Assembly: GCA_964019335.1 (NCBI GenBank)
Contig: OZ025704.1
Span: forward strand, 1-64,000
Source: Diplonema japonicum
Taxonomy: Eukaryota; Protista; Euglenozoa: Diplonemea
DNA: 64,000 nt
Direction: 5' to 3'
This document shows positions 1-64,000 of this stretch, piece after piece. Made by a program: the position numbers and the translations under genes. Positions within the stretch are counted from its first letter, which is position 1. The number at the start of each line of letters is the position of its first letter. The notes below the pieces were generated by a model. That model had not been told where the DNA came from and searched no databases. It was given only the letters and a program-made list of their open reading frames with translations.

Positions 1-483
1 TGCGGGTTTGCGGGTTTGCGGGTTTGCGGGTTTGCGGGTTTGCGGGTTTGCGGGTTTGCGGGTTTGCGGGTTTGCGGGTTTGCGGGTTTGCGGGTTTGCG
101 GGTTTGCGGGTTTGCGGGTTTGCGGGTTTGCGGGTTTGCGGGTTTGCGGGTTTGCGGGTTTGCGGTTTGCGGGTTTGCGGGTTTGCGGGTTTGCGGGTTT
201 GCGGGTTTGCGGGTTTGCGGGTTTGCGGGTTTGCGGGTTTGCGGGTTTGCGGGTTTGCGGGTTTGCGGGTTTGCGGGTTTGCGGGTTTGCGGGTTTGCGG
301 GTTTGCGGGTTTGCGGGTTTGCGGGTTTGCGGGTTTGCGGGTTTGCGGGTTTGCGGGTTTGCGGGTTTGCGGGTTTGCGGGTTTGCGGGTTTGCGGGTTT
401 GCGGGTTTGCGGGTTTGCGGGTTTGCGGGTTTGCGGGTTTGCGGGTTTGCGGGTTTGCGGGTTTGCGGGTTTGCGGGTTTGCG
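1..483. repeat. Telomere-like 8-bp tandem array (GGGTTTGC)n, ~60 units, running off the window start
   Basis: Near-perfect 8-mer array with one unit lacking a G at ~161-167. It ends at 483 (…TTTGCG|TGCCCC), where retroelement RLE-coding sequence begins. Confidence 0.97.
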
Positions 484-2445
484 TGCCCCGCAGTCTTCGC
501 CGCCTGGTTGACACAAGACTCGTTCCTCGGGTGCACGATGACCACGTCCATAGCCATTGGGCGGGAACCCCCCACCCCACCTGGGAAGAACACGTCCGCC
601 GGGCGCTGGGACGACCCCGGGATCAGCCCCGTCTTCTCCATCGTTGCACTCACCCCGGCCCACTGACAGTGTCTGTGGATGGTCTCCTTCACCGGTCGTG
701 CCTCGCAATCCTGGCGTTGCCGCATCCCTGGGCGTGGTCACCCCATACGTCCATCCCCTCAGTCTTGCACCTCGGGTCGTGGCAGCTCTCACCCTGCTTG
801 TAGACCGGAGCCCCCAACCACCACTTGATCAGAGCCCCAAACTCGTTGTCCGACAGCTGGTTGTAGAAGTCAGGCGTCGCCGTCAACCACGCCCCCGCAT
901 AGTGCATTGACTCCGACATCAACCTCGCTCTCGAGCATGCATCTGCTTTCGCCAAGAGGTCCTCCAGCGCCTTCTCATCAAGCACCCTAGAGAGCCACCT
1001 CTGGCTGCAGATGTGGGGGGCCTTGGCCACCATGTCGGGTGTAATCTGCATGCCGCCCTTCGTCCTGTTGAACCACTCGAGCCAGCTCCCCCATACACCC
1101 CCTTCCAGCCCATGTTCGTATTTGGGATCCAGCTCCTTGCACAGCTTCATCGTCGACGCCCTCGAAGCCATGTTGGCCGCGCGCAGGTGCTCCTGGCAGC
1201 TCCTCATCCCAAGCCCACCGACTTTTACGGACAGTTTCGCCTGCTGCCATTCTTTCGACCCGCTCTCGAACTGCATGCCGCACACCTTCGACATCGTCTT
1301 CCGCACCATCTCGTCGAACCTGTGCATGACCCCTCCCACATGCGAGTCTGGGACCACTCTCATGTAAAACACCAGTTTGCTGTATGAGCTGCAATACCGG
1401 AGAAGTGTGTACCCTGTCTGCCTCCCCACCTTGGTCAGCATGTCGAAGTTCTCTTCCAGCGCGTCCAAGCGTTTGTTCAGAAAGGCTTGCGTGTACTCCG
1501 GCGATCCTATCGGCGCCCCCAGGAGCATGAAGTTCCTCTCTTTGTGGAAATTCTCTTCTGTCAGGCCATCGAAGCCTGTGTCCTCCACTGTCTGGGGGAG
1601 GTCGCCACTAACCCATATGAGCTCGCACTTCTGGGGTTTCACTTTCAGCCCTATCATTCCGCTCAGCTCACACAAGATGTTGTACGCCTTTCTCACTTCA
1701 TCCACATTCCCCACAAGGACGCCATCGTCCAGGTAGAACTGGAGGATGTCCAGGTTGCAGTCTTCACTTATCTTGTTCACCAGGGGTTGGATGGCCAGAG
1801 AGAACAGCAGTGGTCCCATCGGGTCCCCCTGTTGCACCCCTTCCTGGGACTTAATCACCTTTCCGTTGTAGTATAAGGGCACCCTGTAGCACCAATCGGC
1901 CCACGCATACAGCCCCGACGCTTGCTCATAGGCCTGTGAGCACAGCTGTCTCCGACAAACACTGTTGAAGGCGTTGGCGTAGTCGATCTTGAGGATCACC
2001 TTGTTTTCCTGCTTGTTGCCCCGTTCCCTGTCCACATACTGCCTGATGGTGTGTATAGCCGCCTCCATTCCAGCAGGGACCGATACCCCCACCTGGCCGC
2101 CTTTCTTCAGGTACGAAGAGGCCACTTCCGGAGCGATCTTCTTCACAAGGGATTTCCCCACCAGCCGACGCAGCACATCCCCAACGGCTATGGGCCGCAC
2201 GTCCCTGTCGTTCTTCTTGAGGGCCACAAGGTTCGCCCCTGCCATCAGCGGAGCCACCTCCCTAGGGGCCGTGCCTCTAGCTAATGCGTTGACTGCCCTC
2301 GTCACCGACATCAAACAGCCTTGAGACTCAAAAGCTCCGTCCACCGCGTCCTTGATGTGCTGGGCTCTCAGACCAGTCGGTCCCGCAGCAGTCCCCCTCG
2401 GGAAGTCCCTGATTGCGTCCAGCACTTCTTCCGGCAAGACTTCTA

Positions 2446-2488
<43 letters not shown>

Positions 2489-5400
2489 GGGACTTGAGAA
2501 AATAAATAAATCTACCGCTTCCTTCGTCTTCGCCGGGTTGTCCCATTGGGGGTGTAGTGGCTCTGGATGTTTGCTCTGCAGCGCTCTCCAACAATCCTCA
2601 TTGTCTTCCGCCAGCCCCTGGGCTACAAGCGCCGCGTTTCCTGCCGAGAACCTCCCTTTGCTGCACAGTTCCGTGGCCCTGGCGACCTTAGAGACCTCGT
2701 CGTTCTTAGGTTCCCCCTTCTCACCTGATTCCAGCTTATTCCAGAGGGCCATGTAATTTCCCTTCTCCCACTCCTCCAATCTGGCCTGGACACTCAGCTC
2801 CGTCTCCTTGTCCCGCTTCTTCCCTCCCCTCTTCTTCCACAGGCAGGCTTTGGGGAGCATCGCCACCAGCAGCCAAGCCTCCTCTGTGTTGTCCTTCACC
2901 GCCCGGCCCAGAGTGTGCTTAAGGGTAAGCCCCCACAGTCTTTGAAGGCTCGTCGGGATCGACCCCATGGTCGTGACGTTCATGGCGGCTATGGCTTCCA
3001 GGCTGGGTAACTCGGTCCTCGTCGGGGCCGGCGGGGGGGTCGTGTATTCCCCTTCCCTTCGCACCGCCTTTTTGCACTCGTCGTGGCACCCCTGACCCTT
3101 CCACACACAGCCCCTGCACACCAGGCACCTCTCGAGGTCCAGTCTCCTCAGAACGCTCTCCGGGATCTCATCACTCTCCAGGTGCCCATCCAGGTGACAC
3201 TTCCATACCCTTGTCGAGTTGAACGGGGTCGTGCTTTTGCACTTCGACCTAGCGCAGTTCGCCACCGGACAGTACAGGAATTGCTGGTTCCTTGCCCCCA
3301 TCTGGTCCAACACCCCTGCCTTCCCGTATCCAGGGATCGCACGGTCTATTATGTCCCACTCCCCGATGTCCTCACCCGGGGCCTCGGAGGGTTGCTTACC
3401 TGCCTTTTGTAGAGCAACCGATTGGGACTCATCAAGGAGCATCATCATCGACTCCTCCTCTCCGACTGCATACTCGTAGTGGTTGCCGTTGTACGCCAGC
3501 ACCACCACCTTCTCGTGGTCGGAGTTGTACTCCCCTATCATCAGGACTGGGTTGTTCCCCCCAGCAACCACGAGTATCGTGCGGCCAAACGCTTGTGCTG
3601 CGGCTGCCAGGCACAAGTGGTCTCCCCACGTCGCCGCTGTGCCCATCCCTTCCAAGTACCGGTCCCAACCCCCGCTGCAAAACGGGGCATAGTGCTCCTC
3701 CCGGTGTTTCATCCATTCTACAACCTCGCTCCTGATGTGGGTGTGGTCCCCGTAGGCTTCCCCGAGCGAACCGGCCAGGGCGTGGAACATGCAGTTCCCG
3801 TCCTTCTCCGTCGATCTCCTCGTCAGCTTGAAGCTCTTCATGATCTCGTCCACTGACTTGCCGGCCCTGGGTTGTTTGTCGGGGTTCCACAGATTCCGCT
3901 GCCTGTGTAGTGCACAGTGCGTCTGGTTCGACGAGCACGCCGCAGCACACGTTCCACAGAGGTTCACCTTCATGTTCCTCGCCTGCTCTTGTTTCACAAA
4001 ATGATGGTGGACCGCATTGAGGTGTTTAACTAGACAGCTTGCCACACTGGTGCGGAAAGAGCAGCCTTCCATCCGGCATTGATGTTTGTCTGTTCCTTCT
4101 TTTTCCCCCTCCTTCTGCGCCTCCGTGTGCTCATCATCCAAATCCATGGGGGGAGGGTCACCACCTCCTTGCAACGCGTCCCCTGCCAGCGTCAAGTCCG
4201 CAAAGGGGTCCAGGTGTTCGGCCTGAAAGAGCTTATCCTCCGTCTCGGCTCGTTCCTTCGCCGCTTGCTTGGCGTCCTCCTTCTTTTTTCTGCGTATTGA
4301 GCTTCTAGGCGGGCCCAAGTACACCGGCAGGTAGTGACCTCTCGATCCGCGTCTTGTCTTCCTCAGCTTTACCGGTCCGAATCTCTGGGTCGGGTCAGCA
4401 CCAGCTTTCCCCACCATCACTTCCGACATGGCCCAGAGCGACATCAGCCCCCCTATCCAAACTGAAGTGCTTCCCACCAGAGTGCCCCCTACTGCTAGCC
4501 AAGCGAGCTCCCCGGCGGACCATTCATCCCCTCGGGGCCCCACCTGTACCCTTGACCTGCGGGTGGTCCTCCTGTCGCTCCCCGGCCTCTTCCACAACAC
4601 TGCCGCATGCAGGAAGGAGGGGGCCATCCCGATGCCCGCCCCCAGCACCTGCCTCACCCCTGGGATCAGCAAGAGGGAGACCAGGGCGACCCAGGCCCAC
4701 GCCCCCAGGTGCTCCCATCTCACCCCTTCCTTGCTGTGTCCCGTCCGTCTGCGGTGCCTCCTTGTGCCGGTTGCAGCCCCAGGTGCCGGGATTCTGGGTG
4801 CCAGGGGTTGGGCTCCAGGCGTTCCCACCTCGGTCCGCTTCAGCCCCATTGCAGGGTCATCTGGCTTCTGTTTCAGGGCGGCCTCGTGTTCCTCTCTGCG
4901 GGCCCTCCTCCTCCCCTCTTTCCTCGCACGACGGTGCCTTTTCTTCTCCTGTCTGGCAGCCTCCCTCGCCCCCTCCCTCGCCTTGGTCCTCTTCTCCCGA
5001 CGCCTCTGAAGGGCCGTTTCGCTCCTGTGCCTCCTCCTGTTCTTCTTCCGCTTGGGCGCTGGCTTAGGTTCCCTGCCACCCATGGCAATCCAGGGGGCTC
5101 TTTTCTGTCTTCTCACAAGGGTGTGCAGTGGTGCTCTCACGTCGCTCGCAGCCTCCGCCCCAACCACACCTTGGCGGGCGGTGGGGGTGGGTGCTGGGTC
5201 CCCCTGGTTGTTTGAAAAGAAAAAAGGTTCCTCCTTGTTTGTTTTTTTTTTTTTCTTTCCCTTCCACCCTCAAAAAAAGCCCCCGGCCCTTGGGGACCAG
5301 GGTGTACACCTCCGTAGAGGGTCCAGAAAAAATGGGGGGCAGAGAGGGAGGGGCACTACCTTCTCTCGGGTGTGCTGTCTCTCCCTCTGCCTTTTTTTCC

Positions 5401-6769
5401 TCCGAAGAGGGTCTGTTTTTCACCTCCGTGGAGGGTCCCTCTGGAGAGGGCTCTATAAAAGAAAAAGGGGGGGACGAATGGGGGGGAGGAACACTACCCT
5501 CTCTCGGGAGTGCCACCTCTTCCCCTCTCTCTCTGTTTTCCTCCGAAGAGGGTCTGTTTTTTACCTCCGTGGAGGGTTCCTCTGGAGAGGGCTCTAAAAA
5601 TGAAAAAGGGGGGGACAAATGGGGGGGAGGAGCACCACCCTCTCTCGGGAGTGCCACCTCTTCCCCTTTCTCTCTATTTTCCTCCGAAGAGGGTCTGTTT
5701 TCCTCCGAAGAGGGTTCTAAAAAAAAAAAGGGGGCGGGTGGGGCACTATCCTCTCTTGGGAGTGCCACCCCCCCTTGCCCACAAAAAAGGGGATCTAAAA
5801 AGGGGGGTTCGTCTGTTAACCCAGGGGATGGGTCTTCCTGGGGTGTGCGGGTGAGCTTGGGGCCTACCGCACGCAGGGTGATCGACACCCTGACACCAGT
5901 GGACATCCCGGACGGGATGTGGTGCGTCCACTGGTGTCTCGCTTCACCTTCCAACAATGCCCATGAGAAGGGGGGCACCAGGTATTTCGCCACCCTGTCC
6001 CCCCTCCTCATGACCATTGTGGTCTCGGCTCCGTACGAGAGGACTAGGACAATCGGTCCCAGCCTCGCGTCGTCCTTGTGGGCGGCAATCCCACAACCAG
6101 ACTTGTACTTGTTGACAAGTACCTGGTTGGGGACCACCTCGAGCCCTGCGGCGGCGGCCACCTCCCTCACCCACCCCTCCGCCCCCCCTGGGATCCCCGT
6201 GGTGGGGCGCACCTTGGCGTTCGTCCCCTCCCACCGGTACCCGTATTGGAGGGTCTCCCTCCCTGAGTTCCCAGACAGGGCCTCCCACTTTCCTGAAAGC
6301 AGGGCTTTCGGGAAGGCAGGGGCCGGGCCCGTCCTCAACCCGGGAGGGTGTTCACCATACACCAGTACCCACCCCTTTTTTTCTCCCTCTTTTCCTCCCT
6401 CTTCAACAATAGCAGGGTCGGCTGCAGGGGTCGTGGTCGCGGCGGTCGTGGCTGCGGCAGGGGCGGCTGCGGCGGTCTCAGTTGCGGCGATCAGGGCGGC
6501 AGGGTCGGCTGCGGCGTTCAGGGCGGCTGGGGCGGCCGTGGCTGTAGCAGCGGCGGTCAAAACCGCGGTCTCTGCTAGTGATTTTTTTATTTTATTATTT
6601 TTTTTTTCTAAAGGGGGGTGGGGGGATCTAGGGGGTGGGGATTCATACTGCCCAACCAGATTGCCTGGTTGGGTGGGTCTCGGCGCCGTGTGCTGCGGGC
6701 TGCGGGCTTGCTCCTGCGGGCTGCGGCTGCGGCTCGGTCACCTCCTCCTGCGAGTCGTCTTGGATCCAT
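484..6769 (-). CDS. Retroelement polyprotein (~2000 aa after splicing): AlkB, repeats, basic/hydrophobic, C2H2, OTU, C2H2, RT, CCHC, RLE. This copy has a frameshift at ~692 and is truncated at 484.
   Basis: Exons 6769-6649, 6574-5310, 5233-2516 and 2446-~692 join in frame (checked by hand), linking track ORFs 5064..6560, 2480..5167 and 689..2437. AlkB: NQVLVNKY…IAAHKD…WTHHI…RVSITLR. OTU: DGNCMFHALA…WG…NHYE. Confidence 0.8.
2447..2515 (-). other. Intron 3 of the retroelement (69 nt, phase 0, contains in-frame TAA and an A34 tract)
   Basis: GAA GCG|GTAGATTT…(A)34G|GTA GAA GTC TTG. Removal gives KTKEA-VEVLPEEVLDAIRDFPRGTAAGP, the expected lead-in to the RT domain. Confidence 0.85.
5234..5309 (-). 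other. Probable intron 2 of the retroelement (76 nt, phase 0); alternatively a 1-nt indel in the A13 run
   Basis: ACG GAG|GTGTAC…(A)13CAAACAAG|GAG GAA CCT joins the AlkB ORF to the OTU ORF in frame. The acceptor is host-like; the donor is non-consensus. Confidence 0.5.
5300..5775 (-). repeat. About four diverged 110-141-bp coding tandem repeats (…VALPREG…PP…F.EPS…STEVKNRPSSEE…) inside the retroelement ORF
   Basis: A CAC(T/C)A(C/T)C anchor recurs at 5354, 5492, 5633 and 5744, together with CCTCCGAAGAGGGT blocks. The frame stays open throughout. Confidence 0.85.
6575..6648 (-). other. Spliceosomal intron 1 of the retroelement (74 nt, phase 1)
   Basis: GGC A|GTATGAAT…AAAAAAATCACTAG|CA GAG. Host-consensus GTATG donor and A-rich acceptor. 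Removal fuses MDPRR…AIWLG to ETAVLTAAA in frame; unspliced, the frame hits a stop. Confidence 0.82.
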
Positions 6770-6817
6770 TTTTTTTTTTTTTTTTGTTTTATAGTGTGTG
6801 TTGGGGGGGAGGGGATC

Positions 6818-6855
6818 CAATAAAGTACAGAAACTGTAGCTTTAGAATCGTTGGT
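6818..6855 (-). other. Integrated spliced-leader (mini-exon) sequence, 38 nt, at the 5' end of the retroelement
   Basis: The minus strand reads ACCAACGATTCTAAAGCTACAGTTTCTGTACTTTATTG. The 3' part CAGTTTCTGTACTTTATTG is the conserved kinetoplastid/diplonemid SL end, and the 5' part resembles the Diplonema SL (from memory). It is followed by GATCCCC (element 5' UTR), not by a GT SL intron. Confidence 0.93.
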
Positions 6856-8830
6856 GAGTGCATCAAGGATTTCCAAGCTGTTCATCTCAATGGGGTTTGT
6901 GAAATCTCTTTGCACCGTTTGCAAGTACCACAACCCTGACTTTGACTTCACTGTGGACGATATCTATCAGTTTCTGGCCTTGTGGGTGCTCATGGACATC
7001 ATCTGCAAGGCTGGCATAAAAGATTACTGGCCGACCATTTGTGCCCTCGCCACACCTTTTTTTGGCAAGTGTAATGAAACGTTACTGCTTTTTGCGCTTA
7101 CAGCGGTCGTTGCATTTTGGAGGGGTGAAGAGACAGACAGGTTGCAAAAAATAAGATTCTTGCTCCCCTACCTGTCTGCAACACTATTCCCCTGGAGAAT
7201 CGATCATTGATGAGAGTATGATCAAGTCACACGGTAGGCATCGCTTCAGAGTATTCCAGCCTGCAAAGAGGACAGGTGAGGCTGTGCACTGGACAGGATC
7301 TGACACAGGGTCGTGTTCAACTTGTCGATCTACTGTCCGCAGTGCTAATACCATTGTAAAAGCGTGAAAAAGCAATCAAACACAGCACTGTGGACCCCGA
7401 TGTGAGGTATCTCAGCACTTGGCATATTACCTTCCCATTTGGTGAAGGATCGAGGTCATTGTAGGGGGGTGCTGGTGTTTGGGAGCCCTGACTTGTGTAC
7501 AGGATTGGTGTACCACGTGATCACTGCAGAAGCACCAATGCTTATGATGCCAAAAAAGGACAACATGGCGACCAGAATGTCTCGGCGGCGGAGCTCTGCT
7601 TCGAGCTTCTTGTCCTGCAGCTCGAGCGCGACAATGAAAGCTCTTACAACGTTCTCCCATATCTCCTGTGGTGCCTTCAATGGCGTCTTGCTTGACATGA
7701 AGTGAACGTCGTGCTCAGTCTGAAAGCGCACCCCACGTGACTTGTCGATGCCACTATTCGTGTCCACCTGGTGGATGGCTTGGCATCGGTAGCGTTCCCC
7801 TTGTACCCCGGCATCGATAACTTCTACTGGTGTTACCCTTGTACAACAGATGTGGGAATCGGGTTTGTGGTGGAAACAATCTGAGGAAAGTCCAGTCAAT
7901 GGTAACAATCCGAAGAAAACCACCAGAATGTACCTAATCTTGCCCCAGTGAAGAAGCAAGTAGGCCCAGGCAGGCCCAAAAACGGGTTCGCGATGAGCGA
8001 CAACAGCTTTTCGACTGTTATGCACCAGTCTGGAAACAACCGCCCAGCAAGCACCCGTTCTGAAATGGGGACCGAGGGGCCCAGGGAAGATGCCAGGCGC
8101 GACTTCACCAAAGGCCACTGGTCCAAAAAACTGGATGCAGCAAGACAATGCACACACCACATGCGTGTTTTGGGGGTCCGGGTGCAAACTATCTTCATCT
8201 GCAAGGCTTGTAACGTGCATCTGTGCCCAGCTTGCTTTGCGGACTATCACGAACCAGTGGTTTACCCACCCCAATCTACCCCCTCTGGAGGCCCGGCCAC
8301 ACCGAAGAAACGCCTAAGGTACGTCTCCAAACACATACCCTTCTCCCCAGGTCGTCATCTGAGCCAAGTCCCAAAAGCAAAACCCCCCCTAGCACTCCGA
8401 GGCCCAAGTGAAAAAAGTAAGGAAGTGTCTAACCTATGGTGGGTTTTTACAATAAATTTCACTTCAATTCCTTTTTCTATTCACTTCCCAGGGCCTTTGA
8501 GGGGTGTCTGGGGGTGTTTTTTGTCCCTCCTGGGTGATGTATTTTCTTTTACACAAGCGTCGTTCTATGGTTGCATGCTCAAGGATGTTTTAATTTTAGA
8601 AAATAAAAAAGTCGATGGTGACCTTTTTTTTGCCCAAAAACCCCCATCCTTTAATAGTTAATAACTAGTTAAATTGGCAAGCAGCATGACAGGGATTGAC
8701 TTCTTTTAAGGGTGATTTTACCCCCCCTTCTTTTTCTAGGTTTTAGGTTCTATGTCAATTTCACCCATAGAATGTTGCAAAAAAAATCTTCTGGATTTTT
8801 TACACTGCAGAATTGGGTTAAAAAGGTTAA
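6856..8830 (+). mobile_element. Decayed piggyBac-like DNA transposon (5' part displaced by the retroelement insertion)
   Basis: Frame-broken transposase motifs: FTVDDIYQFLAL…KDYW, DRLQKIR, IDESMI (~7206), IDNFY (~7812) and C-terminal Cys-rich RQC…C..C.VHLCPACFADYH (~8143-8250). Candidate right ends GGG-TTAA (8815-8821) or AGG-TTAA (8824-8830) are uncertain. Confidence 0.8.
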
Positions 8831-9115
8831 ATCTACCTATTTTTCATAGTTTTTGGCCAATTTATTAAGGGGAATTTTTAGATAAAAAAACAGCAAAATC
8901 AGCCTTGGTAAGGGCTCTACCAGAGGGGAAAAAAATTTTTTTTCCAAAAAAATAAAAAAATCTCTATTTTGAGGGTGCCCAAGTGCCATGTGGCCCCAGA
9001 AAAAAAAAATTTTTTTCACCCCCCAAGGCCAAATTTCCCTTTGGAAAAATCCCAAAAAATGGCAATATCAGCCTTGGTAAGGGCACTGCTGGCAGTGATG
9101 GGTGAATCCTAATTA

Positions 9116-9290
9116 GGACTAGACCAGACTGGACTGGACCAGACTGGATCCAGCGTGAATTTCGACCCAATTATGCCAGACTGACTGGACTGACCAGACT
9201 GACCAGACTGGACCGGACTGGACCAGACCAGACCAGACCAGACCAGACTGGACTGGACCAGACTGGACTGGACTGAACTGGATTGGACAA
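9116..9290. repeat. Pentamer microsatellite of GACCA/GACTG units
   Basis: Directly visible array. The same motif occurs next to the hAT-like end at 11868-11888. Confidence 0.85.
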
Positions 9291-9460
9291 GATACAACCA
9301 CAACACCACATCCCCCCTTTTTTTTGCTGAGAGTTCAAACGTATAAACAGATGTCTACAAGAAAAGATGTTACACAGGTACTGAGAGATGACAACAACAA
9401 CAACAAAGACAATGAGAAACAAAGAAGAAAAAAAAAAAAAAAAACCTTTATCTTCTTTTT

Positions 9461-10435
9461 CAGGTGGTGGGGATAACATGAAAACATAAGAAAAACATCA
9501 GATGTGTTGTTTGCTGTTGACCTCCTCATTGGTCATCACTGAGCAAACCACACGAGTGCAGAATCTTGGTTACCCAGGGCACCCCGGCTAGGGTTGAGCT
9601 GAACCCCACACACATTAAGGACACAGAGTACAGAAGAAGCTACAACTCGGCCACAGTGATTAAGGACACGATGCAGAATGCAGAAGAAGCTACAACCTGG
9701 CTGTGGTGCACCCCCTGTAATCAAGTAGACAGTTCTTGTGCAGGGTGCCACCAACACCGGCTTCTTTTAACTCATATATATATCGTTCAGGTGGTGGGGA
9801 TAACATGGAAATATAAGAAGTACATCTCATCAGAGTGTGTTGTTTGCTGTTGACCTCCATGTCAGTCATTACCAGTAGTGCCCAAGTGGGAGAACATAAT
9901 GCAGATGCTCAGGGTGATGAACTGGCAGGTTGCCCTGGGTTGTGTTGCTCTGGCTGGGGTTAAGCTGCACACTGCACACATTAAGGACACAATGCAGAAC
10001 ACAGAAGAAGCTACAGTGCCCCCCTGAAGTTAACAGTTCTTGTGCAGGCACCACCAACATGATGAACAGGCATTTTCCTCCATCCACTTGGCCAGTCATC
10101 ACCTGTAGCACCCTGAGTGGAAGAACAAATTGCAGATGCTCAGGGTGAGTAAACTACTTAGGGCACCAGCTAAAGTTGAGCTGCACACCACATGCATTAA
10201 GGACATGACACAGAATGCAGAAGCGGCTGAGGTGCACCCCCTGTCACTGGTCTCCTTTACCTCTTTCATGTTATTTGGTGGTGGGGATTACAGAAATATG
10301 GAAATATAAGAAGTACATCAGATGTGTTGTTTGCTGTTGACCTCCATGTTGGTCATCACTGGTAGCACCCAAGTGGAGGAACGTATTGCAGATGCTCTGG
10401 TGTTGAGCTGCACTGCACACATTAAGGACACAACA
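9461..10435 (+). repeat. Three diverged tandem copies of a ~150-450-bp unit, also present at ~17636-17965
   Basis: The unit start GGTGGTGGGGATAACATG…GTTGTTTGCTGTTGACCTCC recurs at ~9463, ~9790 and ~10277, followed by GCAGATGCTC… and CACACATTAAGGACAC blocks. Confidence 0.8.
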
Positions 10436-10814
10436 CGGAATATTGTGCTGTCAGTGTTGTGGTGATATAGTCACCACTTTCGACCTTGATGATGCAAAGA
10501 GGAAAAAAAAAAAACCCAAAAGGTAAGGAATTCCCTGTTCCACCAAGTTCTGGTTCCACTGGTTCCACCATTCCACCAAGCTCTGACTTTTCAGTTTGGC
10601 AGAAGGGAATGGAATGTAGGTACCTTGAGAAAAAAAAATTTTTTTTTTGGAAAAAAAATCAATTTTTGGGTGTCTTTGACAACTTTTTTTGGGTGGAAAA
10701 AAAATCTTTTTGGACACTATAAAAAAAAAATTTTTTTACCCCCCACCCCCCTGGATTTGCCCCCCCATGCCCCCTGAAAATCTTGGGGGGGCAACCCATT
10801 CTTGTAACAATACT

Positions 10815-11350
10815 GCCTGGACCCCCAAAACATGCATGTGGTGTGTGCATTGTCTTGCTGTGGTCCAGTTATTTGACCAGTGACATTTGGTGAAGTTGCA
10901 CCTACTTACTTCTTCACTGGGGCAAGATTAGGTACATTCTGGTGATTTTCTTTAGGTTGTTTCCACCATTGACTGGACTTTCCTCAGATTGTTTCCACCA
11001 CAAACCCAATTCCCACATCTGTTGTACAAGGGTAATGCCAGTATAAGAAATTTCACAAACCCCACTGAGATGAACAGCTTGTAAATCCTTGATGCACTCA
11101 TGTGGGAAAAGGGTGATTTCTGCCCCCCTGTGTCACTTCTTACGTGTAACCTGTGTAATATCGCTCTCCCAGGGCATATTTCACTCTTCTCATCACTACT
11201 GGCACTAGGTGAGGTCCCATTGTCAGTGAGAATGTCCCCTTGGGGACTCCTAAACTCATATGAGCTTACAACACTGCTCTGAGCCAATCCCAAAGCATGG
11301 AATAACCCTACACTGCAGATCCAAGCTTGAGTACCACCCAACATCAACAC
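10815..11350 (-). mobile_element. Internally deleted, inverted second copy of the piggyBac-like element
   Basis: The reverse complement matches 6855-6910, joined directly to ~7825-7963 and then ~8095-8185. It also retains sequence upstream of the point where the first copy is interrupted. Confidence 0.8.
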
Positions 11351-11669
11351 TTAGGCACTGCCAAGGCAGACCAGGTGTTGCTCACTCCTTTAATTGGAAC
11401 CCCTCACAAGTGTAAAAAACATCCCTCCCACCTACCTCCCTCTATCATTTGCGTTTATCAGTTTTATGAGGAAAAGGGGAAAGAAAAAAAAAGGAAAGGA
11501 GAAGAGGTAAAAAACCCACTTCTATTTTTTGGCAAATACTTGTAGATAAAGGACCCACAATTTTGTGGTATGAGTACTCACCCCCCCTCCCCAAAAGGTG
11601 AGAAAGCACCCATTAAAAACTAGCAAGCTATGATTTGCTTGTGTTCTTCTTTTTTTTGACTCCATGTTG

Positions 11670-11793
11670 GTCAGTCCCATCCCGTCCCCTAAAACGGAAT
11701 ACGGGCCTGGACGGGACTCACAGGACTCCACGGGATGGGACTCGATGGGACTCACAGGACTCATGGGACTCCACGGGACTCTCCCCAACACTG
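11670..11793 (+). repeat. hAT-like element end: GGGACTC subterminal repeats ending in CCAACACTG
   Basis: Multiple GGGACTC/GGACTC motifs, then CCCCAACACTG. The same terminal nonamer and motif family occur at ~15900-16038. Confidence 0.6.
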
Positions 11794-11859
11794 TCATTAT
11801 TTTTGATAGTTTTGCAACTTTTTTTTTTTTTTTTTTTTGACATACATGATGTGTTTACC

Positions 11860-14800
11860 CAGGGTTGGTCAGACCAGACCAGTCTGGTAAAACCGAAAAT
11901 ACAGGTCTGAGGGGTCTACTGACCAGTCTGGCCCCAACTTTTTTTTTCCTTTGTCAGGTGTCTTGCCACACACCACAGGTACCCTTAAATGTCTTTCTTT
12001 TTTTTCTTTCTTCTTCTTCATACCACAGACATGCACAGCTCCATCAAGCCATTTGACACATTTGCACCTATCTACTCTGGTTCACTGCAGCTGCAGGTAT
12101 GTACATATGTCCTGAAATGTTGAATTTGGATGTAATAGAAAAGGGTGGAAATGATAAATAATATGTACAAGAGGAGGGTGTGTGTGTTTACACAACCTGT
12201 GTAAACAGATCGGTTCCTTAATCATATTTAAAAAAAGAAGGGGGGGAAGCAATATATTTTTACAGGTGGGTAATGGGTGAGTGTGTTTATGTTTTGAACA
12301 ACTGTGTAAAACAGTGCTCAGATATCGACCTGTGTAAACAGATCAGTTCCTTCCTTTCCAAGGTGCTCAGCTCTTTTCAAGCGGCTTGCCTTTTCTTTCT
12401 TCTCACTCACAAAAAAATTAGGTTGAACCAACTTGTAGTTGATAGCAACGCGGATTGATGCATTTAGAACATCCGATGACATTCTGCATCTGGCTTTTGA
12501 CAAAGTCTTTGAAATCACTTTAAAGTGATGCTCCATTGGTGCCTCAGAGGTTAAACTGCACCCAAGCGTCAGTGCAAAGACAGCTAGCGTGTGAAGCATG
12601 CCAAGCTTCGAGTTCCAAAAAGCAAAAAAGTTTAATGTTGGGCTGCAACCTATTGCTAGGTACTCGTCAATCTGCATCCCCAGCTGCTGCCGATCTGCCA
12701 TCATTTTTCGCAATTCAGCGAACGGGACGAGGTGATCCAGCAGTGTGTTTCACAGTGTGACCAAGTCTGAAAGTTCTCCAGTTGATACTTTGGGATTCAG
12801 AAAAGTATACAACCTGATACCAAGAAACGACATGTTTCGTTCGGCCCTTGCTTTGTAAACCTTGATGACTTCAGAGACTGTGGTAGCATTGAGTGACCCC
12901 TCCACCTGGGATTCAAGGAATTTCTTCAAGCTCTTTCCAACAACGAAAATTTCATATGCCACCATAGCCATGCCAGATGTGTCCCCTTGCACACGATCTG
13001 TTGCAACTGTGAAGGGTGTGGAAATCTGTATCGTGAATTCCAGCTCTGCCCCAAACCCTGCCTCTATGCCTGGAAAGAATTCTAGGAGATCAAGGATGGA
13101 CTTCATCGTTTCGAAAAACGAATTCCATCTGGTCTTCGTGTACCTCTTGATCTGTCTCATCTTTTCACGGCATACTCCATGTGAGACCTGTACAGTGTGG
13201 AGTGCCAACTGCCCAGCTTTCGAGGTCCATCTCTTGATCAGCGTTTTCACTTTGGCTCTAATGTTAGCCAGTCGCTCAATCTTGAAGATGTCACCAAGGG
13301 CAAGTTGCATGGAATGTGCAACACAACGATATGCTAGGACACCTTCGCAACTCAGCATTGTAGTTGTATCGTTCAAAAGCTGGTCCATTCCGGCAGAGAG
13401 CTCAGTGTTGTCGGAGTTGGTGTCGGTTTCAGAGTTGGAGTCAAGGTCAGTGACACCTGAAGCATCACTACTGCTAATGTTGCTGCTAACATCCTCAGTG
13501 TCGTCGAGTGAGAGGTCGAGTTCCACTTCGAAGTCTTGATGTATCTTCGCAAGCACTGCTTGCATCGCACTAGCATTATCAGCACATACTGAAAATACAT
13601 GTACAACATGGCTCCAAAGTTCCAGTATCATTTCACGGATGTGGGACGAAATGACAGCAGCAGTGGCACTCACTTTTGTAAGGTCTATCATCTTGCAAAA
13701 GTAGCTGTTCTTCCCATCTGACATACTAATGCCAAGGATGCTTCGACGGTTTATTGTGGCCCTATCAACAAGGAGGTACACATTCTGCCCTTGGAGCCTG
13801 TTTAGGACAGCAGCGTATGTCTCCTGTCCAAGTTCAACAACACGGCTTTGCACGTGTTTCCTGTTGATTCCTTTCAATTTGCCTGCATCGAAAAAGCTGT
13901 GAAAGAACTTTCGATCACACAAAACGAACGGCAGGCAATACAGGCAAAGGAAAATGGACACACGATCCACCATACTCAGGGCAACACATCTCTTTGCTGC
14001 GAGATTTGAGCCTTGAGAATGAGGCGAACCCTGTGACAGCGACAACCCTGGCATTGGCTCAGAGATCGGACTGCACTTTTCTTTCACTGGACTGCACTTT
14101 TCTTTCGCCGGCTTGGGGATCTTTGCAGCTGTCTTCTTCTTCAGCTTTTCTGCCAATTTCGCTTTCGCACCAGGGCTGTGTCTGCACTCCCAGTGCTCCT
14201 TCAGCTTCCCCGATCTTGACCGGATGGTCACCGCACGTTCAACACACTCAGGGGCAAGACACGGCCGCTTCTCCATGACCGTGCCATCCTTTTCCTTTGT
14301 CACTATCTTGCCAAAGTAGTACTCCTTAGAAGGGTCGATACCTGTGCATCACCAACAGACCATGTCTTGTTGTCCCAGATGGATGTCTTGGGTGTTGTAG
14401 AACATTCCTTGGCAGGTGCTTCCAACATGACTAGTGCGTTTCCGGACGAGGTGTGTGTTGCCTTAGGTTGTAAGGCTTCAGCCTTCAGAACTTTGATGGT
14501 GTCTTGTAGCTCTGTGATTCGTGCTTTTGCAAGACCAAGTTTTGCCATGGTATCACGAAGCTGGTATGGGTTGTGGTTTATCGTCTTTATGGCCTCAAGA
14601 CGATAAACCCGTTCATCTTCCACATTCGGGGGGAAGTGGTGCAGGTACCCAGGATCCTGTGCATACTCACACGAAACAGCAACACCTGGCAAGATGCCAA
14701 CAATCTTCCCATCCCAGACAGAAACCATGTCGTCCTGTGTTGGTTTCTTGTGTCGCTCCCCTCCAGTGCCCCAGAAGTGGGCTCTGAAGGTTGTGCCTTC

Positions 14801-15591
14801 TCCTTTCCCCTTCATGAAATGCAACATTTCATCATGGCTGAGGCCATTCTTGTTGCCAGTCTGGGTAAGGTCTTGTGTTTTCACATATTTCTGTGAGAAC
14901 ACAGTTGATGCCTTTTGCGTTGAGATGCGTCCATCGATGCTGCCACTGCTGCTGCTTGTACTTGAACTTTCTCTTTTGCGCTTCTTTATTTTATTTTTTT
15001 ATTTTTTTTTTTTCAAATGTTTAAACCTTTCTCTTCATTTTTGTATTGATTTCCTCCTCTTCTTCCTCCTCCTCTAGTTCAGATTTACCTGAACATAGCC
15101 CATGCCATGCCATATTGAGTTGGCAGTCATGTTTCTGGTGCTTATCCTCTGCACCCTCTGCACCCCTTTCACCTTCTTCGCTACTTGGCACAGCTTCGGT
15201 GTCGGGAACGAAGAACAGAAGCAGAACAAGTACCACAATCATTTTATCTGTTAATTGTAAAAAATAATACAAAGAAAATGATAAACAAAGGCTAAATACT
15301 GTATAAATACACATCGACTCTGACAGCAATGCAACACAATGTGAAGCAACATGATGTGTTTTCTGTTCACATTTCATTCACTTGACACAAAAAATGTGAA
15401 GTAACACAACACAACACACCAAAGTGTCGTTTTATATTGTACCATACAGTGTATAAAACATTTTCTGTGTCGAAATTTCTAAAAAAAACTCCCAGAAGGG
15501 CTGCCCTTTCATAACTGAAAGTTAGATTTTTTCTTCTTCTTCTTTTTTTTTTTTTTACATAATTTGTGTTGTACTAGGAATACATGCCAGG

Positions 15592-15628
<37 letters not shown>

Positions 15629-16038
15629 ATTGTACTTTTCTTGCAAGCCTCTTTTTAATATTTTTTTTTCAAAGCTGGTCCCCAAACCCCAAGACATTTT
15701 TTTTAATTTTTTTTTTTTAATTCTTTTTTTTTTTTTTTTACATAGTCACAACAAGGTAGTATGAGCCTTGCCTAAGATCCCACCCAAACCTAGGACCTCT
15801 TTTTTTGAACTTTTGAAACCAAAAGTACCAAAAAAATGCAAGCCCCAGCCTAAATTTGGGTCTTTGTGACACAAAAAACACAAAGAAATTTTTTGGTCCC
15901 AAGAGTCCCCTGAGTCCCCTCCAGACCCCTGAGTCCCCTGAGTCCCCTGAGTCCCCTCCAGACCCCTGAAAATTTCAGGGGACTCCTGTCCTGTCCCTTG
16001 GAGTCCCCTGAGTCCCTCAAGGGTCTGGACCAACACTG
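11860..16038 (-). mobile_element. Decayed hAT DNA transposon with imperfect TIRs
   Basis: Left end CAGGGTTGGTCAGACC versus reverse complement of right end CAGTGTTGGTCCAGACC. GAGTCCC subterminal repeats at 15900-16020. Encloses a hAT transposase. No 8-bp TSD found, so the ends are tentative. Confidence 0.65.
12318..15377 (-). pseudogene. hAT transposase pseudogene (BED-like finger, DDE core, C-terminal dimerisation region)
   Basis: CLAPEC…HWECRH, VCADNASAM, RCVAHSMQL, TRWNS, FWNSK…SEAPMEHHF. Broken across several frames. A-rich intron at 15026-14984. Confidence 0.85.
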
Positions 16039-16254
16039 CCCTGGCTGGGAGGAGGGAAAAAGAAAGAAGAGAGAATGGTCTGGCCAGCCTAAAAAAAAAG
16101 AGGTTTATTTTAAAAAAAAAAAAAAAAAAGAGGAAGAAAGAAAAAGGGGAAAGGGGAAAATAGAATGACCCCAATGTCCATGTGAAAAAGCACAGAGTCA
16201 AAAGCATTGTTGTTGCCTAGTATACTTTTTATTCATCTCCATTAAAGGTACAAA

Positions 16255-17400
16255 ATGGAACAAGTAGTTGGACTCCTAACTCTTCATGTATCCCTGCCTT
16301 CAGAGGCTCTATGTATTGAGGCTATGGGGAGTGAATTGGTTAAAAGCCTTAAAGTAAAGATTGCAGCAGCTGCGAAATGCAAAGAGGAGACCTTTACTTT
16401 AGTCTATGAAGGAGAGACACTTGATGAGAATAAACGTGTAGATGAGTACCCTATGATGGATGGGTGCACAGTTCAGGTGGTGGTAATATTGGCATTGCAA
16501 AAGATGGGTGAATGGGGGTTCTCATGTGTTGGCCAGCCAGAAAAGGTTCTGAAGGAGCTGAATGGGGGTATGCAGGTGAGCACTTAAGACCTTTTTTTTC
16601 AGATTATACTGTGCTGGCGACTGCTGCACGTCTCAATGAGCTGGATGTGGTGCAGCATCTTGTAGAGAAGATGAAGGTGCTGGAAGTCTGTGGTGAAGAT
16701 GAGGGAAGGGCTGCCTTGGTAGAAGCTGCTGAGGAAAATGCACTTTCTGTAGTTCAGTACCTTGTTGAAGAAGCGGGTGTTGTAGAAAAGGATTGGGGTA
16801 TGTATTATACTACTGTCCTTACCAACACCTTATATAGGTGACACAGCATTGACAGCCGCATCCCAGCACAATGCCTTGGATGTTGTGAAGTACCTCATTG
16901 AAAAGGACCCGAGCAAGACAGATGCTGCCCTGCGTGTAGCGTCTGAGAACAATGTGCTTAACATCGTCAGATACCTTTGTGAGACAGGGAGAGTGGACCC
17001 AGCGCAGACCGATCGGCTTGGTAAGACGCCACTGCACCTGGCAGCCCGTAAGGATGCTGTGGATGTCATAAGATACCTTGTCGAGGAGCAAGGCTTTGAT
17101 CCAACAGCGAGGCACTATCACGGTATGCCTGCCTCTTTCTTACCCTTTTCCTTGTTGCAATACCAACAGGCAATAGTGCACTGCACGAAGCGCTAATGTT
17201 CCAAAGGCTCAATGTTGTGAGGTACCTGGTCGAGGAGGCAGGGGTGGAGCTGACCCCAAATGGAAATCGTGTGTTTCCCTTCTTCTATTATCTTGAAAGT
17301 TAAACCCATCACAGGGGACACGCCTTATAAAATTGCTGCGACTTTTGCACCAGACGGAAAAGTTGCCTGCTACCTGCGCGACCGTGGCATTACAGAGTGA
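16255..17400 (+). CDS. Ubiquitin-like domain + ankyrin-repeat protein
   Basis: UBL (LVYEGETLDENKRVDEY) and ankyrin repeats (GKTPLHLAA…VIRYLVE). Introns 16568-16602, 16798-16837, 17123-17169 and 17269-17324 restore the frame. TGA at 17398-17400. Confidence 0.85.
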
Positions 17401-17635
17401 GTACTGTGAATTCTTGCTCCTTCCCTCACATCTTCCCCACCCCCAACCCCTACCCAAAGCCAGGGAAGGAGAAAAAGAAAGGAGAGGGCTTGGCCAGTTA
17501 AAAAAAGAAATGAAGTTTATCTTTTTAAAAAAAAAAAAAAAACTAGACACCATTGCAACCGTTTCTTTTTATAAAACGGGTCTGCACAAACGGGTCTGAA
17601 ATCCTTTCCCCCCTTCTTTTTTTTTTTTTTTTCTC

Positions 17636-17965
17636 TTGGTGGTGGGATAACATGGAGTTATAAAGTACTATCAGAAGTGTTATTCGCTGTTGACTTCCTC
17701 GTCGGTCATCACCGGTAGCACCTAGCGGAAGAAGCAGATGCTCAGAGTGACGAACAGGCAGTAAACTGCATGAGCTTGTCTTGTGCTTACCCCGGCTGGG
17801 GTTGGGCTGACACCGCACACATTGAGGACGCAGAATGATTCAGACTCTACAGCTCGGCGAAGTGCACCCTGTAATGTAACCCAAGGAGACAGTGTTGTGC
17901 AGGGTGCGACAGCTTGGTACCCACTTCAGCAACTGCAAAGACGGCTTCTTCCAGCCCCTTTGAGG
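17636..17965. repeat. Dispersed copy of the unit repeated at 9461-10435
   Basis: Shared blocks GGTGGTGGGATAACATGG, GCTGTTGAC, GGTCATCAC.GGTAGCACC, GCAGATGCTCAG, CACACATT.AGGAC and GTGCACCC.TGTAAT. Confidence 0.7.
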
Positions 17966-18068
17966 TGAACACTGAAAGGTATTCTAGAATGCCCTTTACT
18001 GCCTAAGAATATGTTTCTTTCCATTTCGTTTTCTTCTTTTAAGAAATCCACTTCAGATGTAACAATAA

Positions 18069-21000
18069 ATGTCAACTGCGAGTGGGTCCAAGAAAGCTAT
18101 TGACGGTGCCAGCCTCGACAAACTGCTTGCGAAGGTGAGCGGGTCCTCAGATATAGATGCCAGCCTGAAGAAAATAAGAAGTGATGACTGGGATCTGCAG
18201 TCTAATCGGATTGGATCCGAGTCTACAGAGAGACATGGCTCGCCAAGCTTGAAGGACAAGCGAAGCAAGAGCAGCAGAAGTATCAGACAGGCGGTGAAGT
18301 ACGTAAAGTTAGAAGACGATGCTAAAACGGCGAAAAAAAAACATCAGGCAGACCTTGACCTTCTCGTGACGAAATTAGAAGCTGTTCAAAAAGAGGTATT
18401 CCACAACTACAACTAGAATCAGCACACAGAGAGATATTGCAGAAGAAGAGCTCGAGCGTATGAAGACCATATGTGCACAGTGGGAAGACAAGGAGGCCAT
18501 TTTCCTTGCTTCACAAGACCAACTTAAGACACTCCGGGAGAAATTGCGTGTTGCAGACTCACAGGCATTGACAACAGCAGAGGATTTAGCGGCTTCTGGT
18601 TCGAAAATAGCTGCCCTAGAGCGCAGTCTGAACGCCCTACAGAGGCAAACAGAAGACCTCGGTCAAGCACATGCTGAAATCGCCGCACTGAGGCAAATTC
18701 AGAAGGAATTGCAAGCAACGATTGATTCTCTCAACAAGCGTGAAGAAAGTGCGCAAAGTGATACTATTGCGTGCAAAAAGAAGCTCAATGAGCTTGAACT
18801 AGACAACGACACACTCAGCAGTCAGGTGGAGCGTCTGCAGGCAACAAGCGTGTCAGATATAAGTACTACAAATGCGATTATTGAGAAGTTGCAACACGAA
18901 GTGGGCAGCGTTGAGACACATGCTGCAAAGCTGCAAATGGAGCTGCAAGAGTGCAGGGCGAAAAATGAGAAGCAGTCATCGGAACTTTCCACAAACGAGC
19001 AACTGATCCGGCAGAATGCCGATGAGCTGATGCAGTGCAGGCGCGAGGCCACTGCCAAGGCCATCGAAATGGAAGATGATCGGAAGAAACTTACGCAGCA
19101 GCTAGAGGAAGCAAAGGTTGCCCTAAGCGACGCCGGTGCGGAAGTACGGTTGACACTCGCAACGAAAGACACAATACACACAGAGATGACACAGCTGCGG
19201 CAGGCTTCGGAGGATGCTCAAACAGCAGCAAACCGTAACGAAAAGAAAATGCAAGAGGAATTGAACGCATTACGGGAGAGCCTTCAGATGTGCGAAACAA
19301 CCTTAAGAGAACGCACGGGTAGTTCCGAAGCACTGCATGAACAGAACACTGCGTTGGAACTGCGAGTGCAGGAACTTTTGGAAAAACAGAGTGGGTTAGT
19401 ACTTCTGCACGCTGAAGACAACAGGGTAGCACAAAGCAAGATATCGCGTCTGGCAAAGAGATTGAAGTACATGGCGTGCAGGTATACTTGGCTGCTATCA
19501 GTGCTTGAGAAACACGAGACTTTCCAAATGGCACACGAGGGTCTGGCTGCTGCGGAATCCCAAAAAGCTGTCGTGCGTTTGTCACCTGAAGCTGAAGCAA
19601 GCGTCTTGAAACATCTTGAACGTGACATACTTGCAGATGAAAACAAAACGCGGAGTCTTGAACAGGAAGCAAGAAAAGAAGTGATGTACAAAATGCGTGA
19701 GGTCATACTGTGTGAACAGCAAGAAGCGCTCCGTCATGAAGTGCGACAGGACCTTAAGAACAAGGAACTAGATAATCTGCGTTCAGACACAAAAGTCATG
19801 ACAGATCTCAAGCAAGATGTCCTCAAAGACCAAGAAACAAATCTCAGGGCACAGGCAACATCTGAGCTAGTTGCTGAACTGAAACACACGTTGAGCACTG
19901 ATGAGAAATCACAGCATGCAGTGAAACAGGAAGTTGTTAGACAGCTCATTGCAGACGAAACATCGCAAGTATTTATAGAAGCTAAGAGTGATGCTCAACA
20001 GCTAGTGACGGAACGCGAGGGCCAACATATGTACAACATGGCACGTGATGCGCTGCTGCATGCAACGATCGAAGAGCTGCAAGTGTCGGATGACGTTGAA
20101 GACATCAGAAAAAGCGCGCACCAGCTGCTGCTACAGCAAGAAGTAACCAAAGCTGAAAACGACGGTGCGGTGCTCGCAAGGCTGCGGGGTGATGCCGTGA
20201 AAGAAGTAGAACGCGATTTGCGAGAGAAGGAGCTTGACATCTTACGGGAAGATCTTATAAAAACAATGCAGGACGAAGTGAGTAGGCGCGAAGGGGATTA
20301 CCTGCTTGCTGAAGCACGTAAGAAGGTGCTTGCTGAAAAAGAAGAAGCACTCAAAAGTAACCCCCAAGAGATGCAGGTAATACTTGACACAGCAAGAAAC
20401 CGCACGCAGCAAAAGGTTGCTGAAAGCATTGGGACACAACTTATGGAAGAAGCCAAGCAATGCCTACTCACAGCTACTATTGAAGAACTCAGGGAAGACC
20501 GCGGCGCTTGCGATGAAGTTGCACGAAAGGCTTATTCCATTGTGGAAGCAGAACTCGTGGATGCTGCTTACAGAGACGAGAGCTCCCTCGCCGCAGCGCG
20601 TACACACGCACATGACAAACTCGTGCACAAACTCCTTGAAGAAGAAACCCAACATTTGCGACAAGACGCACTTATCGCAGCACAAGAAGAAGTAGCAAGG
20701 CGTGAGGGCGCCGCCCTATGTGAGGAAGCAAGGGCAGCTGTTCTGCAATCGACAATAACGGAAGCCCACACCAACAAAGAGCTCACATCTGCAGCAAAAG
20801 AACAAGCCTTTAACAATTTAGTCCGAGAGGCACAGACGAGCATTAGGGACACGCCACAGGAAATAGTTGCCAAGAAGAAGGCTATGGACATACTAGTTAC
20901 TGAGTTCATGGACAGCGAAGCTAACAAAGGGCACGCCAGAGATGCTGTGCTTCAGCAGCATGTGACGTACTTAAGAGAAGACCCGGATTCCGTTGCCGCA

Positions 21001-24000
21001 ATGCGGCAACAAGCTGAGGAAGTTGTACTGAGGGAAATGATGGACGACCCATTCAAGCAAAGTGTTGTTAACAGCCTGCAACTATCAGCCAGAGATACGC
21101 TCGTCGAACGCAAAATAAAGGAACTGGAAATAGACACTGAAGGTTTACAGCAGCTCAAAGATAGAGCTGCTTCTATTGTGGCTACAAAACTAGAAACAAC
21201 AGAAGAAGTGCAGCATGCAGCGTCCTTAGTAGCTATAGAGGAGCTAAAAGTGAAACTCATGGCGGACGGGATCATACGCCAGCAAGCGATTAGTACTTTG
21301 AAACAGGATACAACTCTCAGAGACGAAGCGAGAGCTAATGTTCACCAAGAGCTGCTTACAAGTGGAGAGTCAGTTAGGGCCCTTGTTACACAACTCCAAG
21401 AAGATCCTGTTCAGTGGGGTGCTGTGAAAGAAAAAGCGCTGCAAGAGTTGTGTGAGAGAGCTAGATCAGATCCCGCTCTTCGCAAACAAGCAGAAGAAGA
21501 GGTGCAAAAAGAAATCGCAGAGCGGGACGGGAACATCTTGTACCAAAAGGCAATGCAACAGCTCCAGGAGTCATGTGTAAAAGAAATAGAGGTCGACGAA
21601 GAACAGATGCGGAGTCTCAGGGACAAGGCTGTGGCAAATAAGGCACAAGAGCTTGCTGGCGCGAATGAAGTATATGAAATGGCGATGCAGGCAGCGCTTG
21701 TAGAGGCTCTAAAGGATGATGAATTACACAAAAAAGCTCTTGCCCTCGCGCAAGAACAGGTTGCGGAACGAGAGGGTGAAGAACTGTGCACCGAAGCAAG
21801 AGCTATCTTGCTTGAAGCAACGATCTCAGAATTGAAGAATAGTAATGACCCGAAATTGACTGAAGAGGCGAAGGATGTGTTGCTCTCCGAACTAGTGAAG
21901 GACCAAGTGAAAGTCGCGGAGTTGCGGCAGGAAGTCTGCGACGCACTGAAGCAGAAGATCATGACTGACGAAGTGGAAGAACTCTCTGAAAAGGTCCGAC
22001 TTGTTATACAGCAAGAGGTTGCAGAGCGGGATGGAGCAGAGCTGTGTAACGAAGCACGCAAGAGCTTGATAGAAGAGATGCGGGAAAGCATCGAACAAGA
22101 CGAGCAGCACACAAACAGGCTGCATGAGGAAGCACGTGGTGACGTCAAGAAAGAGATAATGTACACCGAGTGGGATACCATACGGAGTGATATCATCGCA
22201 AGTGTGTCAGCGGACTTACTTGATGCTGAGGCGACAGAGCTGAGGGAGGAAGCGAGATCGTCCCTGGTGTGCGCAGCGATGCGGGACATCGAAGAGGACG
22301 TGGACGGCATGGACGCTGTGCGGGAGGACGCTTTCCAGAAGTTGAAACAAGAAGTGATACAATCGGAAAGAGAGGCGATTGTGGCTGAGGCGAGGGAGTG
22401 TATCAAGATCGAACTGATCGAAAGAGAAGGGGAACAGCTGTCAAAACAGTCTCATCTGCTGCTGCTCAACGAGCTGGTAGCGGAGCTTAAGGACGACGAG
22501 AGCATCGTCGAGGAGTTGCACAAACAGGCCGAGAACCAGCTGCGAGATGACATCGTCAGCAGCAAGGGCGACGACATACGAGTTGACCTTATTGAAAGGG
22601 AGCGGGAACGGATACTTAAGGAAGAGGGCGTATCTCTTAGGAAAGAAATTGAAGCAAAACTGAAGAAAGAGATGCAGAGCGCTCTAACTGAGTTAGAACT
22701 TAAGGAGATACACACCGCAGCAGTGGCAGAGATCAAGGCTGATCTTTTTGCTCACCGGAATGAGCACATCATTGCTGAAGCCACCAAGGAGATGCAAAAC
22801 GAGTTCCGAGCACGTGAAGGACCTACAGTTTACGACAGAGCACGGGACAGCCTAGCGCACACCATGCTCACCGACCTGAAGGAGGACAGCACACAGCTAG
22901 AGCTACTCAGAAGCGAAGTAAGGCAGGAGATTAAGGATGGTTTGCAGGAAGATGTCTCAGAGGAAATGACAAACTTGAGCTTTGCAACGGTAGAGGCCGC
23001 GTATAACATGATGCTGGAGACATTAGTGACAGAAGAAGAAGCCTTGCGGAAGGAGTGCTGCAACGCATATGGCTTGATTGTAGAAGTAATGAACATCCTT
23101 GCTTCTGAGAGTAAGGCAGAACCTTTCTGTGCAGATATCCCAACGCCATTGGGTACTCCTGAGCAAAAGCTTGACACATGGAACAAAGCAGTGACAGAAA
23201 GGGAACAGGCAGTATTCCATAGACATGCTGTACTGCTTGAGTTAGAAAAAAGCGTGAAGGGCACAGACCTTGTTGAACGTGTGCCGCCACCTCTCTCGCC
23301 TGAGCCCATCATGTCGAACATGAGCATGGCTGAGAGAGAACGTGCTCTCGAAAGGCGAGAGAGGACCGTTCTGCGTAACTGGGAAATCCTTATGCAGCGC
23401 GAGGCGAGCCTACTGCAATGCGCGCAAGATGCGCTGTACACCATTCCTGACGGACTGGATCTCAGCTTGCCTGGCAGCCCTTCAAAGGAGTCATTGGGCA
23501 GCCCGCAAGTCACTGAGAGTAGGAACGAAGACTCTTTTATTCCACATCTGGGTGACAGTGTGCCGACTACAGGCTCCACGCCCACAGAGGCGACGGAGTC
23601 AACGCCCACTGAAGCAAGGCTACCCGCAACACGCAGCGTGTGTACAGCACCTTCTCCATCCTCATCGTCACAGGCACCTGAGTCTTCTGAGCTAGTAAAG
23701 ACACCTGTAGGGGACTTGAGTGAGGAAACACGACGGATTAAAGAGGCCATTGAGACTCGCGAAGTAGTTGCAGCAGAGACAGGAAACGCGGGAAGGTTAG
23801 AAAAGGTGGTGAGAGAAGAAGATGTTGATAATGTAGAAAAAATAGAAAAACTACAAATAGCGGAGAACGCAGCAGCTCAAGAACCCCCGCTGCTTAGAAG
23901 ACTCGGGCCAAGAAAAGTTCGCACGTCCCGGCACCTCCCTCCGAAGAAGCGCCCTGATGATGAGCCTCTTGGCAGTGGTGCCTCGAACCTATCTCTTGAA

Positions 24001-25872
24001 GATCAGATACGACTCGGGCTGGTTGTTCTATCGCCACAAAGCCGTGGCGTTAGACAGAGGAACTTATCGCAACCACCGTCTCCACAGGTATGCACGCAGT
24101 CTCTTGCAAGCACTTTAGGCCAAAACGACGAATGTTTTGCAAAGACGGCAGTCAGCACCACCCGAATTTCTCAAGGTATGCCTTTGTACAGCAAGTAACT
24201 GACACAGCACGACTTCAACCTGGAGACACAGGACGTTTCATTGCCTTCAGCTTCGTGTGCTGGCAAGCTCCCTTCTCCCACCTTCGGTGAACTCACACAG
24301 TCCCTGCAACGGCAGTCTGGCGGCTTGTCTAGAATGCCAAATGCTCAGCCTTCTCAACAAACACCACCGGCAATAGTTAGTCTTGAGGCTGATTTTAACT
24401 GGTATACCATGTGCACCGACAAGGAGCAAATGGCCATCCACGAGTCACTTGTGTCTGAGGTCGCTGTTGCCATGGCAATACCTGCGTCTTGCATCACAGT
24501 AGAGTACGCAACCCAGGGCAGCATTAACTTCACTATGAAACTGTCACCTTTCGAAAACAGAACTGAGGAAGACCTCCTCGCGGCCTTTCATGCAATCAAA
24601 GATATTCCCTTACCTGCGACGTTGCAGCTCATTCGTGACATGCAGACTACTGCGCAGCAGGAACCCAAACCTGTATCACCAACAATGCTTGAATCGCAAC
24701 CAGCACACATCACGGTCCCTGCCGTCGCACTAGAACCAGTGTTGTCAATGGAACTTGAGGATACTGTTGGGACCAACTTGGAATCGAAAAACATCGTGTT
24801 TGTACAGATACCGCAAATAGACACGACACTAGAGCCAATTGTCGTACAAGAAGTAGAAAGCTTCACATCTGAACCTCCTGTTGAAGTGGTTGATGCGCAA
24901 CCAGCAGGTCCCGTCCCAACAGATGTTGTGACACCTGAGGCTATTCTAGAGCCAGTTGTGGAGCTATCAAAGCCTGAGTTTGATGACACAGCGAACGACT
25001 TGAAATCTGGAGACGTCATGCCTCTGACTATGGATTTGTCTGTAACACAACCAAGCTTAACACAAGTAGAAGAATCGAATCTTGTACCAGAATCTGCCGC
25101 AGAGCCCATACCTGAGCCGTCCAATGTGCCACAACCTGAACCTGTGGAGGTATTATTAAATGGGACAGAGCACAGTGAACCCGTACTTGAGTCGTCAGCA
25201 CCTGAGCCGTCCAACGTTCCACAACCTGAACCTGTGGAAGTGTTATTAAGTGAGACAGAGAGCCCTTTAACCTGCCAGCGTGCACGACAGAGGGAAGTAT
25301 CACCAGAGGTTACAGAATCACTAGAGATTGCATGGCCCCAGAACCCGCCCAGCGAAAATGTTTTGACCGAAGGACCTGCCAAATTGGACACGGCTGAAGA
25401 ATCCACTCCATTCAAAGGAGAACCATGCGAAGAGGCGTTGCAAATGGAGGCTCACGAGAGGACGCCTCCACCGAAGCAAATGACACCCCAACCCTGGATG
25501 AGGCCAAAGTCTCGATCTAAGTCCGCACCCAGAGCCCCACCCACGGGAGACGAAGTGAGGCAGTACGGACAAGGGGATCGGTTCGAACTGCAGCAATTGG
25601 AACTTGACATGGCCGACCTCCTCTCTTCAACCGAAAGGTTGCTGCGGAATGTTACGCCTAAAAAGCCAGAAAACCCCATGCGGAGGTGCCTCCGGAGACA
25701 GCACAGTATATCCCCTTCAAGGCCCAAGTGTACATCCCCTCCTTGGATACCGCCACCGGGCAGATCAAATCATAACCAACCACCACCACTCCCAATCTCC
25801 CCCCGTAGGGTTGTATCACGGTCTCGCTCTCGCACCCCTGTCCGCGATTCCAAGGGACCTAAACTCCCGTAG
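18069..25872 (+). CDS. Giant coiled-coil protein (~2568 aa), probably cytoskeletal, with a Pro/Glu-rich tail
   Basis: Introns 18396-18429, 24088-24118 and 24176-24207 join three track ORFs in frame. Recurrent QEVAEREG..L..EAR motif. A segment at ~24370-24600 (EVAVAMAIPASCITV…GSINFTM) resembles the SEA/FAZ1-like module. Confidence 0.85.
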
Positions 25873-26122
25873 TCTTGCTATCATATGTACTTTAGTCCTA
25901 TCCTGTTACTTAGAAATTAGAATTCTATATTTTGATCACCAAGTGTTGCAGAGCTGCCGCCGAGGCTGTCCAGCCATATATAACAGCAACACTTGGTGTG
26001 CCACACGTGTGCATGTACGTGTGCATCGCAGCTCTTTTCATGGATTTGCAAGTAAATTTATATTGATGTTGCAATTTTCGCCAAATCACCACAGAGCCAG
26101 CGAAAAAAAAAGGAAGAAAAAA

Positions 26123-27386
26123 ATGAAGAGGTCCATAGATGATGTAAACCAGGGCGTGATGTCCATGAACGACCCTAACAAGAGGTCGAGGAGTGACGAG
26201 GCCACAAGAAACCTCATGGTCAACTACCTGCCCAAGTCTATGGACGAAGCTGCTTTCACACAGCTGTTCCTCCGCTACGGGGAGATCGAGAGGTCCAAGC
26301 TGATGATGGAGCAGAGCACAGGCGAAAGCAAATGCTTCGGATTCGTCAAGTTCGTTGAGCCCGCTTGTGCCAACGCCGCCCTACAGGAGCTGAACGGCTA
26401 CGAGATTGAGGGTAAGAAGCTGAGAGTTGCATACAGTATGTCGTTAATTACAACCCCTTAAACCCTTACAGGCTCGAGGCCCATCTGCGATGTCTTTTTC
26501 TCCGGCTTCGGTGCCAACTTCACGACCGACCAGCTCAAGCAGCTAGCAAGCAAGTATGGTACCGTCTTGGACGCAAAGATTTTGGACCCTGCAAAGCACC
26601 CGAGGGGTGTTGGTTTCGTGCAGTTCTCTGAGCCCAGGGAGGCACAGGCATGCATCGAGGACCTCAACGGACTGGAATGCGGAGTGGATGGCCAGACGTC
26701 GTCCCTTATTGTGAAGTACGCCAAGTCGAAGGAGGAGCGCACCCGTGGTGCTGGTGGTGGCGGCGGCGGTGGTGGTGGCTTTGGCAACAACAACCTAGGT
26801 GGTAACAACGGTGGTAACATGCAGAACATGTTCGGGAACAACACTCTCGGTGCCTTGGGCGGCATGGGCATGGGTAATCAGCAAGGGGGCAACATGGACT
26901 TGCAGCAGCAGCTGTTCCTTAGCTTGCTTGCCAACCAGGGCACAAACCTGCAGAGTCTTGGTCTCGGGTCTCTTCAGCCCAACCTTGCTGCACTTGGGGG
27001 ACTCGGGAACCTTGGTGGTGGCAGCAACAGCGGCGGTGGCGGTGGTATGGGTGGTGGCATGGGCGGTGGCGGCATGGGCGGTGGTGGAATGGGCGGTGGT
27101 GGCGGCGTCCCCAACAACGTGCTGTTCGTGCGCGGTTTCTTTGAAGCTAACGAGAGTGAGGCCATGCAGCTCTTCGAGGGCTTTGGCTGCACAAGGGTAT
27201 GCAACACAGACAACAATACCAAGCACACAGGTTGACGTCCCGAAGGGGAGGGAAGGTAAGCCGAAGAACTTCTGCTTTGTGCACTTCTCAGACCAGACCG
27301 CGGCGCAGAACGCAATGAACAAGATGAACGGGTTCAACCTTCCCAACGGGAGGAGCCTGCAGGTGAAGTTCAGGGGCTCCAACTAA
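26123..27386 (+). CDS. Three-RRM RNA-binding protein (ELAV/Hu-like layout) with Gly/Asn-rich linker
   Basis: NLMVNYLP…KCFGFVKF, RGVGFVQF and KNFCFVHF. Introns 26436-26471 and 27197-27230. Confidence 0.9.
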
Positions 27387-28049
27387 ATGTACTTTAAGAT
27401 GACAAGTCGTTTAAAAAGGGAGAAGAGAACTAATTTATTGTAACAGAAGGGGAGATGAAAAATTTTAAAGTGTACTTCCCAGAAATTAAAAGGGTTTTAT
27501 AAAGAGGACAAAAAAATGCAAGTGTCCACCCTTTTGTGGAGGTTGTCCCTGTGCTGCTAGTTATTTGAGGGATTGCAGAAACAAGAAAGAAAAGATAAAA
27601 CCTGTGAAGCGAAGTTGGAGCTTAAAAGATTACTGAGGGAAAAAAAGTTTAAGTGTCTCCCCCCTCCTCCCCCATACTGGTCCCATACAGCTTGCCCAAT
27701 CCCATTTCCCCCTTTTTCTTTTTATATTCAACTGCATACTATCATCATTCTTGACGTGCTTTTTTGTTCTCCTTTCAGCAAAAAGAAGTTTCTTCTCCTC
27801 CATCTTACTGGTGTCGTAAGGTCTCTTTATTCCAAGTTCGTTTTTCTTACACACAAAAAATTTCCACCCTTTTTCTTCTTCTCACTGCAATGGTTGCTAA
27901 CACTTCTTCCCCATCATAGTGAAAAGAATTTTTTGTTGCTTTCTTTTTTTGGCCCTATTTCTCGGCCCACCATCGTTCCGTACACTGCCCTTTCGACCGT
28001 TGAAGGTGCTTACTTTCACCTTTCCGTATTTATCCTTTTTGTTTGGTTC

Positions 28050-28092
<43 letters not shown>

Positions 28093-28157
28093 ACTGGTTA
28101 CAATGGTATTCCTGTTTGTGCCCCATGTTGCAATTCAAAAATATTACTTTTCGGGAA

Positions 28158-28211
<54 letters not shown>

Positions 28212-28265
28212 AATCCCAACAAACCACTCCTCTTCACCCTTTTCGACACCCGAGTATCAGTTGAC

Positions 28266-29549
28266 ATGAACTTCCAAAAATGTGTCTTTGCCTTTGATGC
28301 TAATTCACGTGAGGTGCTCTCCGTGGCCGTCCCCGAGACAAGCACCCCTCCGCGGCTCATGCTGACGCTCGACGTGGTGCGGCAGAGGCTGAAGGGTGAG
28401 CAGGTGTACATAGACACAATCGAAGGTGAGGCAGAAGGCATGATCATGTGTAGACACTACGCGGCCAACAACTTGACTCTCTTCATCGCATCCAAGCAAC
28501 AGATCGACTCCAGAATAGGTAGCGGGCTCCTGCACCTCTTGTACCACACAATGATCTTGAATATCGGGCAAGAGACTGACTTCTGCGTCAGCAAACACGC
28601 GCTGCAGGTACAATTGAAAGAAGCCCTGAACCGGTGCAAAGCAGTCATCCAGAGTATTCTCACAACTCAGCGTGTCATGTCCCTACTCACTATTGCACCG
28701 CAACACAAGCTACTGGAAAAGGACACCTTACAAAAAATCTCTCCAGTCTTGAAGAAGATATCCGAGCGATGTGGTTCAGAAGTGACGTACCTTCTGAAGG
28801 GCCACGAAGTGCTCGACAAGCACGGCGGGTGGGGCGAGAAAGGCCTCGATGCAGAGGCCCTGCACTGGGCTATACCTTTGATGGCGAGCGCACAGTGTGC
28901 AGCTACCATGCGGGAGACAAGGATCCTGCTCTCTGACAGGAGGATGCGGATGGTGTCCTTGTTGCTCATCAAGGATGTCATGCTCGTGCTGCTGATAGAC
29001 GAGAGCAGAACGGATGGTCTGTCTGCGATAGCTGCGGCCGCTGTAGATTTATGTAAGTTTCTCATGGCGGATTGGATGGGTGGCGTGCCAAGCCCCCCGC
29101 TGCCCTCAAGCGTCTCTTCCATCACACTAGTTACGCTGCCGTGTGCCGAGTATTTAGCCAATCACCGAGATGACTGCAGCGACATGTGGTGGGTCCACAC
29201 ACGCTACACGCAAGTAACACAGACACACCCTTCGCGACCGCCGGTGATATCCACCACCACACACCCTCCTTGCACCACGCTCCTCTCTGCTCTCACGGCC
29301 CTTGCATTGCCCATACCTGCATCTACCAATATGCCTTCGTTCATCACTTCATCTTACCAAACACCCAAAACGGGTCCACCCACGGCCTGGCGGATCTACT
29401 CTGCCACCCCTGCAGCCACGAAGGTCATTCTCATCGCTTTACGATCGGCAGCCCGGGACATGGAACCCATCTGGGAGGAGGTTATGGAGCACCTCATGTC
29501 AAAGCAGAGAAAGAAGCTCTTAAAAGAGACAGGTTTCCTAGAAAAGTAG
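28266..29549 (+). CDS. Hypothetical protein, possibly a Fuzzy/longin-domain (CPLANE) family member
   Basis: Coding-like ORF from ATG 28266 (MNFQKCVFAFD). The pattern LLHLLYHTMILNIG…LKEAL…LT…W recalls Fuzzy; called by eye only. Confidence 0.55.
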   Translation: MNFQKCVFAFDANSREVLSVAVPETSTPPRLMLTLDVVRQRLKGEQVYIDTIEGEAEGMIMCRHYAANNLTLFIASKQQIDSRIGSGLLHLLYHTMILNIGQETDFCVSKHALQVQLKEALNRCKAVIQSILTTQRVMSLLTIAPQHKLLEKDTLQKISPVLKKISERCGSEVTYLLKGHEVLDKHGGWGEKGLDAEALHWAIPLMASAQCAATMRETRILLSDRRMRMVSLLLIKDVMLVLLIDESRTDGLSAIAAAAVDLCKFLMADWMGGVPSPPLPSSVSSITLVTLPCAEYLANHRDDCSDMWWVHTRYTQVTQTHPSRPPVISTTTHPPCTTLLSALTALALPIPASTNMPSFITSSYQTPKTGPPTAWRIYSATPAATKVILIALRSAARDMEPIWEEVMEHLMSKQRKKLLKETGFLEK

Positions 29550-29597
29550 AGTACTTATACGACTCAGTCTGGCACCTGGCACACTACACTACAGGAT

Positions 29598-30338
29598 ATG
29601 ACAGGTGCACAGTCGACAGACGAAAGCGAGGAAGAGTCCCCTGAGGGTGGGGTGCATCTTCCAGGGGAGCGCGTGGACGAGATGGACCCGTTGGATGAAG
29701 AGATTTCGCAGATCTGGGTGAAGGCACACATGGTGGGATTGCTGTGTTTATGTATGGGAATGGCTATTACTAGCAGAGTGCAAAGCAGACTGGAAACAGT
29801 AGCTTCTGCTGGGTGGTTGAGGGGGTGGGGATGGGGATTCTGTGCTGGTGGCATTGCGTTTCTCGTTGCGTCGGTGATCGTGCTCTCGCAGTGGCCTGAG
29901 GAGAGCAAAGGTGTCGGAGCAGCACTGCTCCTACTCGGGACCTTCATGCTGCTGACGGGGCCAGTCATTTTATACAACGGGAATGCAAAAATAATCAAAT
30001 TCCTGACAATGGAGGCCAACGCTATCTACGAGTTCCCAAAGGGCTGCGATGTGCAGGTTATCGATATCTCTCCTGACGAACCTAACGAGATCGACCCTAT
30101 AGCGCTGGCCACAGGAACTGTCATGGGACACCTCAAGGGCCGTGTCGCCGTCAAGCTGCATGATAAGTTCAACCGCTACCTCATGTCCAACGTGCAGCAA
30201 CGGCTGCCGAAGGACGGCTGCCTCTCTTGCGATGTCCTGATCTTACCTTATCACCTTGTGCGCATCAAGAAGATAGAAGCTCCCAACCTCCAGATCCCGT
30301 CGTACAAGGTTGCAGGGGTTGACCCTGATTTTGTTTAG
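29598..30338 (+). CDS. Hypothetical membrane protein (3 predicted TM segments)
   Basis: 246-aa ORF with an acidic N-terminus and three hydrophobic stretches. Confidence 0.75.
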   Translation: MTGAQSTDESEEESPEGGVHLPGERVDEMDPLDEEISQIWVKAHMVGLLCLCMGMAITSRVQSRLETVASAGWLRGWGWGFCAGGIAFLVASVIVLSQWPEESKGVGAALLLLGTFMLLTGPVILYNGNAKIIKFLTMEANAIYEFPKGCDVQVIDISPDEPNEIDPIALATGTVMGHLKGRVAVKLHDKFNRYLMSNVQQRLPKDGCLSCDVLILPYHLVRIKKIEAPNLQIPSYKVAGVDPDFV

Positions 30339-30566
30339 AATAGATGCTAGATTGTAAATGTTATTATTACGTACCTTCGAGTTTTAATTAACTTACCACA
30401 GGTGGACCTCGAGCACCGCACCAGCGGCACAATAGGGTCGTCATTTCCAAAGGATAGGGGCGAGGTGATTGTTAGTGCAACGTCATCTCTTAAAAAGGAA
30501 GAAAGAGCGATTCAAGGAAACAGTGATACAGAGAAGGGGGGTGGGGGAGACCCACCTCAGGACGGA

Positions 30567-32107
30567 ATGGAGCAGCCTCAAGCAACAGTGCCAGGTACAG
30601 TACCAGTAGAGTACGTACACAACGGAGGGAAGGGAAAAGACAAAGATAAAGAAGACCAGAAAGATGACCGCAAAGCGCGTCGGAAGCTGCCTTCAAGGGC
30701 AGGACACGAAACGAAGTTCGATGTGGGGCCCAGGTACCAGTTGGTGAAGTCCGTGGGTGCCGGCGCCTATGGGTTGGTGTGGTCCGCCATTGATGCGCAA
30801 GACCCGCCTGCACCCAGTCACGCTGCAAAGGGCAACGTAGCAATTAAAAAAGTTACAAACCCCTTCGCTCACAAGATAGATGCCAAGAGGCTCATGAGAG
30901 AAGTGCTCCTTCTGTCGTCGCTGAAGCACCGGAACATCCTCGGCTTTAGGGACCTCATCACATCTGAGGAAAACGGGATCATGGCCATGTACATCATAAC
31001 AGACCTGATGGACATCGACCTGCACAAGGTCATTAGCTCACGCCAGACGCTTACAGAGAGGCACATCCAGTGCTTCATGGCGCAGATTCTGATGGGCCTG
31101 CACTACATCCACTCGGCAGGCATCTTGCACAGAGACATTAAGCCTAGCAACGTCCTCCTCAACGAGGATTGCGAGCTGAGGATATGCGACTTCGGTCTGG
31201 CAAGGCCCATCCCAAGGAAGGCTGCCGAGGAGCACAAGGTGGACAACGACAACAGCAAGTTTATGACGGAATACGTGGTCACTAGGTGGTACAGGTCCCC
31301 AGAGCTGCTTCTACAGGAGACTTACTACACCACTGCTATAGACGTATGGTCGTGTGGGTGTATCCTTGCGGAGTTGCTTGGGAGGCGCCCTATCTTCCCG
31401 GGGAATGATTGTATGCCAAGTGAAATAATACAAAACAACACGTAGATATCGAACAACTCTTGTGCATCACGACCCTGTGCGGTACGCCTAGCGCTCAGGA
31501 CATCAGCAACATTGGCAGCAAGCAGGCACAGAACTTCATCAAAACCCTTGAGGAGAGGCAGCCAGTGTCCTTTGGCACAGTGTACCCGAACGCATCTCCA
31601 GAAGGTAGGCAATCCTTTTTCATGACCACACTACAGCCATCGATCTGTTGTCGAAGATGCTGAAGTTCAACTACCATGACCGGATAACGGTGAGCGACGC
31701 ATTGTCGCACCCTTTCTTACGGCACTTGAGCCAGATGGGGAAGGTATGCATGGGAAATGCAGCAAACACTGTCCACAGCCCGTCGCGAGCAGGAGGTTCC
31801 TCTTTGAGTACGACGGCATGAATTTATCATTGTCGCAGATGAAGGGTATGTAAGGGGGCGGTGGATGAATGACGAAAAAAAAAAAAAAAAAGAAATCGTG
31901 CTCCGTGAAGTGTGCAAATACCACCCCGAGACGCAGTCGCAACTGGATGAAGTGCATGACAAGAACATTCAGAACAGCGAGCCATTGCCACAGCCACTGC
32001 CTGCCAAAGAGGGTGAAGACGCCCCTGTGCTGCAAACCGACATTGTCGAAGCAGAAAAGGAAAAGGAACAGGAAAAGCCTGCCGAGGACAAACCAGACGT
32101 CGAATAG
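30567..32107 (+). CDS. Mitogen-activated protein kinase (TEY type)
   Basis: GAGAYG, VAIKK, HRDIKPSN, DFGLAR, MTEYVVTRWYRSPE. Introns 31411-31445, 31605-31636, 31744-31778 and 31846-31892. First in-frame ATG at 30567; the frame is open from an acceptor-like CACAG at 30401. Confidence 0.92.
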
Positions 32108-33180
32108 TACTCTCCTTCATTTTCCCTCCTTTTTATTTTCCGAAGAATCCAAAAAACTTAAAAAAAAAAAAAAAGCCAGTGCGATTATAGGGTGGGGATG
32201 CCAACACTTTTTATTTTTCTCTCTCTTTTCTTTTTTCTTTTATCCCCTCCACCCCCTTTTTTTTTCATGTCTTTTAGCTCACTTTTTTATTTCAAAGAAG
32301 GAAGAAAAAAAAAAAAACTGCTTTCTTTTCACACACACCCCGGGGAAAAAAAGAGCCAAAAGCTATATTTCTTTTCTTCTTGAAAGAAGGCAAGGCGGGA
32401 TGACATGAAGAAAGAAAGAAAAGAAATAAACACATAACGGCGGAGGTTTTTGAAAAGGGACATGGAGGAGTGACAGATCCCCCCCCATTCTTTTCTTATT
32501 CTTCTCCCCCCCCCTTTTTTTTGCAATGTAAAAGAACTTTTGGTCTTGGGTAACTCTTTGGTTGGTATTCACTTTTCTTTTAAAACTATAAACCTCTTTT
32601 TATTTGCCCTGTAAGAAAGGCGAACTCCCGGAATTATGTCCTTTTCCGGGTTGGGTTGGTTTCCTCTGAATAGTGGTAAGCGTTGAAGTGAAGCAGGAAA
32701 GAAGAAGAAGAAGAAGAAGAGGGGGGAGGAAAAATAAATCATTGTGCAGAGTTGATAAAGCAGCAGCAGCACAGGTGTGATTCAAGTGTAGCAGCAGTGA
32801 GACATAGGATGCCATGTGTCGGGTGTCTCCTTTCCGGGGAAAGAATAAAGAGGTTTACGATATTTCATGTCCAATGTACGGTTTTATTTCCCTCTCTCTC
32901 TCTCCGCCCGTCCTCCCCATCCTTTTTTTTTCTGGATATGCTCGTTACACCATTACCATTGATCTGCCTCTTTCCCTCCCTTGAAGTTGTCTCTTACCGC
33001 CGCTGCACCCTCACAACACTCCCCACCTCCTTTCTGGGATAAGATATGAGTCTCATAGGTGACCTCGTCAGGTGCCAAGCTTGCCGTGCTTGCCGTAATT
33101 AATTTTCTTTTTCTTCATATTCAAAAGATGACTTCTTTCGCTATTAGTTGTTAGGGTTCTGCCCACCATCGCCAACAGGG

Positions 33181-34212
33181 ATGCTGCTATGGTTGGTGTG
33201 CGTGCTGGCGACTGATAGGAGCTGCCAGTTCAGCGACGATGGGACTGCGGGGAGTGCTGCTGTATTCGGCAGCAGCGTAGGGGAGAAGACTGTTGTGCTG
33301 CAGGTGGTGGGCGATGTGTTCAGCAACAGTGCTGCGATGAGCCAGCTGGCAATCGACGCCGTCACAGGTCAAGCCGTCAGCCCAGGCTGGGACACCGTGA
33401 AAGATACAGCAGTTCAGGCTGTGTTCACAGCTGAGGATGACAGCCTCTTGGTGTTCAACATCACAGCGGACCCCGTCACCGTTACAGGCGACCTCCTCAC
33501 AGCCACCCTCCCAGGGGCCCTCTTTGCCTCGGGGCTCCCTCTTAACTGTTCTAACACTTGGACTATCCAGAACCTAACCGCTGCTACAGAGGAACTTCTT
33601 TCTTTATACACCTCTCTGAACGGCGCTCTGTGGACCAGCAACACTGGCTGGCTGGGGGACCTCACGCGGCCCTGCCACTGGCATGGCGTGGCCTGCATCA
33701 ACGACAGTATTACCGGGCTCTTCCTAAACAACAACAACTTAGAGGGTGTCCTTCTCGGCGGCATGCTGCAGGCCATCGGAGGAGACATTCGCGAGTTGCA
33801 CCTGGGCAACAACAAGCTGAACGGATCCCTCACTGACCTCCAGCTGCACGCTTTCACCCAGATCGAGACCATCTCCCTTATGAACAATGGCATCACAGGT
33901 ACCCTGCCTATTGAATGGGGGACTGTGCCCACGTTGCAGCAGATCATCTTGTACCGCAACGAGCTAGATGGCACGATCCCCGTCGAGTGGGGGAACATCA
34001 CAAGCCTCTCCACAGTACTCGTACACCAGAACTCCTTGTCGGGCACGCTGCCGGACTGGGGCAACCCCACGCACCCCATGAAACACCCCACTCTCAAAAA
34101 GTTGTGGGCATACGGCAACAACCTCACAGAGAGCCGTCCGGATGACGATGGCCTTGCTTTGCAAGAAGCCGCCTTCCCTTTTGGTCCAAGCAAAGCGAGC
34201 AACACACTTTGA
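33181..34212 (+). CDS. Secreted/surface leucine-rich-repeat protein, possibly C-terminally truncated
   Basis: Signal-like MLLWLVCVLA, LRR N-cap (WLG…PCHWHGVAC) and plant-type LRRs (LxLxxNxLxGTIPxEW). Confidence 0.8.
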   Translation: MLLWLVCVLATDRSCQFSDDGTAGSAAVFGSSVGEKTVVLQVVGDVFSNSAAMSQLAIDAVTGQAVSPGWDTVKDTAVQAVFTAEDDSLLVFNITADPVTVTGDLLTATLPGALFASGLPLNCSNTWTIQNLTAATEELLSLYTSLNGALWTSNTGWLGDLTRPCHWHGVACINDSITGLFLNNNNLEGVLLGGMLQAIGGDIRELHLGNNKLNGSLTDLQLHAFTQIETISLMNNGITGTLPIEWGTVPTLQQIILYRNELDGTIPVEWGNITSLSTVLVHQNSLSGTLPDWGNPTHPMKHPTLKKLWAYGNNLTESRPDDDGLALQEAAFPFGPSKASNTL

Positions 34213-34285
34213 AGTTAGTTTAGTGCGATATTAGTAGATAAACGTTTTTTCAACACAACCAGACAGGGCAACACTCGTTACTATC

Positions 34286-37200
34286 ATGTCGAAGCCCCGT
34301 CGTCCGAAGAATGAGTCCGGCCCAGCGCAGAGCGGTGCGTTCTCAGGCCTCGCTTCGCATGCGGACCCTTTTGCCGCTTTTACAAACTTCGGTGGGGTTG
34401 CAGCGGAGACAAGCGAGGGCCTGACGTCAGACTTTGCTCAGGCTTTCAAAAGACTGACCAAACGAGATGCCACCACAAAGGTGGGCGCTTGTAACACGCT
34501 GCAGGAATTGATCAGCACGTCAGACGAGGAGGATGTCATCCAAGCGATACCTGAGATGGTGGCCGCGATCAAGAGGAGATACTACAGCAAGGACAAGCAC
34601 CTGAGGAAGGGGCTGTGCAAGTGTATCCAAGCACTGTTTTCGAGAGGGAAGGCTGTCAAGAAGAAGTGTGTTCCCCAGCTGGGCCAACTTTTGGGTCCCT
34701 GGCTGTGTTTGCAGTACGATCGTGAGCCTGAGGTACGCACCTCTGCCAGCGATGCGTGGAATGTGACCTTCGATAGCGTAGAGCGCACGAAGAGTGCCGT
34801 CGTGCTGTGTGAGAGCAAGCTTGTAACGTCACTGCAGCGCATGTTGCTGATCACAGTAGACCAACTCAAGGACGAAGAGGGTCTTAGGCAGGAAGAAGCT
34901 ATGGAAGTGCTCGAAAACATTCAGACAGCAGTCCTATACGTCTGCGCACACCTTATTGAGCTCTCAGCAGGGAGCGACAACATGGAAAAACTTCTCGCTC
35001 TTCTGGTATGGAGTTAGACAGCAAAGAAAACGATACTAGGTAACGGAGCTCTTTGAAGAGAACAAGCTTTGTGTGTTGGGGGACAGCAAGCTGGCGAAGG
35101 TCCGTGCTGCCGTCTACAAAGTGGTATGCCACGTGGCACGCAACACAATACACAGATAGCATCGTGCTTGCAGAACGCATCAGAACACTTAGAACCATAT
35201 AGCCACCAAGTTGCAACTTTCATGCAGAACGCATTTAGCGAAAAAACGTCTGAAGTCCACGCTGATTTGTGGCCGGCGATGCTGCTGTGGATGAAGAAGA
35301 TGCCTGAGGGGTTGAAGAGCGTTAAGAACGTGCAGGTGACCATCTTCCAACGTCTATTCGCCATGCTGAGGAAGACGAGTGGTATCGCTGGCTCACATGT
35401 GACGTGCAGATCGCTGCTACCCTTTCTCATGCTTGTAGATAACAACATGCTCGCTGCAGGAGATACAACAGGCGCGAAGTTCTGTGCCTTTGCGGAGGAC
35501 TTTCTGATAAGCTTGTGGAACGGAATGCAGTCTAATTCTCTCCCAGTATCGGAGGTACCGCTCCTGCTAGAGGCGTGGGCCGAGTGCTGGTGGTACCTCA
35601 CGTCCAACATCAACAACAGTTTTGTTGCACCCTACTCTACTCAGATAGAGCAACAGATGATCACCAACCACCTCGTACCTGTTATGAGGCAGTGCCTTTT
35701 GTCTCCCTTCCGATTAGGCTCTAAGTACATCATTGAAAAGATCTCGCCTGTGCTGACGAAGGCTAGCACCATGCCGTCCCTGCACCAGCCCTTGCTCGCT
35801 GCGTGGACCACCATCCTGAGCGACTTTGAGGCGGGTGCCGTTTTCTGCGCAGAATACGAACCAAAGAAAGGGAAAAAACTCCTCTATGACTCCCTGCAAG
35901 AATCTGATGTCGACCAAAAGGTATGATATGAAGCATGGCATGAGCATTACAGATGGGTATCAAAAGGCTAGCACACTTATTGAGCGACATGCGCAAAGCT
36001 GTTGCACCGGCTGGGGTGCAAGACTACTTCACAGAGGTAACGCTGCTGGTCGGAACATTCCTCATCAACACTCTTGCTGCCCCAGGTGTGCACGGTTAAG
36101 TACTTAGTTTTTTGACACAAACACCAACACAGGTGACGCACACCTGCCGATCGTGTCATGCTGGAAGGAATGCAAGTGGGATCTCGTGCCTAAGCTGCTG
36201 CTTCAGGCGTACACCAACATCATAAAGCCTTGCTTAGTTAAAAGCCTCAGGGGGGATCCTAAGGGCACCACCTGCGTGGCATCAATGAGCTTCTCGCACT
36301 TGCTCTCTTTAGCTAATGTGTTCCTCTGCGGCAATGACAGCTCCACAGTGGAGCTGCTGCAAGCAGCAGGTGACTGCAAGAACCCTGGCATACTAGCAAC
36401 ACTCTTTAAAGAGATTGAGTTAAGTAGTGAAAGCGCTGTGGTGGTCGCCTTAGAAGACTTGTCGAAGCTCGTGGCAAAGAGGTGCTTCGCAGAACCTGAG
36501 GATTGGTCAGAGGTCTTGGTCAAAGTGTTGCACATCACACCCCACCACGTGGTGGCTGCCTTGAAGTCCATGAAGCAGGCTATTGCAGAATCACCGTGTT
36601 GCACGCTGATAAAGACGTTCCTTACAATTCTGGAATCAGCAAGTCTTTTGCCCGACAACCAAACCTTGTGGGACGATCTAATGACATTCACGATCACGAC
36701 AGTGCTGCAAGGTGGCGTCGGGGAGGAAGTCGCTGACGTGCTTGGCAAGTGGTCATCATTAGTAGCCGCTTGCCCGTCGTCGACAGTCGTAGCAGCCACG
36801 CATGAGCAGCTTGTTAAGTATGTCACGTGCATGCAGCATACCACACCAGGTACCTGGAGAAAGGGGTCGTACAGTCGACTAATGTGTTCAGCAAGGTGTA
36901 CACCCTGCCGTGCCTTCGTGCGTGCATCCTTGACGTGAGCATCCTTGACGCACTGTGGGCACAGGTGACGCTGCGCGGTGAGGTATGTGCACGGAATAAT
37001 CAAAGCAAACCTACAGGCCTGGACACCACTGGTGAAAGACACGGGCATCTTAGGAGGACCTATCCTCGATTATGATGAAGCAACGGGACTAGCATCTTGG
37101 GCCAACGCTATCACAGTTTTCGTCTCTGGCAGTGACAAGGAATCTGCACTCTCTCTCGCCTTGCATTACTGCAAAGCAAAGCTCCTGGCCGATGCTCGGA

Positions 37201-39377
37201 TGGTGAATGATGAGCTTGGTTATGACTGTGCACAGGCATGCGAAGACGTGCTGGGCTGCCTATGTGCTGACGAAGTTGTGGAGCACTGCCTGCATGAGCT
37301 GGACTCCGGCTGCGACGTCAATGCCGCGTGCGCAATTTATATCCTTCGACAGCTTGCTGTCCACAGCGAAGAGGGACAGCTTGCTGTACTGAAAGGCGCT
37401 TTGCCACCCCGACACAACCACGCGCTGTCTGTTCTACAGATGGCCATCTCAGCCCCGAGCAAGTCCGTGCCCGAAGACGCACTGGCTGCCATTACAGAAT
37501 GGTGCTCAGAGATCGCCGAGATGGATGAAGTTGGCGAGCCTGTCGAGGATAGCCAGATTCTCACTGCTTTGATGTTGTGCCTGTGGGTGCCACGAGATGA
37601 CACAGTAGCAGAGATCATTAGCGTCCTGTCTGCAGCGGCACTTGAGAGACTGCAAGCGGCTTCACCTGTTCATGCCTGGGAGCTTCGCCTGAAGTTGTCT
37701 CTTGCCCTTGCTCTATTCGAGAGCAATGACATCGCAGAAGTCGCTCCCCATGTTGCAAACCTCTTCCAAAAATACGCACCAGCTCAGAAGTTCGCGTGGT
37801 CACACTCAGACAGCGCGCAGCCACTGCCAACTGAAGGTTGCCTATACCACCCTCTGAGCCAATTAGTTACTTCGTGCACCTCAGACAAGGTGGACGTTGG
37901 GTCCAAAGCCCTTATCCTGACAGTGCTGATCGACACGCTTGTTGCGATGGGCACACGCGACCTCAAGAGAGACGAGCAGGACGCCGTTGCACTTCTGTGT
38001 GAGTGCCTGGCCAATATTAGCACTGCAGATTTGGGTGTGCTGAGCCCTCAGTGGGGTAGTGTTGTGTGTGAGATGTTCCTCAGCAGTTGCAAAGAGGTCC
38101 TTAGTTACACTGAAGCTGATGATGAAGACACAGAGGAGTCCGTCGCTGAACTGCGACCAGTATCGGGATCTAAGCACATCACACTGGCACTCAGTGCGGC
38201 GCTGGGACGGCTCGACATCGACCAACTTGTTGAAGGTGCGCTCCCTGAAGTGGGAAAGATCTTCATTTCGCAGCTCTTGGAGCTCGGAGAGAGGCTGAAC
38301 CCGCAACCCAAGCCAGTGTCGCAGAACACTTTCAGAACGGTATTTGATGCGCAGCACCGTGTGCTGGCACACACCGCACAGCTGCAGTGCTACCTTGTAG
38401 GATGGTACTTGATCCTTGACCTTCTTGACAGGGTCTTCTATAACGTGTCTGTCGAAGACTGCACGTCGCCCATACGAGGTGCTTTCCTTGAGGAACTGAA
38501 AGAAAACGACATCCTGAAAACCCTCATGAATGTGTTGAGCGGTCTTATGCTTGTCCCGAAGTGGGCAGTGCTGCGGACAATCCGCCCCGACCTCGACACG
38601 CAAGAGACACCTGTTAATGACCAGCGCGACACGCTGCTCTGCATGACGACGATGCTTCCGGACGATCTTAACACGTCACTGCTGCACCTTAGCAGATTCG
38701 GATCGCTGGGCGACGTAGGGCTCAGTGCCGTGCTGGTGTTCAACAAGCTTCTCGGCACTGTACCTGTGTCCCCGAGGAGATGGGTCAATGACTGTGACCC
38801 GTCCCTGAAAGAGTCCATGAATAACTTTGTAGTTACCTACCTGTCACCTGACCTCATCAAAAAAGAGCTGAATTACGTAGTGGAGAAAGGCGGAGGGAAG
38901 CTCACCTTCTCACCGAGCGACGAGCTGAAGGTTCGCGTGCAGCCGAACGCTTGCAGTGTTATCCTCGAGTACGACTACCAGGACACGATAGTTTCAGTGA
39001 AGATGCTGGTCCCCCCTTCGTTCCCTCTAGCATCCATCCAGCACCCCAGCCTTGATGCACAAGTAACGCGGGCTAAGGCAGGGCTGCGGGAGGATGTGTG
39101 GAGGAGGTGGCTCGTTCAGATGACTGCAAAACTCCTAAACAAATCGGCTAGGCTGTGGGACTGTGTTCAGTTGTGGCAGCAAAACCTGACCAAACACTTC
39201 GACGGACAAGACCCGTGCCCTATCTGCTACCAGGTAGTCAACACATCGACCCAGCAGCTGCCCACAATGGAGTGTTCCGGGTGTAAGGGGAAGTATCACA
39301 AGCTTTGCCTCTATAAATGGTTCAAGCAGTCCAACAATTCCACGTGCCCCCTGTGTCGTAAATCGTGGTGCGCCTAG
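34286..39377 (+). CDS. LTN1: E3 ubiquitin ligase Listerin
   Basis: N-terminal KRLTKRDATTK, C-terminal RWD-like region and RING CPICY…C…KYHKLCLYKWF…CPLCR. Introns 35006-35039, 35124-35155, 35921-35952, 36095-36132 (donor ambiguous), 36818-36849 and 36983-37016. Confidence 0.92.
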
Positions 39378-39488
39378 TTACAATCCATCATTTAACGCCT
39401 TCTAACCAACCGGCGTATTGACTAGTGAGATTCCGTTACATTTTCCCTTCCCCCCCCTTTTTTATTGTTTGCTACTCCACATAGGAAC

Positions 39489-40397
39489 ATGCCAAAGCGC
39501 ACGCAGAGCGCATGGTGGGAGGGCCTGGTATTGGAAAATGCGGAGCACTACTCAGGGGAAGCGATGGGGTACACACCAAGTGGTTCGAGGCTTGAGATCT
39601 TGGAAGAAGTGGAAGATGAGAAGGAGCAACAAACGCTACTTGCAACATTCGATGAATGGAGAGCGTTGAAGAGGAGGGCACGCAGGGGAGCCCCTCCCAC
39701 CGTACCCATTGTGCCTACATGGAGGGAATACATGAAGAAGCATAAAGGGTCAAACATTGTGAGGTACAGCAAAACACGCAAACACAACTTATCGATAAAC
39801 ACAAAGGTGTCGTTGTACATGGGCAGCATGCTGGACGTGCTGGTGGACGGTATAGTCAATGCCGCAAACAGCAGGTGTTTGGGTGGAGGAGGCATCGACT
39901 TCGTAGTTCACAAGCAGGCAGGGGAGCTACTTCTAGCAGAATGCGCTACGTTCAAGGGCTGTGCATCAGGTGAGACAAGGATCACAAAAGGCTACGACCT
40001 GGTGGCAGACTTCGTGCTGCACACCGTGGGCCCCATCGGCGAGGACCCTGCTGTACTGCGGTCAAGCTACACATCAACACTCAACTTAGCAAACAAGTAT
40101 CAGCTGAGCAGCATTGCTTTCTGCATGATATCCACAGGCATCTACGGCTACCCACTCAGGAAGGCCACCAATGTTGCACTCGACACTACGAGGCAGTGGT
40201 TGGAGGACCACCAGAAGGAGAAAAGCACGGTACTCAAACACATCACATTCTGTTGCTTCACACAAGATGAACACGACATGTACTTGGAATTAATGCCCAC
40301 GTACTTCCCTCCCCCTTCCTGCGACCATACCATTACCTTCGGCGACGAGCCAGAGGACGAGCCAGAGGACGAGTCAGAAGGCAGCGCTACAGAATGA
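39489..40397 (+). CDS. MacroD-type macrodomain (ADP-ribose hydrolase)
   Basis: IVNAAN…GGGGID…HTVGP…ISTGIYGYP. Confidence 0.92.
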   Translation: MPKRTQSAWWEGLVLENAEHYSGEAMGYTPSGSRLEILEEVEDEKEQQTLLATFDEWRALKRRARRGAPPTVPIVPTWREYMKKHKGSNIVRYSKTRKHNLSINTKVSLYMGSMLDVLVDGIVNAANSRCLGGGGIDFVVHKQAGELLLAECATFKGCASGETRITKGYDLVADFVLHTVGPIGEDPAVLRSSYTSTLNLANKYQLSSIAFCMISTGIYGYPLRKATNVALDTTRQWLEDHQKEKSTVLKHITFCCFTQDEHDMYLELMPTYFPPPSCDHTITFGDEPEDEPEDESEGSATE

Positions 40398-40483
40398 TGA
40401 CTGTCTTGAAACCTTAATCGAACGTTGTCTTATTTGCCGCTGTCAGCAACACCTCACACTGCAATACTCACAGGAACATCTAC

Positions 40484-43400
40484 ATGTTGCGATGTGCTGT
40501 CGTTCTGCTGTTCCTGCACTGTTATGTGTTTGGGCTTCTGACAGAAGAGGCACAGCAGGACATGGGACAGGCCGGGTTGGATGTGGGACATTTTAGCTTG
40601 CAAGGCATGAAGGATGCAGCTGAAGAGCTGGCGTCGAAGGAGTGGCCTGTCGAAGCATCGTGCTTGGCGGGTGAGCATCCAAAAGCGTTGTGTGAAATGA
40701 GAGCAGATATTCTGGAACGTGACGTTTTTAGAAGTGAGACAGCCCAGGCCGGGCGTGTGTTCCATTCTCTCTTTGTCGACGGCATCCGCACTGTTGAGGA
40801 TCTGGCAGACGAGAGCCTGGACAGCATCGACCTCGACCTTGACAAGCGTGAGTTCAACACTGACTTCTGTAGTTCCACCTGGTTTGGTGAAAACTCAAAC
40901 TATGTAGACGATACTACTTGCATCAGCGGTACAGCGTGCAGCCAGCTTAACGGTCCTGTGACCCAAGCGGGCGACGGCCTCACTTTAAAGAAGATGACAC
41001 TCACCCTTGCACACGCTCTCAGCACTGGGCCCCGCACCACACAGAACTTTGAAGCAGCCTACACGTCCTCCCGCATCACACTGAACCCTGAACACAACAC
41101 AGTTGCTGACCTGTACGAGGGCAACAAGCCTTTCCACACTTACCTCTTCTTGCAGCTCGCCTTCCTTCCTGACCTGCACTGGGCATACTACGGTGACAAC
41201 AGCAGCAATTTATTTCTGGGATATAAACGCGACCTTCACACAGGCGACAAGGTGTACACGTACGGCAGCAGTGAGGGGTTGTTCTTCTTTTCTACTGACA
41301 AGAACGGAAAGCCAGTAAGCCAGACAGGACATGACCCCACATGGGCCATGAAGGAGCGACTGTGGTACGTAACTGGCTGGAATGGGCTGGACCCGACTAA
41401 CCCACGCTTCACAACACCGTTCAAGTGGACAGATGTCTACAGTTTCTCCCCCCCTAAGGACAACGACGTTGGTATTTCGTCAGTGTCGCGCGTGACCAGC
41501 GAGGGCGTTGCAGGCGCCGATTTCTATCTAAATGGCTTTGTGCACCGATTCTTGGACAAAGTAAAGCTGCATAAGGACAGCGTGTTCTTTGTGATGAACG
41601 ACAAAGGTGTCCACATGGCGTCGAACAAAGTAGCGGTTACCAACGGGGTCTCTGTGCAAGCAGTCGATGTGCCGTATGCTGAGATAGCGCAGACAGCCAA
41701 GTACCTCATTGAACACTATCCCTCTCTTGTTGACTCGTCGCAGAGTGACTATAAGAAGGCACAGCTTGCCTATGCTAAATTCATGACCATCGACATAGGT
41801 GGCACCACGTGGCGTGTAAGTGTGACGGCCCCGGTAGAGCTCTTCGGATGGTCAGTAACATACATGGTTCCCGTAGGGCCCCACGAGCCCATCCCTTCCG
41901 AGACAAACAAGTGCATCACAAAGATAGGGTGCGCAACATCGGTAGGAGGCTCTGTGTTGGAATGGCGCAAAGCCTTCGCTGACGCTAAAAATACCCACCT
42001 GCAAATTCTTGAGCAGAATGCGCGGGAGGTGGTTCTGTCTATTGATGTGGACCGCGACACGTCATTGGCTCACACATCGACAGCTGCAGACCTGCGCGCA
42101 AAGCTCGACCAGTTCCCCATGGACTACGTGCACATTGTGAACACCAAGACGCGCACGATCGAAGCAGCAGTGAACAGGGTCGCCGATAATTATTATGAAC
42201 TTAAGTGTGTAGACGACTGCACCTCGGGGCAACTTTATGACGGCACAACGCCCGTCGAAGATAACGTTGCCATCGACTGGAAATGGTACGGCCTTGCAAG
42301 CAGGCTCCCTGCCGGGCACCTGAAAGGTTTTCATGTGCTGTACGACCTACACGGTCAGAAGGCACACTCATACGTGCTCATCGATCCGTCGCGGCCGGAT
42401 GTGGTCATCAACGTGGGGTACACATTGAGCACCTACCGCAAGTATCTCTCGACATACGCGAACGAGGGCACTGTGGTCTACGTGATGGACAACGTGCTAC
42501 GGCTTAAGGGTGCCTCGGTGGGTGCATGGCCCCCACGTGCCTCGTCGGATCAGGCACACAAGCACGTTTACGAGTCGGCACGTGCACTGCAGCACCATGT
42601 AGTAGACATTGTAGATGAATACGTCAGGAGCCTCGAGGTGCCTACCGATGAGGGAACCCTCTTTGTCGATTACCGCAGAATGGGAACAGGCCCTTTCCAC
42701 ACCGCACAGTCGTACTCTGTGCTAGTTATAGTGAGACAGACACACCAGGTAGCTGTGTCCAGCCAAGGCCTACCAAAGGAATGTATTCCTTGTTCAGCCA
42801 GCACTGTTAGCATGGAAGTGCGTAAGCAAGTGCTGCAGGAAGCTGTAGACGAGACACGTGATGCCCTCCACACGCCCCCACGTGCTGTGTTGGCCACCGA
42901 CGCCTATATGCAGGCAGGATATCTTGATGCAAGCGACCCCGCTGCGATGTTGAAGCACTTCAAAAAACAGCTGAACACTTACAGCGCCACCCTGTCATGG
43001 GTGGGCATCTACGACGTCGCTACCTTCTCCTTCATAGGCACCCTTGACAGCGGGAAGCAGGAAAACACAGCACTAGGCGCATTGTGGATGACCAGGGGGA
43101 CAGCCATGTACAAAGAACGAGACGATGTCCCTCCTAAAGACTTGTGGGCGTGGAGCGCTATGGAAACGATTGGTACAGAGGTCATGATGCTGGCAGTGCG
43201 CCCCGTCATCCGGGACGACTCTATGGTGGGGGTGCTTGTGGCGGGTGTGTCGCTTGCGAAGATCAAAAACAGCGCCTTCAAACATTTGTCAACGGAGCAC
43301 ATTGTAGTGCTCAGTGCGACAGGCACTCCTCTGTTCTCCACGATGCCGGACGCTGACGCGCAGCAGATGGCGGAGAAGTACACTAAGCTGTACCCGGCTA

Positions 43401-46400
43401 CGGAATTCAGCTGGACCACCGAAGGGGTCGTAACACACAAGGCGTTGGCGAACGGCACGCTCACTGTGTATGGTGATTCGGAGATTGTGCATATGTCGGA
43501 AGGCTGGGCACATAATAAGAACAAAGTTAGGTACAGTATCAGGTGGAGGGCTGTGTCATCGGCCATTGAAGAGTACAAAGAAGGTGTTTGCGTGCAAAAT
43601 GCCGAGTGCGGAACACTAATTGAGCAGCGTCTGGTCAGTCTGCGCAGCAAGGTGCTCCCCCTCATGGAAGAGGCACTTCGTGTTGACGAAGCACGCATCA
43701 AAGAGTGCGTCACAATGGAGTTCGCAGACCACTATGTTAACATTTTCCTTCAGAATACGCTCACCAACGTGAACAAGCACAAAGCAATGAAGTTCCTTGC
43801 GTACCACCTCACGCTGTTCCCTGAGGTTAGTTACCTAGCCCTGCACTCTACGAACCACAACGACAGGTTCATTAGTTTATACAGAAAGGAAGGCTCTCCT
43901 AACGAGTTCCGCGCGTGGTACTGCTGGGCGCACAAGTGTCATGTCAATAAGATCTCGCAGACGGGTGAGCTGGGCTCGATCCTCCTAGGGCACGGCATAG
44001 ATCTGTCTCAAGGCACTATTGAGTACTGGGACTTGTACATTGCGCAAAAAACAAAGATAACGGAGCAAGTGAATAGCGGCAAGCTTGTGTTCAAAGCAGG
44101 TGGGTTCAGCAGCACTGAGCTTGTTGAGAAGCTAAAAAGTGTGGACATGGTGGGAGGATCTGTGCTCTACTTACACGACAAAACCACCAGCGAGGTCATC
44201 GCCAATAGAGGGGATGCTGACGATCTCGTGCAGACAAGCAAGAGTCTTACTGTGAGTCCTACAAGCAGCATCAAGACCATATCCCACGCTCTTGCTGGTG
44301 TTCCCTATGAAATCTCTTACATGGCTTACCGAAACTGGGTACTGGTTGTCGTACAGCAGAAGGAAAACACCGACAAGGTCAATTTCGATGTCACCCTTGC
44401 TCACAACCCCACCTGCTCGGAGCAGGGGCTCTGCGCAGAGCAAATCGACGACCTGCGCGAGTTGGATTACACAGCGAAGGCCGACTTCATAGCCATACGC
44501 ACAGCACGCTATTTCAAGCTGCTGCAGTCAGCTATTGCTCAACTCCCAGTATCTACATGGCTGGCCTCCCCTCTGGGGGAGATCTTCAGCTCAACGGCTG
44601 AGTACGTGAAAACGATGCAATACCACGTGGCCGGCTCTAAGAGTATCAGTGCTGCGTACCTCACTGATGGAACGGTGCACTGCTACATCAGCGATGCGAC
44701 CGTCGTATGGCAGAACAGCACAGGTGTCTACGAAGGGAGTAGCGTTACATCGACCCTGGCCCCCATCGAGGAGTGGAACCCCCCCGACGTTGGCCATGCT
44801 GCGGGGTGGATAGTTACATCGGATGCTATTTCCGTCAGGGCAGACGCAGGCGAAGGGAGCGTTGCAATCATCAGCAATGCCGAGCTTCTTGTCGGCAACG
44901 TGCTAGAACCCTTCGAAGGTGCTGTGCTGCTGCCCAGCGGTGCCACTGTTGCGAGCAATACGATCTGCCAGAATGCCCTGAAGGACCTCACCGACACCAC
45001 ACTGCTGGCAAACGTGAAGGCAGATCTCGACGTCAGCATACGTGGGCAATGCGCTTTAGACGCACGCACTGTGCGGGGTGCGCACCCAGAGGTGGTGGTC
45101 CTTAGCATGGAGTCCGATGTGCACGCGAATGACTATCCCAACGTGGCCGGTGCATATGGGTGCGTCACTTGGGAGGCGTGCAGTGCTGCAGCTGAAACAG
45201 CGAGAATTAAGCTCATGGACACGATTGTGAGGCACGTCTTTTCCGAGTACAAAGTAGCCGAGGCCGAGTTCCGGAGGCTATCATCGGCCGTGTCCATTAA
45301 CGAACAGCTAGTTACAGCGCACCACATCACGTGGATAGCCGACGTGTCCAACGGGTTCAGAGGTTTCCTTAATAACAAAACAAACGACAAGATCTACAAC
45401 TTGGAGTGCTTGAGCCCTGCATGCACCACTATAGGTGTGTGGGCTCAGCTGTCGGAAGTCGCAACCATGGACCCTCTATATACCTTCGAGGCTCCTGTGC
45501 TTGTCGACGGCGAGATCACGGCGACTGCCGATTACATCTACTTCAAGAAAGGCAAGCTGGCAGCCGCTGTGCCCCTCTCATCTCTTGCTTACGGTGTGGA
45601 TGGCTATAGTAAGGTGCAATTCGAGCATGACACCGTGCAGCGCGATACGATCAAGGAGGGCGATGTCGTGCACAGAACTGTTGGCCCCACCACGACTGTG
45701 ACCGTGAAAGCAGGTGATGTTTTGATACAAGTGCAGCACACGGCATCCTTTTTCGTCGCCACAGGGACTTCTGCCCCATGTGTCGTGGATTGTGAAAAGG
45801 AACTCCGCCTCTTCGAGGGTGTCGACCTCTCTGCAAAGGCGGCGGTCGTAAAGCTCCAGCAAACCCTCAAGATCTACGATGCGAGGCTAGCGATACTCGG
45901 CAACGGCCTAACCGCTACCGCTGCTGGCGACATTGATGTCGAAGCCGAGCTGCTGTGCTCCTTCTTCCCACAAGGCGATGTGAGTGTGGGATGGTATAAC
46001 GGGACCGTGGTGCATCAGTGTGAGAGGAGAAAGAATAAAATTAAAACGAGTACCACCACTGACACCCACTCCACTTGGATGAGGAACAACGTGTACAAAG
46101 GCCGCCTGTGGTTTACCAAGACCCTCAATGTGGGTATCGTGGCTATTAAGGTGGACGAAATTGACGTCTCGCTTACCTACCTGGCGCCCGCGCTTTCTAT
46201 GGAAATCGGCCTCAAACGTAATGGAGTGCTAGTCCTAGGCGCCGAGAAAGCACACAATGTTGAGATATCGATCCCCGCCATGACGACAGGAAGCACATTT
46301 TGGGCCATTTCAGCAACGGCGGTTGAAAGGGCAATCCTAAGGCCCCCCAATTACATTGGGTGCTTCACACAACTGGCTTGTGAATGTGAAAAGAGTAGTT

Positions 46401-49400
46401 TCACAAGAGATTTCAGCACAACTGTTAGCACCCTTCAGCAGCAAGTCTCTGACAGTATAGTGACCACCGTGCAGAGTGCTGCTAAGAGTATCAGCGATGC
46501 GCCCAACCAGATATTCACCATTGCTTCGCACGCATTGGACCAAGCTTTCATAATGGAGGCGGCCAAGGAGGCGTACACGGGGTACATCAGGAGGGATAGC
46601 TCCCTTGTCTCTGTTTCGTGTAGCAGCACTGCCTGTACCGCGCTGGCTGTCACCGCAGACGGTGAGTCATATGGCGAGCCCTTGTCTGTAAGAGACATCC
46701 CAACATACACGCAACTCGTATCAAGACTGGGTGACAGCTTGCTTTATGACGGCCGCAAGGGGTACCTCACGGTAACTGAGGGAACAATACAAATTGTTGC
46801 CGGTGTTTCATTCGACACTTTGGTGGAAGCACTCACGTCGCTCGAGGAAGCGATACCGGAGGGAAGCACCATGTTCTTGGTAGATCAAAAGTCCGGCAGC
46901 CTCCTCCAGCAGTACTCAAACAATGAAAAAGTGAAGACCCTCGAGACCAAGTGTCGCGACGCTATCTACGGTGCTAAGCCAGAGTCCTGCATCAATGGGG
47001 ACAGCGCTTACTCTGTGTCGAAGGTACAGGGAGGCAGTGACGTGGCCATCGTCACATTTATTTACAGGCCTTCGAAAGAGCTATCGAAGGACTCCTCCAC
47101 AGTGGTAGCTCTCCTTCAGAGAGTGGAAAACGACTTTGAGAAACTCGGCCCTACGGCGTTTTCCCTCTATTACCAGTCGTCTCTAGGGAATATTGTCGGC
47201 ATCATGGGCAGGAATCCAGGTATCTTTGCGAAGATAGACGTAAAGGCCGTCCTGGAAGTGCACCGTAAGGCACAGAGGCAAAAGACATGGTGGCTGGAGG
47301 TGAGGGCCGACAAGAACAACATCATCTTGAGGCGGGGTGTGAACAGAGGTGGAAAATTCATTGGCTTAGTGACAGTGGTGTATGAACTGGGCAAAGAAAT
47401 GAACAACAGATTGAAAAGCTATCATGGAGGGTCGATGTATGTTTTCAGCCAAGACGGCATCTTCTTGGGTACAAGTGCCGACACCAGTGACCCCAGCTAC
47501 AGTTTTGCTACCTTCAATTTGGTAGAAGTTCACCGACCTTCGCTGTACACACTCGGCAAACATAGTGGTCAGCGGCAGGCATACATGTCCTTTGTAGACC
47601 CTGTCTTCATTGTGGTGAGCAACGCAGTGACACGGCCCACAACGCCCTGCCTGTCTGCTAGTGGGTGTGAGCTGATAATAAGTTCGATGACGACACGCGA
47701 GATGCGAGTACTGCTGCTTAGCTCTATGGAGAGCACATTCCTGTCAATGGATGCCGCAGAGTCTCTGTTGAACTCTTTGCAGTGGTACGTGAACAGCACT
47801 GTGTTGGGTGGCTTCCTGAAGAATATCAGGAAGCACGAGTCAGATGTGTTGAAGATACTACAGACGCGGGGCGAGATCTATGGTGTGGACTCTGTGATGG
47901 TGGACGTGGGGTACCCTCTGGGGGTGCAGAAACGTGACGAGGTGACACACACCAGGAGGTGTAGTGCCTTCGTGGACGGGTCTGACGTGTGCAGGACGAC
48001 CTCTCTGTACGACAATGCGGGAAACGTTGTGGAGACAACCCCAGTGAAGCTCGTGAGGGACGCCAGCACAGCGCAGGACACGACTTCATGGACGCTCAAG
48101 CAGATAACTGGCATTTTCATCGAAGCTGCCTACGGTGTCTTCAGCATAGGCAGCTTCGTTCCCGCACAAGTGAGCATCGTGGTGGACCCTGCCACTGACA
48201 CGCTGCTTAAGGACAGCGGCATGGGTGCAGACGTACTGGCGCACATGCAGAGCACAGGGTACAAGACTGCCACAGGGCTCACTGAAGGAGTCATCCCGAC
48301 AAAGGAGGTTGCATACATGTTCACACCGGTTGCGAGAGGAGAAGTGAAATTGTTTTACGTTATAGTTAAAAAGATTGAAAAACTACCAGGACAAGACGTG
48401 AGTCCTACAGTTGCGGGGGCAGTACCTGACATTCTACACTACCTGGAGAACAATCCGTGGATCGCGTACATGTCCTTCACCAGCAACAACGACACAGTGG
48501 GTGTGACAAAGGACATGCACCTCACGGCTGCGCCAGACGCGACGGACCCTGAAAACGGCTGGGCTAGGCTCGTGGAGGGGAGGTTGGCATACTGCATGCC
48601 AAAGGCAACGACCCCCCAGGGTGTCGTGTGTGCTTCAAGGGACACGAGCGATGTCAGCAACGATATGGCGTTGTGGGGGACCGGGTACCTCATGCTGACG
48701 CATCCCGAGGGTGACACTGTGCACCCCAAAGCCTCTGAGGTGTATACTACGCTGCAAGAGTATGAGGTGCACACCAACACAGACATAGTCCACCACCCGG
48801 CAGAAGACCTCTATGTAACAATGGACTCCTCTCAGTACGCCCCGTGGGTCATGCGTTACGCGAGCAGAATGCCTTCCGCTCCAAGGCATGCTTCTGATGC
48901 CGCGAAGGTGACGTCAGCTGTAATGGCAGCCCGACTGGCAGAACGAGCTGCAACCGTCATCTTAGCGCGTGACACCTTCAGCACATGGGGGATGCAGAAG
49001 CTGCAAGACACGCCACAGTTGATGTTTATTGGTAGGAGCAAGGGTTCTGGCTACCTGCGGGACCCAGATAATGCTGGAGAGGTGCTGTTCGTCGGGTGTC
49101 GCGACAAGAACATGGAGTGCGGTGTACTGCAGCTGTGGAAACTCAACCAGGCGACGGGCGACGTCACAGGGCTGGCAGGCGCGCTCCCCCCCTTTACAAC
49201 AGACCCCCTCACGTGCAAGCTGGGTGACACTGTCAGCAGGGCATTCTCGAACTTTGCAGAAAACCCCGCCGCGCCCACCGTCGTCTGCAGCATGCCGCCC
49301 CCGCAAGGTGTGCTGCTGCTGATAGCGGACCAGGAAGAAAACCTGCTGGTTGGCGGTAGAAATGCCGATGTGGACAACCAGGCAAGGGAGGACTTGTCAG

Positions 49401-50020
49401 ATCTTGTGTTCGGACAAGGGGAGGGGCGTGCCAGTATCACAAGAGGGAAGAATGTGACCTACTTGCGGTGGGGGGTGGTGGTGGCCGCCAGGATGATGGA
49501 CAGGGCTGGGTTGGTGGTGCTGGACATGTTCTTGGAGATGACGTTCGCGGAGTTCAAGGCGACAGGAGGCAAGGAGAGGTTCAGGACAGAACTGATGGCG
49601 CGAATGGCAGGACAGAGCGTGGCGGAGGGTGTGGAAGCAACTGTGACGGCGGAAGCAAATGGGTTAATGACCCATGTCACACTTACCCTGAAGACTACAG
49701 AAGGGTGGGAACAAGATCTTGCCGAAGTGGCCTCAGCCTTCAAGGCAGGGGGGGAGGCGCTTAATGCAAGCACGTGGCACCTAGTGGCGCGTGTGGCTAA
49801 TACCACAAGAGCCCCAGAGACAGTGTCCCCAGGCAATCTGCTGACACCCTCCCCCACACCAGAGGAGGGCAAGGGCACCATCCTCGTCGTTATCCTGGTG
49901 GTTGCTGCAGGCCTCTCACTCCTTGCCTTTGTCATCATCTCACAACTCCGCACGCCACGGCTGGTCAAGCGCCGGTCGGAGTACACTGAGTCGGGCTTTC
50001 CAGACCCACCTATGGTGTGA
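40484..50020 (+). CDS. 3178-aa type-I membrane protein with multiple dCache-like extracellular modules
   Basis: Uninterrupted ORF with a signal peptide, dCache-like motifs (KERLWY…WTDVYSF…GVAGADF; GVLVAGVSL; GKFIGLVTV), one C-terminal TM and a ~26-aa tail. Confidence 0.8.
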   Translation: MLRCAVVLLFLHCYVFGLLTEEAQQDMGQAGLDVGHFSLQGMKDAAEELASKEWPVEASCLAGEHPKALCEMRADILERDVFRSETAQAGRVFHSLFVDGIRTVEDLADESLDSIDLDLDKREFNTDFCSSTWFGENSNYVDDTTCISGTACSQLNGPVTQAGDGLTLKKMTLTLAHALSTGPRTTQNFEAAYTSSRITLNPEHNTVADLYEGNKPFHTYLFLQLAFLPDLHWAYYGDNSSNLFLGYKRDLHTGDKVYTYGSSEGLFFFSTDKNGKPVSQTGHDPTWAMKERLWYVTGWNGLDPTNPRFTTPFKWTDVYSFSPPKDNDVGISSVSRVTSEGVAGADFYLNGFVHRFLDKVKLHKDSVFFVMNDKGVHMASNKVAVTNGVSVQAVDVPYAEIAQTAKYLIEHYPSLVDSSQSDYKKAQLAYAKFMTIDIGGTTWRVSVTAPVELFGWSVTYMVPVGPHEPIPSETNKCITKIGCATSVGGSVLEWRKAFADAKNTHLQILEQNAREVVLSIDVDRDTSLAHTSTAADLRAKLDQFPMDYVHIVNTKTRTIEAAVNRVADNYYELKCVDDCTSGQLYDGTTPVEDNVAIDWKWYGLASRLPAGHLKGFHVLYDLHGQKAHSYVLIDPSRPDVVINVGYTLSTYRKYLSTYANEGTVVYVMDNVLRLKGASVGAWPPRASSDQAHKHVYESARALQHHVVDIVDEYVRSLEVPTDEGTLFVDYRRMGTGPFHTAQSYSVLVIVRQTHQVAVSSQGLPKECIPCSASTVSMEVRKQVLQEAVDETRDALHTPPRAVLATDAYMQAGYLDASDPAAMLKHFKKQLNTYSATLSWVGIYDVATFSFIGTLDSGKQENTALGALWMTRGTAMYKERDDVPPKDLWAWSAMETIGTEVMMLAVRPVIRDDSMVGVLVAGVSLAKIKNSAFKHLSTEHIVVLSATGTPLFSTMPDADAQQMAEKYTKLYPATEFSWTTEGVVTHKALANGTLTVYGDSEIVHMSEGWAHNKNKVRYSIRWRAVSSAIEEYKEGVCVQNAECGTLIEQRLVSLRSKVLPLMEEALRVDEARIKECVTMEFADHYVNIFLQNTLTNVNKHKAMKFLAYHLTLFPEVSYLALHSTNHNDRFISLYRKEGSPNEFRAWYCWAHKCHVNKISQTGELGSILLGHGIDLSQGTIEYWDLYIAQKTKITEQVNSGKLVFKAGGFSSTELVEKLKSVDMVGGSVLYLHDKTTSEVIANRGDADDLVQTSKSLTVSPTSSIKTISHALAGVPYEISYMAYRNWVLVVVQQKENTDKVNFDVTLAHNPTCSEQGLCAEQIDDLRELDYTAKADFIAIRTARYFKLLQSAIAQLPVSTWLASPLGEIFSSTAEYVKTMQYHVAGSKSISAAYLTDGTVHCYISDATVVWQNSTGVYEGSSVTSTLAPIEEWNPPDVGHAAGWIVTSDAISVRADAGEGSVAIISNAELLVGNVLEPFEGAVLLPSGATVASNTICQNALKDLTDTTLLANVKADLDVSIRGQCALDARTVRGAHPEVVVLSMESDVHANDYPNVAGAYGCVTWEACSAAAETARIKLMDTIVRHVFSEYKVAEAEFRRLSSAVSINEQLVTAHHITWIADVSNGFRGFLNNKTNDKIYNLECLSPACTTIGVWAQLSEVATMDPLYTFEAPVLVDGEITATADYIYFKKGKLAAAVPLSSLAYGVDGYSKVQFEHDTVQRDTIKEGDVVHRTVGPTTTVTVKAGDVLIQVQHTASFFVATGTSAPCVVDCEKELRLFEGVDLSAKAAVVKLQQTLKIYDARLAILGNGLTATAAGDIDVEAELLCSFFPQGDVSVGWYNGTVVHQCERRKNKIKTSTTTDTHSTWMRNNVYKGRLWFTKTLNVGIVAIKVDEIDVSLTYLAPALSMEIGLKRNGVLVLGAEKAHNVEISIPAMTTGSTFWAISATAVERAILRPPNYIGCFTQLACECEKSSFTRDFSTTVSTLQQQVSDSIVTTVQSAAKSISDAPNQIFTIASHALDQAFIMEAAKEAYTGYIRRDSSLVSVSCSSTACTALAVTADGESYGEPLSVRDIPTYTQLVSRLGDSLLYDGRKGYLTVTEGTIQIVAGVSFDTLVEALTSLEEAIPEGSTMFLVDQKSGSLLQQYSNNEKVKTLETKCRDAIYGAKPESCINGDSAYSVSKVQGGSDVAIVTFIYRPSKELSKDSSTVVALLQRVENDFEKLGPTAFSLYYQSSLGNIVGIMGRNPGIFAKIDVKAVLEVHRKAQRQKTWWLEVRADKNNIILRRGVNRGGKFIGLVTVVYELGKEMNNRLKSYHGGSMYVFSQDGIFLGTSADTSDPSYSFATFNLVEVHRPSLYTLGKHSGQRQAYMSFVDPVFIVVSNAVTRPTTPCLSASGCELIISSMTTREMRVLLLSSMESTFLSMDAAESLLNSLQWYVNSTVLGGFLKNIRKHESDVLKILQTRGEIYGVDSVMVDVGYPLGVQKRDEVTHTRRCSAFVDGSDVCRTTSLYDNAGNVVETTPVKLVRDASTAQDTTSWTLKQITGIFIEAAYGVFSIGSFVPAQVSIVVDPATDTLLKDSGMGADVLAHMQSTGYKTATGLTEGVIPTKEVAYMFTPVARGEVKLFYVIVKKIEKLPGQDVSPTVAGAVPDILHYLENNPWIAYMSFTSNNDTVGVTKDMHLTAAPDATDPENGWARLVEGRLAYCMPKATTPQGVVCASRDTSDVSNDMALWGTGYLMLTHPEGDTVHPKASEVYTTLQEYEVHTNTDIVHHPAEDLYVTMDSSQYAPWVMRYASRMPSAPRHASDAAKVTSAVMAARLAERAATVILARDTFSTWGMQKLQDTPQLMFIGRSKGSGYLRDPDNAGEVLFVGCRDKNMECGVLQLWKLNQATGDVTGLAGALPPFTTDPLTCKLGDTVSRAFSNFAENPAAPTVVCSMPPPQGVLLLIADQEENLLVGGRNADVDNQAREDLSDLVFGQGEGRASITRGKNVTYLRWGVVVAARMMDRAGLVVLDMFLEMTFAEFKATGGKERFRTELMARMAGQSVAEGVEATVTAEANGLMTHVTLTLKTTEGWEQDLAEVASAFKAGGEALNASTWHLVARVANTTRAPETVSPGNLLTPSPTPEEGKGTILVVILVVAAGLSLLAFVIISQLRTPRLVKRRSEYTESGFPDPPMV

Positions 50021-50914
50021 TGGGAAATGGGGAAAGAAAAAAAAAATCACAACAACAGAGCGACGACGTTGAGCTGCCTGATATACGGGAGGCACCCACA
50101 CAGGTGTAGGTGATAGGTGGTTCTTTATTAACTTCTTCAACCGTTCTTCTTCTTTTCTTTTTATTTTATTTTTATTTTTATTTTTTCTTTTCTTTTGTGG
50201 ACATTGTAACCCTCGACAACATCAACCAACTCATTCTGTGGTGCGGCAACAAGGAAGAATAAAATAATAAGAAGCTTACTCCTCGTATCTCAACACTGTG
50301 CCAGCAGTGCAAAAATAGTATAATCAGCTCCGTTATTTGAACACAACTTCCCTATGGTTGCACGCTGGCCCTTTTTTTCCCTCTCTCCTTTGCTACGTTT
50401 TTTGAAAAGGCTTTCCTCGTGTCAAATAGCGGAGTACTGACAATATCGTTAACATTCCGAGGGGAAAACGAAAAAGGGAAAAAAAGAAGGAATGAACAAA
50501 AAAAAGAAGCTATTGCCGAATGCGACAGGAATGCATCCTGAGCTACCTTTGCGAGGTAGTCGTATTGCCTCTAATTTGCAAGACTGCTTGCAATGGGCCC
50601 CTTTTAGAGATATGAGGGCGGTTGTGCTTTTTCTCTTCTCAGGAAGACGCTTTTTCTGTGTCCACACGCACCCAGCACCCCCCAATTCTCTTTCTAATTA
50701 ACCTTGTTGAGTGGAAAAAAAAACCGCATCTGTTACTCCCCCCCCCCCCCCCCCCCCTACCTTTGGTTATGTTAAGATATTCATTTTTCTTTTTATCTAT
50801 TTTTTTTTTTTTACCTGCCCATGATTCGTTTTTCTCATCTAAATACACAAAGCACAGGGGTAGGGGGTGGAGGGGCACCATCGCACCTCCCAAGATTCCC
50901 GCGGGGCGTAGAGG

Positions 50915-51421
50915 GTGGCGACTGTGGACGACGAGGGGGGCAGCCAGCAAGCGGAGGAGCATGCAAAGGCTGAGCCATTGGCAAGCTGGCCGCTTGTGAA
51001 GGCGGCCCCCTGCGGGCACAACGAGTGGATGCGTGTGAGCAGAATGAAAGGGACCGTGGTGTACCTGAAGTGCAGGGTCTGTCTGGCCAACTGGTGCACG
51101 AATCTTGAATGGCATTTGAAGTGCCCATCCCACTTCCACGGTGGGTGTGCCCATGGCTCTGACTGTTCGCATGTTCATATCTACCGAGTCCAACCAAAAC
51201 AAAGAAAAGTCTGGAGGAAGCTCTATTCGAATGAACGTCCAGCCGAAGCCTCGGATGATGATGCCGACGGGCCACCGCCCCTGTCATCACCACCAAGGTC
51301 GCCACCACTGCCCTTCAGTCTCATCCCGTCCCTGCCTTATCCTGCTGCCCAATTTCAACAACAACAACAACAACAGCAACAACAACAATTGCAATGGGCC
51401 CTTGTTGCTCCACCCCCTCCC
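50915..51421 (+). CDS. Euglenozoan-type Zn-ribbon + CCCH zinc-finger protein (start uncertain, 3' end in gap)
   Basis: CGHNEW…YLKCRVC…W followed by C-x6-C-x5-C-x3-H, then polyQ/Pro before the N gap. Confidence 0.65.
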
Positions 51422-51621
51422 NNNNNNNNNNNNNNNNNNNNNNNNNNNNNNNNNNNNNNNNNNNNNNNNNNNNNNNNNNNNNNNNNNNNNNNNNNNNNNN
51501 NNNNNNNNNNNNNNNNNNNNNNNNNNNNNNNNNNNNNNNNNNNNNNNNNNNNNNNNNNNNNNNNNNNNNNNNNNNNNNNNNNNNNNNNNNNNNNNNNNNN
51601 NNNNNNNNNNNNNNNNNNNNN
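51422..51621. other. Assembly gap (200 N)
   Basis: Run of N. Confidence 0.99.
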
Positions 51622-51719
51622 CCTCTCGGTTACTCCAGACAAAAGACTGGACACACCCCACACCCCTCCCCCCACCCCCAGTTTCCCCCCAGTGGTTATT
51701 ATCGCAAAAAAAAAACATG

Positions 51720-51792
51720 GCCCCGTTGGCGCAATGGATAGCGCGTTGGACTTCGAATCCAAAGGTTGCGGGTTCAAGTCCCGCACGGGGTT
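51720..51792 (+). tRNA. tRNA-Arg(TCG)
   Basis: Cloverleaf: GCCCCGT/ACGGGGT acceptor stem, GCGC D stem, TTGGA-CTTCGAA-TCCAA anticodon arm and GCGGG-TTCAAGT-CCCGC T arm. A T-run follows. Confidence 0.95.
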
Positions 51793-51829
51793 GTTTTCTT
51801 TCCGGATTTCCTCAAATAACATCCCTAGC

Positions 51830-52295
51830 CCACAACTATGCGGTGGCGACCGAGCTTCGGTCCGCGCACTTCCCCCTTGGCTTCCCCAGACAAGCTGAAA
51901 CGGTCATCTCGCGGCTGCGGATTGGTCACTCGGCTCTCTTCTTCGGCTTCCTGCAGACTGCTGGCCCGAACAGGAAGCACAAGGGTGTGCTCCGGTGCCC
52001 AGCCTGCCACGCAGCGCCGATGTCCAGGGAGCATGTTGTCGGTGGGTGCCCTGTGATCGGGAGGGGGGCGATCGACACTCCTGCTGGTACTCCCTCCCTA
52101 GCGTTCTCCCTGTCGAGACGCGTGACCCAGATCTACGACCTCGTTGTTGAGTCTGGCCTGCTCGCCTGGTCACGCTCCGGACTGTTCACCTCGCCATCAT
52201 CCCTGGCGTCTACGGACGTCACTGCACCTTCAAACGTGCCGCCCCCTCCTCCGGTCTCTCTTGACGCCGGTCCCGTGGCCCCCGTGCTGCGCTAA
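51830..52295 (+). mobile_element. 5'-truncated fragment of an Ingi/I-group non-LTR retrotransposon (C-terminal CCHC region)
   Basis: RQAETVISRLRIGHS…CPAC…EHVVGGCP, typical of the I/Ingi ORF C-terminus. Stop at 52293-52295. Confidence 0.7.
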
Positions 52296-52704
52296 GGGAT
52301 CGCCCCGCGTGTGTGTGTAAAATGGAATGTTGTGTTTCCCACTTTCCTTTCCCTTCCTTCCCCTTCCTCTCACTGTTTCCCATTTCCCCTTTTTTTTCAC
52401 ACTCACCAATGATTCGCTCAATAGGAGCAATACCTCCCTGGGGGCCAAAGAAGGACATCCAGCTGGAAGGTAGGCCCCCGTTTTTCTCTCACTTGACTGA
52501 GGGAATAATGTAATTCAGCCCTCTTCGGCTGTCCCAAAGCAGAGCACGGGTTGGTGGGGGACCAGGGCTCCTCCTGCTTGCAGAAGCCTGGTCCTTTGCC
52601 CTCCCTATTTCCCCATGGTTTCCCTTCACCTTTTTTTCCCTTTTCTCAGGTGTTGCTCTCCATGGCGGCCCTGCATTGGTATTTTGAAAAAAAAAAATTG
52701 TGCA

Positions 52705-52776
52705 GGGTACGTAGCTCAGTGGTAGAGCGTTCGGCTGCAGTCCGATTGGTCCCTGGTTCGAACCCGGGCGTGCCCT
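52705..52776 (+). tRNA. tRNA-Cys(GCA), copy 1
   Basis: GGGTACG/CGTGCCC acceptor stem, anticodon loop CTGCAGT, T arm GGTTCGAAC. Oligo-T follows. Confidence 0.95.
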
Positions 52777-53252
52777 ATTTTTTTTTAACCCACGTCAACA
52801 GTCCCATAATCTGGAAGAAGAGCAGGGAATGTGGCAAAGATAAAGATTATGGCTACTCAAGCTTCAAAGAAGAACTTGTTAGCAAGCTTCTCAACCATGC
52901 CCCAAAAACCGATTGCACCGTCACCGACCCCCACCGCGCAAACACGCGGACTAGCAGTGAGGATTCCCACCCAGAAATACGCAACACAGCTTTCCAGGAC
53001 CCAATGAAAAACGGCCATGGTCCACTTCCGGGCATTCATATGCCGAACTCAGGTCCCTGGAGGGTGTCCCCGGCCACGTCCGTCAAGAAGAAACGGACAT
53101 GATCCCCAGGGACATGGGCTGCAAAGTGGTCGGCAGGAGGTTTGCCAAGGTCGACGGCAGGAAGGTCATGTTCTTGCAGGTGGTCGCCTCACAGCCCTCG
53201 ATCTTCCAGTACGGCGACAGGCTCCTGAAGTGCCACGCGAAGGGCAAAATGT

Positions 53253-53324
53253 GGGTACGTAGCTCAGTGGTAGAGCGTTCGGCTGCAGTCCGATTGGTCC
53301 CTGGTTCGAACCCGGGCGTGCCCT
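53253..53324 (+). tRNA. tRNA-Cys(GCA), copy 2 (identical to copy 1)
   Basis: 72/72 identical to 52705-52776, followed by ATTTTTT. Confidence 0.95.
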
Positions 53325-53458
53325 ATTTTTGTATTTTTGGCCAATTCCTGCACCAGATGTACTTTGTGCAGTGATGTCATTTACCTTACAAACACTTAAG
53401 AAGGAAAAAGCAAAAAAAAAAAGAAAAAGAAAAAGAAAAAGAAAAAGAAAAAATAATC

Positions 53459-54486
53459 ATGGCCGATGCAACTGAGATGACGCCTCTTCAGGCAGTAGCT
53501 GGCATGGAAGATGGTGTAAGGGAAAACATCCTTGCTCTCCAGTCTCTGCAGAAGAAGTACCAAGACCTGTTCCTGGATTTTTGCAAGGAAAAGGATGCAT
53601 TAGAGGCAAAATATGAAGAGAAATATGCGCCCCTGTACAACAGGAGAAGGGAGATCGTGTCAGGGACCGTAGACGCAAGCGAAGAAGAGATCAAGAAGGG
53701 TGAAGAACTGCAGAAGAAGGATGAGGATGAGAGCAAGATCGAGGAGATTGATGACAATGGGGAGGTTAAGGAGTCGAAGCCTGTGGCTGACGATACCTTG
53801 GGGATCTCTGACTTCTGGTTCATTGCAATGTCCAATGAGGACACTGTGGCCGGGACAATCGAGGAGTGCGACAACGAGATTCTTTCCCACCTGGTGGATG
53901 TGAGGTGCAAGACGACTAGCGAGCCCAACGGTTTCGTGCTGACGTTCGAGTTTTCCGAGAACGAATTTTTCACCAACAAAGAGCTTACAAAGGCGTACGA
54001 GACGAAGCTTGATGACAAGGATGGTGAGCAACTCCTCTACAAAGCCCATGGGTATGCAAAAAAAAAGGGGGTGCAATCTTCACAAAGCTGCAAAATCGAG
54101 TGGAAAGATGGTAAGAACGTGACCTGTAAAATTGTCAAGAAGAAGCAATCGTCGAAGTCTGGAAAGGGCACTAGGGTTGTAGAGAAGACTGTCCCTAAAA
54201 AGTCTTTCTTTGGCTTCTTCGAGCCTCCTTTTGCGGAGGACGAGGACCTTACCGACGAGATCGCGGAGAGGATGGAGGAAGACTTCATGATCGGTACCGT
54301 GATAAAGGAATCAATTATCCCTAGAGCTATTTCCTGGTTCACTGGTGAAGCCGCGTATAACTCCTTTGAGGTATAAAAGGGACACAATGTGCAAATTAAA
54401 CACAGGGGTTTGACTTTGGAGATGACGATGAAGAAGATGAGGAAGAGGAAGAAGGCGCACCCAAGCAGGACTGCAAGCAGCAGTAG
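53459..54486 (+). CDS. NAP1: Nucleosome assembly protein 1
   Basis: LEAKY…PLYNRRREIV, GISDFW, F.F..NEFFTN..LTK, GCKIEWKDGKNVT, SFFGFF. Introns 54052-54087 and 54371-54405. Acidic tail ending CKQQ*. Confidence 0.93.
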
Positions 54487-54947
54487 AAAGGGAGGAGAGG
54501 GAGGGGGGGACAAACAAGAAAATAGTGTGAATTTTCTTAATGGCTTTTAGGCCCTCTTTTTACCTTTCCCCCCTTTGAACACTCCCCTTTATTTTGTCCC
54601 CTACCCCCACCCCCTTTTTTACAACTATCCTTATCATCATACCAAAAAAAAAAGGGAGGGGGGCTCACCAGGAGCAGGGATTTTTTTATCTTTCATATTT
54701 TTTTTTTTTTTCCATTTCCCCTCACTTGCAGGAATGAGAAGGGGACAAAGCAAAAAAAAAGAAAAAAGTATCATCCCAGCCCGAGACCACCATCCTCCTA
54801 TTCCCCCCTTTTCTTTCTGCCCCATCCACCTTCCGCTTTTTTTTTTTTCTTTTTTTTTTTGGACCATCTTCAGATGAAAAAAGAAGAAGGGGGGGGTATG
54901 CAGCTGAGTGACACTGGAACTGAGAATGAAGGAGAGAAACGAAAAAG

Positions 54948-54983
<36 letters not shown>

Positions 54984-55689
54984 GTCCTGGAAATTAGAAA
55001 AGAAAATGAGAAAAAAAAAGAAGAAAAAAATAAGACATTGTGTCTGAGAAGGAGAGAAGAAGATGCAAAAACAAGGCAAGAAGGAATGTGTTCTTGAACC
55101 GCTTTTTGTTAACAAAAGAAAGAGGGGGAGGGGGAGAAGAAGGCAGGTTTCAAAAAGAGATGGCAGCTGCCTCATGTTCTATTCTGTTGACGAAAGTTAT
55201 TCGCCTGTTTTTTGTAGGTCTTTTCTTTCCCTTTCTCCCAAAGGGGGGGATACTGGGTGAAGACAAGAAGCAGAAAGAGCAAGGAAAAGATGGGGGAAAC
55301 AAAATAAATAAAGAAACAAGAGGAAGAAAGGTATCTGGGTGCAATAGAAAGAGAAAAAAGAAAAGAACAACACAAAGAAGACCATCCAAACATTTGTTGA
55401 AATGACTCCTTCTTCTAAAACTCCTACTTATAGCAGGCACTCGACTTACCGCTTGGCTACTAAGACCGTGGGCTGTCCCCCCACGACCCTTCCCGTTCTC
55501 ATTTTTCAGCAAAAAAAAACGGTCTTCTTAATTTTGCTCCCCCCCCCCTTTTTTTGTTCTTTGCACCTTGTACCTCTTCTTATCTCATTTCCCTTTTCCC
55601 CGTTGCTTTCGAACTTTCTTTGTCGCTTTTTTTATTTTTCCACTCCGCGCACCGTGTCACAACCCACTCCCTTCACCGTCGCTGTTACT

Positions 55690-55740
<51 letters not shown>

Positions 55741-55905
55741 CATTATTCTTTACCTTCCCCAAACTTTTTTCTGTTTCACCCCCCCCCCCCGTCCTTTTTT
55801 TTTCCTGATCTCTTTTTTTCTTGCGCGTGTTTATTTCTTCTGCTTGGGGAATGAGAAAAAAAAAAGCAAAAAAAAAGGAAAGAAAAGAAGAAGGGAACAA
55901 AAGTG

Positions 55906-58713
55906 ATGCCACCCAATAAAAGCAGAGGAAGAGGCAGAGGACGGGGCCGCGCGGAAAAGGAAGAGGAAGACGAAGTGACTGTGACAGGGGATGGGGCGGC
56001 CATATTGGCGAAGCTCAGGGAAGGTGGAGAGGTACCGTTGAATTTATACAGAAAAGCATACGACCTGGAGAGGTCCGGGCAGGGGAAACCCCGGACCATC
56101 GCAGGGAGCATGAACAAGCTAAAGACGCGTGCAGACCTCGACGAGTACATAGAAGAAAAGATAGGACCGGACCCGTCGGACAGACTGCTTTCCGATTCAG
56201 ACTCGGAAGAAGACGACGACACCCCTCGTGTAGGACTGCGCAACCTCAGCCTCACCTGCTACATCAACGCCATCCTGCAGTGTTTGAAGAACGACAACTG
56301 GTTCGTGCATGAAGTCATGAAACTAAAGAGCCACGACGAGCCCACCAAGGAGTTCCAACAGGTCCTCTACGGCCTCCGGTCCCCAGGTCTGAAATGGATC
56401 GACCCTGAAAAGCTCATCACAAAGCTTGAAGTCTGCTCTTCCGAGCAACAGGACGCACACGAGTTCTACCGTCTCCTCCTGGACTACCTGATGTCCGCCA
56501 ACGCCCATGATGCGGGATTCACAAAATCCATGAAACGCGTCTTCGAAGGTGGTGTCTTCTACGAGTCAAGCTGCGGGCACTGCGGTACCAGTGTCCCCCG
56601 CCATGAGGCCACTACTGAGATCACGCTTCCTCTTGTCGCCGAAAAGAAGAACCTGACTCTTGAGGATTGCCTCGACGAGCAGTACAACAGCGCCATCGAG
56701 CTCATCAACGACAACATGTACTACTGTGACGTCTGCAAGGGCAAGCAGGACGGGAAGCGCACAGCGAAGCTGGGGAACCTCCCCGAGGTAATGGTCTTCG
56801 CGTTGGTACGGTTCGTGTACGACGTGAAGAAGAACAACAGATGCAAACGACAGCAGACCATCTCGTACCCCACAACCCTGGACATGACCCCATGGGTCAA
56901 GACACAGAAGGGCTCAACTTATACCCTTCAGTCAACAATCCACCACCATGGGTCCTCCGCACACGGAGGGCACTACGTGGCAAGGCTCCACGACAAAGAC
57001 GACGGCTGGTTCCTCTACGACGACACTGATGTCACACACGACACGAAAACTAAGCCTGTCGCCTCTCGCCTCTCTTCCAATGATGTATACATCCTGGTGT
57101 ACACATCTGACTCCCGTGCTCCGGCCCCCGACATGACTGTGCCTCACGAGTGCGTTGCCGAGAAGGACTCTCTCATTGCTTCCCTCAAGTCCACCACCGA
57201 GGCCTACAAAGCTGAATACGAGGCTCTTGCAACCGAAGGCAACGTCTTCCTCAAGGCGCAGAAGGAGGTGGAAAAGATACTCCGAACGTCGCCTTTCAGG
57301 CAGTCCGACTTCCCGGACCCTAACATGCCCCTTCCCAACTACTCCTTCGTATCAACATGGTGGCTGCAGACTTACTTGGAAGGGTATTTCGTACCCGCAT
57401 CTGTGCAGTCTGTGAAGGTGGGGAAGCAAGGCGTGGACAGTAAAAACAATTTGCGGTATCTAAGCGATAACACAGAAGAAGAGCATAATGTGATATATAG
57501 GGACCCGTGCGACGCAAGGAACTATGAGCATCTGCGGTGCTTACATTCAACGAAAGGAGACCTGCGGGTGGACCCTGAGAAGGTGAAAGGGGTAAAACTG
57601 CTTCCAGTGGCCGCAGTGCAAATCATGAGCGAGTCTGTGGTGGGGAAGGGCCCCGTGCAGTCTGCAGACAACACGATGTGCATGGAGTGCGTGAGGATGA
57701 AGATCATGGGCGATGACGACCTGATACGAGCACAGTCCAGACGGGAAGAAATGATCTTCGCTGCCGACCACACGCCAGCGCAGGATGGTGAGGCGTACTG
57801 GATTTCCATGAAGTGGTGGAACGAATGGAAAAAGAAGCCCAAAGCCAACGCTCCCTCCATCCCGGAAAAACTCCTTGAATGGGATCTCTTCCAAGACGTG
57901 CGGTGCGAACACGGTGCCCTCTCCGCCAACCTCAACTGCAAGAAGCTTGTCTCCAAAGAGGTGTTCCTCCACCTCGTCGAAGAGCGCAGCATGTTCGCTT
58001 CCAAACCTTACCTATCCCGATCAGAGGTGAAGGAGTGCCCTGTTTGCCGCAAAATTCGCGAACAGGAAAGCCAAGATTGCTCCGCCGCTCAGGAAATCAA
58101 GAAAAAACTCAAAAGACTGCTCAAACCCCTCACCGATGCCGTGCGGCAACAGGAGTCCCTCAACATCATCAAAAAAGACTATGTCAGACAGGTATGTGTC
58201 TTTGCGATGTCATAGAAAAAAAAATAAAAAAAAATCAAACACAGCGCGGGACTCTTTTCAAAGAATGGGACAAAGCGACAAAGAAAAAGAAAAAAGAGGA
58301 AGAGAAAAGAACCAGAGAAGCGGTTAAAGAGGCAACAAAACAGAGAGAACAAGAAGAGGTATCAACACCCCCTTTTCAAATCAAAAAAAAAAAAAAAAAA
58401 AAAAAAAAAGGCGGAAGAAGCACAACGAAAAAAAGAAGAGCTTTTGAACCTGCCACCCCTACTCGGAGGCAGGGTGCAGTGCACAATATGCGACAAGTCT
58501 ATCACGGTGAAGGACTGGAACGCGCATAAGGTAACTTCCCCTCCCCCCTAAAAAAAAACAACAAAACCAAAACAGAACTCCACGAAACACCTCGAGAGCG
58601 CAATGAAGAAAGGGATAACAAACATAGATGCAGCCCACGAGGACATCGAACTCGTCGAACGAAAGAACAGGATGCCTATTGATGTAGAAGACGTATGCAA
58701 CAAACAACAAAAC

Positions 58714-58744
<31 letters not shown>

Positions 58745-59802
58745 ACTCATCTTCAGACGCCAAAAGAGGGAAGAAGCGGCTTCGAAGTGACGACTCTTAC
58801 GATGCATCCAAAACAGCAAGTAAGAACAAGGGTGTGCATGCCGACGCCGCTGAAAACATGGAAACAGAAGACGAGGAAGAAGAAGACGAAGAGGAGGAAG
58901 AGGAAGACGAGTACAAGGAACCGAGCAGGTTCATCAACGAAGAGTTCATCTTAGTTCCGACTTCGTGGGCGAGACAGTTTGTCTCATGGATACACTGCAC
59001 ATCACTGGAAAACCCGGTGTCGAAGCCAGAACCCTTCACAAATGATCGATTTTACTGCAAACATAAAAAACTGGCGTATGATGTCAGGCGGCACATCCCG
59101 CCGGCAACGAAGAAAGAAAGGGAGAAAATGTTGCACCCGACACCAGATCTTCCCTTCGAGATTATCCCAAGCGACTGTCTCCAACACCTGCAGGACAACG
59201 ATCTTATCAACGAGGAGGCTCCTGCAGCATACTTATCAATATATGATGCAAATCGGGAAACAATCGTGATGGAGGGAACACCAGGTTCATGCACCGAAGG
59301 ATGCGTTGACGAAGTGCTGGCCACAGCGAAATTTGAACGGCAGAATTTTGTCAGTGGCTCACTGCGGCTCGAACCTGCGACCGATCGAAAATCTAAAAAA
59401 GTGAAACCTGTTGTTCTCACCAACATTGCTTCTGAAGACAGTGTTTACGAGCTCATGCTGCGCGTCTTTAACGAAACAGAGGTTGAGATTTCTTACCAAG
59501 AGCTCTCCTATAATGGTGGGGTTATAAATGATGATCCTCAGGCGCCGTTGAGCCTGTATGGGGTGGAGGATGGTGGGACCATTGTTCTGAAGTTCTTGGC
59601 GGTACCGAGGTCGTTGCATGTGCCGACACCCGGGCCTACCTCTCCAGTTATCGAAACGGGTTTCACTTCGTCAAGGCTGCAGGGAAACCGTCTTCCCGCT
59701 GCATCGCCGCCTGCGGCTCCCCCCAGTTCAAACGAATGGGCTTGTGGTGTCTGTACTTTCCTCAATTCAGCACCGCCGCCTTGTTCGATGTGTGGAAGTT
59801 GA
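55906..59802 (+). CDS. USP48/UBP26-like deubiquitinase with DUSP-like, UBL and C-terminal NZF/RanBP2 finger regions
   Basis: GLRNLSLTCYINAILQ, QQDAHEF, HHGSSAHGGHY, ETGF..S.L and WACGVCTFLN…CSMC. Introns 58192-58244, 58359-58410, 58531-58575 and 58693-58743. Confidence 0.88.
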
Positions 59803-60043
59803 TATTATCCCTTTGAATTTTTTTTTTTTTTTTTTCCTCAGAAGAAACAAAAAAAAAAGGGGGGGAGAAAAAAAAAAAGCCGCCTTCCTACCCTATTATT
59901 GTGATTTTTTTTTTCTTCTTCCCCCGCTTTTTTTTTTATATACTTTACTAGCCATTGAGGAAGAAAAAAAAAAGAAGAAGAAGAAGAAGAAGAAGAAAAA
60001 ACAGCAGAAAAACAAGGGAGACAAAAAAAAATAACTCAACAAG

Positions 60044-60083
<40 letters not shown>

Positions 60084-60198
60084 GAAGTGTTTTTTTTTTT
60101 CTCATACCCCTTCCCCTCTTTTTCTTTTTTCCAGCCTCATGCTTTCCTCTACACCTTCCAAACAGAGCTTTATAGGAATAAAAAAAAAAAAAAAAAAA

Positions 60199-60606
60199 AT
60201 GCAGCCCGGCTACAGCCCCTTGCAGCCCAACGAGGAGTATGCGATAACTGATAAAAACGGTAACGTTGTTGTTTTGACTGAAGAACAAGTCCGCGCTGCG
60301 GGTGGTGAAGGGTGCTACTATGAGGGTGACCTGGACGGATTTGATGAAGGTGGGGGCAAGGATCGAGGTGTCCTCTCCTTTGGGGTCAAGATGATGATCA
60401 GGAGGAAGATCTATAAATACGTAAAAGGGAAGGTTTTCAGACGTAAGAGAGAGTGCCCAATGGATCAGCAAGCTTACCACCCTCAACAAGGCTATCCACA
60501 GGACCAGCAAGCTTACCCTCCTCCCCAACAAGGGTACCCCCCTCAACATGGTTATCCTCAACAGCAGCCCGGGTACGGCCCCCCCCAGGGATATCCTCAA
60601 GTGTAG
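60199..60606 (+). CDS. Small protein with a C-terminal (P/Q/G/Y)-rich repeat tail
   Basis: ATG directly after an A-run; MQPGYSPLQP…PQQGYP repeats. Confidence 0.7.
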   Translation: MQPGYSPLQPNEEYAITDKNGNVVVLTEEQVRAAGGEGCYYEGDLDGFDEGGGKDRGVLSFGVKMMIRRKIYKYVKGKVFRRKRECPMDQQAYHPQQGYPQDQQAYPPPQQGYPPQHGYPQQQPGYGPPQGYPQV

Positions 60607-60646
60607 ACGGCACCTTCCTAAGCGTGTCACTGTGAGAAGGACCGCA

Positions 60647-60696
<50 letters not shown>

Positions 60697-61488
60697 CCTC
60701 TCACGGATGACCCCATCTTTCTCTCATTCCTCATTTACCCAAATTTAACAGTGACTCAAGATTGGGAGTAGTATTTTCAAAAAAGAAAAAAAAAAAGAAA
60801 TGTTCCCCTCGTTTCATTGTTTAAACTTGAATATCTTTTCTCCCCCCCCCAAAAAAAACAGTCTTTGCCCCCTTGTGGTGAAGTCCCGAGTTGTTGTGAA
60901 ATAAAACCACTTACCCACCGCCAAGGAATGACTCTACCGTACTCGAGGTGGTCATACTTGCTGGCAGTAAATTGTTGTCTCCCCCCTTTTTTTTTTCTTC
61001 TTGCAGTCCTTGTCTGTGAGAGGGCCTTCAAAGGATTTCGCACCTTTTTCATTATTTCAAAAGAAATGAATGAAGAAAGAAAAAAAAAAAAAAAAAAAAA
61101 AAAAAAAGGTACAAAAGAAAATAGAAAGTAGTTTCAAATTAGTTATGTGAAATAGTAAAGAAGAGCAGAGCAGGAAGGGAAGCCAACGTGAGCAAACAAA
61201 AAAAAAAAGTGGAAAAAAAGAAGAAAGGAGGGAGGAAGGGATCACGCCCACTCTGCGTAGAAATCAGCCCGACAGGTGCAAGCGTGTCCTCCCCCCCCCC
61301 CCCCCCCCCCCCCCTTCTTCTTATGTGTTTGGGGTTTGCATATATCCTCCTTCCTCTCCCCTCACTCACCCCACCGAAAAAGCAACGTTTATCTAAAGAA
61401 TATTTTTTTTCTTCTTCTTAGCCTAACTAGCCATTGATAAAAAAAAAAAAAAAAAAGAGAAAAAAAGAAAAGAAGAAAACAAAAAAAA

Positions 61489-62286
61489 ATGGCGGTGACA
61501 GCATCGCAAGTGATCAACCCGGACCTAAGGGGGACGAGGAAGGATCCGAGCAAGAGGAAGTACCTCCCTCCCAGTGCGGGGAGTCCGTTGGGGGATTTTC
61601 CGGGAGACTGGGTGAAACCTGCTGCGAGGGTGCAGAGGGTGAAAGTCCCAGTTGAGGCCATGTCAATGACACAAGCCTACCGGACAAAGGGAAGCGGCAA
61701 CGGTGGCAACTGCAGCAGCCTGAATAAAGGAAAGGTCGCAGACAGACCTAGAGCACCTGTAGCCGGTGCCTTCAAGCGTAGGATCATCCAACCAACAGAG
61801 TTCAGGAGGTTCTACGACAGAGGTGATCTCCCCATTGCCATCCAGCACAAGGGGAACGGCAACAAAATTGACTGGAAAGTGGATATTGAAAAGCTGGACT
61901 ACCACCACTACCTCCCCATATTCTTCGATGGTCTGAGAGAAAAGGAAGACCCTTACAGGTTCCTATCCGTCCAGGGGAGCTTCGACCTTTTGGAAAAGGG
62001 CGGCAGCAAGATTCTCCCCACCATTCCCCAGCTTATCATCCCCATCAAGACCGCGTTAAATACACGGGACCCTGAGATTATTTGCACGATGCTGAAAGTG
62101 CTTCAGCAGCTGGTGGTGTCTGGGGAGCTTATTGGCGAGGCACTCGTGCCGTACTACAGGCAGATTCTCCCTGTTTGCAACCTTTTCAAGTCGAAAAATC
62201 GTAACACCGGGGACGAGATTGATTATGGACAACGTAAGCGTAGCAACTTGGGTGACCTAATCGAAGAGACACTTCAGGTATTTAAA

Positions 62287-62321
<35 letters not shown>

Positions 62322-62407
62322 AGCTTCTTGAAATCCACGGGGGTGAAGATGCTTTCATCAACATTAAATACATGATACCGACTTACGAGTCATGTGTTTT
62401 GAACTAA
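61489..62407 (+). CDS. PACRG: Parkin co-regulated gene protein (axonemal inner junction)
   Basis: [38 protein letters not shown]. Intron 62278-62323 restores [20 protein letters not shown]. Confidence 0.96.
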
Positions 62408-62896
62408 AAAAAAAGAAAAAAATGTAAATATTTCTTTGAAAAAAAAAAAGAAAAAGAAAAAAAAAGACAAGCGATGGTATATGTAAAGACTATTCCCGTC
62501 GGTGGTGTGCACACACCTTTTTTTTAAGCCCTTTTTGTTACCCCCTCCCCCTTTTTTTTCTTCGGATGTGTGAATAAATATGTTTCTCCTTTATCACCCT
62601 GCCCCACCCAAAAAAAAAAAGAAGTCGGGAGAGATGGAGGTTTTGACGCCATTCTCCAAGAAAACCGGAAAAAAAAAAGTGTAAATAAAAAAAAAAAAAG
62701 CCTCGTGTAGAGGGTTTCCACAGTAAAAAAAAGGTGGTGTGAAAGAAGAAAGAAAAACCAACCCCCCCCCCGCCACCCCTTCTTTTTTTTTTTGTTCGTC
62801 CTCTCTCCGTCCCTCACTTCTATTTTCTTTTTTCTTTTTTTCTTCTCCTCTTCAAAAATTTAAAAAAAAAAAAAAGGCCCCAATAAAAAAAAAAAA

Positions 62897-64000
62897 ATGT
62901 GGGATTTTCGGCTGCTGGCCGCGTGCTGCCTAGTAGCAAGCATAGGAGGTACGAAAATATCGACAAAGCAGCCATTCGACTGCAGTGTGGAAGACTTGAA
63001 ACCAAAATGGATGGGTAAGAATGAGTTGGTCGTGAACTGCTTGCAGGTGGACAAAAACCAAGGGCGAGAAGGTGCCATATGGCACAGCGAAGACTCAGGC
63101 GCAAACTGGCAAATGCTGTCACTCGGAGAGTGTGACGACCCAAGCCGGTGCGTCTACGACTTCACAGAAGAGGACTTCAACCACGGCTTCATGATAACAA
63201 AGAAGGGCGGTATGGTGTGGACCCGTAACCAGGACGTTACCCGTTCCCTCTCAGACGGCAAGCTAATCTACTTCACAAAGATCATCCCTCACCCTAAACG
63301 GGACGGCCGTGTCCTCGGCCTCAGCCTTCTCTTCCAGAAAGATTGCAACCTTCACTACGACTGCCCTCACATGCTGCATTACTCCACCGACTTCGGGAAG
63401 ACTTTCACAATGTTGCTGGACTTCGCCGTCTGGCAGGCCGGGTGGGGGTCCCCCTCAGCCGAATATTATGACCCTGACGAGGTCTTCCTCATCATCAAAA
63501 AGGGTAAAGAAACCGGGAACTGGTCCCCCAAGGACTGGAACTGGCTCGAGACGTACCACATAAAAACGAAGAAGAGGGAGAAGCTTCTGCACGATGTGAC
63601 GTTCTTCCTGAATGTCGGGCGGTACACGTACTACCTCATGGAGGGGAAGGTGGCGAAGTACCTCATGGTGAGCACTAGCAACGGGAGGGTTGCCGTGAAG
63701 ACAGAGTTCCCCACCAACAAGGCAGAGGAGAGCTGGCGCATCATGCTCACCAGCGACGACGCTACCTTCGTCGCCGTGTACCACACAGACTGCAAACGGG
63801 GCAGCAACGTAGTCTCCTGGGGCAGCTTGTACCAGTCAGACGCCACGGGTGAGGACTTCGTCACGTCGATGGCGGACATCAGGTGGGGGCTGGAGTCCCG
63901 TCTGCCCGACTTCCACAAGGTGAACGGCATCGACGGTGTCTTCATCGCCAACACAGTGCTCGTCGACGAAGAGCAGTGCCGCTTGTGCAACGACCAGCAG
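62897..64000 (+). CDS. VPS10/sortilin-family receptor (5' part; runs off the window, so absent from the ORF track)
   Basis: Signal peptide MWDFRLLAACCLVAS. Asp-boxes WHSEDSGANW, HYSTDFGKTF and LYQSDATGEDF; also DFHKVNGIDGVFIAN. Confidence 0.85.
   Translation, partial: MWDFRLLAACCLVASIGGTKISTKQPFDCSVEDLKPKWMGKNELVVNCLQVDKNQGREGAIWHSEDSGANWQMLSLGECDDPSRCVYDFTEEDFNHGFMITKKGGMVWTRNQDVTRSLSDGKLIYFTKIIPHPKRDGRVLGLSLLFQKDCNLHYDCPHMLHYSTDFGKTFTMLLDFAVWQAGWGSPSAEYYDPDEVFLIIKKGKETGNWSPKDWNWLETYHIKTKKREKLLHDVTFFLNVGRYTYYLMEGKVAKYLMVSTSNGRVAVKTEFPTNKAEESWRIMLTSDDATFVAVYHTDCKRGSNVVSWGSLYQSDATGEDFVTSMADIRWGLESRLPDFHKVNGIDGVFIANTVLVDEEQCRLCNDQQ

Follow-up and report, generated by a model that had tools for sequence, protein, structure and literature searches.

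How can a non-LTR retrotransposon begin with a spliced leader (SL) exon encoded in DNA and still carry an intron? This question is raised by an element near one end of the window, the 64,000-nt stretch of diplonemid DNA (probably Diplonema japonicum) analysed here, which the initial annotation had read as a copy of an SL-trans-spliced RNA broken by three host-style cis introns. Positions 484-6855 hold a dead copy from a non-LTR retrotransposon family that has many members and is associated with chromosome ends, and we consider it probable that the family as a whole is best explained as a chromosome-end LINE copied by target priming from SL-bearing, mostly intron-retaining RNA. The features are collected in Table 1.

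Table 1. Coordinates of the element, its parts and its flanks in the window.
Position	Strand	Feature	Evidence or remark
1..483	(-)	Terminal 8-mer array, putative telomere	TRF: period 8, 60.5 copies, 99% matches
484..6855	(-)	AlkB-OTU-RT-RLE non-LTR retrotransposon, dead 3'-truncated copy	Pfam domains and near-identical genomic copies
484..800	(-)	CCHC knuckle and restriction-like endonuclease (RLE), broken and cut off at 484	Reading frames; intact version in L066
1589..2218	(-)	Reverse transcriptase (RT) domain	PF00078, E 3e-17
2448..2510	(-)	Private 63-nt insertion, family's 3'-terminal 29 nt + A34	Empty site in other copies
2511..2516, second copy 2442-2447	(-)	Target-site duplication (TSD) GGTAGA	Read from sequence
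3485..3802	(-)	OTU cysteine protease domain	PF02338, E 2.7e-12; DGNCMFH ... NGNHYEY
5242..5254	(-)	A13 homopolymer, private +1 base, splits the family's single ORF into two frames	Contig comparison, frame arithmetic
5346..5701	(-)	141-nt tandem repeat within ORF, 2.5 units	TRF
5871..6272	(-)	AlkB-like 2OG-Fe(II) oxygenase domain	PF13532, E 5.5e-14
6575..6648	(-)	Real 74-nt GT-AG intron, retained in window copy	Donor and spliced junctions counted genome-wide
6649..6769	(-)	Exon 1, starts at ATG 6769	Translation stops inside intron unless intron removed
6770..6817	(-)	Short 'c'-form 5'UTR	SL joined where longer family 5'UTRs read ...GAAAG/GATCCCC
6818..6855	(-)	38-nt spliced leader, DNA-encoded, exact 5' end	Identical to exon of tandem SL RNA genes
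6856..8660	(+)	Degenerate repeat, possible piggyBac-like remnant, no SL promoter	zf-Tnp_2 E 0.004

Genome-wide the family has at least 40-77 near-identical copies, and we found no published description of it. Three contigs from other runs indicate that intact members encode one giant polyprotein with an AlkB-like oxygenase, zinc fingers, an OTU protease, an RT, a CCHC knuckle and an RLE. The translated AlkB-like domain carries the motifs HKD...H...RVSITLR. For the RT, 513 homologues were found at 30-39% identity, the best 120 of them without element names, and R2 proteins were the only solved relatives detected by sequence (E 8e-8). The RLE region of the window copy has a 1-nt deletion near 691-694; the intact copy L066 shows C..C..H..C, RHD, E, RPADV and DVVI..K motifs, and the C/H positions of this C-terminal domain are invariant across 26 homologues. 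Its AF2 model (pLDDT 89) retrieved R2 proteins as the top five Foldseek matches (E 1e-5 to 5e-4, TM 0.50-0.55), so that the predicted fold supports the original RLE assignment. Pfam analysis of the ORFs returned only 2OG-FeII_Oxy_2, OTU and RVT_1, and no apurinic-like endonuclease. Membership of the Penelope-like/Athena group was ruled out by the R2-like RLE at the C-terminus and by an RT matching RVT_1 and R2.

The SL head was as first described. Bases 6855-6818 read ACCAACGATTCTAAAGCTACAGTTTCTGTACTTTATTG and pass directly into GATCCCC..., with the ATG at 6769 and no SL intron behind the leader. The 38-mer is the host SL: true SL RNA genes, which form ~352-bp tandem units adjoining a 5S rRNA gene and have a conserved block upstream, carry the same 38 nt followed by GTACCCAATC... 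A genome-wide count gave 223 occurrences of a 25-nt SL core and none of its reversed control. Compared with other contigs, the flank of the window copy diverges exactly at 6855/6856, and among the fetched loci 17 family copies have 17 different sequences abutting SL nt 1. The upstream flank is itself a repeat, and other contigs continue differently left of 6856. It had been called piggyBac DNA rather than an SL promoter; the piggyBac part is only hinted at by a zf-Tnp_2 match that falls short of the Pfam cut-off, with no DDE_Tnp_1_7 match in this flank, whereas the lack of an SL promoter there was borne out.

The position at which the leader is joined varies within the family. Three loci (L012, L024 and L005) have 121 extra nt between SL and GATCCCC, and in all the SL is joined at three positions in one family 5'UTR, giving 121-nt, ~27-nt and 0-nt leaders. 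The window's own junction comes after an AG located inside the family's longer 5'UTR. Because an SL/GATCCCC head requires RNA of a long-UTR copy to be spliced at this internal AG, the window copy is at least second-generation; such splicing would be either trans-splicing or cis-splicing from a DNA-encoded SL/GT donor. Two further loci, L017 and L025, read SL + TTTCTGTACTTTATTG + UTR, a relic left when an older DNA-encoded SL was spliced again at its internal AG. The host SL without its intron, the differing flanks, the AG junction and the SL relics thus identify a processed, SL-bearing RNA as the template, and support the earlier reading of the genomic SL-UTR fusion as a mark of reverse transcription.

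Among the three introns proposed, 6648-6575 proved to be a genuine cis intron that was carried through copying. Its donor junction is present in 68 copies and the exact exon 1-exon 2 junction in 6, while the reversed control gave 0. Excision connects ATG 6769 with the AlkB frame. In unspliced RNA of the A-type subfamily, to which this intron belongs, the ATG frame stops after 53 codons, a point against the copying cycle proposed below; in a sister subfamily the 71 nt homologous to the intron stay in the open frame. Among the copies that retain the intron, at least six differ in their 5' flanks. The six without it have one internal structure and length in common, being ~142 nt shorter across the 5346-5701 stretch, and may stem from one ancestral event. 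In one chimeric locus (L018), a B-type 5' part is joined to a spliced A-type body. In the assembled contigs that were compared, splicing of this intron is shown only by the six processed genomic copies. One run, X3, is RNA-like, with an SL bin about 1000x deeper than the rest and contigs along the element; one of its contigs crosses the intron-1 acceptor and covers 4 nt of the intron.

The other end of the element lies near the end of the contig. Position 484 is not the natural end of the element but a break within the RLE, where the copy is capped by 483 bp of (CCCGCAAA)n that run to contig position 1, reading 5' to 3' on the element's sense strand; other family copies continue for >1.5 kb beyond the point matching 484. 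The same 8-mer array stands at the contig ends listed, always in identical polarity, and (TTAGGG)4 occurs nowhere in the genome. The polarity of this putative telomere repeat looks reversed. Head-to-tail chains of the family occupy most chromosome ends, and since all 18 SL matches located less than 11 kb from a contig start lie on the minus strand, pointing outward, the 3' end of the element faces the terminus, opposite to MoTeR and HeT-A. Poly(A)/CCCGCAAA junctions were found at 8 loci and (CCCGCAAA)k/SL junctions at 7, mostly in the same repeat register, AAA^CCC. Repeat addition has also taken place at numerous distinct truncation points within the element, with 2-5 nt of microhomology. Most SL heads directly abut non-telomeric DNA (k = 0), an arrangement not expected if units simply inserted into a repeat array.

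A cycle of the following kind probably produced these copies. Pol II would transcribe the element, and the RNA would receive the SL like any host mRNA. Intron 1 would be removed from only part of this RNA; in the A subfamily only the spliced form would link the ATG to the polyprotein, and the form reverse transcribed would mostly be the SL-bearing, intron-retaining one. During target-primed integration the RLE would nick the G-rich strand of the telomeric repeat at AAA^CCC, where the T-run at the nick could pair with the poly(A). R2-like end-to-end template jumps would account for chimeric copies, SL stutters and poly(A)/SL junctions. Copies that are 3'-truncated and repeat-capped, like the window's, would result either from internal priming or from erosion of the end and subsequent de novo addition of repeats.

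A possible but on balance unlikely alternative is that the SL was captured once or a few times, and that the family then multiplied chiefly as DNA, through break-induced replication (BIR) or gene conversion between chromosome ends, in which case intron retention would tell little about the RNA template. The copies are 99-100% identical and almost all lie within about 15 kb of contig ends, the rare SL/GATCCCC form is found at both ends of one contig (C57), another (C99) has an exact unit period of 6021 bp, and a single internal length is common to the six intron-less copies. D-loop/BIR is a known route of expansion for MoTeR arrays (PMC7367193). Given such alikeness in subtelomeric positions, many of the 68 intron-bearing copies may have been made from DNA. 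Against DNA-level spread as the whole account, 17 different sequences abut SL nt 1, and the genome holds SL relics formed at internal AGs, SL stutters, poly(A)/SL junctions, a spliced/unspliced chimera and, away from telomere repeats, a poly(A) insertion between TSDs. These features require RNA copying, so DNA-level spread probably contributed to amplification without being its only source.

We also considered an improbable route in which units are added SL-first onto the chromosome's 3' end, which primes second-strand synthesis on a full-length cDNA. This would suit the heads that abut eroded non-telomeric ends or just 1-4 repeat units, which are the majority, as well as the invariably outward-pointing units and the chains of 3'-truncated units with a complete SL after each. 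However, we know of no mechanism that adds units SL-first onto a chromosome 3' end, the same junctions are explained by RT template jumps with 5'-junction deletions, and the 6-20 nt pieces of SL that separate poly(A) from repeats (L024) arise more easily by jumps than by repeated addition and erosion. Doubtful, too, is the broader proposal of reversed-polarity ends (with CCCGCAAA on the 3'-terminal strand) built of SL-headed LINE chains that use a trans-spliced, intron-retaining genomic RNA and are attached SL-first. If true, it would imply a retrovirus-like split between spliced mRNA for protein and unspliced RNA for copying, and an SL-first attachment route unlike the target priming of HeT-A or MoTeR.

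The target-primed, RNA-copied origin that we prefer needs one intron, whereas the initial annotation had three host-type introns breaking one ORF, with protein encoded by the fully spliced RNA. All three have GT-AG ends, and our computation confirmed that their joint removal restores a single frame of 1953 codons. Scored per copy, however, only 6648-6575 is family-wide, which makes the three-intron model highly improbable. The proposed 69-nt intron at 2515-2447 consists of the 63-nt insertion plus one copy of the TSD. It was present in no other copy: the empty site GAAGCGGTAGAAGTC was found in 29 of 29 fetched copies, and about 39 listed copies show the same gap. The inserted sequence matches the family 3'UTR end seen in L064 and L005. 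The insertion thus bears the hallmarks of target-primed integration (family 3' end + A34, 6-bp TSD, 29 empty sites) and no evidence of splicing. At 5309-5234 no intron is needed. The contigs of three other runs (X3, X6 and X12) omit one base at 5242; the single extra A equals the exact offset between the two frames, and one A fewer unites both ORFs. No genomic copy has the proposed spliced junction or lacks the segment as a processed copy would, and one RNA-like X3 contig spans it unspliced. The window copy therefore has three private lesions, namely the +1 A in the A13 run, which could be a homopolymer assembly error, the 63-nt insertion and the 1-nt RLE deletion. Of the two origins first offered for the introns, an intron-retaining template fits intron 1 and gain after insertion fits the segment at 2515-2447, although with no evidence of splicing; 5309-5234 is a frameshift artefact.

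The trypanosomatid elements CRE1/CRE2, SLACS and CZAR are, like this family, euglenozoan RLE-type LINEs physically associated with SL sequence. Each occupies a fixed position within the exon of SL RNA genes, and its SL sequence is therefore target DNA. In the diplonemid family, by contrast, the complete SL is the copied 5' end of an RNA and the target is a chromosome end; none of the copies inspected has flanks of SL-gene DNA. That our element, too, had inserted into an SL RNA gene, as trypanosomatid RLE-bearing elements do (PMC4640811) and as SLACS-like RTs listed in the D. papillatum annotation might suggest (PMC10161547), is hardly credible given that the entire 38-nt exon is present and joined at three UTR positions, that all upstream flanks differ and lack the promoter block of true SL genes, and that telomere repeats or poly(A), not an SL intron or SL-gene remainder, follow on the 3' side.

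Among telomere-targeted elements, MoTeR1/MoTeR2 of Magnaporthe oryzae and the FoTeRs of Fusarium are RLE-bearing, CRE/SLACS-like LINEs (PMC7367193, PMC12857005). Like MoTeR, the diplonemid family is an RLE-type RT element confined to chromosome ends, where copies lie in or beside telomere repeats in head-to-tail arrays with short interstitial repeat spacers from half a unit upward; truncated copies are capped by telomere repeats, and the sense strand runs co-linear with the C-rich strand of the repeat. In contrast, MoTeR units turn their 5' end toward the terminus (PMC7367193); the diplonemid units have their 3' end there. Variant telomere repeats take the place of an SL at the start of MoTeRs, which have no intron, AlkB or OTU, have not been described with poly(A), and inhabit a fungus with canonical TTAGGG polarity. 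The family shares specialisation for telomeres and strict orientation with TRAS1/SART1 of Bombyx and HeT-A/TART of Drosophila, which, however, lack both SL and intron and carry either an APE-type nuclease or no nuclease at all. HeT-A is joined to the end through its poly(A), and its 3' end therefore faces the centromere.

Human SpIREs (spliced integrated L1 copies) and the intron-bearing Penelope and Ogre elements show that unspliced and spliced retro-copies can coexist, with unspliced RNA the usual template, as both kinds do here for one diplonemid element. Penelope differs in its RT and in having a GIY-YIG nuclease. For L1, splicing is an incidental event that does harm; the A subfamily, by contrast, requires splicing to join its ATG to the polyprotein. 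In dinoflagellate retrogenes, a DNA-encoded 5' SL marks reverse-transcribed trans-spliced mRNA (PMC5585692, PMC6050394, PMC12014239). The diplonemid copies likewise have a complete DNA-encoded 5' SL without SL intron at many unrelated sites, and here too repeated cycles leave shortened SLs behind a new SL through AG re-splicing (L017, L025). Unlike those retrocopies of host genes, which are usually intron-less, this is an autonomous euglenozoan retrotransposon family that kept its intron.

The locus corrects an over-reading, as two of the three proposed introns are ordinary private damage. Beyond this, it provides direct genomic proof that an autonomous retrotransposon is copied from ordinary SL-capped mRNA in a trans-splicing eukaryote. 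The SL serves as a built-in tag for every full-length retrotransposition, and generations can even be counted from shortened UTRs and relic SLs. With 68 intron-bearing and 6 processed copies, the family is a natural system for studying how a LINE chooses between spliced and unspliced RNA, and the same 71-74 nt are intronised or exonised between its two subfamilies. Finally, the family marks most chromosome ends of a newly sequenced diplonemid, and so bears on how these ends are maintained.

Domain searches with Pfam, run ORF by ORF (translation of the spliced model served for frame tests alone), placed a reverse transcriptase (RT) domain in frames downstream of the ATG at 6769, along with two further enzymatic domains. 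The catalytic motifs of both are kept inside the LINE polyprotein (HKD, H and RVSITLR for the AlkB-like domain; DGNC...H for the OTU protease), and to our knowledge no LINE carrying an AlkB domain has been published.

Features of the window copy upstream of and around its first domains
Feature	Position	Strand	Basis
Spliced leader (SL) exon, ACCAACGATTCTAAAGCTACAGTTTCTGTACTTTATTG	6855-6818	minus	read from sequence
Leader, 48 nt, GATCCCCTCC...	directly after SL, ending at ATG 6769	minus	read from sequence
AlkB-like 2OG-Fe(II) oxygenase	5871-6272	minus	Pfam
OTU protease	3485-3802	minus	Pfam

The initial annotation had ended the element at 484, a boundary that did not hold: the coding sequence has no natural end there, and approximately 30 other copies extend over 1.5 kb beyond it. 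Past ...GGGGCACGCA, the window copy gives way to an 8-mer repeated 60 times, up to contig position 1. Within its final 300 nt lie a CCHC knuckle and a restriction-like endonuclease (RLE), the latter frameshifted near 691-694. In the intact genomic copy L066 (C97:367796-371311) the motifs C..C..H..C, RHD, E, RPADV and DVVI...K are found downstream of the RT, and the C and H residues of the CCHC/RLE region are invariant in 26 homologues. The five best PDB matches of an AlphaFold model of 240 residues of the L066 RLE region (pLDDT 89) were R2 retrotransposon proteins (E 1e-5 to 5e-4), followed by other PD-(D/E)xK nucleases. Pfam found no APE domain in the element ORFs. Given the RLE motifs, the R2-like fold and the absence of an APE domain, the element is an RLE-bearing LINE, in agreement with the RLE part of its original classification. 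The closest RT relatives among the matches listed share 30-39% identity and are unnamed proteins of metagenomes, sponges and dinoflagellates. In most copies, as in L066, the ORF runs more than 500 codons past the RLE, first as an acidic low-complexity stretch and then as a region without a Pfam match, so that a full-length unit far exceeds the 6.4 kb retained in the window.

The 25-nt core of the SL occurs 223 times in the 62.5-Mb, 132-contig genome, compared with 0 occurrences of the reversed control. A few of these sites are true SL RNA genes, which have the 38 nt preceded by the conserved block GTTTGGAGAAAGAGGTCCGGGAGGTTA and then read GTACCCAATCTGATCC... They form tandem units of ∼352 bp beside a 5S rRNA gene (102.6 bits) at L028/L029 (C15:777580-780223), L011 (C4) and L004 (C2), and both of their flanks recur as loose ends in contigs of the sequencing runs. 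The presence of the same 38 nt in these tandem genes confirms that the 38-mer heading the element is the SL of this species. No Rfam model recognised the diplonemid SL RNA, the sole match there being to the 5S rRNA gene beside it.

Among the fetched loci, 17 unrelated sequences abut SL nucleotide 1 in 17 family copies, all of which lack an SL intron. The window copy has its leader directly after the SL at 6818, as annotated; the piggyBac DNA described upstream received no confirmation from Pfam as a piggyBac transposase. Most copies carry a long leader (junctions marked /), SL/GTCGTTCG...(121 nt)...GAAAG/GATCCCC, and some read SL/GCCCGG...(27 nt)...AAAG/GATCCCC. The form SL/GATCCCC, joined precisely where the AG of the long form ends, is found in the window, at the other end of C57 (the contig whose first 64 kb make up the window) and on C31. 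In L017 and L025 the SL is followed by TTTCTGTACTTTATTG and the leader, a structure in which a new SL has been spliced onto the AG within an older, DNA-encoded SL. Relic SLs of the same structure are known from dinoflagellate retrogenes (PMC6050394).

The 17 different flanks, the shifting SL positions and the SL relics require repeated transcription, splicing and reverse transcription, supporting the earlier view of the SL-UTR fusion as the mark of a reverse-transcribed, SL-bearing RNA; the SL was thus acquired at the RNA level over repeated rounds of copying. The same observations rule out the SL as target DNA of a CRE/SLACS-type insertion. At least one earlier generation lies behind the window copy, whose SL/GATCCCC head could result either from trans-splicing at the internal AG or from cis-splicing from a DNA-encoded SL/GT donor, the product being identical. 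In the long leader (L012:385-552, minus) GUCGUU, right after the SL, can pair with SL nucleotides 4-9 and so cover the SL/GU junction; the fold of this leader was no more stable than those of shuffled sequences (z −0.04).

Removal of all three introns proposed in the initial annotation does yield one 1953-codon frame, but two of the removals only undo damage private to the window copy. When introns were scored per genomic copy, 6648-6575 (intron 1) was found family-wide, and the other two were not found elsewhere as introns. The reading of all three as real was rejected, intron 2 being a private insertion and intron 3 a homopolymer frameshift.

On the evidence of the genomic copies, intron 1, of 74 nt, is a real GT-AG intron. 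When it is retained the ATG frame stops after 53 codons, and on its removal the ATG joins the AlkB frame in translation. The region is found in every scored copy at 84-100% identity, and the 5′ flanks differ among at least six of the copies that retain the intron. Across the genome, the donor junction AATCTGGTTGGGCA/GTATGAATCCCC was counted 68 times and the exact exon-exon junction AATCTGGTTGGGCA/CAGAGACCGCGG six times, on six contigs, with 0 occurrences of either reversed control. This coexistence of unspliced and precisely spliced copies resembles the human genome, where both spliced and unspliced L1 copies exist.

The processed copy that was read out of the six, L018 (C9, SL at 9914-9938 minus), combines two subfamilies of the element, B and the A-type to which the window copy belongs. 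Its SL, leader and exon 1 are B-type as far as the middle of the homologous region; there follow 20 nt from the end of A-type exon 1, joined directly to exon 2, with 2-nt microhomology at the switch, and its ORF requires no splicing. An RT template switch from spliced A RNA to B RNA would yield such a structure. All six processed copies have one common internal length and thus may stem from a single event. Subfamily B (L010, L017) keeps the 71-nt homologue of intron 1 open and in frame, with no splicing needed. The same sequence is therefore intron in A and coding in B, pointing to intronisation or exonisation between the subfamilies.

At 2515-2447 (intron 2), all 29 fetched copies and ∼39 among the matches listed have the empty site GAAGCGGTAGAAGTC. 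The window reads GGTAGA, TTTATTTATTTTCTCAAGTCCCCCTTTTT, A34 and GGTAGA, the inserted 29 nt corresponding to the 3′ terminus of the family's own 3′UTR. The empty sites elsewhere, the family's own 3′ end with A34 and the duplicated GGTAGA indicate a retro-insertion private to the window copy. The segment is thus no inherited intron: it is a poly(A)-tailed, target-duplicated insertion with a severe 5′ truncation, whose GT and AG come by chance from its target-site duplication.

The AlkB frame stays open as far as 5066 and the OTU-RT frame is open from 5269, the two being offset by one base. An A13 run (5254-5242) lies inside this overlap, and element-spanning contigs from three other sequencing runs each lack one base there; the A12 version would give the family one giant ORF. 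Assembled contigs of the runs were aligned to the window outside the low-complexity parts 2438-2496 and 6579-6625. The proposed spliced junction was found in no genomic copy, and a contig from X3, a run taken as RNA solely from an SL bin ∼1000× deeper than the rest (no run is recorded as RNA), spans the region unspliced. The one-base offset and the A13 versus A12 difference thus indicate that the probable intron at 5309-5234 (intron 3) is a frameshift artefact, and misassembly could account for the A13 run.

Arrays of (CCCGCAAA)n, the putative telomere repeat, were present at the listed contig ends (including C1, C3, C4 and C5), always with CCCGCAAA 5′ to 3′ toward the end. Their polarity is apparently C-rich toward the end, the reverse of canonical telomeres. 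No (TTAGGG)4 occurs anywhere in the genome, and a literature search for the 8-mer returned chance matches only. The variant units CCCCGCAAA and CCCGCAAAA also occur. A 1086-codon open frame with a Telomerase_RBD match over the cut-off (28.4 bits; G000:C41:533974-534300, plus) is a candidate TERT.

Within 11 kb of contig starts, each of the 18 SL heads lies on the minus strand, so that unit 3′ ends face outward. Repeats are joined to truncated units at many different internal positions with 2-5 nt microhomology, and at 8 loci complete unit 3′ ends pass through A6-A14 into CCCGCAAA. (CCCGCAAA)k precedes SL heads at 7 loci, most of which share one register (AAA^CCC); at other loci the SL adjoins a truncated unit, a short poly(A) or pieces of SL. 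Between a unit end or poly(A) and the repeats, stuttered SL fragments of 6-35 nt (L024 at the C11 end, C40:384-445, C99:1223-1283) suggest that copying was aborted and jumped between templates at the capped 5′ ends of RNAs. At C99:344384-358678 (L039-L041, L063-L065) at least three units recur with an exact 6021-bp period, their C-terminal extension carrying an internal deletion that most copies lack. Elsewhere the window holds a 517-codon ORF with a weak DUF659 match, possibly hAT-like (12753-14303, minus), and a cluster of three tRNA genes (51720-53324, plus).

We propose that an SL-capped, mostly intron-retaining RNA would be reverse-transcribed by target priming on the G-rich strand of the telomeric repeat, with the telomeric (TTTGCGGG)n duplex as RLE substrate. 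Template jumps, plus erosion followed by repeat addition, would produce the junction types seen. The chief alternative, spread at the DNA level through break-induced replication, is likely an extra amplifier beside the RNA-level copying that flanks and relics require, given that copies are 99-100% identical. Addition of the SL first onto the chromosome's 3′ end is a more exotic rival. HeT-A-like terminal TPRT was rejected because the orientation of the units is opposite.

The nearest known systems are MoTeR and FoTeR, fungal telomere-targeted RLE-bearing LINEs, which likewise occur in head-to-tail arrays interrupted by short telomere tracts; unlike the diplonemid element, they are oriented in the opposite direction and lack an SL, an intron, AlkB and OTU (PMC7367193, PMC12857005). 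The SL tag and relics parallel those of dinoflagellate retrogenes (PMC5585692). The genome paper for D. japonicum YPF1604 (62.30 Mb, 118 chromosomes) is silent on telomeres and transposons (PMC13598402), and our literature search found no published account, for diplonemids, of retrotransposons headed by an SL, of this telomere repeat or of such arrays. The complete SL also heads at least five further, unrelated sequence families (L001; L002/L006/L020; L003; L007; L015/L016/L023/L026), and SL/GT... is read in many of them, more often than expected by chance. SL-headed retro-copies are therefore a genome-wide phenomenon.
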